DNA of 64,000 nt from Octopus vulgaris (Eukaryota): contig OX597830.1 in NCBI GenBank assembly GCA_951406725.2, forward strand, positions 63,364,001-63,428,000, in the 5' to 3' direction. Shown here one piece after another: positions 1 to 64,000 of this stretch. The translations under genes were made by a program, and so were the position numbers. Within the stretch, counting starts at the first letter, position 1. Each line of letters starts with the position of its first letter. Under the pieces are notes generated by a model, which saw only the letters and a program-made list of their open reading frames with translations, had not been told where the DNA came from and did no database searches.

Positions 1-2305
1 TAAACTGCATTTTGTTGTGACACCAGCATGAGAAGGGCTGTCATGTTATTGGCAAGATTAACAAGTCCTCTCATTGTTTCTGTTTGTTCACCGACTACTT
101 TACTGAGCATATTGAGGACATTTTATCATTGTCTTTGTTCATTCAAACCAAAAATGACTGAGAGAGTGAATAAGACAGAAGCTGATGACAGAATATGAAA
201 GTGATAGGAGAGAAACAGAGAGAGGCAGCTACATATTGGTTATTGGTAAGGAGATTGAATAGAAAGACATGAGTGGTGTGATGGAGGATGAAGGAGTGAT
301 AGGGAAGATCGAAATGAGAGGAGGAGTCAACAAAGAGTGATAAAAGAGGGACCACTGCAAGAAAGGGGAGAGAAAGGGTGTGCATCTTGATGTGGATATT
401 CCCACCCTCACTCCTCTGTACCACATTCTCACACATGCATGCAAGAGAAGGCGGAACTAATAGAAGATATGACAGTTAAACTCTTTATTTCATCTACTTA
501 GATTCTCAGTTCAAAATACATTGTCACTTCACATCTGGAATTCTACTATGTACAAAAATAGGCCTTGGGTATTTTCTAAAGATACATGTAGTTGTGTTTT
601 GTATGTGTGCATATATAGAAACAAGTGTTCAAATATAAAATTAAGTTGATTATTATTAATAACAATAATATCAACACAAAAACAATGGTATATTATCTAT
701 AATAGTATTTTCCAATATAAGGCCATGCATTGTTTAGAGAAGATATGTGCACTCAATTACGTTAACACCAGTATTTAACTGGTACACATTTAATAGACTT
801 CGAAAAAGAGGACAATGCAAAGTTGACTCTTTGGGATTTGAATACAAATCAAGCTAACAAACTAAATACCAGAAGGTATTTTTTGTTTCCTACCATTTTT
901 ATTTTTACTACAGTGACAATGGAACAACAGAAATAATACTACAGTGTCAATTTCTGTCTCTATTCTCTCTTAATTTATCTTCTTGTTCCTTGAGGGTATA
1001 CCCTGACACCTCAACTGCACCATCCTTTCTCTCTTTCCAGCTAGGGTGGCCATGTACCTTCTCTAAAGTAAGATACCAATTCCTGTCCCTCTATAGTTAT
1101 TTCAACCTCTCAACATCTGGCACAGATCCACCCACCCCAATATTGTACTCCCACTCAGTTAGGAGGTCTTGTCTTGCAGGTTGTTTGGTGACCTCACTAG
1201 TGCTGGTGTCATGAAACAAAAAAAAAAGCATCAGGTGTGCTCTGTAAAATGATTAGCATCAGGAAGAGCATTCAGCTGTAGAAACCTTGTGAAAACAGAC
1301 GCTGGAACTCAATGCAGAGTGCTGGCTTCTCAGTTTCTGTTGACCCATTGAACCCATGCCATGGTATAAGGATGTTAAATGATTTTTATTTACTTTTCAG
1401 TGCAAATGTTTACCTTGCCTTTTGTCCTGATATAATAGTAAATTAATACTGGAATCAATTAAGTTGCTACACTCTCACATTCTTTCTTTCAATTTAGAAA
1501 TATTTTTATTAAGATTAAAAAGGGTTACAGCAAATCTCTAGTTGAACATGAAGCAAAAAAAAACCCCCAAAAAAACTAAATGAAAGTCTTTGTAAGTAAA
1601 CTAAAAGGAACTAATTGGCTGATAGAATAAATCACCACCACCCTCTTCATAAAACACCCACATTACCTGAGACACCCCACACCATAAAAGCTGGAGCTAT
1701 TAAGTCCACAAATGCTGTAGGTGAGCAAACATTTAAGAAACTCTAGGTTCATTCAGAAGAAAAAGAAGCAATGTTAGTAAAGTCTAAGAGTTGAACTGAC
1801 ACCAAAGACTGCAGTAAGAGTGTAATGAAAGGTCAGCTGGTTTAGTTTGGGGAGGTGGTAAGAAAGAGACAGGAAATAATATCAAGGTGTCCATGAGAGT
1901 GTGAGTGAGTGTGGTTGTGTGTGTGTGTGAGTGTAGGTGTTTGTGTGTCTGGTGTAATTATACACATGGTAGTGGTGGGACAGCTGGAATTGGTGGGGGT
2001 GGGGGTGGTGTTGTGTACTACAGGCGGTTGTTACAAGTACTTTTGAGATAGGAGATTTAACAGAGTAGTGGTGTTAACTGAATTAACCCTCCCTCTTTTA
2101 CGTATACATTTGCATGCACTACACATATTTATATACACTATATATGAATATATGCATATATACATAAGTTTATTAATATATATATATATATATACATACA
2201 TACATACATACATACACATACATTTGTTAACACGCATTCATCCTTATACTTGCATACACACACTGAAGCACGCACATTATTGTGTGTGTGTGTGTGTGTG
2301 TGTGT

Positions 2306-2575
2306 GACATACATGGTCAAGTGGTTAGAGTGTAGGGCTCACCATTGTAAGGTTGTGGGTTCAATTCCTGGGTTGGGTGGAATGTTGTGTCCTTCAGCAA
2401 GGCTCTTTACTTCACACTGCTTCAAGCTACTCAGCTGAAAATGAGTACCAGCTGAGTGGTGGTGCAGCCCACTCATCCTCAAGCAGTCATATCCTTGATG
2501 TTCTGTTGGGTAACCCAACTGGGAGGGCTGAGAGGGTGCCCATGTTTGCAACTACATAGCAACCTAAAACAATTA
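2306..2575 (+). mobile_element. tRNA-derived SINE
   Basis: A-box-like TGGTCAAGTGG and B-box-like GGTTCAATTCC, followed by a GTGTCCTTCAGCAAGGC body shared with copies at 26992 and 57354; sits after a (TG)n tract. Confidence 0.75.
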
Positions 2576-2895
2576 GCAAGAGTGCTGTACAGACTACCAA
2601 GACATATTTGCTTGCAAGTTACATCTATGGTTTCATACACAGGCACAGCACCAATTCAAAACCATCAAAGAGAATATCTAAGGTCAGGCTATACAATTCC
2701 TGATGATACATGTAAATATCTACATTGAGTTTAAATAAAATCTATAGCTATTGTCCTTTGATGATAGGTTTGAATTAGTGAATGTAGTTATAGTGAATAC
2801 AAGAAAACGGACGAACAGAACCATTGGTCAGAGTTTCACTTCATATGTGTAATCAGTGCTATCGTTACTCATGTTACCAAATGTTTTGTTTACAG

Positions 2896-2980
2896 TAGCC
2901 TTGAGCAAATCTACATTTTTAAAGAAAAGATAGAAATGGCTAATCTAGATTTTTCCAGATTAATTTCATTAACTGCACAG
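2896..2980 (+). CDS. Isolated candidate internal exon (SLEQIYIFKEKIEMANLDFSRLISLTAQ)
   Basis: Acceptor tgttttgtttacag| and donor CAG|gtgaga; 85 nt, open in one frame. No convincing partner exons were found, so it could be chance. Confidence 0.25.
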
Positions 2981-3038
2981 GTGAGATATGAATAAAGTTT
3001 TACAAAATTGTAGTAACTGACTGAAGCTGTTGTATCAT

Positions 3039-3267
3039 TTAACCCTTTCGTTACCAACCCGGCTGAAACCGACTCTGGCTCTGTAGTACAAATGTCTTGT
3101 TTTCATAAGTTTTGAATTAAAATTTTCTGCCAAATCTTATTCACAATTTATGTTCCTAACACTAGCTGAATGATAGCTAAGTTAATTTACTAAATTCTCT
3201 GTTATATTTAAAATAATTGGGAGAAACACAGATCATCTCAAAATAAATACAGTAACGAAAGGGTTAA
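3039..3267. mobile_element. piggyBac-type MITE
   Basis: TTAA-CCCTTTCGTTAC ... GTAACGAAAGGG-TTAA: perfect TIRs with TTAA TSD and CCC/GGG ends; no ORF. Confidence 0.9.
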
Positions 3268-3574
3268 ATAAACATCATGCAAATAGATGCATCATCACTT
3301 GATTAAAACTTTAAAAATACCGGGACACAAAATACACACTTAGGCACAAACATTGTGAAACCCTCATATGCATATATACACCTGCATACAGAACACCATA
3401 CATCAGTATATATGCACCTACAAAGATACATCAGTGAAAATAAACATAATTATGAAGAAGAAAATTTAACAATTATGTTACATGTGAAAGAAACTCTAAG
3501 CTTAGTCATCACTTGCAAATACCACCCGGTAGCCTTAGGCCAGGCACTCCACTGGTTATGAGGACAAGGGTTCC

Positions 3575-3795
3575 AGTTGATCTAGCCTACACATGAAATT
3601 AACATGCAAGTGTCTGAGTACTCCACAAACAAGCACACCCTTATTGTAGTTTTCAAGGAGTTTCAGCATAACACACAATGTGACAAGGCTGACACTTTGT
3701 CTTGTCCAAGGGTGCAATGTGCCACTGGAAATTGAACTCATGACCCTGTGATTGTGAGCTGAACACCCTAACCAATAAACTATGTGCCTGCACTC
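3575..3795 (-). mobile_element. tRNA-derived SINE, decayed
   Basis: Reverse complement has a tRNA-like head (TGGTTAGGGTGTTCAGCTCACAATC...GAGTTCAATTTC); body resembles 57354-57660. Confidence 0.65.
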
Positions 3796-6700
3796 AGTAG
3801 CTTGTATCATGCTTTCTCAAAATGCTTTTGGTGTCTATGTAGTTACAAGCAGACAGGGACCCTCTCTTGGCCCTGTCACCCATGACCAAGTGAAACATCA
3901 ACAGCATGACAGCTGGAGGAAACAGAGCGCTCTGACAGTAGTTGGCTGGTACTCATTTTCAGATGAAGAGAGCCTTGCTCAAGGATACAATGAGCAGCTT
4001 GGTCCAGGAACTGAACCCACAACTTTACAATTGCAAACCTAATATTCTAATTACTAGGCTACGACTTCACATAAACTGCCATAATTGCTGCTAAAAATAT
4101 ACTTTAAACAATGCAAAATCTTGACCCGCTTGGGTTTCACCACTTCTATCACCACATATCTTTGGTAATAGCATCCTACAGGGATGTTGGCCTGCAAAGG
4201 ATCTGGACACAAATTTGACCTTGAGACCACGTATTACTTGAAAGAGTGAACAGTGTGATACACATAACATTTTTCAGGCTAGCACAGCTTGAGTGCTGAT
4301 CCCGTATCACCATCATTTAATGTCCACTTTTCCATGTTTGCACGAGTCAGATGGAATTTGTTGAGGCAGGTTTTCTATGGCCAAATGCCCTTCCTTTCAC
4401 CAACTCTCACCTGTTGCCAAGCAAAATAATATTTTCCCATACCTAGCCATGGAAATGAACAACTTCATTTGTATGATGATGATGCTCATTTCCAACTATC
4501 ACGTGATATCTAGACAAAGGTACACATACACATATATATGAAAGGCTTCTTTCAGTTTCTGTCAACCAAATCCACTCACACAGCAATGGTTAGCTTGGGA
4601 CTATAGCAGAAGAAACTTGCATAAGGTGCTGTGCAGTGGGACTGAACCCAAGACCACATGGTTAGAAACAAACTCCTTAACAACATGGCCACACCTGTGA
4701 TTTTAATACATTTTTCATCAGCCAGTTCTGTGTCGTTAGTCAACTGGGTCAGGGTTTTCTAAGTGGGCAGGTATGTAGATAGGTAGAGTTAACCGACATT
4801 AACAAAATTATCTACTGTTTCTTTGGAACAGACAATTTTATATCAGTGGTCATACTAAACCCTGGAAGGTACTGGGATTATCAAAGTGAGCTATTATCAA
4901 TTAGTAGAGTTATTCCAAGAGTGGTGCTTGTTGTAGCTAATGATACCACCATCATTACCATCGCTTAATATCTGCCTTCCCTGCTGGCATGGGTTGAACG
5001 GTTTGACAGGAGCTGGCCAAGCAGAAGATGGCACCAGATTTCTGTGTCTGTTTTGGCACAGTTTTTATGGCTGGATGCCCTTCCTAACACCGACCATCCA
5101 GCAGAGAGGATATGAGATTGAAAATTCCTGTTATGGTTTTTACAATGTCATGTGGCACTCACCTAGATTACAGAGGCGGGTAAAAAGACCTGAGTATAAA
5201 ATGTAGAGCCAAACTGGAGGATATGGGGAGGCATGGAAACCACAGCCTAATATACAGGTAGTGAGCAGGCAGAAATCATTGGCACGCTAGGAAAAATGCA
5301 TAGCAGCAGTTCGTCCATCTTCACATTCTAAGTTCAAATTTTGCTGAAGTCACTTTCCTTTTCAACACTTTTTGGGTCAATAAAATAAGTACCAGTTGAA
5401 CACTGGGGTTGATGTAATCGACTTACCTCCTGCCCTGAAGTTGCTGGCTTTGTGCCAAAATTTGAAATCAATACTTAAGATAAACAGAAACACACACACA
5501 CACTAAAGACCTAGGAATACAAGACTCCAACAACAGCAGGTGCTGTGCTACTAGGTTAAGGGTTCGAACTCTGGCTATCAAATAAATAGGTAACAGGCTG
5601 CCTTCATTGGCCAAGTGGTTAGGGAAGGCCGTTTAGATCAAATAAAACATTTGTTCCATTGTGTAAATTTTCAAATTTTGATAGTTATTTAGCCCATGTC
5701 AGAATGATAACATAGATACTACTATAAATATAGGCATTTTAACATACACTTTTCCATCCTGGACAGAGTTTATTGAGGCAGATTGTCTATGGCTGGATGC
5801 CCTTCCTGTCTCCAAGGAAGGTAATATTTCCCCATGGTCAGACATGTTTACACAGAGTATTGGAAATGGATGCTCCTGTTTTATGACAGCCACACTCATT
5901 TAAAATCACAATGTAATAAGACAAAGAGATACAAACATACACACACTCACAATAGGCTTCTTTCAGTTTCCATCTACCATAACTACCCAGAAAGCTTTGG
6001 TTGACCAGGGACTATAGTAAGAAGCACTTGCTCAAGGTTCTGCATATATGTGTGTGTATGTGTGTATATATATTAACAAATAATTTATTTGTAATTTAGG
6101 TGCAAGGTTAGCAATTTTGAAGAGAGGATCAAAACCATAAGCCCCTGTACTTGATTGGTACTTCATGTCCATTGTACAAAAAAAATTCTGCCAGCTCAGT
6201 CTTAATAATAATAATAATAATATTAATAATAGTAATAATAGTTTCAAATTTAGGCACAAGGGCCACCAATTCTGAGGAGGATTAAGTCAATCACATCAAC
6301 TCCAGTACTCTACTGGTTCTTATTTTATTGACCCCTGAAAGGATGAACGGCAAGGTCAACCCTGGCAGAATTTGAACTCAGACCATAAAGACAGACGAAA
6401 TGCTGCTAAGCATTTTTTCCCAGCTTGCTGCCTTAATAATAATAATAATAATAATAAAAAATTTTTTTGACTTGGCATACTACCTATGTTTTGTAGAAGG
6501 ACTGAAGTTGTTTGACTTGGACCCTAGTATTTTATTGAGTTTTGATTTTGGGGAAATAAAAGACATATTCAACTGTGGAAGAATTTGAATTCAAAATGTA
6601 GCAAAACTACAGTATTAAGTGTCAGGTGCTGCCCCAAGATATGGTTATTGCTAGTAGTTGTATAGTGTTGGTAATGGTAGTAGTAATACTAGCAGCAGCA

Positions 6701-7285
6701 GTAGTAGTAGTAATAATAGTAGATTTACAGCTTTGTTGCAAGACTTCAAATACTGAGGAAGAAGTATAGTTTGATATATGACTGGTACCTTATGTTATGA
6801 ACTGCTTCACCACTGTCTCCCTCTCTGTATCTGAACTGAGAACGAAGGCGGTGGGAGGGGAGGACACAGAAACACCGCAGAGCATTCATTCAGTCCGATA
6901 CCCCACTATTGCAGTCACTTTACAACGACGACGACAACAACAAGCTCTGTGGTGAGACAAAACTGCTCATTTACAATAGTTAAGTGCGGGACATTACAAT
7001 TCATCAGATGCAGATAGGAAGAAACAGGCTTAGCAGCCCAACCTCTTCATTGTTCCAGCGACAAACAAACAAACAAAAAACCCAGCATACAGAAACATTA
7101 TTTCATATCCTATTCATACACACACACACAAACACAAAGCAAATCGTAAGCTTACTACTCAGTTCTCAGTACAAATGACTGGCAGAGCAACTAGAAAATG
7201 ACAAGAGAGAAAAAAGACTCAAAGACTAGATGCACTGTGACAAGCCTGTTGTTGGTGCTGCTGTTACTGCTGCTGTTAACTACTA

Positions 7286-7316
<31 letters not shown>

Positions 7317-8505
7317 AACTGCTGCTACTACACTGATGCTATTTAAGAATGAGGAGGAGGAGTTGGTCTGCAAAACAACAAGAAAGTCGATCTGTCGGTG
7401 GTAAAAGCTATTGATTAACAGAAACTGTTTCAGCGTAGGGCTTTCGCTTTCGACGGATGCCAGTCAGGCACAACCAAGCTCTGAGATGAGTTGTAATTTT
7501 TATGGGTACATATGGGATGGTAGAAAGAAGAGGAGGAAGCAACAAGTACTTTGCACAAAAAAAAAAAGAAAAAAAGAAAAAGAAAAATGTGGTGTGGTGG
7601 TTGCGGTGGTGGTGGTGGTGATAAGAAACAGTAACAAAGAAAAGTAAGCATAAAACAAAATGAAGACAAAATTGTCGACAACAACGACAAGAGAATTATG
7701 TTAATATATTAGAGGTTAAGAAGGAATGTAACTCAGGAAAATAAAAATATGAATTGAAGAGATAGAAATTAAAAAGTGCTTAGCATCCATTAGATAAATT
7801 ACATCTATAAAGACAATATATTGTGCATTTGTGCGACTGCATATACAGATTTGTGCAGGTGCATGTAAGCATGTATGCGCCTGAGTGCTTCTGTGTATGT
7901 AAATATATGCATATATGCATGCGCACACATGTGTGAAGGTAGATGCTTCTAAATGCATGCTTTAATAATGTGATGTAAATAAAAAACAAAAAAAAAAGAA
8001 GAAACTAAGTGTGTGAATAGTAGGTGCCTGTATGTGTGAGTGTGTGTATTTGTGTGCGTGAGTCTGTAAATGTGTGTGTGTGTGTGTGTGTGTTACTGAA
8101 GTTATTTTCCCACTTTAGTAAAGTGTTTTATCAGCAAGATAGGGAGAGAAAGGTGACAGTGGAAACAGGGGGGATATTCATGACAGATGAAGGAGCGACT
8201 ACAGAGACATTAGTGACAGATAAAGGAGAGGTCGGTGAAGTACCATTGAGAGAGATGAAGGAGAGGCTGGTGCGAGACGCCATAGACAGAGAGTCGTTGG
8301 TAAGAGAGGGGAGGGGGAGGAGTAATAATGGCAACAACAAAATCACAGATGCAAGAACAAACATAAACAATAAACAGAAAACAAGCTGAAGAGATTTTAG
8401 CTGGAGATAAAGGAGAGAATGGAATGGATGTATGTCAACAACAGGATGAAGAAAAGTCTTGTCAATTATTGAGCATTGTGATGGACAATATATATGGATA
8501 TATGA

Positions 8506-8920
8506 GAGGCACAAGCATGGCTGTGTGGTTAAGCAGCTTGGTACCCAACCATGTGGTTTTAGGTTCAGTCCCACTGCATGGCACTTTGGGCAATTGTCTA
8601 TTATACCTTCAAGTTGACCAAACCCTAATGAGTGGATTTGGTAGACGGAAACCAAAAGAAGCCTGCCACATATGTATGTATGAGTATATATCCTTGTCTT
8701 GACATCATGTGATGATTGGAAACAAATGTCGCCATAATGCAATTGATGTTGTTTGTTTCTAGTTCTTCCATGAAAAAACATGTCTAGCCATAGAGAAATA
8801 TTATCTTGGCTGGAAATATGAGACCATTAGCAACAGGGAGGGCATCCAGCCGCAGAAGACTTGCCTCAAAACGTTCCATTTGACCTATGCAAGCTTGGAA
8901 AGGTGGAATTTCACATGATG
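8506..8920 (+). mobile_element. SINE (abundant family head, (ATG)n-type tail)
   Basis: GGCACAAGCATGGCTGTGTGGTTAAG...GGTTCAGTCCCACTGCATGGCAC head recurs many times in the window; tail ...ACCTATGCAAGCTTGGAAAG...ATGATG. Confidence 0.75.
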
Positions 8921-9884
8921 TATGTATGCATGCATATGTAACATGTACACTTGGCAATCTCACTTAGGGTGTTTAAAAATCTAAGTTTGACAAACAAGGG
9001 AGATAACTCCAATAATATCAACTAATAATTTTTGACAAAATAAAATACATTGCAGTAGTTATTAGTTGATCTTGTCTAAAGCTAACTGGTGGAAATTAAC
9101 TGTATACATTGTGAAATATCTAAGTTCTTGGTTTGAATGTGTAGATCTATAAACAAAAGGCATGCCAATGATGACCATCCAGTCTTTTTTTTTATATATA
9201 CAATAACATATCTAGGACAACATATTCAATGTTTTCTTCCTTTTTTTTTCACAAAGGTAGGGCATAACAAAACAAAAATTTGACTACTATTTCCAGCAGG
9301 CTGAACAAACTTGTTGAATGTCTCTCCTTGAAGTACCTAAAACAAAAACAATAAATGAAGCTGTTCCACAAAGCATAGATCTTCATCAATCATCATTTAA
9401 CCCCTGCCTTAGCATGAGTTGGATGGTTTGACAGGATCTGACAAACTGCAGGACTGAATTCAGCTCCTATATCTGTTTTGGGTATAGTTTCTATAGCTGG
9501 ATGCCTTTCTTAATGTCAACCATTTTACATAGTGTACTAGGTGCTTGTGTCATGAAACTAATACTTGATAGGTGGTCAAGTAGGAGAGTAGTAGAGAGGG
9601 ATGTGGTATAATACAGGATGTTGAGAGGCTAAAGTATCATAGATGGACAGATAGCTGTCTTGCTAGAGAGAAGGTACATGGTGCTCCGCAAAATCATCAT
9701 TCTTTCTATATGGAAAACACATGCTAACTTGATGTGCTCTATCTATAGATTGATCTCAAATGGTTTTATTGGTTATCTCTGTGTTCTAAGTAGGGATTGA
9801 CTCAGACTATCTACCTAATATCAGCTACACAGCAACAAACAGGGTGCTATGCCTCGTGAAGTAGGAAGCTCTATCACTTGTCAC

Positions 9885-9886
<2 letters not shown>

Positions 9887-9950
<64 letters not shown>
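9887..9950. repeat. (GA)n microsatellite
   Basis: Pure GA dinucleotide run. Confidence 0.97.
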
Positions 9951-9956
<6 letters not shown>

Positions 9957-10286
9957 AATGCTTAATGAGATGGGTCCTATATTTCCTGTCCCCCAAAAAA
10001 GGGTTTCAGACAATAATGCTATACCTTTCAACACCATAACTTTAAAAAAAACACAAAAAAAGATTTCTTATGCATAAAGCAGCTAATTTTGGGGGAGAGA
10101 TAAAGGGGATTCATATATGATCCTCAGTGCATTACAGGTACATATTCTAATGTCCATCCCTCTTCTGGAAGAGGAAAGGCAAGCAGATATTTTGAGTGAC
10201 AAAGATCTGTTGAAGAAAGATTCCAGCAATGCTGATAGAAATTCCAATACAAGTAGCAAAAATCTTAAGTAGGCTGGAGAACTTTT

Positions 10287-10527
<241 letters not shown>

Positions 10528-11154
10528 GTTGGTTAGGAAGTTTGCTTAACAAACAAACACATGGCTCTGGGTTTGGCCCCACTGTGCAGCACCTTAGGCA
10601 AGTGTTTTCTACAAATACTTTGCAGGAGAAAATTGGTAGACATTTACAGCACAGAAGTAAGTCACATACATACACAAACACAAACACATACATACACAAA
10701 CACGTACATTTTTTGCCAATGAACACTGACAAGATAACCAATAAACAGACATGTTCAAACAGAAGTATCTTGCAGTATATATTTCATTCAAGTTGTCCAG
10801 GCAGTCCCTTGTCGGTTTTGCCATGCACTGAACTAGTGAACAGTTCATTACATTTGTGGCAAATCCATGAGTGGTTATTTGAAAACTTAAAAATCAATGA
10901 CCCTCTATTGTTTACAGAATGCATGATATTAACATAAATAAATAAATAAAAAGGTAGGTGAAGCATAACATTAGACAAAGCATCCCTTGCCCCACATCAA
11001 TGTATCAAGCAGCAGAAAGACCCTAGAAAATAACGAGGTGTTTAACAGACTTCATTTCCTGTGCAGGAAACAGAGGAGCTTGTTGTAGCAGCAGCAGCCA
11101 CCTGTGTTTGGAATGGGATGGAGGAATATAAAGATGGAAGTTCAATAATTTTTT

Positions 11155-11342
11155 TTTTCTTCTTTTACGCATTTCAGTCATTGGACTGTGGCCATGCTGG
11201 GGCATTGCCTTGAAGGGTTTTAGTTAAAATCATCTGCAGTACTTATAATTTTAGTTTCAAGTTTGGTACTTATTGTAGCAGACTCTTTCGCTGAGCTGCT
11301 AAGTTACAGGGATGCAAACAAACCAGCACTGGTTGTCAAGAA

Positions 11343-11385
<43 letters not shown>

Positions 11386-11615
11386 GGGGGAAGAAACACA
11401 ACACAAAGACATGCACACACATGCATAGATACACCCACACACACACACATATATATATGATGGGCTTTCTGCAGTTGCTCTCTACCAGTTTCACTCACAA
11501 GTCTTTGATCAACCAGGGGCTATAGAAGACCTTTGCCTGAGGTGCTGCGCAACAGGAATGAACTGAAGACCACAGGGTTGGGCAGCAAGCTTCTTACCCA
11601 CACAGCCATGTCTGT
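11155..11615 (-). mobile_element. Abundant SINE family copy with internal (TG)/(CA) tract
   Basis: Reverse complement of the family seen at 20880-21240 and 59779-60155. Confidence 0.75.
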
Positions 11616-12939
11616 GTTGTGGAGAATATTTAAGAAAAAAAAAAAAAAGGTATTGATTTATTTATATTGAGTGCAGTTAGTCATGGTAATGAGAGAATTG
11701 ACTGAAATAGTACAGCAGTGTGAAACATTTCTATTATGGCTCAGACTTAAACTTTGTGGTGTCAGATAATGAAACACTCAGTTATCTTTGTATTTTCTCC
11801 CACTCCTTACATGGTACTTATTCACAGCTTGGTGGATGTTGTTGATAGAACTAGATGGAGGGTTGTCTTGGTGATAGACATGGCACCATGCCAGTGATGG
11901 AATATGAACTCTCAACCACAAGTCGTACACTTTATTAACTTGGCCAAAGAGTTTTCCTCTTGTGATCGAGTATGAATTTAATAGGCCTCCCCTTGTTTAA
12001 AAATATAAATCACTAAAATTAGTTACTCAGAGGCATAATCAATTGGACAAAACAATAGTTAAGTATCACTATCATCATCATTTAACGTCTGCCTTCCATG
12101 TTGGCATGCATGGGTTGGACGGTTTGACAGGAGCCGGCAGTTCAGAAGACTGTGCCAAGCTCAACTGGATACCCTTCCTAACACCAACACACTCTACAAG
12201 GTGTAATGGGTGCTTTTTAACTTGGCACTAGTACCACTGAGTGAGGTCGCCAAGTACCTTGCAAGACAAGACCCCTCAACCGAGTGGAGAGTGGTATTGA
12301 GAGAAGTGGCTTTGTGCTTGGTGATGAGAGGTTAGAGTATGGTAAAAAGACAGAAAATATATGAAATGAATATATAAGATGATTATATATAAATGTGTGT
12401 GTGTGTGTATGTTTGTATTTCCATGTCTAGAAACCATGTGATACTTGTATAGTAGTAAATAAGTGTCATCCTCATATAAGTGGGGGCCATTTGTGTTCAA
12501 TCTTCCATGAGAACACATCTATTCATGAGAAAATATTCCCTTGCTTGGACGCAGGCGAAGGTTGGCACCTGGAAAGACATCCAGTTGTAGAAAATCTGCT
12601 TCAACAAATTTCATGATTCATGCAAGCATGGAAAAGCAGATAATAAAAATATTGATGATGATGACATCTTTCCAATCACTGACCATTCAAACTGGAGCAA
12701 ATGAAGTCATGAACTAACATTAATGGCTGTAGTAAGATTTAAACTTTATTTAAACCGATCCGTGGTCCAGCACCTGTGCCTCACAGTTAACGTGTCACAT
12801 ATAACCACAAGGCCTCAAACTTTCCAATAATAATATTCTAGAATACATTACTAAAAATGAATTAAATCAATCTCTAAATTGGAAATACTACCACATTCAG
12901 AGGCTCCTGATAAAGCAAAGACCCAATAATATAACCAAT

Positions 12940-13062
12940 GTCCCACTGACAAAGTTAGGTGCCTTCTGATATAGTCAAAGGCCTAATGACCAAAGTCAAG
13001 GGCCTATTGACATAGCCAAGAGCCCACTAACATAGCTGAGAGCCCACTGACAAAGCCACAAG
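12940..13062. repeat. Degenerate ~20-bp minisatellite, ~6 units
   Basis: Units resembling GCCCACTGACATAGCCAAGA repeated in tandem. Confidence 0.7.
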
Positions 13063-13573
13063 ACTGTAAAATTCACAACAACCAACAATAGAATTAGATC
13101 ATTGATAAAATGAAAGTCAAAGAAATTTAACTGAAGCTGCCGCAAATGATGTTGGGGCAGTCATTGATTAAAGATTCGGAAGGAAAAAAAACCCCACTTA
13201 AATCCTCAAAGTAAATTTTAAAAAACAATATAAAATGTCACATTTTAGTCTTGTGAATTGTTTTCAAATATTAGATGTCACCGAACCCTACATTATCAGC
13301 ATTTTCTGTGGATTTTAAAATAAAATAACAAAAACAAAACAAGCTCCAATTTCAAGTGTGTTGATGGCATTACATAAACATCAGCCAACTGCAATGATTC
13401 CCATCTCAAATAATTTCTGTCATTATACAGCCCTGTGTTCAAACAATCTACTGAAGAACAACATTTGTTCATCCATTCCATTCTTATTAAACGTGCCATT
13501 GATATCTATTGTGTATTTGAACATGGATGGGGTTACTTTATTCTAACATAATAAAGCATACAAATATCCTTAC

Positions 13574-13654
13574 CCCTTAAGGCAATTCTGTATTCACTAC
13601 GTATTCAGTATCATTAATCTTCATCAGATGAAGCCAGGGCTTCCACAAAAGTTC
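13574..13654 (-). CDS. Candidate stop-containing exon of minus-strand gene (phase 1: GTFVEALASSDED*; phase 0: ELLWKPWLHLMKINDTEYVVNTELP*)
   Basis: Acceptor tgtttgtttattgtag| and donor GGG|gtaagg; unique sequence; phase-compatible with upstream candidate exons. Confidence 0.5.
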
Positions 13655-13683
13655 CTACAATAAACAAACAAAAAAATATAATG

Positions 13684-13725
<42 letters not shown>

Positions 13726-14249
13726 GGTTTGTGTAATAATGAGTAAAATATGTATAAGCTAGCATCACCATCTCCTCTTTGCTGATCTGGATTGGATTGA
13801 TCAAGAATACAGTATAGCTACATACAATATACATGTGTGCACACCTACATACATTCTGCTGTATTGATCTTGTGCTATCACATTCTTGAAGCTTGCTATT
13901 AACAACGCTGTTCTAATTAATTCTCCACAAAAGTGTCTTCTACCAGAAAAGAAGTCAAATAAGGACCCTCGAGACAGTTGTTTGAGATATTAAACAGCAG
14001 CCAAATCCCCCTCACTTCACACCTTACTGTTGGCAAAAGGAAAAACTCAGTGAACAATTCACCTGCCTTCATGTATTATTTTAGGAATTCTTGAGGGAGC
14101 AAAAATGAAAATGGTTCTAGCAGAAATTTAACATAGAAGCAAAATTAATTAATGCAATACATTTAATTTGATACACCACTGTCCTGGTCATCTGTGTTAA
14201 TAAAGATCTTTGAAATTAACACAAGTTTACAACTTTCAGATGAGGGATA

Positions 14250-14995
14250 TGCAAAGTGTGTTCCAGAAGTTTTGAGACTTTTTCAGAAGAGTCAGTTATT
14301 AATTTCAAAGGAGTACAAAACTCTAATCTTTTTCAAAGTGGGTTCCACTGACTAATGCACTTGTGGTGGTGCTCTAAAGTAAGAGTGTCCAGGACACTTG
14401 TCATAGCCTCCTTCATCTTCTCCTTCAGCTCAGGGAGCAACCAAAAGTAGGGACTGTAGGGAGGGTAAGGTATAGTTTTGATGCTCATCTTTGTCAAGTA
14501 ATTAGTCACTAGGAGGGAAATGTGGACTAGTGCATTGCCCTGGTACGGGTACTCTGGCCTTTTGCTACAAAATCTCTTCCTGAACTCCTTCAAAAGTACT
14601 CCTTGTGGAGTATCTGACAGGAGGGAACCCAGTGAGTGCAGATGATGCCCTTGCTGTTGAAAAAAGCTGAATGTTATGAGCTTCCTGGATCTGCTTTGCC
14701 TGGCTTCTTGTACTAGCAAAAAACAGAATCTTGTCTCATACAAGTTAATCTATATGCAACCTGTTTCTGTAGCAATTTTGTCCAGTTTAGCACAATAATT
14801 TACTGTACAGCGAGCTTCCAAATTGCCTTCAAGTCCTGAGTGCACTCCACAAACTAGTCAGCTGCAACAAGCAGTGATTAGTAGGCTGTGTTCTAAGTGC
14901 TGTTACAGCTGTTTCCATTCTGGAATAATGAAAGTTGGCAGGTCAGCTTATCAGGTGTAAAATAAATCTGCACTAAAATTACAATAATCTCAGAC
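14250..14995 (-). mobile_element. Degenerate mariner (Tc1/mariner) transposon remnant
   Basis: Minus-strand translation HISLLVTNYLTKMSIKTIPYPPYSP.FWLLPELKEKM matches the mariner HPPYSPDLAP.DFWLFP.LK region; TIR-like GTGTGTTCCAGAAGTTTTGAGACT at the left end. Confidence 0.8.
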
Positions 14996-15029
14996 GGCTT
15001 CTCCTAAAAAAGAGACATACATTAAATAT

Positions 15030-15322
15030 CCCATGCTAGTGCCACATAAAGAGTACCTACACTGGTGTTATGTAAAAAGCACCTGTACTGGTGACGTGTA
15101 AAAAGCAGCCATGTTGGTGCCACATACAAAGCACCGATGATAGTGCCATGTGAAAAGCATTCAGTACATCCTGTAAAGTGGTTGGTATTAGAAAGGGGAT
15201 CCAGCCATAGAAACTATGCCAGAACAGACAACTGAAGCCAGTCGCAGCTCTCTGGCTTGGCAGCTTCTGTCAAAACCATCCAACCCATGCCAGCATGGAA
15301 AATGGACATTTAATGATGATGA
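15030..15322 (+). mobile_element. SINE-like element with five internal ~26-bp tandem units and (ATG)n tail
   Basis: GTGCCACRTAAAAAGCAC-type units; tail AACCCATGCCAGCATGGAAAATGGACATTTAATGATGATG recurs across the window. Confidence 0.75.
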
Positions 15323-16810
15323 CAATACATTTTAGCACAGTCATTTTGGTGTTGCTGATTCAGCATTGACTTATTTGACACCAGATTGCTTAATGTTTCT
15401 CTCATTCTCTCCCTCTATCTGTATGTGTATATTTCTATGTGCATGCACACGCATATGTGTGTTTGCCTCTGGTGCCAAAATTACTGTCACCAAAACAAGC
15501 TGAATATCCAGGTAGCTGTGCCAAATAATCTACATCCAAACAACTACACCAAATTGTTTCATTCCAAGATGGAATCAATTGCTACTTATTTTAGTAACCC
15601 AGAAGTGACGAAGGGCAGGGTTGATATGAACACAGAATATAAAGGGGTTGTAACCAAATATGACACTCTAACGGTTCCGTTTTTAAGTTAACCTTAAATT
15701 ATCTAGTCTTGCTTGCAATCTTTGTCCTTGTTTAAATTTTTATGTTCCCCTTTCATTGAATAAATTGGTATGAAAGGTATTTCTTTTTTTATATAACCAT
15801 ATAGCGAACCATGTTGAATTTATGTTTATTAATAGATTAGAATGGTTATACAACGGCCTTGAAGGGAGGTGCTTTTAATCTTAATTTCCAAGCAAGGTAA
15901 CATTTCTCCATGGCCAGATAGGTTTTTCATGGAAGGCTGGAAACAAGCAACATCATTTACAAATATTACATAATATCAAGACAAGATTAAACATACACAT
16001 GATGGGCTTCTTTCAATTACCATTTACCAAATCCACTCACAATGCTTTGGTTGGCTTGTGGCTATAAGAGAAGTTACATGCCCAAAATGTCTTTAAGACT
16101 AAATCCAAGACCATATAGCTGGGAATCAAGTTTCTCAACCACACAACCATACCCAAGCCTATATCTATGTTATAGTAAATACTGAAGCTCTAACCTTTCA
16201 ATCAGCAGTCCAACTTCTCAACAAATTAAAAAGAGAAAAAAATTTAAAACTAGACTTTAAAAGAAGCATCTTTTGGTAATAATTAATGACATAAGGGGGC
16301 TACTGTACCTCTCCTAATGATCCACTAAAATCATACTGACCTGCTGGTAGATAACAAATCAAATCTTTGAAAAGACTTTTGTATCAGCTAATACCATGAA
16401 AGTTAGGTTACTGTGTGTTTGAACTGTGATCAAAGACTTTCTACTCATGATTATTCAAACTCGATATATCTAAAATTATATCATCGAATGTCCCCACCGC
16501 TCATCCTAGTAGGCAAGGGATGATATATGAAGGAAATTTGGCTGCTATTTCTAGCTGTTCAAGCGACCACTTACAGGCCCACTTTGTTCCAGAGTTGGTT
16601 AGAGGAAGATGATTTGACTTGGGGGCAAGCCAGATTCCTTTAGACACTAGTTAACCTAAAGAAGATAGTAATGCAAACTCAGGACCAGGAATGGCAACCA
16701 GATGCAAAAGATATGTTCTGTTAATTCATACAAAGCCATTTAACATATTTTAGTAGAGGAAGGAGGCAAGGAATAAAAGTATTAAATAAATAAGTAGATA
16801 AATAAATAAG

Positions 16811-16882
<72 letters not shown>

Positions 16883-18189
16883 CATATAATGTATGTACAT
16901 ACGCACATGTCTGTGTGCATGTGTGTGTATGTAAGTGTGTTTAAGAATCCAGAAGAATAGGAATGAACAAGCTCTAGTTTTGATTATGTTGTTCAAGTTA
17001 AGCAAGACTAAACATGTTTAAATATATCAAAATTTAATCATTTATACACTGTGTAGTAACGTATGAATTTTTTATCGGGACATCCTTGCCAATTTTTTGT
17101 AACTTTCTCTTGAGACAAAACACCCACTCACTCATACTCACTGCTCGCTTTTGGTTGTTTTTATGTAATGAGGAAGCACCATTCACAGTTGAATTTTGCC
17201 AAATCTATCAACAGAGACAAGGAATGTGAATGTTTATAACTATTTACTTTGAAAGTTTATTTTTTTTGTTTTTGATACTTTTTTTATATGAATATTTCAT
17301 CTTCATTGTTGTCTTCATAGCTGGGTTCTTCTTAATTCATTTCATTCATCTATAAAAGATCCTTCCTTCCAGTCATTACGCTTGAACTGTCAATATCACC
17401 AGCCACTCATTCAACCATAACAACATGTAGTAACCATGGTAGTTGTTAGTGCTCACCACTTTCATTAATAACTAGCCACGCAAATAGGTTCTTTACAGTA
17501 CAGTCCTCATTCCTTTGTAACAAGTGGCTTAATCCCCTCCATCATCTGCTAATGCTCATCCAGACAGCTTGCATTTATGTTTTTCAAAACATTGCAGCAG
17601 TAAGCACATGTTCTGTGTAGGTTAGCTACATCAGCACTGATAGCAAAACATACCTTGCAAAGAATTCCTTTCGTTCATCATCACCGAGGCATTGTTTTCT
17701 ATGTCCAGATACCCTTCCTGCTGCCAACCTTGTTTCTTAGAAATGAAACATTCCCCTATGATAGGATAAGCATTTTTTTTTCTTTTATGGAAGATTGGAA
17801 ACGAAGAACATAACTTGCTTGTCAATGATGCTTACTAAAAAGTGTCATGCAATGTCATGATAAAGAGCACAAACCAACCCACGTGCACACGCACACACAT
17901 AAACACAAGTTTCTTTCATTTTCCATTTACCAAAATATCTTGATAAGGTTTTGGCTGGCCTGGGGCTGCAGTGGAAGACACTTGCCCAGGGTGGAACTGA
18001 ACTTTAAATCATGTGGTTAGGAAGCAAACTTCTTAAATACAGTCATGACTGTGTCTTTAGCTATTGGTGAAGAAATCTCCTTGCTATAAAAAGCAACACA
18101 GAGCTCCAGAGTATGATTTTTTTTTACAGCACCAATGCCTGTAAAAATGATAACATTTGTATTAAACACTGCAGTTGTGTTTCAGTTGA

Positions 18190-18410
18190 GATTTGTACTG
18201 TCTTCAGATCCTATGTAATAGATATTGTCCACAACCTGTAAAATTACACATACAACTGTCGATAATCGTCTCACAATGCATGCAATATTCATTACTTGGC
18301 GTCTTTGCTCTGGATTGACGATTAAACCAACTCGGGCAGCCACAGTCTGTAGATGTGAGAACAATAGAATTGTCAGCATAATCGAAAGTCACATGGCCTT
18401 TTCTCATCAG
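18190..18410 (-). pseudogene. RTE-type LINE reverse-transcriptase fragment
   Basis: Frameshifted translation FDYADNSIVL / LQTVAARVGLIVNPE / LQVVDNIYYIGS resembles RTE RT motifs (YADD, GL.IN..KT, YLGS). Confidence 0.65.
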
Positions 18411-18649
18411 TCTGCTTTATACCATCTTTCTCTGAAATGACTTATTTTATTTACCATATTGAATAATGATGGTGAGATAATATCTCCTTGCATAATGACA
18501 TAACAGGAGTCACTTGGGAATGCTACTAGTCAGAGCAACTTCCTGCCAATGGCTGTAATTTACTAAATAGCTACATAATCAACACAATTTTTTTTTTTTC
18601 AAATCCAGATACTTTGACATAATGTTTTTAGTTTTATTATTATTATAAT

Positions 18650-19004
18650 TAACACATTCTGAGTTCAAATTTTGCTGAGGTCGATTTTGCCTTTCATCCT
18701 TTGGGGGCAGGGGGGGTCGATAAATCAAGTACCAGTGAAACATTGGGGATTCGACTAATTCCCTCCTTCAAAATTTCAGGCCTTGTGCCTATAGTAAAGA
18801 GGATTATTATTATTATTATTAAGGTGGAGAACTGACAGAATCGTTAGCATGCTTAGTGCCATTTTGTTTGTCTTTACACTGAGTTCAAATTTTGCCTTTC
18901 ATCCTTTCAGAGTTGATAAAATAAGTATCAGATGAGCAAGAATTGCAATCAATGTAATCAACTTACCCCCCCTCAAATTGCTGGCATTGTGCCAAAATTC
19001 GAAA

Positions 19005-19076
<72 letters not shown>

Positions 19077-19309
19077 ATCATTATTAAGGCGGCGGTGAGC
19101 CAGCAGAATTGTTAATTTTCATTTGTCTTTACATTTTGAGTTCAAATTCCATTGAGGGAGAATTTGCCTTTCATCCTTTTGAGGTCAAAAACCTAAGTAG
19201 CAATTGAGCATTGGGGTCGATGTAATTGACTTACCCCATCCTTCGAAATTGCTGGCCTTGTGTCAAAGTTTGAAATCATCATTATTATTATTAATAATAA
19301 TAATAATAA

Positions 19310-19340
<31 letters not shown>

Positions 19341-19470
19341 AAATTCCACCAGAGTTAATTTTACTTTTCATCCTTCCAGAGTAGATAAACTAAGTCCAGT
19401 AAAGTACATTACTCGATTTAATCAACTGTTTTTGCCTCCCAAAATTTCTGTGTACCAATGTTAGAAATCA
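18650..19470 (+). mobile_element. Tandem cluster of Meta-domain SINE copies
   Basis: Four repeats of GAGTTCAAATT...GCCTTTCATCCTT...GATAAA..AGTAC separated by (ATT)n/(CTA)n tails. Confidence 0.8.
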
Positions 19471-20126
19471 TTATTATTACTATTATTATTTATAATCAAT
19501 ATTTACTATAAACACCAGTCTTCAGTTTTCAGGCTGTACAGGATATTAGCCATGCATGCTAACACAGACAGACACACACAAATACATACTGAAATAAAAA
19601 AAATGCCTATGCAACACAGAGAAAATATTTCCGCTATGCCAGAGAAGATAAGACATGAAATATGATCAAAAATAGCCATGTTGTGGCTGCTGATCTTGTA
19701 TTCTCTTGTTATCTTAGGCTATAGATCAGGAATCCTTTTACACTAGTATTAAATATATGTACATGTAATGAATTTAATTGTCATACAAGGAAACATCATT
19801 CAACTGTAACAAATACTTGTCTTATTTACCCTTCAAAATACACACTCACTCACTCTCTCTCTCTCTCTCTACACACACACAAATATACATACATATATAT
19901 GGATAGATAGACAGGCAGATATTTCCATGTTAGCATGCACAAGAATCGTTTTCACATAAAACTGGACATTTGCATATTGCTGAAGCAAGCAATTTTACAG
20001 CTGGATGCTTCCATTTATAATATTTCTTTGTAATATTACAAGAAGTTAAACCATCTTAGACATTTAGACAACTTCATATTTTGCAAACCCACAAACTCTG
20101 AGCTCACAATTGAATGTGTGTTTTAC

Positions 20127-20250
20127 CTCCATTAGATATCAAACCAGTAGAAATGCCAGCAATGGATTCAATTAAACAGAGAACATCTACTACAAAATTG
20201 TCAGTGACCCTTGAAAAATTGCATATCGACAAATTGCACAGAGAAAGAAA
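20127..20250 (-). CDS. Candidate exon, strand ambiguous (minus: FLSLCNLSICNFSRVTDNFVVDVLCLIESIAGISTGLISNG)
   Basis: Acceptor tttttcatttcag| and donor GAG|gtaaaa; 124 nt, phase 0 to 1, open. The plus strand is also open with a possible acceptor at 20135. Confidence 0.3.
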
Positions 20251-20464
20251 CTGAAATGAAAAATTCAATTATGCTTGTTTCTCTTAAAAAAAAAAAAAAA
20301 AAAAAAAATGGAAACCACACTGTTAGCTAACACATATAAAACATGTAGTAGGATCTGTGAGAATCAATACCTCAAATACTCTGAAATACTTAGTGATACA
20401 AGTAGTCATGAACTGAAGACTATGTATTGCTTAGAAGCTTACAGACAGTAGTAGCTAAGTTCTA

Positions 20465-20790
20465 TTCCATCCATCCATCTTCTCTGTTCACTATTTCTGG
20501 GAGGGTTGTCGGGTAGAGTCCTCAGGCACCACCTCTATAGAGTCCTATCACAAGCAACAGTCATTACACATTCCAGCTGGATTCCCAAGTGTGACCAACT
20601 GAGACTATGGATATAATCCAACCATCTTGTTTTTGGTCTACCACTAGGTTTCATGCCGGTTGGCTTGGCTTGGAGAATCTGTCCTGCAGCTCTTTCTATG
20701 ATATTCTCGTCATGTGTTCACAGTACTTACTGGAGTTCTGACCCACTCAATATAGAGAAGTAGTGGCTTAACCTGGAGTGATTCTCTGAT
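20465..20790 (-). pseudogene. RTE LINE 3' fragment
   Basis: Decayed C-terminal RTE pattern (GH..RM ... P.G.RP.GRPKTRW.D.I) on the minus strand. Confidence 0.55.
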
Positions 20791-20879
20791 CTATACAGCC
20801 TAAGTTTTATTATCAACGTGGAATGGACTTTGTGAAAATATAGTAGCTACAGAATAAATAGGGTAAAATATGCTATCTC

Positions 20880-21240
20880 AGTTGGTTGCAAAGGATCCCA
20901 CCAATTACATGGTTCTGGGTTCAGTCCCACCGCGTGGCACCTTAGGGAAGTGTCTTCTACTATAGCCTCGGGCCGACCAAAGCCTTATGAGTGGATTTAG
21001 TAGACAGAAACTGAAAGAAGCCCATTGTATATATGTATATGTTTGTGTGTCTGTGTTTGTCACCCCTACATTGCTTGACAACCAATGGTGGTGTGATACA
21101 CTCCCCTGTAACTTAGCGGTTCAGCAAAAGAGACCGATAGAATAAATACTAGGCTTACAAGGAATAAGTTCTGGGGTTGATTTGCTCGACCAAAGACGGT
21201 GCTCCAGCATGGCTGCAGTCAAATGACTGAAACAAGTATA
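20880..21240 (+). mobile_element. Abundant SINE family copy
   Basis: Nearly co-linear with 59779-60155 (…GGCACCTT.GG.AAGTGTCTTCTACTATAGCCTCGGGCCGACCAAAGCC…CTCCAGCATGGC.GCAGTCAAATGACTGAAACAAG). Confidence 0.85.
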
Positions 21241-22248
21241 GCAACATGTATAAAATGTGATGTAATAATATAAAAAGGCTGTGAAATCAAAGAACTGAGG
21301 TGGAATAAACTATAGATTATTGACATCATCATCATCATCATTTCAATGCCTCCTTTTCTTTGCTTACATGTATCAGATGAAAGTACATAGGAGTGGAGTT
21401 TCTAAGGTTAATGCCTTTCTTGTTGCCAACTCCCTCTTAATTCCAACTGGAGTAATAAAGAATCTTCCAGTCTACTGAACAACAATTGGCCCAGGCACAT
21501 CTTATACCAAGGACTGGAAATAAACATCACCATATGAGCCTTTTGTTCACAAAGATCATGCAACATGTCAGGATATATCAAGAAGTCAGGATATGCTTTT
21601 GCAGTGGACTACAAGGAAATGGCATCATTAAGAAATTGATGTTTACAAACCAGCAAAAGCGAGGGGAATACACACATAAAATGTGCTTCTTTCAGTTTCT
21701 GCCTATCAAATCCACTTACAAAGTTTTATTTGCCTGATGCTACAGTAGAAGACACTTGCTTAAGGCACCGCACAGTGGGACTGAACCCAAAACCTTGTAA
21801 CTGGTAAGTGGAATTCTTTAAAGTGTATAGGCATGGGCATAGCAGCATGGTTAATTAATTAATGAAAGAGACTGAATACAAGAGACTTGAGAAAATGGTT
21901 TCTGAAGAGAAATTGAAGACAACACAAATTGGTGACATTTATTGAATGGAAATGATGCCATGACTAGGCAATGGTAGGTAACTGTGCTAGAGCTAAGTCC
22001 CAAAATGGGTCAGGCAAGATTTTAAAACACTGGGTCTTGTAGATGAGATGATTTTAAGATCAAGAAATGCTGTGCTGGAGAAACACGGAGGAATGAAAGC
22101 AATGATTACATGGATGCTGGAAAATAAAAACATTGGATGGTAGAAGTAATCTATATTTTGGTTTAACATTCACATATGGCTCTAGGATGCCTTTAGTGAA
22201 GTCAATTCTGTGACAACAATTCTTATCAGATTTCCAATCAGAGAATAT

Positions 22249-22438
22249 TATCCCATTCATTACCATTTCAATTAATTTATAAAATAATGAAGAATTTGGG
22301 AAAGATAACTTTGTCATAATTAGGATGGTATTTGGAACATAAATTAATAGAACGTTTTAATTTAGATCATTTTGAAACATGAAGTTTGTATCATAGAACC
22401 AAGAAGAGTCTCAGAGAGGTTGGTATCAAAAGGGTTAA
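22249..22438. mobile_element. Decayed piggyBac-type MITE, same superfamily as 3039-3267
   Basis: Ends GGTATCAAAAGGGTTAA; internal similarity to the reverse complement of 3039-3267. Confidence 0.65.
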
Positions 22439-22469
22439 AACTTCATGATGTGCTGTTTCCTGCAATAGT

Positions 22470-22540
22470 CTCTCAGTAGTATAGTGGTAAATCTCCCTGT
22501 CTGTCATGTGAGAGACCAAGGTTCAATTCTTGCCAGGGAG
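22470..22540 (+). pseudogene. tRNA-Asp(GTC) pseudogene
   Basis: CTCTCAGTAGTATAGTGGTAAATCTCCCTGTCTGTCATGTGAGAGACCAAGGTTCAATTCTTGCCAGGGAG aligns to metazoan tRNA-Asp (TAGTATAGTGG...CTGTCAC...GGAGACCGGGGTTCGATT); CpGs decayed and stems disrupted. Confidence 0.8.
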
Positions 22541-25327
22541 ACACTTTAACTCTTTTGGTAGTAGACTTAAGCTGTTGTCCTGTTTCACCATCACATAGTA
22601 ACATGGTTGCCTTTAGTGGAGTTCACTCTGTTACAAACATTCAAGCCAAGTCTCAGTACTGGGGTTACTTTTTTCTTTCTCACCAATGTTAGAGGCTCCG
22701 AAGCAAGTTATAGGCACTGCCTTCTCTCTTGATATATATATATATATATATATATATTTTAAATCACAAGTTGGAGTTTCTTTCTGCCTTCAAATCTGAA
22801 AAGCTCTGCAAAAAAATTCTGTAGTGTTATGCAAATGACTGCAAACTTTGCCTTTTGATATGATCCCAGTATGAAACAACCTTTCTCTGAGTTGGGGTTC
22901 CTATTTTTTATAGCTGAACTGAAAAATTGAGGAATAAACTGTGCTGTTTAGAGACAATAAAGATTCACTGTGGGAAACATGTACTTAGAGAGTATGAACT
23001 CATTCTCACTTGGTTTACCTTCAGACGTATGAGTGATGTGTCGTATTTCTATGGCATGCATACATGTATGTATGTCTATAAATGCAAACACACCACAGAA
23101 TTACACACAGTAGACGCAGCAAAGTGGTTGATGTTAGGAAAGCGCACCTAGCAGTAGAATCCAACCCCAAAATGAAATGACAACTCCCAAACCAAATACA
23201 TGGTGACAATGATAATCCATCCAACCCATGCCAGCATGTAAAGTAGATATAAAAAAAATGATAATGAAGACACACACAGATGATTAATTTGCTGTTAATA
23301 ATAAACAATTATTAACTTCCCAATCTCCATTTTCTTTTTCTTCTTTACACACACACACACGTGTACACAAAGACACACAAACACACTTTCCGTTACCATC
23401 TCATTAGTCACGTGTGTCCATGTCCATATCTGGATACACACATTCTAATTTAAAACAAGCTTAAACTTATCAAGTAAAAATTTCTGTTAAACTTGTGGAA
23501 AATATTTACTAAATTAGTGTTAGCTGATTAATATTTACAATCATTTATATAAATTCCGAATAGACATGCATTGCCTGTTGATATCACTTTTTGCCTACGT
23601 ATTTTATCATTCCCAGTCACAACAACAGCTTTTGAAAATGATGTCTACAAGATTGGATTTGGCTGGACATTAATCACAGCGATGTACATGTAAGGCTTCA
23701 TAATTTTAAGACTTCTGTTAATTCCACGTAGGCGACAGAAAAAATATTAAAGACTGAAAGCATACTGAATGTAGACAGATTTCTCTTCTCTCTATTATGG
23801 TGTGGTGACAAAATGGTTAAAGCGATCAATTTCCTGGCTTCTCCATAGAAACATTGCATTCAGATTAAAACACTAGATTGACATTGTTAAGTGTGGGTCT
23901 GTGACTGGTGAAGTAGTGTCTTCAGTGGAGTGATGTGTGGTGCTTGCGGTGTGGTGTTGCTGAGATGCATCTGCAGCAGCATGTAGCGCATTGTTGTAAG
24001 AATGTGCGAGTGCACGCTCTATAGTAAGATATTGTATTAGTTTTTAAGACTTCTCTGTTCAGAATATTTATGGCATGGAATTGGACAGTCAAGGGGTATT
24101 CAAATACTATTTGTCATCTTGGATGATTTTGTCCTAAATCTCAGGACAGTGACAATAAGGCCAAGTACTATAAATTGTCTCCACTTTAAATATTCTAGGT
24201 AGTTTGTATGAAAAAAAAAAAAAGGTCATTATTCATTTGTTTTACATTCATTTTCCCACACTAGCAAGAGTTAGATGAATATAATATTTAAGCAGTGTTT
24301 TACAGCTGGATACCCTTCCTGGTGCTTGCCCTCACCTGTTTTTCAAGAAAGAGATCTTTCATTTCACATGTCTTTGAAGGTGCAAAGTGAGCAGGTGATT
24401 TGTTGACAGAAGTGGCAACAGCAGCAACCACAGCAAGTGACTTTCGTAGAGCACAAATGTAAACAGACATTCTCATATCATTTAATGTCTGTTTTCCAAG
24501 CTGGCAAGACAGAGGATTGTGCCAAGCTCAATCGCTTGCTTTGGCATGGCTTCTATGGCAGGATGCACTTCCTAATGCTAATCACATTATAAAGTGTACT
24601 GGGTGCTTTTTACCAACACTGGCAGGATCATCAGGTATCTTGCAAGACAGAGACTTCTTGGCCAGGCTGTGGAGCAATATTGGGGCAGGTGACTCTGTGC
24701 CAGTTGATGACAGGTTCAAGTATACAATACAGGGAGAGAGATAGGTGTGTTGCTGTGGGTAGGATATATGGCAACCCTAGTTGGAAAAGGCTTTGGTCAG
24801 CCCAGGGCCAGAGTAGACAGTTGCCCAAGGTTCTGTACAGTGGGACCAAACCTGAAACCACATGGCTGGGAAGCAAACTGCCTAACCACACTGCCATGCT
24901 TCTTCTAATACAAACACATATGTACATTTTGATATTAATTCCTTTTCTTTAGTTCCATAATTACGTTAAAGTTACAACTGTAACAATAGTTTACACGTTT
25001 GAGACTGAGTTTTTCTAAAGCACTGCTTCACTTTTTACTTTATAATACTCAATGTTAAATCCAATTAAGCAACATTGACAAACACCATGCAAGAGAAGCA
25101 CTTAAATAGAAAACACTTCAGTCAAGATGCTGCAGTTGCTACTGTTGTTTAATCTTAGGCCTATCCTGATTAAGCAGACCTATGATCAAAGACGTTCCAG
25201 CTGTGACCATCTTGTTATACTGCATATGTGAAAGAATATTGCTCAATCTGTCCTTTTTTCAAACCAATGCTGTATATTTGAGAGAGATTTCAGTGCTATT
25301 TCTAGAAAGTTAGATGACTGTCTAAAG

Positions 25328-25569
25328 CAGTGGCTCTCAACCATTTCTTACCTATGTGCCTCTTTGATCCCTATTTCATGCTACTGGACCTCCATAGCCA
25401 TTCGATGTGTATAAAAAAAAACACCTTATTGTATCTTTATAATCAAATATTATTAAGAATCATTTATAAGAATTGTCAAAACATTTTGTGTATTGTAGAA
25501 GTATAAGTAATATACTACACATGAATTTTAACAACAAAATCTTATATGGACCCTGACTGAGAACCATTG
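25328..25569. mobile_element. hAT-type MITE (decayed)
   Basis: CAGTGGCTCTCAACC ... CTGAGAACCATTG termini; internally similar to 28308-28653; 8-bp flanks only partly match. Confidence 0.7.
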
Positions 25570-26287
25570 ATCCAGAGCCTTTGACGCTGACTCAAAGATA
25601 CCTGCATCACTGGGTAAATAAAGGACTCGAGGTAAAAAGAAGAAAAGCAATTAGATGGCTAAAACAATACAGAATAAAATAAAAGTAGAGAAATCTGCTA
25701 ATGACAGAAAGAAAATATAAAACAAACTAATTGTACGATTCACTGGATGTGCAGGTGCAAAATTGAAAAATATCAAGTCCTGTGAGGCAAAGTAAGGAAA
25801 CTATTAAATAGTGTTCATCAAGTAATGAGAATAATTATACTGACGTTTCTTTCTTTCTTTAAATAGGCAGTGTTATATGAAAGAACAGGATAATGTGGTG
25901 TTCTTCCCTTTCCTCAAGAGTAATACCTTCTTAAGTTTGAATGGTTCCAATTACAACTGGGTTAATTAGCAGATTTGCTAAGGGCCTACTGTTGGATCAC
26001 AGATTCAGAATAAAAATCAGGAAGATTTCTGACTTTAGCACAAAGCCTGAGATTGAAAGTGAAGAAATGAGACAGGGTTAAGTTTGTTGTCCATTCCCAT
26101 GAGAATTAGCAAAGGTGAGTGCAGTGAAATAGCAGCAACAAATAATGAAAAGAAGATTGTGGACTCAAGCTGAATCTATTTTATTTTACAATCTGTGAAC
26201 AATAATGCTATTGATTAAAGGCTTTTGACAGGTTAACCACTGGTTCAACGCATTTCTAATGGTGAGAGTGACAAGGAAATGCCTCAC

Positions 26288-26356
26288 CTGACGATGCAAG
26301 AAACTTTGTTGTGAAGCCCTGGTATTTTTCATTCTTCTCAAGCATGCTTTTATACT
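26288..26356 (-). CDS. Candidate internal exon (phase 1: YKSMLEKNEKYQGFTTKFLASS; phase 0: SIKACLRRMKNTRASQQSFLHRQ)
   Basis: Acceptor ctgatttatatcag| and strong donor CAG|gtgagg; 69 nt, frame-preserving, open in two frames. Confidence 0.55.
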
Positions 26357-26991
26357 CTGATATAAATCAGTGAAATATATGCACACACCTTTAGACACAT
26401 GTACCATCATCATTATTATAATGTCCACTTTTATAACCTTTTCCAAACAAAGTAATATTTCTCTATCACCAGACATGTTTACATGGAATTTGTAAATGAA
26501 TGACATTCATTTACAAAAATCATGAGATGTCAAGATAAGGAGACACAAACATACATATATATATATATATATATATGATAGGTTTCTTTCTATTTCTGTC
26601 TTTCAGTTCTACTCACAAGGTTTTGATTGGCCCGAGGCAACAGTACAAGACATTTTTCCAGGTGCCATGCAGTGGAACTGAACCTGAAACAACAGAGTTG
26701 GGGGAGCAAACTTCTTAACCACACAGTTATGTATGAATTTTACCCAATACAACAGCATGTCTAGAATAATTTTACCAATTTGTCAAAAATAATTACAAAA
26801 TGTCTATGTTTCAAAGAGAAGAGAAAAACTGGACTGTGGAGTAAATAATGAACATGTTCAATAGAATTAAATAGATCTATACTACACCCAAGCACACAAA
26901 GATTTGTGACAGACTGAATTAAAGTCAGAGATAAAGGAATAGAGACATTTTATTACTTCAGATTACTGTTCTTATATATATTCTTGTGAAT

Positions 26992-27322
26992 AGGTGCATG
27001 GCAAAGGCACATGGTTTAATGGTTAGAGCGTTGGGCTCACAATCATGAGGTGGTGGGTTCGATTCCTGGACCAGACTGTGTGTTGTGTTCTTGAGCAAGA
27101 CACTATTTCATGTTGCTCCAGTTCACTCAGCTGTAGAAATGATTTGTGACGTCTCCAGTGCCAAGCTGTATCGACCTTTGCTTTTCCCTTGGATAACATT
27201 GGTGACATGCAGAAGGGAGACGGGTATGGATGGGCGACTGCTAGTCTTCCATAAACAACTTGGGCTTTGGAGGGGAACTTTCTAGGTGCAATCCCATGGT
27301 CATTCATGACTGAAGGGGGTCG
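26992..27322 (+). mobile_element. tRNA-derived SINE
   Basis: TGGTTTAATGGTTAGAGCGTTGGGCTCACAATC...GGTTCGATTCC head, then GTGTTCTTGAGCAAGACAC body. Confidence 0.8.
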
Positions 27323-27869
27323 TCTTCTCTTGTGAATAGTGATTTTTGCAGATTAAAATTTTTAATATGTACAAGATCTTGAGAAGCTTTATTTATTGAT
27401 ATGTATAGAAAAGGAATGTTCTGGCAAATGGCTAAATATTTCATGAAACTATAAAAACTTGGCAAACCTCTCAAAAACATTAAAATGCTACATTTCAATT
27501 TGTGGACTGTTGATTTTTTTTTTTATGACCTCCATAACATTAAAGCTGGAGCTTTGCTTGGTTTCTATGGTGTATAAGTAACTGAAATTACAACACTTTG
27601 CACTGAATGGAATTCAGCTTTGTCGTATTGTTTAATTTCTCAGGCATTACTGGAGCTGATTTACAGCTGAGTGAACAGGAGAAATGTAAAATGAAGTGTT
27701 TTGTTCAAAAACTAAATGCACTTCCTAGTCAGAGAAATGAAACCAAGACCATATGATTGTGAGTGCAGCACCTCAGCCACTCATCTATCTGCTTTTACTG
27801 ACAATTGATGATTAGAAGCCTAGAAAAAAAAGCAGAGAGTAGTTTAATGAAGGTAATCATCAATATTAC

Positions 27870-27985
27870 CAGTTTGAACATTTGCTGAACTGCTTGGGAG
27901 GATGGACCAGCAACCAAAAGGTCAACAGTTTGTACCATTCCTAGTACAAAGCTGGATTTACAATGCCAGGTGTGTTCGAATCCAT
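27870..27985 (-). CDS. Candidate internal exon (GFEHTWHCKSSFVLGMVQTVDLLVAGPSSQAVQQMFKL)
   Basis: Acceptor gtttatataactag| and donor CTG|gtaata; 116 nt, open only as phase 1 to 0. Confidence 0.4.
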
Positions 27986-28307
27986 CTAGTTATATAAACA
28001 GCATTAGTACAATTTGATCCTGTATATCTAACAAGTATTATGTTAGCCAAGTGCTGAGATGACTAACATAACTAGAATATATTTTGTTGATTTTGGAGAG
28101 TATGTGTGAGTGGGTTAACTTATTTCATACCCAATCCATCAGAGACCACTGCAGATTCTATGATACTCATATCCTACTTTGAAGTGATGATCTAAGTTCA
28201 AAATAATCTAACTATTCTCCATATGTTCTGACTGATTTGAATGTGAATATCTGATTGTTGTTGCTTTTTTTTTTTTGCCATCAAAGAACATACCCCTCTC
28301 TCTAGGT

Positions 28308-28653
28308 CAGTGGTTCTCAACCATTTCTTTTTACGTTGATTACTGTTTTATTCCTGTAGACCCTCATAGCTATTCATTGTTTAAAAATTACTTTTATAGA
28401 TAGTCGTTTCAAAATTCCTATTTTGTTTTTCAGACATTTGCTTGTATTAGTTTGCAATAGAATTCTCTGAGAGAATATTTCAGTCACCAGAAACATGTTA
28501 AACTATGTAAAATGTTAGAGAAAGAAACCTATATATTCCTTGAAATAAATACATCTAAAGCACATTTTTTTTTGCTATTGTGAATCCCCAATTTATTATT
28601 TTGCTAGCACAGAATCCTAAAAATCTTATATGAACTCCAGTTAAGAACCACTG
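28308..28653. mobile_element. hAT-type MITE
   Basis: TIRs CAGTGGTTCTCAAC / GTTAAGAACCACTG with 8-bp TSD CTCTAGGT / CTCTAGAT (7/8 identical). Confidence 0.88.
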
Positions 28654-28889
28654 CTCTAGATAACCTGTGTTCATAACATGTGATTCATTGGTGTAAGTCC
28701 CCTTACATCAATTATTTACGTATGTTATGAACACACATTGTTTAAAAAAAGAGGAATTCTCCAATGATTACAAAAAAGAAAAGGAAAGAGCCATCATATA
28801 TTACTGACATTTGAATCAGCCAGAATGAACTAAGAGTGAATTGATAGATTATTTGGATTCTTGTTTTGTGCGTGCACCTGACGAGTTTA

Positions 28890-29044
28890 GTAAGTTTAAA
28901 ATCTTTCATTAACATTTCATGTTAATTTATGTTCTAAACACCAGTTGGATAATGAAGTTAATTTACTAAATTCTTCATTATTTTCAAAACTAATTGAACC
29001 CAAAGCAGTATATTCCAACAGAAATATGGTAACAAATGGGTTAA
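28890..29044. mobile_element. Partial piggyBac-type MITE
   Basis: Matches the right half of 3039-3267; ends GGTAACAAATGGGTTAA. Confidence 0.65.
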
Positions 29045-30489
29045 ATAAGGACAAAACAACAAGGAAAGACAATAAGTGTAAAGCAGGAATTCACCAGGCT
29101 GCTTGCTTATTTCCAATACTCTTTATGCATTAGTACAACATTATAGAACATAAATAGACAGGAAATTTCAGACAAAGTAACCCTAAGCCACCCTCCTTCC
29201 CCCAAATATTTCCATTCATCATGGCCCCCTATAGTAATCTCGATGCCCTTTAGTGCCCACTTTGGGAGTCATTGTTGCAATGTTTGGCCTGCAGCTTATA
29301 TTGTTCTGCACAAATATTGGATAACACAGCAAATATAATATTACAGGTGCAGTAGCTGGTGCAGCTAGTTGGTGAAGGCTATTAGCACAAGTTGAGAGAA
29401 TGGAATATAATTCAATTTCGCTAACTCAAAGGTAACTACCGTTTCCAATTCCTAAGCAAATGGTTAGAGAGGAGCGGGGAAAACAGGGTGGGTGGGAAGA
29501 GAGGAAGTAGCTATCTATAGAACATTTGTATCTATAGAACATGTGTGCACATGCACACATGTGCATACATATATACATATTCATACATATACATTTGAAC
29601 ATATATACACATACATACATATAAACACGCATATACATAAAGATAAACAGAAACACACACATATATACAGATATACACAACACATATTTACACATACATA
29701 TATGCATACATATATATATATATATATACATACACATATATACACACATACACAGATAAAAAAACACACACACACATGTACATATATACAGACACACACA
29801 CAAACTTATGTATAAAGTATCAATGTTTCAATTATGTTTCTCCAGGATGAAATGGGCTGGGTGAGTCTACTATATAGTATATTATGACTCACTGACATTT
29901 TGTTATCCCATCTGCAAGGCACAGTATCCTGAGATCTAGCCTTAGCACTTCCCCCTAGATCTTCTTTAGTTACAAGTAATATAAATACACACAAACACAC
30001 ACATATGGATATTCATAAATATATATCTTTATCTTTTACTGGTTTCAGTCATTGGACTGCAGCCATGCTGGGGCACCACTTTGGCAGGTTTAGTTGAATA
30101 GACCAACCCTAGTGCATATGTTCTTCATTTCTAAAAGACTACTAATTATTCTATCACTCCCTTTTGCTGAACAGCAAAGTTATGCACACACCAATATATA
30201 TATATATACATATATATATGCATGTGCGTATCTTTTCTTGCTGGATTGTGTGTTCGTTTTTCTTTTTACCATCTATGATTTTATTTTTTATCTTCTATAC
30301 AAATGAGGATATTTCCTCCATGTGGCTGCTTTTCTTTCTACAAAACGGAAAGTTACATTGTGGAACAGTTATTTTCACAAGTAGTATTTATTTATCCCCC
30401 AACAAGATACATCGGCACTGCCAGATGCTCCTGAACCAGTTGTTGAGTGTCCCACCCATGAGGAATCGAATCGATGCTAGATGTATCAA

Positions 30490-30970
30490 AATGATTTTTA
30501 CCTGCAGAAATTTCTAAGCAACACTTAAAAGAGGACATCTTTATGTCCTTGATCAACCATCTTCAGCAATCTTCAGTCACAGATGAGAAGCCACCAACAG
30601 TTTACTGATATAGCAGTTTGAGATAGATGGTATTCAATTGAAAACCCAGCAATATATCTTTTACAAAAATAAAGAAGCAAAATAGATTGTTTCAAGGAAT
30701 TTAATTATGAAATTACAAAAACAATTGCAGCATGGAAGGTGTTTATAAGCCATTTAAAAACATACAAAATCCCCATAAGATTCACTTCAACATTTAAATT
30801 TAATTTGTGTCAAAATATTTTCATCACTTTGAAACCACGACCTGTTCACTGACAAAACTTCGATGCAGCATGAAGTTTTGTCCCTGAAGATTGCTGAAGA
30901 TGGTTGATCAAGGACATAAATATGTCCTCTTTTAAGTGTTGCTTAGAAATTTCTGCAGGTAAAAATCATT
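30490..30970. repeat. 87-bp near-perfect inverted repeat (30490-30576 / 30884-30970)
   Basis: Arms match at 86/87 positions; spacer ~307 bp contains a hairpin and hammerhead-like element. Confidence 0.92.
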
Positions 30971-31262
30971 AGCAGTCTGGGAACATCATCGTAATACATT
31001 AATATTATCAAAAGGGAGGCAGGTGATGAGAGTTTTAGGGGTTAATTTTAGGAAATAATTTATATATCTTATACTTGTTTCAGTCACTGAACTGTGGCCA
31101 TGCTTGAAGCACCACCTTGGAGGGATTTAGTTGAACAAATCACCCTCGGTATTTATTTTTAAAGCCTGGCGCTTATTTTATTGGTCTCTTTTGCTGAACC
31201 ACTAATTTGTATAAATGTAAACAGAGACACACACAAGCACAACACATATATGGGTTTCCATA

Positions 31263-31294
<32 letters not shown>

Positions 31295-31849
31295 TCATTT
31301 GACTAGGACTTGAAGATCTGTCACTAGTTGAAAAACCATCAAGTGAAGCTAAGTCCCAGTCAAAACAAACTTTAAATAATAACTTAACTTTTAGCTCCGA
31401 CTCTCCTCATCAGTAAATGTTCTGTTCTTAGTCATAAAACTGCTTTAAAATAACAAACTACACTTCTTTAACCATCTCCCACTCTCTCCATTTACTCTAG
31501 CAACGTCTACAAGGCCACTTTTCCTTTATTCTGGCCCCAGGGCCCTACCTTGACACCTTGTCACCATTATCTTTAACTCTTTCTCCAGCTCCACACCAAT
31601 TACTTTCCTTAACTCATGACACAATTCTCAGACCCATTAGATCCTGACAAACTGTTCAATCCATGACAACATGGAAGACAAACATTAAAAGAAGATGAGG
31701 ATGATGATATATGAGCCAGTAAAGAGCTACTGAGGAACCACAATGAGTAATAACGGTTGAAATTTAGAAATAGTCCTTTCTATAGTCATCGTCACTGATG
31801 GGTTGGCAGTCATGAAATATCTAGGCCATTAGTTTTCAGCATGAGAGGA

Positions 31850-32900
31850 GTGACAATGTTAATCTGGTGGGGGTACATCACAGGCCATTTATCAGTTTGA
31901 ATCCTGGTCTGTGTTTTTGTGACTGCATTAAAGAGGTCATCTAATCTTTCCTATACAACAGCGTATGAAGCAGTTGAGTTAAATATCATAAAACTAAAAT
32001 TAGAATTATGTAAAGCATTCACATCTCACTACAGTATTTCAAAATCATTTACTGTCTCTATTTCTAATGATTCTGTACTGTTATCTGCATAATTAAAGAC
32101 TCTGGTAGCTTGATTGACTTTAACTCCAACTAAAGGAGTCATAATAAAAATAAGAGAGTCCGGAAATAAGTACTTTGCAATATACCATCTCCCAAACAGA
32201 GCTGACGTATATCATATGACTGACTGCAATCATATGTGAAGGTACATTGTCTAAATACTAGGGCGTTTAGCAGATAATTATAAGGTTATGGGTTTAGTTC
32301 CTGAGCTGAATGGAATACTGCAGTGTCTTAAGTAAGGCACTTCATTACACATTGCTCAGTGAGTGCCAGCCAGGTGCAGACAGAGCCATCTCAGCCTCTG
32401 ACTAACAGATCCCGGATATTCAGCTGGATCAAGAGTGAGAAGGTTACGAGGATATGCATGCCTATTTGTTACTACACAGGCACCTAAAACAATTAACGAA
32501 AGCATGGCACATCCTCGTAAGCCATTCTTGCTTATAAATGATGCCTGTGTTTCAACACCAAATAGTTTGACACCAAGTTCTGAGCTATTGAGGATAATCA
32601 GTATGGATAAAGGAAAATTCAGCATAAACTTTGTCAAAAGCTCAGGCAAAAAGCACAAAGGGACAGCTAATATCTGATCCTTCCAAAAGATATTTTGAAC
32701 CTGGGTTGAAGAATGCACAAACTATGCTGGGCGCCATTAAAGAAGTTCTTTTACTTCCTTTAGTCAATTTTCACACTAACAATGCATTTCAACACTTTGG
32801 TAATGTGCAACATGAATGAGAGAGAGAGAAGAGTGAGGGAAATGGGTCTACGATTACTTAGTTGTGCTCTGCTACTGCCTTTTCTTAATTGGTGCCTCCT
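31850..32900. pseudogene. Scrambled CR1/L2/Jockey-like LINE RT fragments
   Basis: VFNYADN (YADD-like, minus, ~32090); AQTMLGAIK (plus, ~32720); NRRPISLT (NYRPISL-like, minus, ~32850); interrupted by a SINE head at ~32250. Confidence 0.45.
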
Positions 32901-33159
32901 CACAAGGCTATCACATCTTTGGCTGTAATATTTATGTGGGTACAAAAGATGTTTATATAACTGTCCATCGGATCAAAGAGAAATTTCTGAAAAATTATTA
33001 TTTAAAAAAATAATTTGCTGAGTTGAGTGGGTGCTCCAGCATGGCTGCAGCCAATAGGATAAGACAAGTAGAAGAGTGTCATGAATAGCATTTGAGAATA
33101 ATGCCTACCTCAATGTTACACACAAACCTTTCTAACATTGCTATGGCCTGATATACAAA

Positions 33160-33477
33160 ATTTTTTTTTATTTATGCACCCCTTTCAAGCTTAGCCAGGC
33201 TCATGGGCCTGGTATCTCAGTTTCTATGGCGTACGTGTTCCCCCCAGCTGGACGGGACGCCAGTCCATCACAGCATTACTCAAGAAACAGGAAGAAAGAG
33301 TGAGAGAAAGTTGGTGCGAAAGAGTACAACAGGGGTCGCTACCACCCCTTGCTGGAGCCTTGTGGAGCTTTAGGTGTTTTCGCTCAATAAACACACACAA
33401 CGCCCAGTCTGGGAATTGAAACCGCAATCCTCCGACCGTGAGTCTGCTGCCCTAACCAATGGGTCATTGCGCCTCAA
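33160..33477 (-). mobile_element. Full-length tRNA-derived SINE with 13-bp TSD
   Basis: TSD CCTGATATACAAA at 33147-33159 and 33478-33490; head GAGGCGCAATGACCCATTGGTTAGGGCAGC; A-rich tail; sister copy at 38620. Confidence 0.92.
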
Positions 33478-34671
33478 CCTGATATACAAAGGCACGAGAC
33501 AATTTGGCACAACTGTTTCGGCAGCACTGATTTGATGCTGACTTCATTTGCCATGGAAAAGTTTTAATGGTTCTCTTGTCCACCCCTCCCACCTCCCTGT
33601 GTGAGTACATTTCTCTGTATATGCAGACGAGAAGGAAGATGTTTATGATGTCAACTGTGTTCAATTAATAAACTGTAACGCTTCTCTCTCTCTCCCTCTT
33701 CCCTTCTCTCTGTTCATGTGTGAATATATTTCTCTTTTTATGGAGGACGAGAGGAAAGTGTTATTAAGCCAATCATATTCAGTTCACAAATTGTACTGTT
33801 TCACACTCTCTCACTCTTTCTATCTGTGTACACATATATTTCTGCTTGAACATACATGTGTGTTTGCCTTCCGTGCCAAAAAGTACTGTCGCTAAAACAG
33901 GTTCAATGTTCAGTCAGCCATGCCACATTATCAGCATCCAAACAGCCACTCTCATTTGTCTCATTCCATGTGGAACTACTTTCACATTTGTTAAAGTAGA
34001 ACAAAGCATAAGAGCTAGTGTTATTCTTTCTAGGAGCCTAAGGGGGTTCATTAAAATAATATTTTTCAAATCAGTTTTAGGGTATATTTCATCCTATCTC
34101 ACATCCTGAAGGTTTTATTAACTTCTGTGTTGTTAAACCAGATTACTGCTCTTATGCATATTTTTAGGAAGGATTTTCCTAGCATGGTTAAAATTCTTTA
34201 AACACGCATGGTACTTGATTGTTTTACAAATCTCTATTACAGAATTTTAGCTTCAAACCAATGGTTAAAACTTTTGTCAGCATTTCTCATAGTAATTACC
34301 ATTCTTCCTTTTATCTAACAAATTTCACAAAATTACTTTGTTGGTATTTAGCCCCAGGTCAGCCCTGATAAAGCAGATCTATGATCAAAAGTATTCCAGT
34401 AGTGGCCATCACATCTTTTATTCATAGTGCATTCAGGGTCATACCTTATCTTATATATCCTTCCCTCTTTTATGAGGTAGGTAATAATTTGAGGGATATT
34501 TGGCAGCTATTTTTAGCAACCAAACAACTAAGGCCTTTTCATAAGCTTTTGGTAGGCAGTGTCATAAATGCAGCAAAAAAAGTAATCCTGTATATTGAGA
34601 GAGAGAGAGTCTAATTTGTGAACACTGAAACTTTCTACCTCCAACTAACCTGAGGTTTAGTCAGCACTCAC

Positions 34672-34703
34672 GGTCCATTTCAATTTGCTCATTGCTGTTA
34701 ATA
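34672..34703 (-). CDS. Candidate micro-exon (INSNEQIEMD)
   Basis: Acceptor ttttacaacttttag| and donor ACC|gtgagt; 32 nt, phase 2 to 1, bridging the 35506 exon to downstream phase-1 exons. Confidence 0.35.
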
Positions 34704-35505
34704 CTAAAAGTTGTAAAACGTGACAGGAGTTTTACTTTAATATGTTACAACCTAGATAAAGAAGAAGCAAAGCTGTGAAAGACACTTCAATCTTTCTACT
34801 GCTACATTTTTCAATACAAGCTTTGAATGATATCATTTAAAGTTTCCTTTGTTTCTTTCTTTATTTTATTCTTGAACAGGGTCTGTTAACTGAAATATTA
34901 AAAGTAATAATTTTTTTCTATTGATATAAATTTATATAAATATCCACGTCATATACTCTGATACATATTGTTTTTAATACATGTATATAAAGAGATTTTC
35001 TCTTAGACAAAAACCACAGCATCATTCCTTTCAACAAGATAAATACATTTAGTATGATACATAGATGGCAATTTTAATGTGAGTGGCATGCTTTCTGCAA
35101 TACTAGTGATTGAATTATTCACCATGTCCTACAAATCAAAGCATGAATTTTGTCAAAGTGAGTGACAAATAGGTGCACAGCATTGACAGTAGGGTGAAAT
35201 GCATCTGTTGGTCTCATGAGTCACTGTTGTAGTGATGTTCATGTTGTTCCAGTATCCTCTGTGCTTTTGACACATGTCTATGAAGAGATTTTCACTCATA
35301 CAGAAACTACATGCTTACAATAGTATATACGAATAGATATTACACACGCATACATATAAAAATCAAAGGTAGGGCAAAAAGAACATGACAAGCGGGATCG
35401 AAGAAAACACCAGATGCGGAAAAACAGACGATAACATAACATAAGCAATAACATGGACAATGGCATAACATAACTGCAAACAGGACAGAAACAAGATACA
35501 CAGAC

Positions 35506-35606
35506 CAATCATGGCAAATTTCCTCATCAGTCGGCTTCTGGAAGGTCATTGTAGTTTCACACCTCTTGAATACCGAGACTATTCAAATTCAGCAAGGTGC
35601 CAGGGA
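35506..35606 (-). CDS. Candidate start-codon exon (ATG 35549; MTFQKPTDEEICHD)
   Basis: Unique, locally CpG-retaining sequence; weak acceptor cttttctcttaag| and weak donor TTG|gtctgt. Confidence 0.3.
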
Positions 35607-36084
35607 CTTAAGAGAAAAGCATTAAGCCTCTCTCTCTCTATATATATATAAATACTGACCTGCGTGCCTAACCATCAGAATCTAAAACAAAGTGATGTAT
35701 AACAACATCTAATAGTTTGGTTAATGCTGTGGGGTGTGTGTGTGTGTACATATATAGTTCTGTAGAAAGACTAGTATTTAGTTGTATGCCTTAAAAAGAT
35801 TTGTTACAATTTTACTTTAGTTCCATGCATGATTGATTTCTACCAGTTTAAACTGTACCAGTCATGTGCATAGTCAATCAAGTAATACAAGAAGAGGTCG
35901 TACACAATGACTGGTGTGACAGTGTCATTGTCGACTGTTATGTGGGTAAAAGATATGCACTACAAATGGGCAAATACAAAAATATAAAGTATATCAATAT
36001 ATGAATAATAGGTAATGATTCACAAGAGGAAGGATATTCAGCAGTAAAACAACTCCTTGTTATGTATGGATCTAACCTTTGGTT

Positions 36085-37325
36085 ACAAGGAAAAAACAAA
36101 CATGAAAACTATTGTACTTGACATTCACCAACTTGGGGAAAGTCTTTGGCAGAATCCATCACTCTGTTATTGGTCTCTAAGGAAGTTAAGAGTAGATGAA
36201 TGGCTTGTGAGAGCCATATAAGGCTTGTATGTATAGGGGTGCTGTCAATAGGGTGAGAGTCAGCTATGAATACAGTGATGAATTTAGTGAACAAATAGGA
36301 CTTCACCAGGGTTCAGTCCTCAGTGCTCTATTCATCTTAATCTCCCATGCCATAACAGAAGAATTTAAGATTGGCTGCCTGTGAGAACTACTATATCCTG
36401 ATGACCTTGCCCTTCCAGCAGAATCTGTAGCAGAACTGGTAAAGAAATTCTAGGTATGAAAGCCAAACCTGGAATCAAAGCGCTTTAATGTTAACCTAGC
36501 AAAGAACGAAGTAATTCAACAAGAAAGCAGATAAGACTCTTTCCGTTAGGTAAATGGTCCTGCTCAATAGATAGGGAAGGTGTTGGAAGAAATTCCATTT
36601 GATGCACCAAAAGTAAAATTTGGACACATATCAGATGCAATGGAATCTCAGGTAGGTTTACAGAGAAAGTAGCCTTTGTACGTGGCAGATGCACAAGAAC
36701 AATAAACAGTGACACATTAGATTTTCTCAAATGCCTAGTAAATTCCCTGGAGGTTGTAGACAATTTCTGTTTCCTAAGTGACCAAGTTAGCAGTGGAGGA
36801 AGACGTTATGAAAGTATAGTTGCTAGAATAAAAATAGGATAGATAAAGTTCAGAGAGCTATTACCTTTGGTGGCAACAAAGGGCCTCACTCTTAGAGTGA
36901 AAAGAAAATTGTATGATGTTTGTTTGCAAATGATTGTACTCCATGGTAGTGAGACATGGGCTCTGAATGCAAATGACATGCAAAAGCTGGACAAGAATGA
37001 AAGCAGTATACTCTCATGGGCATGCACCATCAGTGTGCATGTATGACAAAGTGCAAATGTGTTGAGAGAAAAGTTAGGCATAAGAGGAATCAGATGTAGC
37101 ATGCAAGAGAAAAGACTATGATGGTGTGGTCATGTGATGTGTATGGATGAGAACAACTGTATAAAGAAATGATGATCGCTTAAAGTGAGTGGAACCTGCA
37201 GAAGAGGGAAATCCAGAAGGATGTGGGAAGTAGTGAGAGCCAATCTCAAGATGTTGAGCCTCGTGGAAAAGATGACAATAGACTGAGATATCTGTCAATA
37301 TGAAGAATTTGAGAAGAACAATTCA
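36085..37325 (+). mobile_element. 5'-truncated, decayed RTE-clade LINE (RT domain to C-terminus)
   Basis: Frameshifted motifs in order: LYLTF..L.K.F, GLHQGSVLS, LLYPDDLAL (YADD), LESK..VNLAK, FCFLSD (YLG), LHGSETWAL, WCGHVM.M; many stops. Confidence 0.92.
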
Positions 37326-38339
37326 CCCCAGTGAAACTGAGTTCTGGAAATGCTGTGTATTGTGTGCTCTCCATTTACACCCACACCTCACAAACCAAAC
37401 TACATCTCCTCATGCACTACGCTTGTCTCCCATCTCTGCTCTTGCAGTCCAACACTGCTTTGTCACCTCCCCCTACCCACCCTATCATTGCTATCCTATC
37501 GCTTCCCTATATACCCATCTTCATCACTCACTGCATTCCCCTTCCCTTCTCCTTTCACACTCCCAGTCCAATCTTCCGTACCATTCCACCTCCCTGTACT
37601 TGAGGGTATGTCCTGGCACATCATCACCAACATCTTTTCACCGGTCCCCATTCCGACTGGGGTAACCATGTATCACATCTACATCAAGACACCTGTTTCT
37701 GTCCCTCTATCATAGTTTAATCTCTCATCAATTTGGTTCAAAGCCACTTCCCTCAATACAACTCTCCTCTCAATTGAAGTCTTTGTCTTGCAAGCTACTT
37801 GGTGACTGTGCTGGTGCCATGGAAAAAAAAAAAAGGCACCCTGTACACACTGTAAAGTGGTTGACATTAGGAAGGGCATCCATCCATAGAAACGATGTCA
37901 AAGCTGACAGTAGTGCTTGGTGCAGTCTTCTGATTTGCCAGTTCCTGTTAAACCATCCAACCCATGTCAGCATGGAAAATGGACATTAAATGATGGTGAT
38001 CATGATATCATCTTTTCAGCTGCTCCCACACACTCTTATATAATGCAGAGTGGCCATGTATCTCCTCTATAGCAAGACATCTGTATCTGTCCCTCTATCG
38101 TATTTTTTCCTCTCAACACCTAGTGTAATGCCACCTTTCTCCCTACTACAACTCTACTCAGACAAGGAATCTTTCATTTTGGTTGCAAGTTGTTTGACAA
38201 CATCACTAGTGTCAATATCATGAATTAAAGCATCCAGTACACACTGTAACATAGCTGGTGTTTAGGAAGTGCATCCAGCCTCAGAAACTATGTCAGAATG
38301 GAAGACAGATACTGAGTTATTATAATGTGTGTGTGTGTG

Positions 38340-38373
<34 letters not shown>

Positions 38374-38375
<2 letters not shown>

Positions 38376-38588
38376 GGAGTAAACACATAAATGTGAAACA
38401 AGGTGGAAAAAAGAGTACTCAAATACCAGTGGTAGAGTAATATGCTTTATTTTAAGCAGCAGAAAATTCAACAAAATCTGTTACTCTGAGTTTCTCGTTG
38501 CCGTTCATCAGACAGTTTTTGCTAGCAAAAACTGTCTGATGAACGGCAACGAGAAACTCAGAGTAACAGATTTTGTTGAATTTTCTGC

Positions 38589-38589
<1 letters not shown>
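38374..38589. mobile_element. Non-autonomous Penelope-like fold-back element in (TA)n
   Basis: Contains a perfect 132-bp palindrome (38458-38589) plus an 84-bp unique extension; homologous to 60595-60824; flanked by (TA)n. Confidence 0.8.
38532..38569 (+). ncRNA. Minimal type I hammerhead ribozyme motif (mirror copy on minus strand at 38478-38515)
   Basis: CTGT-CTGATGA-ACG.GCAA.CGA-GAAA-CTC.A.GAG-TA-ACAG: stem I CTGT/ACAG, canonical cores, GUA cleavage triplet; stem II closing pair is A.A in this copy. Confidence 0.7.
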
Positions 38590-38619
<30 letters not shown>

Positions 38620-38927
38620 GGAGGCGCAATGGCCCAGTGGTTATGGCAGCGGACTCGTGGTCAGAGGACCGCAGTTTTAATTCCCAGACCAGGCGTTGTG
38701 TGTGTTTATTGAGCGAAAACACCTAAAGCTCCACAAGGCCCCCCAGGGGGTGGTGGCAACCCCTGTTGTACGCTTTCGCCCCAACTTTCTCTCAATCCTT
38801 CTTCCTGTTTCTTGAGTAATGCTGCAATGGATTGGCATCCCATCCAGATGGGGGGAACACATACGCCACAGAAACCGGGAAAATGGGCCCATGAGCTTGG
38901 CTAGGCTTGAAAAGGGCGCATAAATAA
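38620..38927 (+). mobile_element. Full-length tRNA-derived SINE in (TA)n
   Basis: Co-linear with the reverse complement of 33160-33477. Confidence 0.9.
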
Positions 38928-39949
38928 TATATATATATATATCCCTTCTCAATTCCAGAAAATGTAGTTGTTAATGATCAGTCATTCCCAACTGTTCAGT
39001 TACATAATAAGCATATGAGTTCTCCTCCAGGACCACTCCCGTACTATCATATGTTTTACATTTCATTCTTTGATATTGAATCAAATTTTTAGCTGCCTCT
39101 CTGCTCCTTCTCCTTTATGTGTCTAAATGTGTTTGAGAGTCTCAATGAGCTTTTGATACATCGTTTAGTATTTTAGTAAAGCTCTTTTCTCAAGGAGAAT
39201 TACAGGGATTTTGGTACAGTTTCTGGCAGAATGCATCTTCATCCTATCTATTGCAGATATTGTTTTTATCTCAATGGCTTTTTTCGATGTTATGTCATGT
39301 TAAAGACTCAGCGACATAACATTTGAGTGTTGTACACATTCAAACATTTGAAAATTAGTGAAAACATTTATATACCACACATCACACTGTACTGATCAAG
39401 AAACCAGTCTTTATTGAAGAATGGATGCTTTCTGAGGTTTCCCGATTTTGATATCCAGAGAAGGAAAAAAAATAAAAGAGGTAAGAAGGACAAGAGAAAA
39501 GAAACAAAAAACAGTTCACCTTTGTTGCTAACAACATTTATATACCACCTTTGTCACAATTTATATTTTCTACATCAAAGTTTCAGGTGTTAATTTTTGT
39601 TAATTTATTCTCTTAAATGGCCTAATTAGTTTCTCTTCCCGACCACATAATGCAGCTGTGTTCCTTGTGTATTAATGAGCTCTTGTTTTCTTCACAGGAA
39701 TAATACTAATTGCACACAGCAGGTTTTTAATCGTTTTTAGTTATAATTTGTGGTCAGTTTTATAAGAAACTGGACCTGTAAAAAAATTGAAGTCATCCCA
39801 AAGTTATTCTTACTTAAGTTACATATAAGTTGCTTTTGTAATGCCATTGAGTGAGAACGCTGTAGTTTAAATTTGACATAATGGACAAATTATTAATACA
39901 AATCAGTATATTGTTACTTTTTGATGAAGAGCCAAGAACCTGCTCTATA

Positions 39950-40250
39950 AGAAGAACATTGGAGGTTTCCACAAGATGCTCTAATTGCCTTCATCCTTGC
40001 TATGAAATGTCAGAATGAGAGTGATACTCTTTAACCACATATATTTTGGAGACGTCCCTCTAAAAGAACATTGGCTTACTTTCAGATTGTTCAGTAAGTC
40101 AACAAACTATATGCCAAGGTTTGTGGTACCTGGAGTGGGTAGGTATATTGATAACGTAACCATACTGACAATGGATAATGAGACTGAGCTGAAGTGTATT
40201 AGCAACACCACAACAATTACAATCATTATGAACGTTCATTGGTGCTCCTC
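39950..40250 (+). pseudogene. Possible ancient L1/Tx1-like RT fragment
   Basis: GFPQD...FILAM then RYIDNVTIL (YADDVT-like); very degenerate. Confidence 0.3.
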
Positions 40251-40338
40251 TACGTTTTCTACTTCTTGTCTGAGCAAAAAACATCGCATGACATAAATAT
40301 TTCTATATCCCAACACTGAGGCTGTTATAAGAGCTTGC

Positions 40339-40775
40339 TTAATCCTTTTGACACCAATGTGCCAGAGACTGCCTCTGGGTTGATGATACAAAAACTGTTG
40401 TCAAGTGAACTGAATTAAAACCTCCCATCATAAATTTCAGATTTTCTCCCAAAATTAATACTTGTTTATGATACAGATACAAGGCCAGCAATTTTGAGAG
40501 AAGGGACTCCGGAACTTGATTGTTAATTTATTTTAATGATCTTCTAGGGATGAAAGACAAAGATGACTTTGGGAGGAAGGGAACCGAAAATGTAAAAGAG
40601 CCAGAAGGAATATCACAAGGCCTTTTGGTCCAACACTCTAATCATTCGACTAATCCACTGCACTAAACACCAACTTACTAACGACAAAGTTATTTTACTA
40701 AATTCGTCATTCCTTTCAAAATTATTGAAACAAAAGCAGTGTATATCAATAGAAATAGACAAACCAAATGGTTAA
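40339..40775. mobile_element. piggyBac-type MITE interrupted by a Meta-domain SINE (~40475-40660, minus)
   Basis: TTAATCCTTTTGACACC ... CAAATGGTTAA ends; MITE halves align to 3039-3267 around the SINE insert. Confidence 0.7.
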
Positions 40776-42250
40776 TTTTCATCACACTATTTAACTGGAC
40801 ATGGCACAGTTGTCTTACATGTAAAGCCTCACTCTGAACAGGTATGGTTCGATTTAACTAATGCTGTCTGTTGTGGGGAAATGTTGTACCAGTTTGCTGA
40901 GAATCTATATCCCTCAATAGGCATAGGTTCACCCATGGCTATAGTAGAAGATAGCTGCTCAAAGAGCCATACATTGAGGTGACAGAAGAAACATGGTTAA
41001 GAAGTGAACCATACTCAATACCTGGGCTTATTATACACATATAGGAGCAAAAGACATATTTCTATGTATATATGTATGTGTGTATACAAATACACACACA
41101 CACATATATATAAATATATACAGATTTATATAGATATATACATATGTACACATATACAAATATATACTTACAATCACATATATACATACATTTACACGTA
41201 CAAACACACACATAATATAAATACATACATATATATATATATATATACACAGATAAGTACAAGTACACACATAGATACATATATATATACACACACACAC
41301 ACACATATGCAGAGATATATCTATCTATATATTAATAAACATATGTAATATATACAAGTGTTTGTATATATATACATACACACACACACACACAGTTACA
41401 CATATGCATACGCACACACACATTCATATAGCATATATAAGTATGCGTGTGAGTATACAGATATAGCCAGTGTTATATATGTGCAGCAATGCAATGGTCT
41501 TCAGTGTTGGTTAGCAACTTTTATTATTTTGGGTGCCAATGTCTATAATAGTCGGTAATAATTTATGAACGCCGAACACCTGTACAAGAGAACTGCAACA
41601 GTAGATTCCAAAACACAATGTCTTGAAGCTACTTTTCTGCTTCCCTTCACCTCTTACCGACTACAGAGTGAAGAACTAGAGAACAGCAGCAGCAGCAGCA
41701 ACAGCAGTAAGCAAAGGAGAGGACAGTAATAACATCAACTGCAGCAGTAACACTATATTGCCATCAACGACAACGACAACAACAATTGCAGCAACAGGAA
41801 GACGAGCGGCAGCAACTGTAGAAGGAACAATATAAGCAACAGTAGGAACATCAACATCATCATCATCATCAACAACAAGATCAGCAGAAGTAACATTGTC
41901 GATAATGATTTTACAAGGGAGGCAATGCAGGCACTTGGCCTGCTAGAAATAGCAGCTAAATCTCCCTTAAATCATATCCTACTGTAAATAATATGTAGAT
42001 ACATAATCATCATTTAACGCCTGCTTTTCATGCTGGCATGGGTTAGACCAGTGTGTGTTTGTATATATATATGTATATGTATGTTTATGTGTGTGTGTAT
42101 ACACACACACACATAAACATACATATATACATGAATATACACACATACATACAAGGGGACTATGTTGTTAGTTGACCTGTGAGAAACAGAATCTCAACCA
42201 TATCCTATTGTAAAATAATATACATACTCACACACACAAATATACATACA

Positions 42251-42319
<69 letters not shown>

Positions 42320-45009
42320 CATATCTACATGCACGCACACACACACACATAATTTAGGTCTAGTTATATTATATGTAAATAATAAAAGATGGGCTGGTCA
42401 CAACTGAAATATCTTTAAACATCAGCTTGTTTGGCAAGGGATAAACGCCACCACCACCACCACTTGCAGTAGTAGAGTAGCAGTTGCAGATGTAGCAATA
42501 TAAGCAACAGTGGGAACAACAGCAGCAACGGAACAGATAGTCAGTTTGGTCCTGATTACTTCTTGTACGATTCAGTACTACTTATTATAGCAATGATGTG
42601 GAGAGGAAGAAAATATTTAACATACAAAAACTTTCTTCTTTTCTCAGTTGAATAGGTACCTTGAGGAGGTTCAGTTAACAGTTTGTAACCAACAGGGGCA
42701 CACTATATCACCAGTGTTATTTAGCTGAGTACTGATGCTTTAAATAATTTCATAAGCAAAAACGATACACAAAAGCAGGGGAGCAACTACAATGGTATGT
42801 TGTTACACTAAGGACAGCAATGATAGAATATTATTATTATTCTACAGCTTATGAAGGTGCGCTTAAAGAAAAAAAAATTAAGTCCCAGAAAATTAGGTTG
42901 CGTCTTATAATCATAAGGTCAGAGTGTGGGTCATTGGCAGGTGGTTGCTCTGCCAAAATTGTGGTTATATCTTGTAAATGATCAAATATAAAATATCAAT
43001 TCTAAAAACCTCATTGCTCCCTTATCTACAATCTCACACTCACAGGCTGACTAATTCTTGATATTATCAACCTTACTTTACCTAATTCAAATGGATTGAA
43101 ACCAATTCTCTCAATGGCTCAGGAAAATTACAGAACAGTTTCAATAACATCAACTATCCCATCCCAGAAACACAAACCTGTCCATACCATTTTCTTCACT
43201 ACTCATTTACAAACAAAATACTAAAAAACAAAAAATTAAATGAAAAAATAATAAAAAGCAACATGAAACGCTGTCTGGCACTGACGTTGCCAAGCTTATG
43301 TAAAGTACATCGTAACACGTAGAATCTGTAATATCCTTCACAGAGTAAGTAATGCAAGGATCCATCCTGCCACCAAGTATTTTTAACTCGTATCAACATG
43401 ACCTTCACACACCTCTACCAAAACATACAAAAGACTCATCATATACATGTGGCATCAGTTATTCCCCTCCAACCCTTTAACCCAACACGAACTGCCAACA
43501 AAACCTAGCCCCAAGCAAATAAAACTACATATATCTATGCCTCTTCTTACCAGCAACATTAAAGTACATCAGATACAACCAGCCATCACATTCCGTAACA
43601 TATACACCCACTCAGGAGACATAACTACTACCAGTTACACACAACACCTTTATAATATTTACAGCGACACACAGAGAAGATAAAGAAAAGAGAACACACT
43701 GCACAAACACTAAGAATACTCACAACTATTACATTGGGCTGATACAATAGCAACACTGGTGTACTAACAATGTTTTAGAGACATCAAGGATTACCCCAGG
43801 AACCCTAACAAATAACCAACCCCTTACCAAAAAGAAAAAAAAAATCATCAAGAACATAAAATCGTGCATTTAGTATCATAATAAATTCTACACATGCTCA
43901 AATTGAAAGACCACTTGGATATGCAAAGCTCACAATTTGTTGCAGCATCAGTAAGCATCAGCCTGCACAATCCCTTGCCACCCAGACACATCTATAACAC
44001 CCCAGAGCACAGATCTCCCTGCCACCACCTCTTCTACATGATAGCATAGCCTGTTAGAAATGGCAGCTAAATCTTTTTCAAATTACACACTGCTGTCTTA
44101 AATAAAATGGATACATTGGAAATGTAGTCTTAAATATGCCAGGCTTTGAAACAAAAAAAATGTAATGGGTTTGCTTGTAGGTTCTTTTCTAACAGGTTGG
44201 TTGATCTGGATGTACAACATAATATTAGACAGGACAGTGGATAAATCACAAGATGGTCAAACTTTCACTTTGTACCACAACTACAGCATGTCAGACTGTG
44301 TGTGGTCTTCAACTGGGTGGAGACATGATGTGTTGGCTATAAAGGGTTTGTGGATAGAATCAAGCTGTACAGTTTGACTGGAGCTGTAGAACCAGAACAT
44401 AAAGTAGCATTTCTAGAAAGGATGCACACCAAGAAGGAAGGCCACTGAAAGATCGTTAATTGGAAAAGAAGCAAAGAAACTGAAGCAACTGCCAACACAA
44501 ATAACAATTACAACAACAATAATGGTATATTTCTTCTACTGGACACACACACATACGGTTTCACTTTTAGTATGGTGCAAGGAAGGAAGGTTGTATTTAG
44601 TGGATTAATGAAGCGGGCCAGATATATTGAACTTAAAAACAGTGAGGCTATGAAAACAACTCCAATCAAGAATCTTTTCCATCAACATTCAATAGAAACT
44701 ATATAAATGTATGGGGGGGGGATAAATAAAAATTAGAATGGTATTGAAAACAGATGGGGGGGGGGGCGGTAAACACATTAAGCTTCACACAAGTCACTTA
44801 AATAGTGATTTCATGAATATACACTTATGCTTTTATATATATATATTATACATACACACAGACACAAAACACTGATACACAAAACAAAAATATACATACA
44901 AAACAATATATACAGCAATGAGATTGAATATGTGCGTGTGTTAAATACTGTAGTCACAATATGTAAATCAAGGGCAGTAATAGCATTTTGAGAAAAACGA
45001 GAAATTCAC

Positions 45010-45110
45010 CTTGAAAAAGAGACGAGATTATAACAAAAAGATCGACATATTTCTTCACAATCTCTCTTCAACCGAAATCTCTACAACACTCCTACTGACC
45101 TTCCGGAAAT
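45010..45110 (-). promoter_or_regulatory. Candidate promoter and non-coding first exon of the minus-strand gene
   Basis: TTCCGGAA (ETS-type core on both strands) at 45101-45108, TCAGT initiator-like motif at 45094-45098, donor AAG|gtgaat at 45009; lies exactly at the left edge of the CpG-retaining block. Confidence 0.55.
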
Positions 45111-45368
45111 GCATCAAAATCACAACATCACATTCAGATTAAATAAACCAGATTCCTCTACGAGTGTGCATGTTGTTCTCTTATGATAATTTACGACGGT
45201 AGTTATTTTGCGTTATAACATCAGGGGGTGGACAAAAGGTAAACTATATATACGAATACATATTAGGGGTGGGTGTGACAAGCTAGCTACTACTTTCACT
45301 TTCTAAAACTTCAGATGGCACCAGTTTGTTTGGCGATCGCAGAAATAATTATTATTATTTAAAAGAAA

Positions 45369-45414
<46 letters not shown>

Positions 45415-47229
45415 GGCGGCAAGCTGATAGATCGTCAGTACACCGGGAAAATGCCTAGCAGCATTTCGTCTGTCTTTAAATTCTGAATGCTAATTTCGCC
45501 GAGGTCGATAAATTAAGTACCAGCGAAATACTGGGGGTCGATGTAATCAACTAGTCCCCTACTCCAAAATTGCTGAAATATTGAATGAATTATTCTCGTA
45601 TTTTTCGACGCATTGAAATAAAATTGAATAATTTTTGTCATTTTACTTCCTTGAAGAAACCGTGATATGATTGTCTGACCTGCTAAAAATAGCAGTCAGA
45701 ACTGTTTATAATAACTGCCAATCATTTTAGATAACTCAAATGAAAAAAAATTCGAAACACACTGGTGCCCCAGCATGGCCGCAAGTTAACAAACTGAAAC
45801 AAAAGATTGCACCCCAAAATATCACCAGTGATAAACAGCGTTAACAATTAAATAAACGAACTTCCACGATCGCCAAACAAATACCAGCTAAGGTTTAAAA
45901 AGAAAAAAGAAAAATGAAAGTGGTACGCTATACTCCAAAACCTTTACACTAGTAGGATCGTGCTTATGGTAGAAATCAATATTATTCTATAATATTGAAT
46001 TCTGCCGGATTCGATGAAATAGCCATCAATCAGAGACTATATCTACTGACTGTGCAATCCGAAGCACTTAAATAAAATGAATTAATTGGTGGACTTGTGC
46101 CTTTATTAGAAATCGATAACATTTGAATGGCAGAATAGGTAATGTGCTGGATTAAAATGCCGTGCGGTTTTTAGTGAGGTCCCTTTACGTCTGAGATCAA
46201 ATCCCGCCAGGGTCAACATTGATCCTCATCCAGTGGAAGGGGAAGTGTCGTTAAAATAAAGTACTAAATGAAATACTGGAATCGATTGTCTCAGCCCTTT
46301 CAAATTAGTGATCCTGTACCTTATGGTAATAGTAATAATAATGATTTCATTTAATTGCCACAAGGGCGAAGGATGAGGGGCCAATACAAAGACAGACACA
46401 AAGTGTAGGGGTTTACATATGAAATAAGATAAAATAAATGAATAAATAACAAAAATTTAAGGAGTATGTAGACACGGTGTACAATGAAAAGGGATATATA
46501 CATGGTATACGAAGATAAAAAAAAAATAATAATGTTGGCACAAAACCAGCAAATTTTAAGGGGAGGGGGAAGTCGATTACAACGACTCCAGTACTTGACT
46601 GGTACTTTAATTTATCGACCACTCGTGGGGATTTGAACTCGGAACGTTGACCTCAGCGGCTCAGTTGCTGATTGATATGTCGGAGTTTAGCTACATAGAT
46701 AAGTGAATAAAAACTTTGTAATTTTAATTCTGACAAATGGGATTATATTTTCCATTTTAAGAGGAAGATAAAAGTATCGAATCTACATATTTTCTACAAT
46801 TGACCTGGAGCCAAACCTCAGCTAGTAGAGCACTCCCCTCCCCACCCCCCTTTCATTCGCCTTAAAAGACACGTTGGATAGTTGTACTCCACCGCCCGAA
46901 AAAAAAAATGTGAGATTTGTCCGATCAGGGCCAAACTCGGAGCTCACTAACAAGAAGTAGATTTAAGTATAAATAAAAAGCACGAACTGTGGTCACCAGC
47001 CGAATGATGTGATATGGTGTAAATTCTAGATGTGTCACAATTCCTCGAATCTACTTTCATTTTCTCGTAAGTTATTTTAACTTCCTATATGTCGCTGAAC
47101 AGGCCTCGAAGAAAATAGCACTACAGCTATTTCCTAGTTCTCGTGCCTTTAAAAATCTCAAAATTCACAAAGGAGAGGAAGGGAGTTTTTCTCTTTAAAA
47201 GTACTTCTCAGGTTTCTCTTTGATTCAAG

Positions 47230-47279
47230 GAAGAAGAAGAAGAAGAAGAAGAAGAAGAAGAAGAAGAAGAAGAAGAAGA

Positions 47280-47347
<68 letters not shown>
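47230..47347. repeat. Compound (GAA)n(GA)n purine tract
   Basis: Direct reading. Confidence 0.95.
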
Positions 47348-47349
<2 letters not shown>

Positions 47350-48354
47350 AACTATGTAAGCAACAGAATTTAACTTGATTGGGGACCAGAAATTTAGTTT
47401 GATGAAAATATTTGGCTAGAAAAACGTAGTACCAGGGATATACTCAGGTCCAGTCATTCAACAATTCTCACTACCTACTTCCATAGGAGCAAATAATCCC
47501 TGTGTTTGGTAAATTTTCTGAGTGGTGGGCAAGCATGGAAAGGTTCATGTCAGAAAAGTGGTTTGCCAAATGGCGCAAAGTAACAAGTATTCTCTCACTG
47601 TGCTCCTTTTGTTACTTTTACTGGGGTAGCAGCGATATTTATTTTCAAATTTTACATTATCATTATTTATAAGAATCAATCAATCGATTGATCGATCGAT
47701 CTTTCCTTTGTCTTGGTATCTTTCTTGACGTATATTGGCTGGAAAGAAACCAGAAATTCAACAAGTGTTCAGACGAGGAGAAAAACACCGCCATTCAGAC
47801 ACAGCATGCAGTCCTCTGAATCACATCACTGTGAAGTCCTATTCAAACCATGAGCCAAAGAAGGAGCCTCTGCGAGGTTACTCAAACTAATAAAAATCGT
47901 AGCAACAATATCCTCAAATAACACCGTCTTCCTTCGAGGACACAGAAAATGTAGATTTAGATCGATCGATCGGTCTGTCTATCTATCTATCTAAAGACGG
48001 AACAGCCGCGGCTGGAATGTCTCTGATCATAGGTCTGACTGATCAGGAATGACCAGGGGTTAAACAATAGATACCAGATTAATCAAGTTACCTATCAATC
48101 AGGTCGAATATTTATAAATCTCTACTCAACAGTGGTAGACAAATTTGACAAACTACATTAAATAAAATGATTATATACTGTTTATAAATTAGCCCAGCTA
48201 CACATACATACATACACACACACATATATATACATATACATACATATTTGTGTGTGTATGTATGTGTGTGTATATATATATACACACACATATAACTCCA
48301 CATACACAGCCAGATAATTACAAATATATATGAAAGAGCACTATCTATATCTAC

Positions 48355-48388
<34 letters not shown>

Positions 48389-48693
48389 GAATACAGAAAT
48401 CGCACAGATAAACAAAAGGTACATTATTTTTGCATATTGATCTATATATACAAATCGGTCATTATATATTTGTCTATATTCACAAAAAGACTAGCAAAGG
48501 TCCCGATAGAGATAAGTCTGTAGATACCCAATTCTGTATAAACTTCGAAGGTTTTTTCCTCTGATAATATTTAATTATTTTTTTTATAATTGTCTCCCCA
48601 CCCGACCCCGCGAGGAGCAACTACAATCAGAACTAGTTGAATACTAATGTCGCCTAAATAGCCGAACTTAACTCCCCCCACCCAACTAAAGCC

Positions 48694-48857
<164 letters not shown>

Positions 48858-49632
48858 CCTCACCCAACTAAAGCACTGTGTGTGTGTGTATATATATATG
48901 TAGAAATCAATATCAATCATTTATTATACACGCATTGTTACACACACCGATCTATTATACACACACACACACAGAATTATATCATTAAAGGCGACATATA
49001 TGATACAGGATATAAAAATAAGTATACAAATAAAACGGGTTGTAAAAAATAATAGGAACACACACACACACACACACACTCAAAGCGAGTGTGTGTGAAC
49101 TCATCGATAATTTGAACTGTATAATTGAATATTAGCCAGTACAACAAAACCGAGTCAGGTTTGTAGCAGATTTGACCAAGTGAAGGTCAGAGAGATAGAG
49201 AGAATGAAAGTGATAGGGAGGTGGAAAATAAATTGGTGATAAAAGGGTGGTGGTGGTGGAGGTGGGAGGTGAAAGCAAGATTAGAGGCGAAGTGGAAAAA
49301 GAAAAGAAGAAAGCCAAAAAAAAAAACAAAGGTAGGGAGATGGACAAAATAGGTGAGAAAGAGAGAGACACACACACATAGAATGAGTTCAAAAATGAAC
49401 GAGTTTGAAGGGAGGGGAGAAAAAAAAAAGAAAAAAAAGATGGACTTCCAAGGCAAAAGAGAAGTAGGAAGAGATTGTATACAACATATATATATATATA
49501 CAACATTGAAAAGGAATCAATACAGCTTTCACTGATAGACATACGCCGCACATATACACACACATATATAAAACATCTCGGCCTATTTGAAATATCTATC
49601 TATCTATTTATATCTATCTATCTATCTATCTA

Positions 49633-49690
<58 letters not shown>

Positions 49691-51450
49691 ACACAGTCGT
49701 AAATGAATGGAATTTTTTTCCACCCTTGAAATTTAGTTGATGCCTAAGCAATAAACATGAACAGACCGATAGACAGACAGATGGAATTATATATATGTAT
49801 ATATATATATAAATGAGAAAGAGATGATGATGATGATGATGAAGGCGTGCTGAAACAGTCCCTCCCAAAACAAACTATATAAACACGCAAAAAGGGGACG
49901 ATTCGGGTTTATATTAACCAAGTGAAGCTAGCATACTAATTACAGTAGCAAATGGCAACTACCAAAATAGTCATCTGCAGCAAGACATACATAGATACAC
50001 ACCAGAGGAGAGAGAGAGAGATTTAGAGAGAGAGAAATATAGTTAAGCGTATATAATAAACACACACATACACACACATACATACACAAATGAAAAGAAA
50101 GAAAAAAATCAGTAGGTATGAAGGTAGGCAGGTGTTTTAATACGGATTAGTAGTAACGAGTCGGGGAGATTTGGTCAGAAAAGAAAAAAGAAAAAAGAAA
50201 AAGGAAATAAAGACCAAAAAAAAAATCCATCAGAATGCTAAGTTAACATATACATACATACATTTGAGATTGTGTGTGATTATATAAATATAAAAATGAA
50301 TGTGAATGAGAGAGATATATATACATAGGAGGGGGGGGGTGAGAGGAGGAAAGAGTTGGACTACGTATGCGGTGTTGATAGTAGTTGTGAGTGATGACAT
50401 TAGTGTTGGTGATGATAGTGGAGAGCGATGGTAGTGCTGTTGTTAATGACGATAATGATCATGATGATGATGATGATGAGAGAGGAGCTAGTTGTATTGG
50501 AAGATGATTATATTAGTAGTAGTAGTAGTAATAGTGGTGGTGGTGGTGGTTATAGTGCATTGGTGGCTTTAGGTGGAAGTAGTAGTGGAAGGTAAATGAT
50601 TTTGTTCATGGTGGGCTATGCGTTTTCCACCCTAAGCCATCATCCTTATTACTATAATAATAATAATTATTATTATTATTATTATTACATCGGGTGGTGG
50701 ATTGGCAGATTCGTTTAGAGCGCCGGGTAAAGACGTCTTGTGGCATTTGTTCCGGCTCTTCATATTCTCGTGTTCAAATCCCGCCGAGGTCAGCTTAGTC
50801 TTTTCATCTCTCCCCCGAGTCGATAAAACAAAAGTACCCAGTCAAGTATTGAGGGATCGATTATAATCGACTGCTCACCCCCACCCCACCCCACCACCAC
50901 CAACCAACCAACCTCCAGTAAATTTCACGCCTTGTACCTATGTTGGAAACAAATTATTATTATTATTATTGTTGGAGAATGCCGCAGCGAAGTGGTCAAA
51001 TTCTCGGCGGCGACCCGAGACTCACAATCACGGTTTCACTTTCCAGTTGTAACTTATATACAATTTACAGAAAAAAAAAAAAAAAAATATATATGAACGC
51101 CCTCACTTCCTAATTTCCGTTCCTTTAAAATTTTCTTGGGCGTCATGATCATATATAAAAAAAAACCCTCCCCGCCCTCTTTATAAAAAAGAAAAAATCT
51201 TTAGAGGGGTAAAAATAAAGAACAGACATTATTTCATTGATTACTACATCGTCCATATAAATTCGTTGCAGTTATTTTTTATTATTTAAAACATTATTAT
51301 TATTATTATTTTTATTATCATCAACCCCTCGATCTATTTTTGTAAATTGAAGTGAAAACTACTGGGAAACGGCATAAAAATCACTCGGGTAAAGGGAAAA
51401 ACACAACAGAATTTAAAGGGCAATCCTAAGAGTACATATACATACAAATT

Positions 51451-51485
<35 letters not shown>

Positions 51486-52147
51486 AATAAAAGTATATAA
51501 ATATATATGTATGTATACACAAGAGTGGGAGTGAGTGAGTTTTAAGGGTTTCAGAGAAGAGGTGTGTGTGTAAGAGTGAGAGACGAAATCCTTCTAAATC
51601 AATCAAATCGTTGAATGAAACGATCTACCTGAAAAAACGACATCTTGATGACGATTATGATGGAACGGGTTAGATTTTCTTTTTTAGAAAGGAAAAAAAA
51701 AAAAAAAAATGGCAAACAGAGAATCTCTCTTTGCCCCTCCACCAAGGACATTAAAACGACATGAGTGGCTTACGACTGGGACCGGGAGTGTAATTAGATC
51801 AACATCACCATCATCATCATCATCAGTGATATAACTATTAATTATTATTATCATTAGCATTATCACATTAATTAACACGGAAAGAAAGTGGGGGTCCCAT
51901 TTGGAAAATATAACTATATAAAACAGCTGGAAACAGGGCCAGATCGAAAGGAGAGGGACGTAAAAAATTTGATGAGGTCGAAAGAATGATTGGGGAATAG
52001 GATAAATAAATATATATATATATATATATACACACACGCCGCTGTTACGGTTAAGGGGTTAGGAAAAATACATACATTATATATATATATATACACACAC
52101 AAAAATCTAGACAAACTGAAACATGTATATGTGTGCGTGTATGTATG

Positions 52148-52195
<48 letters not shown>

Positions 52196-52365
52196 GTATA
52201 TATATATATATATATACATATATATAATGTATGTATGTGTGTCTCAGTGTGTATCTTCTGCTGCTATTTCTTCTGCCACTGTCATTATTTCAAAGATGTT
52301 ACTTAAATCGTCGACTCTTTTGGCGATGTCACTAATCTTCATTTTCTTCTTCCCTTTAATAGAAT

Positions 52366-52396
<31 letters not shown>

Positions 52397-53201
52397 TATT
52401 ATTATTATTTATTACTATTACTATTATTATAAAACTAAAACCACAGAGATGTATGGGGCTGCTACAGAACTAGGTGAGGGTTAGACTGATAAATACAAAT
52501 AAATACATACATAGATACGTGTAGTTTTTTTCGGGGGGCTTTTTTTTCTTTTAAAAAAAATCTAATCTGCTTCAATTTAATTTCATTTCATTTCATCTTT
52601 TTCCTTTTCTCATTTCGAGATGAATCGTAGAAGAAAGGAGACGACACAAGGCAAAAAGGAAAGGAAAGAAAAGAGGAGAAGGAGCAATAAAAAAAGATCA
52701 AAGAAAAGAGAGAAGAGAAAGATCCCATATTATCTTATCTTGCCATCATAAACATTATCATTGCTGCTCTTTTTATTATCATTATTATTATTATTATTGG
52801 TGCCAGTGACATTCTAAGACGGACGATCAACTGGCAAATAATTTGCTTGTTTTCGAGCTACGCTACTACCTCAATAGCTCCTTCATCAGTTTGCTCGCAC
52901 TCTACCTCCAAATCAGCTCCTCTACTCTCTATATAAATATATATATATATATATATATACATACATATATATACACACACACACGCATGTATGTATATAT
53001 ATATATATGTATATATATATATTTATATTAGAAGAAATGAGGTAATCAGAAAAGATCGGATGGTTCATGTTTATAAGATATTTATTTATATATTACATTT
53101 TTTACATATATATATATATCATATCATTCAGATATGTATATATATATATATATATATATAGATATACACATACATCTATATACATACATGATGTGTGTGT
53201 G

Positions 53202-53252
<51 letters not shown>

Positions 53253-53287
53253 TATACACACACACATACATCTATATACATACATGA

Positions 53288-53345
<58 letters not shown>

Positions 53346-53653
53346 TGTGTGTATATATACACTTATATTGTATATATCTATCACCAACAGGCAATGACAG
53401 CGAAAGAAAGAGAGAACGAGCAGCGAGGGAGAAAGCGAAGGGAGAAGAGAGAGAGAGCCGTCTTGACGTAATGAACATATACATATATACATGGGATTCA
53501 TTTTGTTAAAATTCACGCTATAGGTGAACAAATACCGAGAATATTTCAACAGTGATTGTTGGAATGTGTGAAATAATGACGATAATGATAGTTTTAATGA
53601 AATATTTTATGTATTATTGTATATTTCAGTGAAATAAAAGTGGTACATCTTAC

Positions 53654-53689
53654 CTGAGTCGCCTCCACAACTCTCGCCAAAGCAACCAT
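53654..53689 (-). CDS. Candidate first coding exon (MVALARVVEATQ)
   Basis: ATG at 53689, 12 open codons, consensus donor CAG|gtaaga, immediately downstream of a perfect CRE. Confidence 0.4.
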
Positions 53690-53699
53690 TAAAACTTAC

Positions 53700-54040
53700 T
53701 CCTTCCTGTGACGTCAGAGGTTTGTGTGTAAAACTTCGAGGTTTTGTTGTTCTTTATTGCTTGGCTATGTCGATGTATGTGGGTTTTTAATAATAAACAC
53801 AAAAATTTATCAGAAAAGACGATTGGAAATTAATTTAATATGTCTCTAATTAATGAAAAAAAGGCGAGGAAATAATCTAAAATTAATAATTACAAAATAA
53901 AATCACCGCTTGAAAGTATGTACAGTTTATCACCATTGTACGTCAACAAAACATGTTTGCCTGTGTGAGTTTGACACGCATAACCGGAAATGAACTTTGG
54001 TGAGTAGTGTGAGGTTAAAGGTCAGATTAGATGAGGTCAC
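53700..54040. promoter_or_regulatory. Candidate bidirectional promoter
   Basis: TGACGTCA at 53709-53716, ACCGGAAAT at 53983-53991, plus-strand donor TTG|gtgagt at 54000, AGGTTA-A-AGGTCA at 54012-54024; outward-facing donors on both strands; CpG retained. Confidence 0.55.
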
Positions 54041-55001
54041 AACATCTATTTTTCACTTTTTACCATTATTAACGTGACTGTATAACGCAAACAACTATTT
54101 ATGCAGCTGCCACTTCTGCAATAGACGTGGAAGAGAAAGGAAGGAAATAAGACAGAAACGAAGTCTTTAAGAAAATATGAAATGAAGTTTTTTTATTTTG
54201 TATTATTTCATTTTTCCCTTGAATTATAAAGAAAGTTGTAGTTGCTTGAGGAGAGGAAATGAGAGTTAAGAACTATCATCTCTTCACCAAAACGGTCATC
54301 AGCATCATTACCACCACCAGCACCAATCTGGGAATTATTTTAAATTTTATACTTGGCTTTTTACACTTACACGCGCGATTTCCACACGCATTTATAGACA
54401 CACACACACAGATATACAGTGTTAACTGTTGATTACAAGTAAACAACAATATTTCATGTTAACATATTTAGTCCTTGTCTTCGAACGAACAAAACTAAAA
54501 ACAAACTATACTTTTTTTAAAATAACCATCACTGTCATCACCATCAGCAACGTTTAAAGCACAGTATAATTATAATTCTTATTGCAATATTATCATTGTG
54601 CAATCATCTAACATTTGATCAACAGAAATTTATTCATCTCGGTAAGGCTTTATTTTTCCTCCCAAGTAATTCCACCCTCCCTATTTTCTGTAGCTTTCTC
54701 TTTTGAAAAAAAAAAAAAGTATTAAATTTATTTAAATTTTCTTCATCGTATTGTTGCGTATTCTCACACACCCACTTCAGTTTTTTTTGTTTGTGTGTTT
54801 CTATATCATACCAGGCTGATGATAACTGCATGCATTTAGTATAAATTATTAACTGTATCGACATAGTGTTTCCGTTAAATTAGCTCTTTTATTTTTATTT
54901 TTAAATGTGATATCAATTAAAATAATGTCCATTATTCTAATCGGTTTATAATATATCTGCTTGTTGCCGTCTTATTCTTGTTATGATGCTATATGCACAT
55001 T

Positions 55002-55032
<31 letters not shown>

Positions 55033-55379
55033 CATACACACACACAATTGTATGTAAGCTCAACTACACGCATTCATTTATAGTCAGAGCGTATTTGCAT
55101 ATAATCACACTTACAGGCGTGCATTCACAAATGCATACACTCTGTGCATTTATAACACATATACACTCACTTTAATGTGCACCCTTTCCATTACATAATG
55201 AAATTACCTTTATAAATCACACTACACACAGACAGATATACATGGATTTATAATACGCGAACACACAGACACTTTATATGTATTTATAACACACGCACAC
55301 ACATCCCAAAAGTTCGTCATCTTTCGCCACTCTGAAATGATTCATACACATACATTATATATTATATATATATATATAT

Positions 55380-55490
55380 CACCGTGACCGACCAGGTTAT
55401 CAGATGTTGTTATACATCGCTGGTCACAATGCACTTTGCATTGTTTTAGCCTTCAAATGACGCCACCCCGCTGGCTAAGCGAGCAGGCCA
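55380..55490. mobile_element. 110-bp CpG-rich insert in (TA)n, probably a truncated retroposon end
   Basis: Sharp-edged GC-rich segment with TA repeats on both sides; no second copy in this window. Confidence 0.5.
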
Positions 55491-55694
55491 TATATATATA
55501 TATATATATTTATTTATTTATTTATATGTGTGTGTGTGTGTGTGTATTGAACACATGGACATCTACACACACACACATACTTATTCTCTTCACTTTCTGT
55601 AACTAAATAGCCTAACGTATCGGGGGATCGATCTTAGAAATCGGCTGCAAACAAATTAGTTAAGTATCTGTTTCAGAATAATTCGATGGATATC

Positions 55695-55737
<43 letters not shown>

Positions 55738-55939
55738 ATGTGAGAGAGATAGTGTATGTGTGTATTTTGTTTTACTGAATAATAATAATAAAAATAAAAA
55801 GAAGAGAGACAAAGTGAAGATAAAGCAACAGTTCAGTGTGCTGGTGACAGACAACTGTCGATATACGTAGCCACAAAATACTCGAAGTTAAATGTTTTGA
55901 TTTTGTCGAGTTATATCGAAGGAATGCCAAAAACCTATT

Positions 55940-56650
55940 TTTATTATACCAAAATTGGAATAGTAAAAATAATGCTTTCAAGATTTGGTTCAAAACTAAC
56001 AATTTGGAGGGAAGGGTGAAGTCGATTACATCGACGACCCAGTGCTCACCTGATGAAGTCGACCTCGGCGGTGACTGAACTCAGGAAGTAAAGCGCCCGA
56101 AGGAATACCACTAAGTATTTTTGTCCGACGCGCTAACAATTTTGCAAACTAATAGCAATTATCTTCCTTTCTACTATAGACACAAGGCCTGGAATTTGGG
56201 TGCGAGGGTTAGTCAATCTCAGTACTCAACTGGTACTTATTTTATCGCCCCCGAATGGATGAGAGGCAAAGTCAACCTCGGCGGAATTTGAACTCCAAAC
56301 GTAAAACCAAAAGAAGTGCTGTTAAGCATCTCGTCCGGTGTGCTAACGATTCTGCTTGCTCGATGCCTTAACAATAATGGTTTCAAATTTTGGCACAAGG
56401 CCAGTAATTTCGGGGAGTGGAGTTAGGTCGATTATATCGACCTCCCAGCACTTATTTTATCGACCCCGAAAGGATGAAGAGCAAAGTCAACCTCGGCGGT
56501 ATTTGAACTCAGTACCCCCAAAAAACTGACGAAATATCACTTAGCATTATGTCCCGAGTGCTAACTATTCTGTCACCTTGATAATAATAATTTTCCCTCT
56601 TATAAGCACAAGTCCTGAAATTTTGTGGATACGAGCAGTCGATTGTCATA
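55940..56650 (-). mobile_element. Tandem cluster of Meta-domain SINE copies
   Basis: Repeated TTTATCGACCCCGAAAGGATGA...AAAGTC.ACCTCGGCGG..TTTGAACTC blocks with CpGs largely intact. Confidence 0.8.
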
Positions 56651-56687
56651 CAGGCACGTGCACACACACACAAAAGGTAATCTACCA

Positions 56688-56980
56688 TCATCATCGTTTA
56701 ACGTCCATTTTCCATGCTAGCATGGGTTGGACGGTTCAACTGGGGTCTGGGAAGCCAGAAGGCTGCTTCAGGCTCCAGTCTGATCTGGCAGTGTTTCTAC
56801 AGCTGGATGCCCTTCCTAACGCCAACCACTCCGTGCTTTTTACGTGCCACCTGCACAGGTGCCAGACGAGGCTGGCAAATGGCCACAATCGGATCTTGCT
56901 TTTTACGTGCCACCGGCACGGGGGCTAGACGTGGTTGGCAACGGCCACAATCGGATGGTGCTTTTTACGTGCCACCGGCC
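56688..56980 (-). mobile_element. SINE-like element with internal tandem units, young copy
   Basis: (CAT)n-CGTTTAACGTCCATTTTCCATGCTAGCATGGGTTGGACGG tail; three GCTTTTTACGTGCCACC units. Confidence 0.8.
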
Positions 56981-57353
56981 ATGTTTGGATGGTTCCCTTA
57001 CGTGTCACTGGCACTATAACAAATAATACCAAAATAGAATAAGAAAAAGAAACTTAAAGAAAAGTAAAGTCAAGTTTAAAGGTTCTCATCATTGTCGTTT
57101 AACACTCGCTGGCATGGCCGAAGAATAGAAAAAAATAACCGGAAAATTGAAAACTTGTAATAAATGTCAAAATATGTCTTAAGTAATAAAGTAAGTGTCA
57201 AACTGAAAAACTGCTGAATTAAAGGCATGAACAGACAGTCTTGCGACAAAAAAAAGTACTCAATACTCAAAGGTGAGCAAATATGTAAGAAGTTTACTAT
57301 TGGATGTTTCACAATATAATCTTGTTCAGGTCTTTCTTGAGGTGAATAACGAG

Positions 57354-57660
57354 GCCCATAGCTCAGTGGTTAGGATATTCGGCTCATGTTTATAAGGTTG
57401 TCAGTTTGATTCCAAGTGTTATGTTGTGTTCTTGAGCAAGACACTTTATTTCACTTTGCTCCAGTCCACTCAGCTGGCAAAAATGAGTTGTACTTGTAAT
57501 TCAAAGGGGCCAGCCTTGTCACATTCTTTGGCGCTGGATCTCCCTGAGAACTACTTTAAGGGTACCTGTGTCTGTGAATTACTCAGCATTTTAATTTCAC
57601 AAACAGGTTGTTGGGTTTATTGGATCAACTGTAACCCTCATCATTGTAACTGACAGAGTC
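57354..57660 (+). mobile_element. tRNA-derived SINE
   Basis: TAGCTCAGTGGTTAGG head and GTGTTCTTGAGCAAGACAC body. Confidence 0.75.
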
Positions 57661-57669
57661 CCAATCATT

Positions 57670-57705
<36 letters not shown>

Positions 57706-57829
57706 AATTGTGATGAACCCTAACCTTGAACCCCACCAAATGATTACCTGGAATTCTTCACTAATTTTAGAAATATTTTTAGCCTGGTATTCCAGCAGAG
57801 AGCTTATGAAGTATTTTTCCCATTGATTG

Positions 57830-58320
<491 letters not shown>

Positions 58321-58526
58321 TGGTTTAATACCACTGAAAAATTTTCCGTGTTACAATTACTCCAGCCATAATGAATAAACAACAAGTGAAATAACTTGTT
58401 TGGTAGTGTGGAGTTACTCGTGAATTTAGTGAAAGTTTGCAACAGAAATTGAAAAATGGAATAAATGTGAAGGGAACAACCAATAGAAAGTGTTAAGTTG
58501 TATGACCTGATGATAGTAGACTTGAA

Positions 58527-58758
58527 AGGCGGCGAGCTAGCAGAAATGTCAGCACGCCGGGCGAAATGCTTAGCGGTATTGCGTCTGTCGTTGCGTTCTG
58601 AGTTCAAATTCCGCCGAGGTCGACTTTGCCTTTCATCCTTTCGGGGTCGATAAATTAAGTACCAGTTACGCACTGGGGTCAATGTAATCGACTTAATACC
58701 TATGTCTGTCCTTGTTTGTCCTCTCTATGTTTAGCCCCTTGTGGGCAATAAAGAAACA
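58527..58758 (+). mobile_element. Young full-length Meta-domain SINE with 15-bp TSD
   Basis: TSD GATAGTAGACTTGAA at 58512-58526 and 58759-58773; core GCCTTTCATCCTTTCGGGGTCGATAAATTAAGTACCAG; CpGs intact. Confidence 0.93.
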
Positions 58759-59390
58759 GATAGTAGACTTGAATAATTTTTTTTTTATTTAGCCCTGCTT
58801 CTTTTGAGGTATTGTTCATCATAAATTGGGACCAGACCCAGTGAAAAGCTAGTTGAGAAAACAGCCATAATATATTAGACTAAAAATCTGATTGAAAGAA
58901 ATCTGGAATAAATGAGAGAGAGTAAAAGGGACCTATATATATATATACATATATATATGTATATATATATCTAAGTTGCTTAGATTTATCTAGAATCTCC
59001 TGTCAGTCTACTTCCTATATAAACCCTTCATATAAACACTCTTTCACATAATGTTGAGAGCAGAACGTCTTAATCTTAAATTGTGTGCTTAGCATGGTTT
59101 TATACTTGCCACGCATTTTGAAACTTATATATTTTAAGCCTTTTGCTATTATGTACTGTTTTACTTGTGCATAATTGTCATTGTTTTGTACTTGATTTTC
59201 AATGAAAATCTGTGGTGTGATGTATACATAAGTAAATACAGCATACATGGTAAGAACCTTGCTTCTCAACCACATGATTCTGAGTTCAATCCCACTGCAT
59301 GGCACCTTGGGGATTTGGTAGATGGATACTGAAAAAAAGCTTGTTGTATGAATATAAATCTCTCTCTCTCTCTCCCTCTTTATATACATA

Positions 59391-59777
59391 CAAGCAAAAC
59401 GCCCCCTGTCCAATAGATAGTGCTGAGTTGTCAAACATTTAAACCAAATTTTCTCAAAACAGCTTGTCCGACCATCCCATAGGCCTTCCCTTTGAGAAGC
59501 ACTGATTTAATGGATTTTATATAACTGCACGTGCATTTTACTCGCGTACGCGTTGTATCAGTTGCAAAAGCTGATGTACTTGCGTGTACAAATGCACGTT
59601 CCCACGGCTTTGTCGATCACATTCTCACCTGGAATCGATTTTTGTAATTTTTTCAAGACTTATACACGCCCTGATACCGTCGGTATCTGCATATCAAATT
59701 TGAGCGCAATCGGATAGAGGATGCCCAAGATCCTAGAAGACACACACACACAGACAGAACGGATTTTATATAATAGA
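59391..59777 (-). mobile_element. Non-autonomous Helitron-like element
   Basis: Minus strand starts A|TCTATTATATAAAATCCG followed by a (TG) tract and ends ...GGGGGCGTTTTGCTTG|T (CTRR-like); no TSD; CpG-rich. Confidence 0.65.
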
Positions 59778-59778
59778 T

Positions 59779-60155
59779 GAGCAGCTGTGTGGTAAGTAGC
59801 TTGCTTACCAACCACATGGCTCTGGGTTCAGTCCCACTGCGTGGCACCTTGGGCAAGTGTCTTTTACTATAGCTTCGGGCTGACCAAAGCCTTGTGAGTG
59901 GATTTGGTAGACAGAAACTGAAAGAAGCCCATTGTATATATGTATATGTATATATATGTGTGTTTGTCCCCCCCAACATCACTTGACAACCGATGCTAGT
60001 GTGAATACGTCCCCGTAACTTAGCTGTTCGGCAAAAGGGAACGATAGAATAAGTACTAGGCTTACAAAAAAAAAAAGTCCTGGGGTTGATTTGCTCGACT
60101 AAAGATGGTGCTCCAGCATGGCCACAGTCAAATGACTGAAACAAGTAAAAGAGTA
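59779..60155 (+). mobile_element. Abundant SINE family, near full-length copy
   Basis: Co-linear with 20880-21240 and 62330-62700. Confidence 0.88.
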
Positions 60156-60335
60156 AACATATATATATGTATAGACACACACACACACACACACATATGG
60201 TTATGAATCTGTGTTGCAAGATTCCTGATGTGAAACTTTTTGTTGAAACATATTGTTGTTTTGGGATGGTCATTTTTTTTTTCCCAAATGAACACTTGCA
60301 CTGTATAATCATTCTTCACTCATTTAATATTGTTC

Positions 60336-60410
60336 TTCCATCCTTGTGTATGCCCCTGCTCTACTTAGTCCATTGGACTAAGTGGAGCAGGAGCATACAC
60401 GTGGACGGAA
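60336..60410. repeat. 75-bp hairpin (37-bp arms, 5 mismatches, 1-nt centre)
   Basis: TTCCATCCTTGTGTATGCCCCTGCTCTACTTAGTCCA-T-TGGACTAAGTGGAGCAGGAGCATACACGTGGACGGAA. Confidence 0.9.
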
Positions 60411-60559
60411 AGTGTCACTCAAGAAGTCACAGATGTGTGATGAAAGATTTCCTGACAATGGGCCAAGTTAAAATAAGAACAGTAAATATATGTGTGTAGA
60501 ATGAATATATAAGGCACGTTTGTGTTTGGCGAAGAAAAGAAAAAATAATGACCATCCTG

Positions 60560-60594
<35 letters not shown>

Positions 60595-60595
<1 letters not shown>

Positions 60596-60824
60596 TTTAT
60601 TTAAAAGCAGCAGAAAATTCAACAAAACCTGTTACTCTGAGTTTCATGTTCCCGTTTGTCGGACAGTTTTTGCTAGAAAAAACTGTCTGATGAATGGGAA
60701 CGTGAAACTCAGAGTAACAGCTTTTGTTATATTTCTGCTGCTTTTAAATAAAGCATATTACTCTACCCCTGGTATTTGAGTACTCTTTTTCCCACCTTGT
60801 TTCACATTTATGTGTTTACTCCAG
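60595..60824. mobile_element. Second copy of the Penelope-like fold-back element in (TA)n
   Basis: Imperfect palindrome 60595-60753 centred on GCTAG plus extension matching the reverse complement of 38374-38457. Confidence 0.8.
60683..60720 (+). ncRNA. Minimal type I hammerhead ribozyme motif
   Basis: CTGT-CTGATGA-ATG.GGAA.CGT-GAAA-CTC.A.GAG-TA-ACAG; stem II pairs fully (A-U, U-G, G-C). Confidence 0.72.
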
Positions 60825-62329
60825 TATATATATATATATATATATATATATGATATTAGAGGAAAAATCAAAACCCAAAGCAGAACAAGTATCTCGAGTC
60901 ATTTAGAATAATTTAATTAGGGTAAGGTGAATTTGAAGAATGGGAAAGTCCTTGATGTTTCAAGTGTATGTTCTCTGTCAGAAAGGACTGAGAGGGAAAA
61001 AAATGGAGTGAGAACAGAAAAAAAAAAAAAAAGATGGACAAGGAAAAAATGTGTAGGGATTAACGGTTGAACCTGATGAAAATATATATATATATATATA
61101 TATAAACTCAGCCTAACTGTACTCATCATCATCATCATTACTTAACATCCATTATCTATGCTGGCTTGGGTTAGACAGTTTGACAGGGGCTGGCTAACCA
61201 GAGAGCGACACAAGGTTCCCAAATCCGCTGTGTATATTTCATCCATTGCCTGATATAGCATCATTACCTAACCGTCAATACACACACGTGAGAGTGTGTG
61301 TGTGTTATTGTCTCCTTGACTTCATGCAAGCTGTGTCTTTCATTTTCAAAATTCCGTGAAAACATGAATTGTCATGTGAGGAATATACCTGACATGTAAG
61401 TGAGTGAGGGTTTGTGGCAGGCTGTAGTAAATCCACCCCCGCAAATTCCATTCCACCTATGTGAGTATGGAAAATATAAAACATCAAAAATGATAAAAAA
61501 TTATACATCCTGAAAAACATGTACATTACAGTATTATATCCAATAGATTCACTTTAAATCTCTGTCTAACACGTGTTTCTGCTGCATAAATATACTAGGA
61601 TGTGATATTCCATTGCATCCTGTTGGTTTAATTGCATTCTAAGTTCATCTAGGGTATACATATCCCTGTAGCTTTATGCAAGGTGTTACCACTATAGAGT
61701 TTTGAAGCAAACTCTATGTGTGTACACACACACATATATATATACATATATACATACACACGTATATGTATATATGTATATACACACATGTATGTGTATA
61801 ATTATATAAAATGGCTGAGTTATATATGACGTTAAATTAAAATAATTTGTTACAGATGGCCATATGTTTTGCCCCCAAAACAAGCTTTTCAAAGTAATGA
61901 AGTATTTGGTTCAGCTATCAGAATTTATAATTTGCTGACGGAATTGCCAATTTGAAGAAACAAGTGTTCTAAAAATAGATTCAGAAGATAATGGAATTTT
62001 ACATTATCTTGAGTTGAAAGAGGGGAGGAGAGCATCACAGGAAGGGAGATAATAGTAAGAGAGTTGTGGGGCTTTGGAGCCAATCTGGTTTTTATTAATT
62101 CCAAGGACACAGAATTTAATAGTAGGGGAAGGCATTTGTCCCTAAATTTCAACAGATTATATAACTCCCTAATCATTTCAGAACCTCATTAATTAGTTAT
62201 ATTTTCTTTGTTCCCAGTTATAATTTATGTAGGTTCCTTTTGTTGAAAGGATATTTTAAACTCTGATGTTGTTTTGTCTATACCTAAGATTTCTGTGTAT
62301 TGTTTTAATAATTATTTTAACTACCCTGT

Positions 62330-62700
62330 AGGCACAGGCATGGGTGTGTGGTTAAGAAGTCCACTTTGCCTCCACTTGGTTTCAGGTTCAGTCCCACTGC
62401 ATGGCACAGCAGGCAAGTGTCTTCTACCATAGCCCTGGGTCAGCCAATGCCTTGTGGATGAATGTGGCAGATGGAAATTGTTTGGAAGGCCATTATGTGT
62501 GTGTGTGTGCACATTTGTCCTCCACTCCCTTACCGCTTGATAACTGGTGTTGGTTTGTTTACATCCTCGTAACTTAGTTGATTTCATCAAAGGAGACTGA
62601 TAGACTAAGTACCAGATTAAAAAAAAGGGAACCATTGAGTACTACTGGGGTCAATTTGTTGAACTGAAACCCTTCAAGGCAGTGCCCCAGTATTGTCACC
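62330..62700 (+). mobile_element. Abundant SINE family copy
   Basis: Same head, body and tail as 59779-60155, more decayed. Confidence 0.8.
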
Positions 62701-63276
62701 GGACCCTAATTTCCCTTCACTCTGTGAGTCACTTTTACTTCCTTCTCCTTCATTCTTAATGCTTTCTTTACTCTCTGTTGTCTCTCTGGCTTTTATCCCC
62801 CCCACCCCTTCTTTCTCTTTCTTTGTCTTCTTCTCATCCACAACATTAATTTCTCTTTATTTTATGTGTTTGTTGTTAATGCTTTCTCTTCTCTCTTCTT
62901 TTATATCTTGCTTTCATCTCAGCTCTTCTAAGTCTGTCTTTGTTCATCTTCTTCACCCCCTCCCCACTCTTGCATGCACATTATTTCCAAGAGGTAGCAA
63001 ATTGGTAGAGTTGTTAGAGCATCATGCAGAATGATTGGTAGTATTTATTCCGGTGCCTTGCATTCTGAGTTCAAATCTCTGTTGAGGTAAACTTTTCTCT
63101 TTATTCTTCTGGAGATAACAAATTAAGCACCATTCTTGGATGGCTGATTGGCAGAAACATTGGAATGTCAGACACGATGTCTTGTGATATTTGTTCCAGT
63201 TCCTTATGTTCAGAATGTCCAAAGTTAAAATCTTATTGTGGCCTTCTTGAATGGTAGACATAATTTGTCACAGGGT

Positions 63277-63517
63277 TTAACTCCCTACCATTTAAACTGA
63301 TCATATCTGGTCCAAATATTCTACATGTTTCTTTAAGGTTCAAACTGGCCAGATCTGTCCTCTCACAGTGTTGACCTACCCTACAATGTCATTCTAAAAA
63401 AAATACGTAATTGCATTGTTGGAATCTCAAGGCTATGAGATAATCCATGATTAATTCAAAGCAATGTGAATAAATAAGCATTATAGTTGACAGAGTAATC
63501 TGAATACTAAAGGGTTA
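63277..63517. mobile_element. Decayed TTAA-type MITE, second family
   Basis: TTAACTCCCTACCATTTAAA ... TCTGAATACTAAAGGGTTAC imperfect termini. Confidence 0.45.
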
Positions 63518-64000
63518 CCAAACATCATTTGGTCCTTACACCCAACGACCAGATAGTGTTTGGAAACCTTCAAGCCAGGTGACCAGTTTGACAATACCTT
63601 CCTCCCTCTTTCCTTTTCTCTCACTGGTCTTGGAGTCCGTTCTCTCTTAAATGAAAGACCTCTTGGGTTGTTAAAATATTTTAATATTTTCTTCAAAATT
63701 TCTTATCTTTTCCAGGAATGTAGCTTCTTCATTTTGCTGTTATCTTATTTGAATGTTTATTTGATTATTAATTAAGGTTTTAGCCTTTAATTATAGATTC
63801 ATCATCAGCACAATTTAATGTTCACTTTTCTATCTCGCATGAGTCAAACAGAATTTGTTAAGGCAGATTTTAAAAATATTTTTGGGGTGCTCTTCCTGCA
63901 CCAACCCATACCCATTTCCAAGTAGGGTAATCTTTCCGTTTGGTTAGATGGGGTTTTTCACAGAAGACTGCAAAGAGAAAGATGTTGCTTATATGGTGAT

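Follow-up and report, generated by a model that had tools for sequence, protein, structure and literature searches.

Short head-to-head Hydra-clade insertions in Octopus vulgaris probably arose by cleavage of a (TA)n run by the element's own endonuclease, after which the two broken ends each primed a separate cDNA. Two such insertions lie in the window (the whole stretch of 64,000 nucleotides analysed here), and both consist of the 3′ end of an autonomous Penelope-like element of the Hydra clade, present twice head to head. Across the family, the outer ends of the insertions are fixed and the junction between the arms is scattered, which reverses the fixed axis and variable short arm described in an earlier, sequence-only reading of this DNA.

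Two head-to-head copies in the window

Sequence comparison identified two copies of one repeat in the window, at 60595–60824 and 38374–38589, in opposite orientation and with long arms that are 92% identical. Each sits between (TA)n runs and carries an inverted arm, the long-arm end is common to both, and the short arms measure 80 nt and 66 nt, respectively; on orientation, (TA)n flanks, inverted arms, the common long-arm end and the short-arm lengths the sequence-only reading was right. With +1 of the element set at the A of GCT|AG, both copies also read TTTTTGCT|AG at the apparent axis (60674|75 and 38523|24), but the claim that they fold back at exactly the same nucleotide fails. The 38.5-kb copy (minus strand), a member of the youngest subfamily, consists of a tail arm (38374–38523) and an identical short arm that stops early at +66, joined in a true CTAG palindrome with both arms reaching −2. 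The junction of the 60595–60824 copy reads GCTAGAAAAAAC, not GCTAGCAAAAAC: its short arm runs to −3/−4, its long arm starts from +4/+5, and the inverted arm shows an extra AA because the element's own upstream bases are TT.

The 60595–60824 locus is an old, ordinary fragment. On its left, a (TA)n target run (60562–60594), the end of which would be the primer of the short-arm cDNA given the fixed +79 end, is followed by an inverted, tail-less arm on the minus strand (60595–60678). This arm extends from +79 back to −4 and comprises 80 nt as far as the apparent axis and a further AGAA, for which upstream element sequence served as template; it contains a minimal type I hammerhead motif (60633–60662, minus strand) with the core CCGACAA (60656–60662), one CpG change away from the subfamily core CCGACGA. 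The head-to-head junction (60672–60682; apparent axis 60674|60675), which belongs to a class that we denote −4/+5, has 1–2 nt of A/T microhomology. Beyond it, the pLTR part of the tail-bearing arm (60679–60753, plus strand) covers +5 to +79 by alignment to the full-length element L159 and includes the long-arm minimal hammerhead motif (60687–60720, plus strand; predicted cut after 60716), for which a motif scan gave CTGATGA at 60687, a 3-bp helix II with a GGAA loop, GAAA, a palindromic helix III and GTA. A 71-nt tail (+80 to +150; 60754–60824, plus strand) completes the copy and is bordered by the right (TA)n target run (60825–60851), the putative primer of the tail-arm cDNA on the tally of tail ends.

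Between the two arms of this copy there are differences at five CpG positions, and a short tract of the long arm (60721–60734, plus strand) resembles an older subfamily and is missing from the short arm. This mosaic tract has 937 genomic matches. None of 30 that we sampled had the long arm's base upstream of the tract, the visible partner arms at these matches were of the same older subfamily type, and gene conversion or a mosaic source is the likely origin. Other repeats in the window include an 80-nt imperfect hairpin of unrelated sequence (60333–60413), 180 nt upstream of the 60595–60824 copy; an inverted pair of a 320-nt SINE-like repeat (33153–33475 and 38621–38942), one copy of which lies immediately after the TA run that flanks the 38.5-kb insertion; and MITE-like 92-nt inverted repeats, 97% complementary and 297 nt apart (30490–30970).

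The repeat is the end of a young coding element

Across the 2.8-Gb genome, a 23-nt word from the tail, at the outermost end of the long arm, gave 7,419 exact matches, compared with 0 for the reversed control, and the element is present in at least 7,419 copies. Sampling by likeness to the long arm made the 5′ start appear fixed, and we used tail-anchored sampling instead, taking the first 100 tail-word matches listed, unselected and all on contig C1. In some of these 100 copies the element continues well beyond the axis in the upstream direction, into a 1.1-kb untranslated region and the end of an ORF. Of the best 40 matches to the RT stretch, 20 were examined as RT-bearing loci, and four of them (L147, L149, L159 and L163) combine a pLTR, the tail and the ORF start. 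Full-length elements comprise a pLTR, the tail, the ORF and a 3′ pLTR; L159 has a 711-amino-acid ORF, a 3,392-nt unit and a 1.1-kb 3′ untranslated region. In these four full-length copies the segment +80 to +150 lies after the 5′ pLTR and before the ORF, and is therefore the Penelope tail. The family is young, as the RT stretch is 98–99% identical in the 39 other top matches among the best 40.

The 711-amino-acid ORF encodes an RT followed by a C-terminal endonuclease, with the motifs DIIDF, YRDD and VVYRA...YTG. Pfam and PDB scans of this ORF returned no match; among 7,995 proteins scored, 932 were homologues at E ≤ 1e-30, mostly unnamed, and one of them has PF01541, which we take to be GIY-YIG. 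Several features are those of EN+ Penelope-like elements: a single ORF with RT and C-terminal GIY-YIG endonuclease, partial tandems forming pLTRs (in the same four of the 20 RT-bearing loci), a hammerhead motif in the pLTR (by motif scan) and an optional tail at one end, which at 71 nt is above the usual 30–40. Others are those of the Hydra clade, namely insertion into (TA)n, the RWK and DKT motifs (residues 37 and 113), and the CxCx5C linker, CxxC and CxH around E and N (residues 562, 667, 672, 685 and 695). The translated ORF core has no cysteine, matching the absence of a core CCHH in that clade. The unit of 3,392 nt, including its 1.1-kb 3′ untranslated region, compares with a clade size 'generally' under 3 kb (PMC8557442, used here and below as excerpts, as are PMC3846280, PMC2377424 and PMC4209133). 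On these motifs and on protein likeness judged by eye, we assign the element to the Hydra clade of C-terminal EN+ Penelope-like elements. The Neptune clade, considered from the zinc-finger linker, was dropped for Hydra on published clade definitions.

Two other kinds of element were set aside. Non-LTR retrozymes, described in the literature excerpts as non-coding head-to-tail tandem units that each have a hammerhead, do not fit arms that lie head to head and are continuous with a coding element. A MITE or foldback DNA transposon would have fixed terminal inverted repeats and a fixed interior; here the outer ends differ by the tail and the junction varies.

Outer ends are fixed and junctions are scattered

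By script, 66 of the 100 copies have an inverted arm that aligns, 3 have a stub, 21 have none and 10 run far upstream. An inverted 5′-truncated copy at the 5′ end, a further trait of EN+ Penelope-like elements, was in this way scored in 69 of the 90 short copies and in 5 of the 10 long ones, the inverted end of the latter lying inside the fetched DNA. By eye, 3 of the 21 copies lacking a scripted arm show inverted fragments. Among the 66 aligned inverted arms, 59 end at +79 (55 of these directly on T), and the 80-nt arm is thus the norm and the 66-nt arm the exception, contrary to the variable short arm of the sequence-only reading. The other arm ends at +150 and carries the 71-nt tail, the end of which reads CCGGTATA in 68 of the 100 copies and mostly a close variant in the remainder. 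Both ends abut (TA)n. The pairing of one tail arm with one tail-less arm was seen at all 31 loci inspected for the −4/+5 class and, as scored, in 17 of 19 exact palindromes; one locus, L073, is a tail-tail insertion.

After both rows of L073 had been dropped and six alignment over-runs corrected by hand, 64 arm pairs yielded 53 distinct junctions, with the exact palindrome in 7. The tail-less arm is the further-reaching one in 28 pairs, compared with 8 for the tail arm (p 0.001); in another 28 the two arms reach to within 3 nt of each other, and in 5 pairs they do not overlap. In genome-wide counts, which cover young subfamilies and exact matches only, 5,174 arms reach +1, 2,820 reach −5 and 2,003 (39%) extend past −9, and 456 lie in an exact palindrome (9% of arms reaching +1, or ~230–290 loci). 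A fixed axis is not a property of this family. The sequence-only reading had named scattered axes, or a majority of copies lacking the inverted arm, as grounds against itself; the axes do scatter, and most short copies have the arm.

Longer arms occur as well. One junction in the sample lies 1.6 kb upstream, L121 and L122 have kilobase arms, and L121:5105–8515 is a 3.4-kb near-perfect palindrome (96%) with its axis within the endonuclease ORF. At L279 and L281 we observed head-to-head arrays with tandem repeats of 3.36 kb making up one arm or both; in arrays of this type the arms within one insertion tend to match in length class, both long or both short.

Three junctions recur. The −4/+5 junction has 240 genomic matches, compared with 5 for controls carrying G or T there, and the 31 loci inspected (30 of the 240 plus the 60595–60824 copy) span three subfamilies; 21 of them have the tail on the trimmed arm and 10 have it on the longer one. 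These counts, and a tail on either side, indicate a separate junction class rather than a point mutation, and its recurrence across subfamilies and polarities indicates that it forms repeatedly rather than being inherited from a palindromic master. Another class is an AATT palindrome in which an arm ends at −5. No single junction is commoner than the exact palindrome, probably because its CTAG, the sole self-complementary 4-mer between −5 and +55, lies 3 nt inside the likely RNA end. Reiterated AGAAT fills the junction at L023.

Arm ends pile up at a defined terminus

A defined terminus near −5 is where the 5′ ends of the arms pile up. Among the first 100 arms that reach +1, 45 end no more than 7 nt further upstream and 45 run on; the other 10, scored at 10–47 nt, comprise 6 that stop and 4 that by eye continue past an indel or mismatch. 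The stop rate is ~7% per base up to −7 compared with 0.3–0.4% per base over the next 40 nt, the latter computed with 8 stops where 6–8 of 55 arms stop. At the base preceding −5, which is C or T in the element, 233 of the 2,820 arms have G and 191 have A; inspection showed true ends in 30 of 30 G matches and 28 of 30 A matches (58 of 60), with the AATT class accounting for 13 of the 30 A matches. The wall at −5 is sharp in three subfamilies, and the oldest has the same end with different bases.

The A at −5 lies within CCATTCT, which we take to fit the initiator consensus YYANWYY. Judged from DNA, −5 is likely to be the transcription start of the element RNA, and Penelope transcription is described as starting inside the upstream pLTR (PMC2377424, excerpts). 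The extra G before −5 is suggestive of a cap signature, although it is mostly explicable by the partner arm and was clearly untemplated in ~3 of 30 cases. At L350/L351 and L356/L357, both arms end at −5 and are followed by an untemplated C, as a copied cap would give. We rejected the hammerhead cut as the terminus, as ends do not pile up at +43 (5 of 152 fall in +41 to +50), and also a splice acceptor at the TAG near +2, as arms keep −5 to −1 and an older subfamily has no AG there.

Two cDNAs as the probable origin of the insertions

We propose that the element endonuclease cuts the (TA)n run and that each end would prime a cDNA, one at +79 and the other at +150; the two fixed ends would then be two internal reverse-transcription start sites. 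At each site, the next bases in the RNA form a TA-like word (CAUAU and UGUA) that could pair with a (TA)n primer, and variant junctions retaining TGTA or TCTA of the template fit such pairing. cDNAs primed on the first pLTR of the transcript would extend to the 5′ end of the RNA at −5 and run off there, and those primed on a later pLTR would give kilobase arms. The cDNA 3′ ends would anneal through 1–9 nt of chance complementarity, with flaps trimmed and gaps filled, making the −4/+5 junction and the AATT palindrome at −5 sister classes of the CTAG palindrome. The hammerhead would be carried along, arm ends showing no pile-up at its cut site. This likely mechanism is drawn by analogy with the anole Poseidon protein. 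As the sequence-only reading held, the structures are not random 5′ inversions. Counting against the mechanism, ~21 of the 100 scripted copies have no inverted arm, and a purely two-cDNA account is opposed by the concordance of paired arms and by the 28 to 8 bias in reach, which fold-back of a +79-primed cDNA also predicts.

Such fold-back, in which one cDNA, mostly +79-primed, reaches the RNA end, snaps back and copies itself as the second arm while +150 priming adds only the tail and closes the gap, is an unlikely general explanation. Besides the longer tail-less arm, it would account for symmetric junctions at self-complementary words and for the likeness of paired arms, which at 33 of the 36 scorable loci are concordant in their subfamily positions and in some loci (L292, L296, L300 and L312) have minor variants in common. 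Fold-back cannot produce the non-overlapping arms of 5 of the 64 pairs, a state that later deletions across the palindrome centre could mimic; zero-spacer palindromes (CTAG and AATT) would leave it almost no loop; the arms at 60595–60824 differ by a tract of another subfamily; and two priming events would still be required. The sequence-only reading had proposed self-primed fold-back from a defined terminus. The terminus, at about −5, is upheld, and fold-back, possible for part of the overlapping pairs, may make a share of copies. The concordance of arms at 33 of 36 loci fits one RNA source as well as arm-to-arm copying, and a junction sequence on its own reads the same for annealing between two cDNAs as for annealing within one.

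An origin as longer or perfect palindromes, with junctions scattered by later central deletions, is improbable. Palindromes are prone to deletion and some arms do carry small internal deletions, but random decay would not be expected to leave a sharp wall in three subfamilies or identical junction classes that recur at 240 and ~230–290 loci, and several junction types are present already among young copies whose arms are identical. Less probable still is self-priming on an antisense transcript, the published proposal of Arkhipova et al. 2013 for palindromes where inverted Penelope copies meet (PMC3846280, excerpts), which leaves unexplained both the one-tail rule and two exact outer ends that match in vitro sense-RNA initiation sites of another PLE. 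A non-autonomous foldback element or MITE spread from a palindromic master copy, as the sequence-only reading had also entertained, is hardly credible: the ~230–290 loci with an exact palindrome (456 arm matches) speak for it, but these are 9% of arms reaching +1 while 39% extend past −9, identical junctions recur in different subfamilies and polarities, the two outer ends do not form an inverted-repeat pair, and the continuity of the element upstream of the axis into the 3′ untranslated region and ORF refutes it for the family.

The proposed two-cDNA mechanism resembles LINE-1 twin priming, in which both target strands prime cDNA and the inner ends are joined by microhomology to give an inversion. 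In twin priming, the second primer acts at internal sites that vary, and there is no duplication of the 3′ end, whereas here both sites are fixed and both arms hold the same 3′ region.

Variation in the hammerhead motif

The hammerhead core starts at +13, with a predicted cut at +42|43. Rfam gave no hammerhead match in the window or the pLTR, and helix I does not form in the minimum-energy fold of the 60595–60824 long arm. Among 196 parsed arms, part of which were picked by patterns allowing only C or T at the core places concerned, the core is CTGATGA in 120 of 122 arms of the youngest subfamily and CCGATGA in 22 of 26 of the middle one. In the subfamily of the 60595–60824 copy it is CCGACGA in 20 of 38 arms and CTGATGA in 2, one of which is the long arm of this copy. 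The sequence-only reading had contrasted an intact long-arm core with a mutated short-arm core. Both sequences, CTGATGA and CCGACAA, are as reported, but given a subfamily with mostly CCGACGA, both arms are likely CpG-decayed from that core, and the long-arm CTGATGA is likely a by-product of two CpG changes.

Older subfamilies with C at core position 4 (CCGACGA and CCGATGA) still spread, and the youngest has the canonical CTGATGA; either the position-4 variant would cleave or cleavage would be dispensable. An unrelated repeat with a hammerhead-like CTGAAGA occurs at L003 (~1660–1800) and beside L041 and L044, in the same TA runs, and is probably another Penelope end.

Relation to known elements and implications

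The anatomy, clade, target, tail and inverted copies described here are already known, as is the idea of self-priming. Hydra-1_Obim of the Hydra clade (Craig et al. 2021, PMC8557442, excerpts) has the same RWK, DKT, CxCx5C, CxxC and CxH motifs, the same (TA)n target and a hammerhead in the pLTR, and long RT stretches are alike by eye. It represents a different family: four of five words of the octopus element are absent from the excerpted supplement text, the hammerhead differs, its unit is 2.5 kb compared with 3.4 kb here, and pLTRs and tandems are present here. The entry printed before Hydra-1_Obim in that supplement has near-identical helix I and III and a CCATT just upstream of helix I. 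An inverted 5′-truncated copy and an optional tail are known for EN+ Penelope elements (PMC8557442, Fig. 2 legend), and that legend together with excerpts on Adineta vaga (PMC3846280) and D. virilis (PMC2377424) describes the same head-to-head copy, one-end tail, junction palindromes and pLTR promoter. Compared with those elements, the tail is 71 nt rather than 30–40, and in the octopus family the thousands of young copies counted yield a junction spectrum and a sharp wall at −5. The hammerheads of metazoan PLEs, of minimal type I (Cervera and De la Pena 2014, PMC4209133, excerpts), have the same tiny palindromic helix III in the pLTR, and hammerhead pairs 100–700 bp apart on opposite strands were already known; the C at core position 4 of older octopus subfamilies is not among the variants in those excerpts.

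The Poseidon protein of Anolis carolinensis cuts and extends both strands in vitro, and two internal start sites downstream of its hammerhead bound the tail, with hammerhead cleavage not needed (Frangieh et al. 2024, PMC11167929). Poseidon belongs to another clade and is reported to initiate without target homology, in contrast to the TA-like word after both sites here, and that paper does not address how inverted junctions form. In the literature searched, which lies outside subscription journals, we found no published two-cDNA junction model beyond PMC8557442, PMC3846280, PMC2377424, PMC11167929 and PMC4209133, and the Penelope excerpts within it gave neither the −5 wall nor the three recurrent junction classes.

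How Penelope-like elements form inverted structures is a named open question (PMC8557442, excerpts). We somewhat favour the reading that young insertions record two (TA)n-primed cDNAs that ran off a capped RNA end at −5 and were joined by microhomology, in which case the junction spectrum would map the transcription start to the base and would replace the published self-priming reading. The same start-site wall could occur in the published Hydra consensus printed before Hydra-1_Obim. As the family is young, has long intact ORFs and yields exact predictions (start sites at +79 and +150, an RNA start at −5 and three recurrent junctions), two-cDNA synthesis and fold-back can be tested against each other directly.
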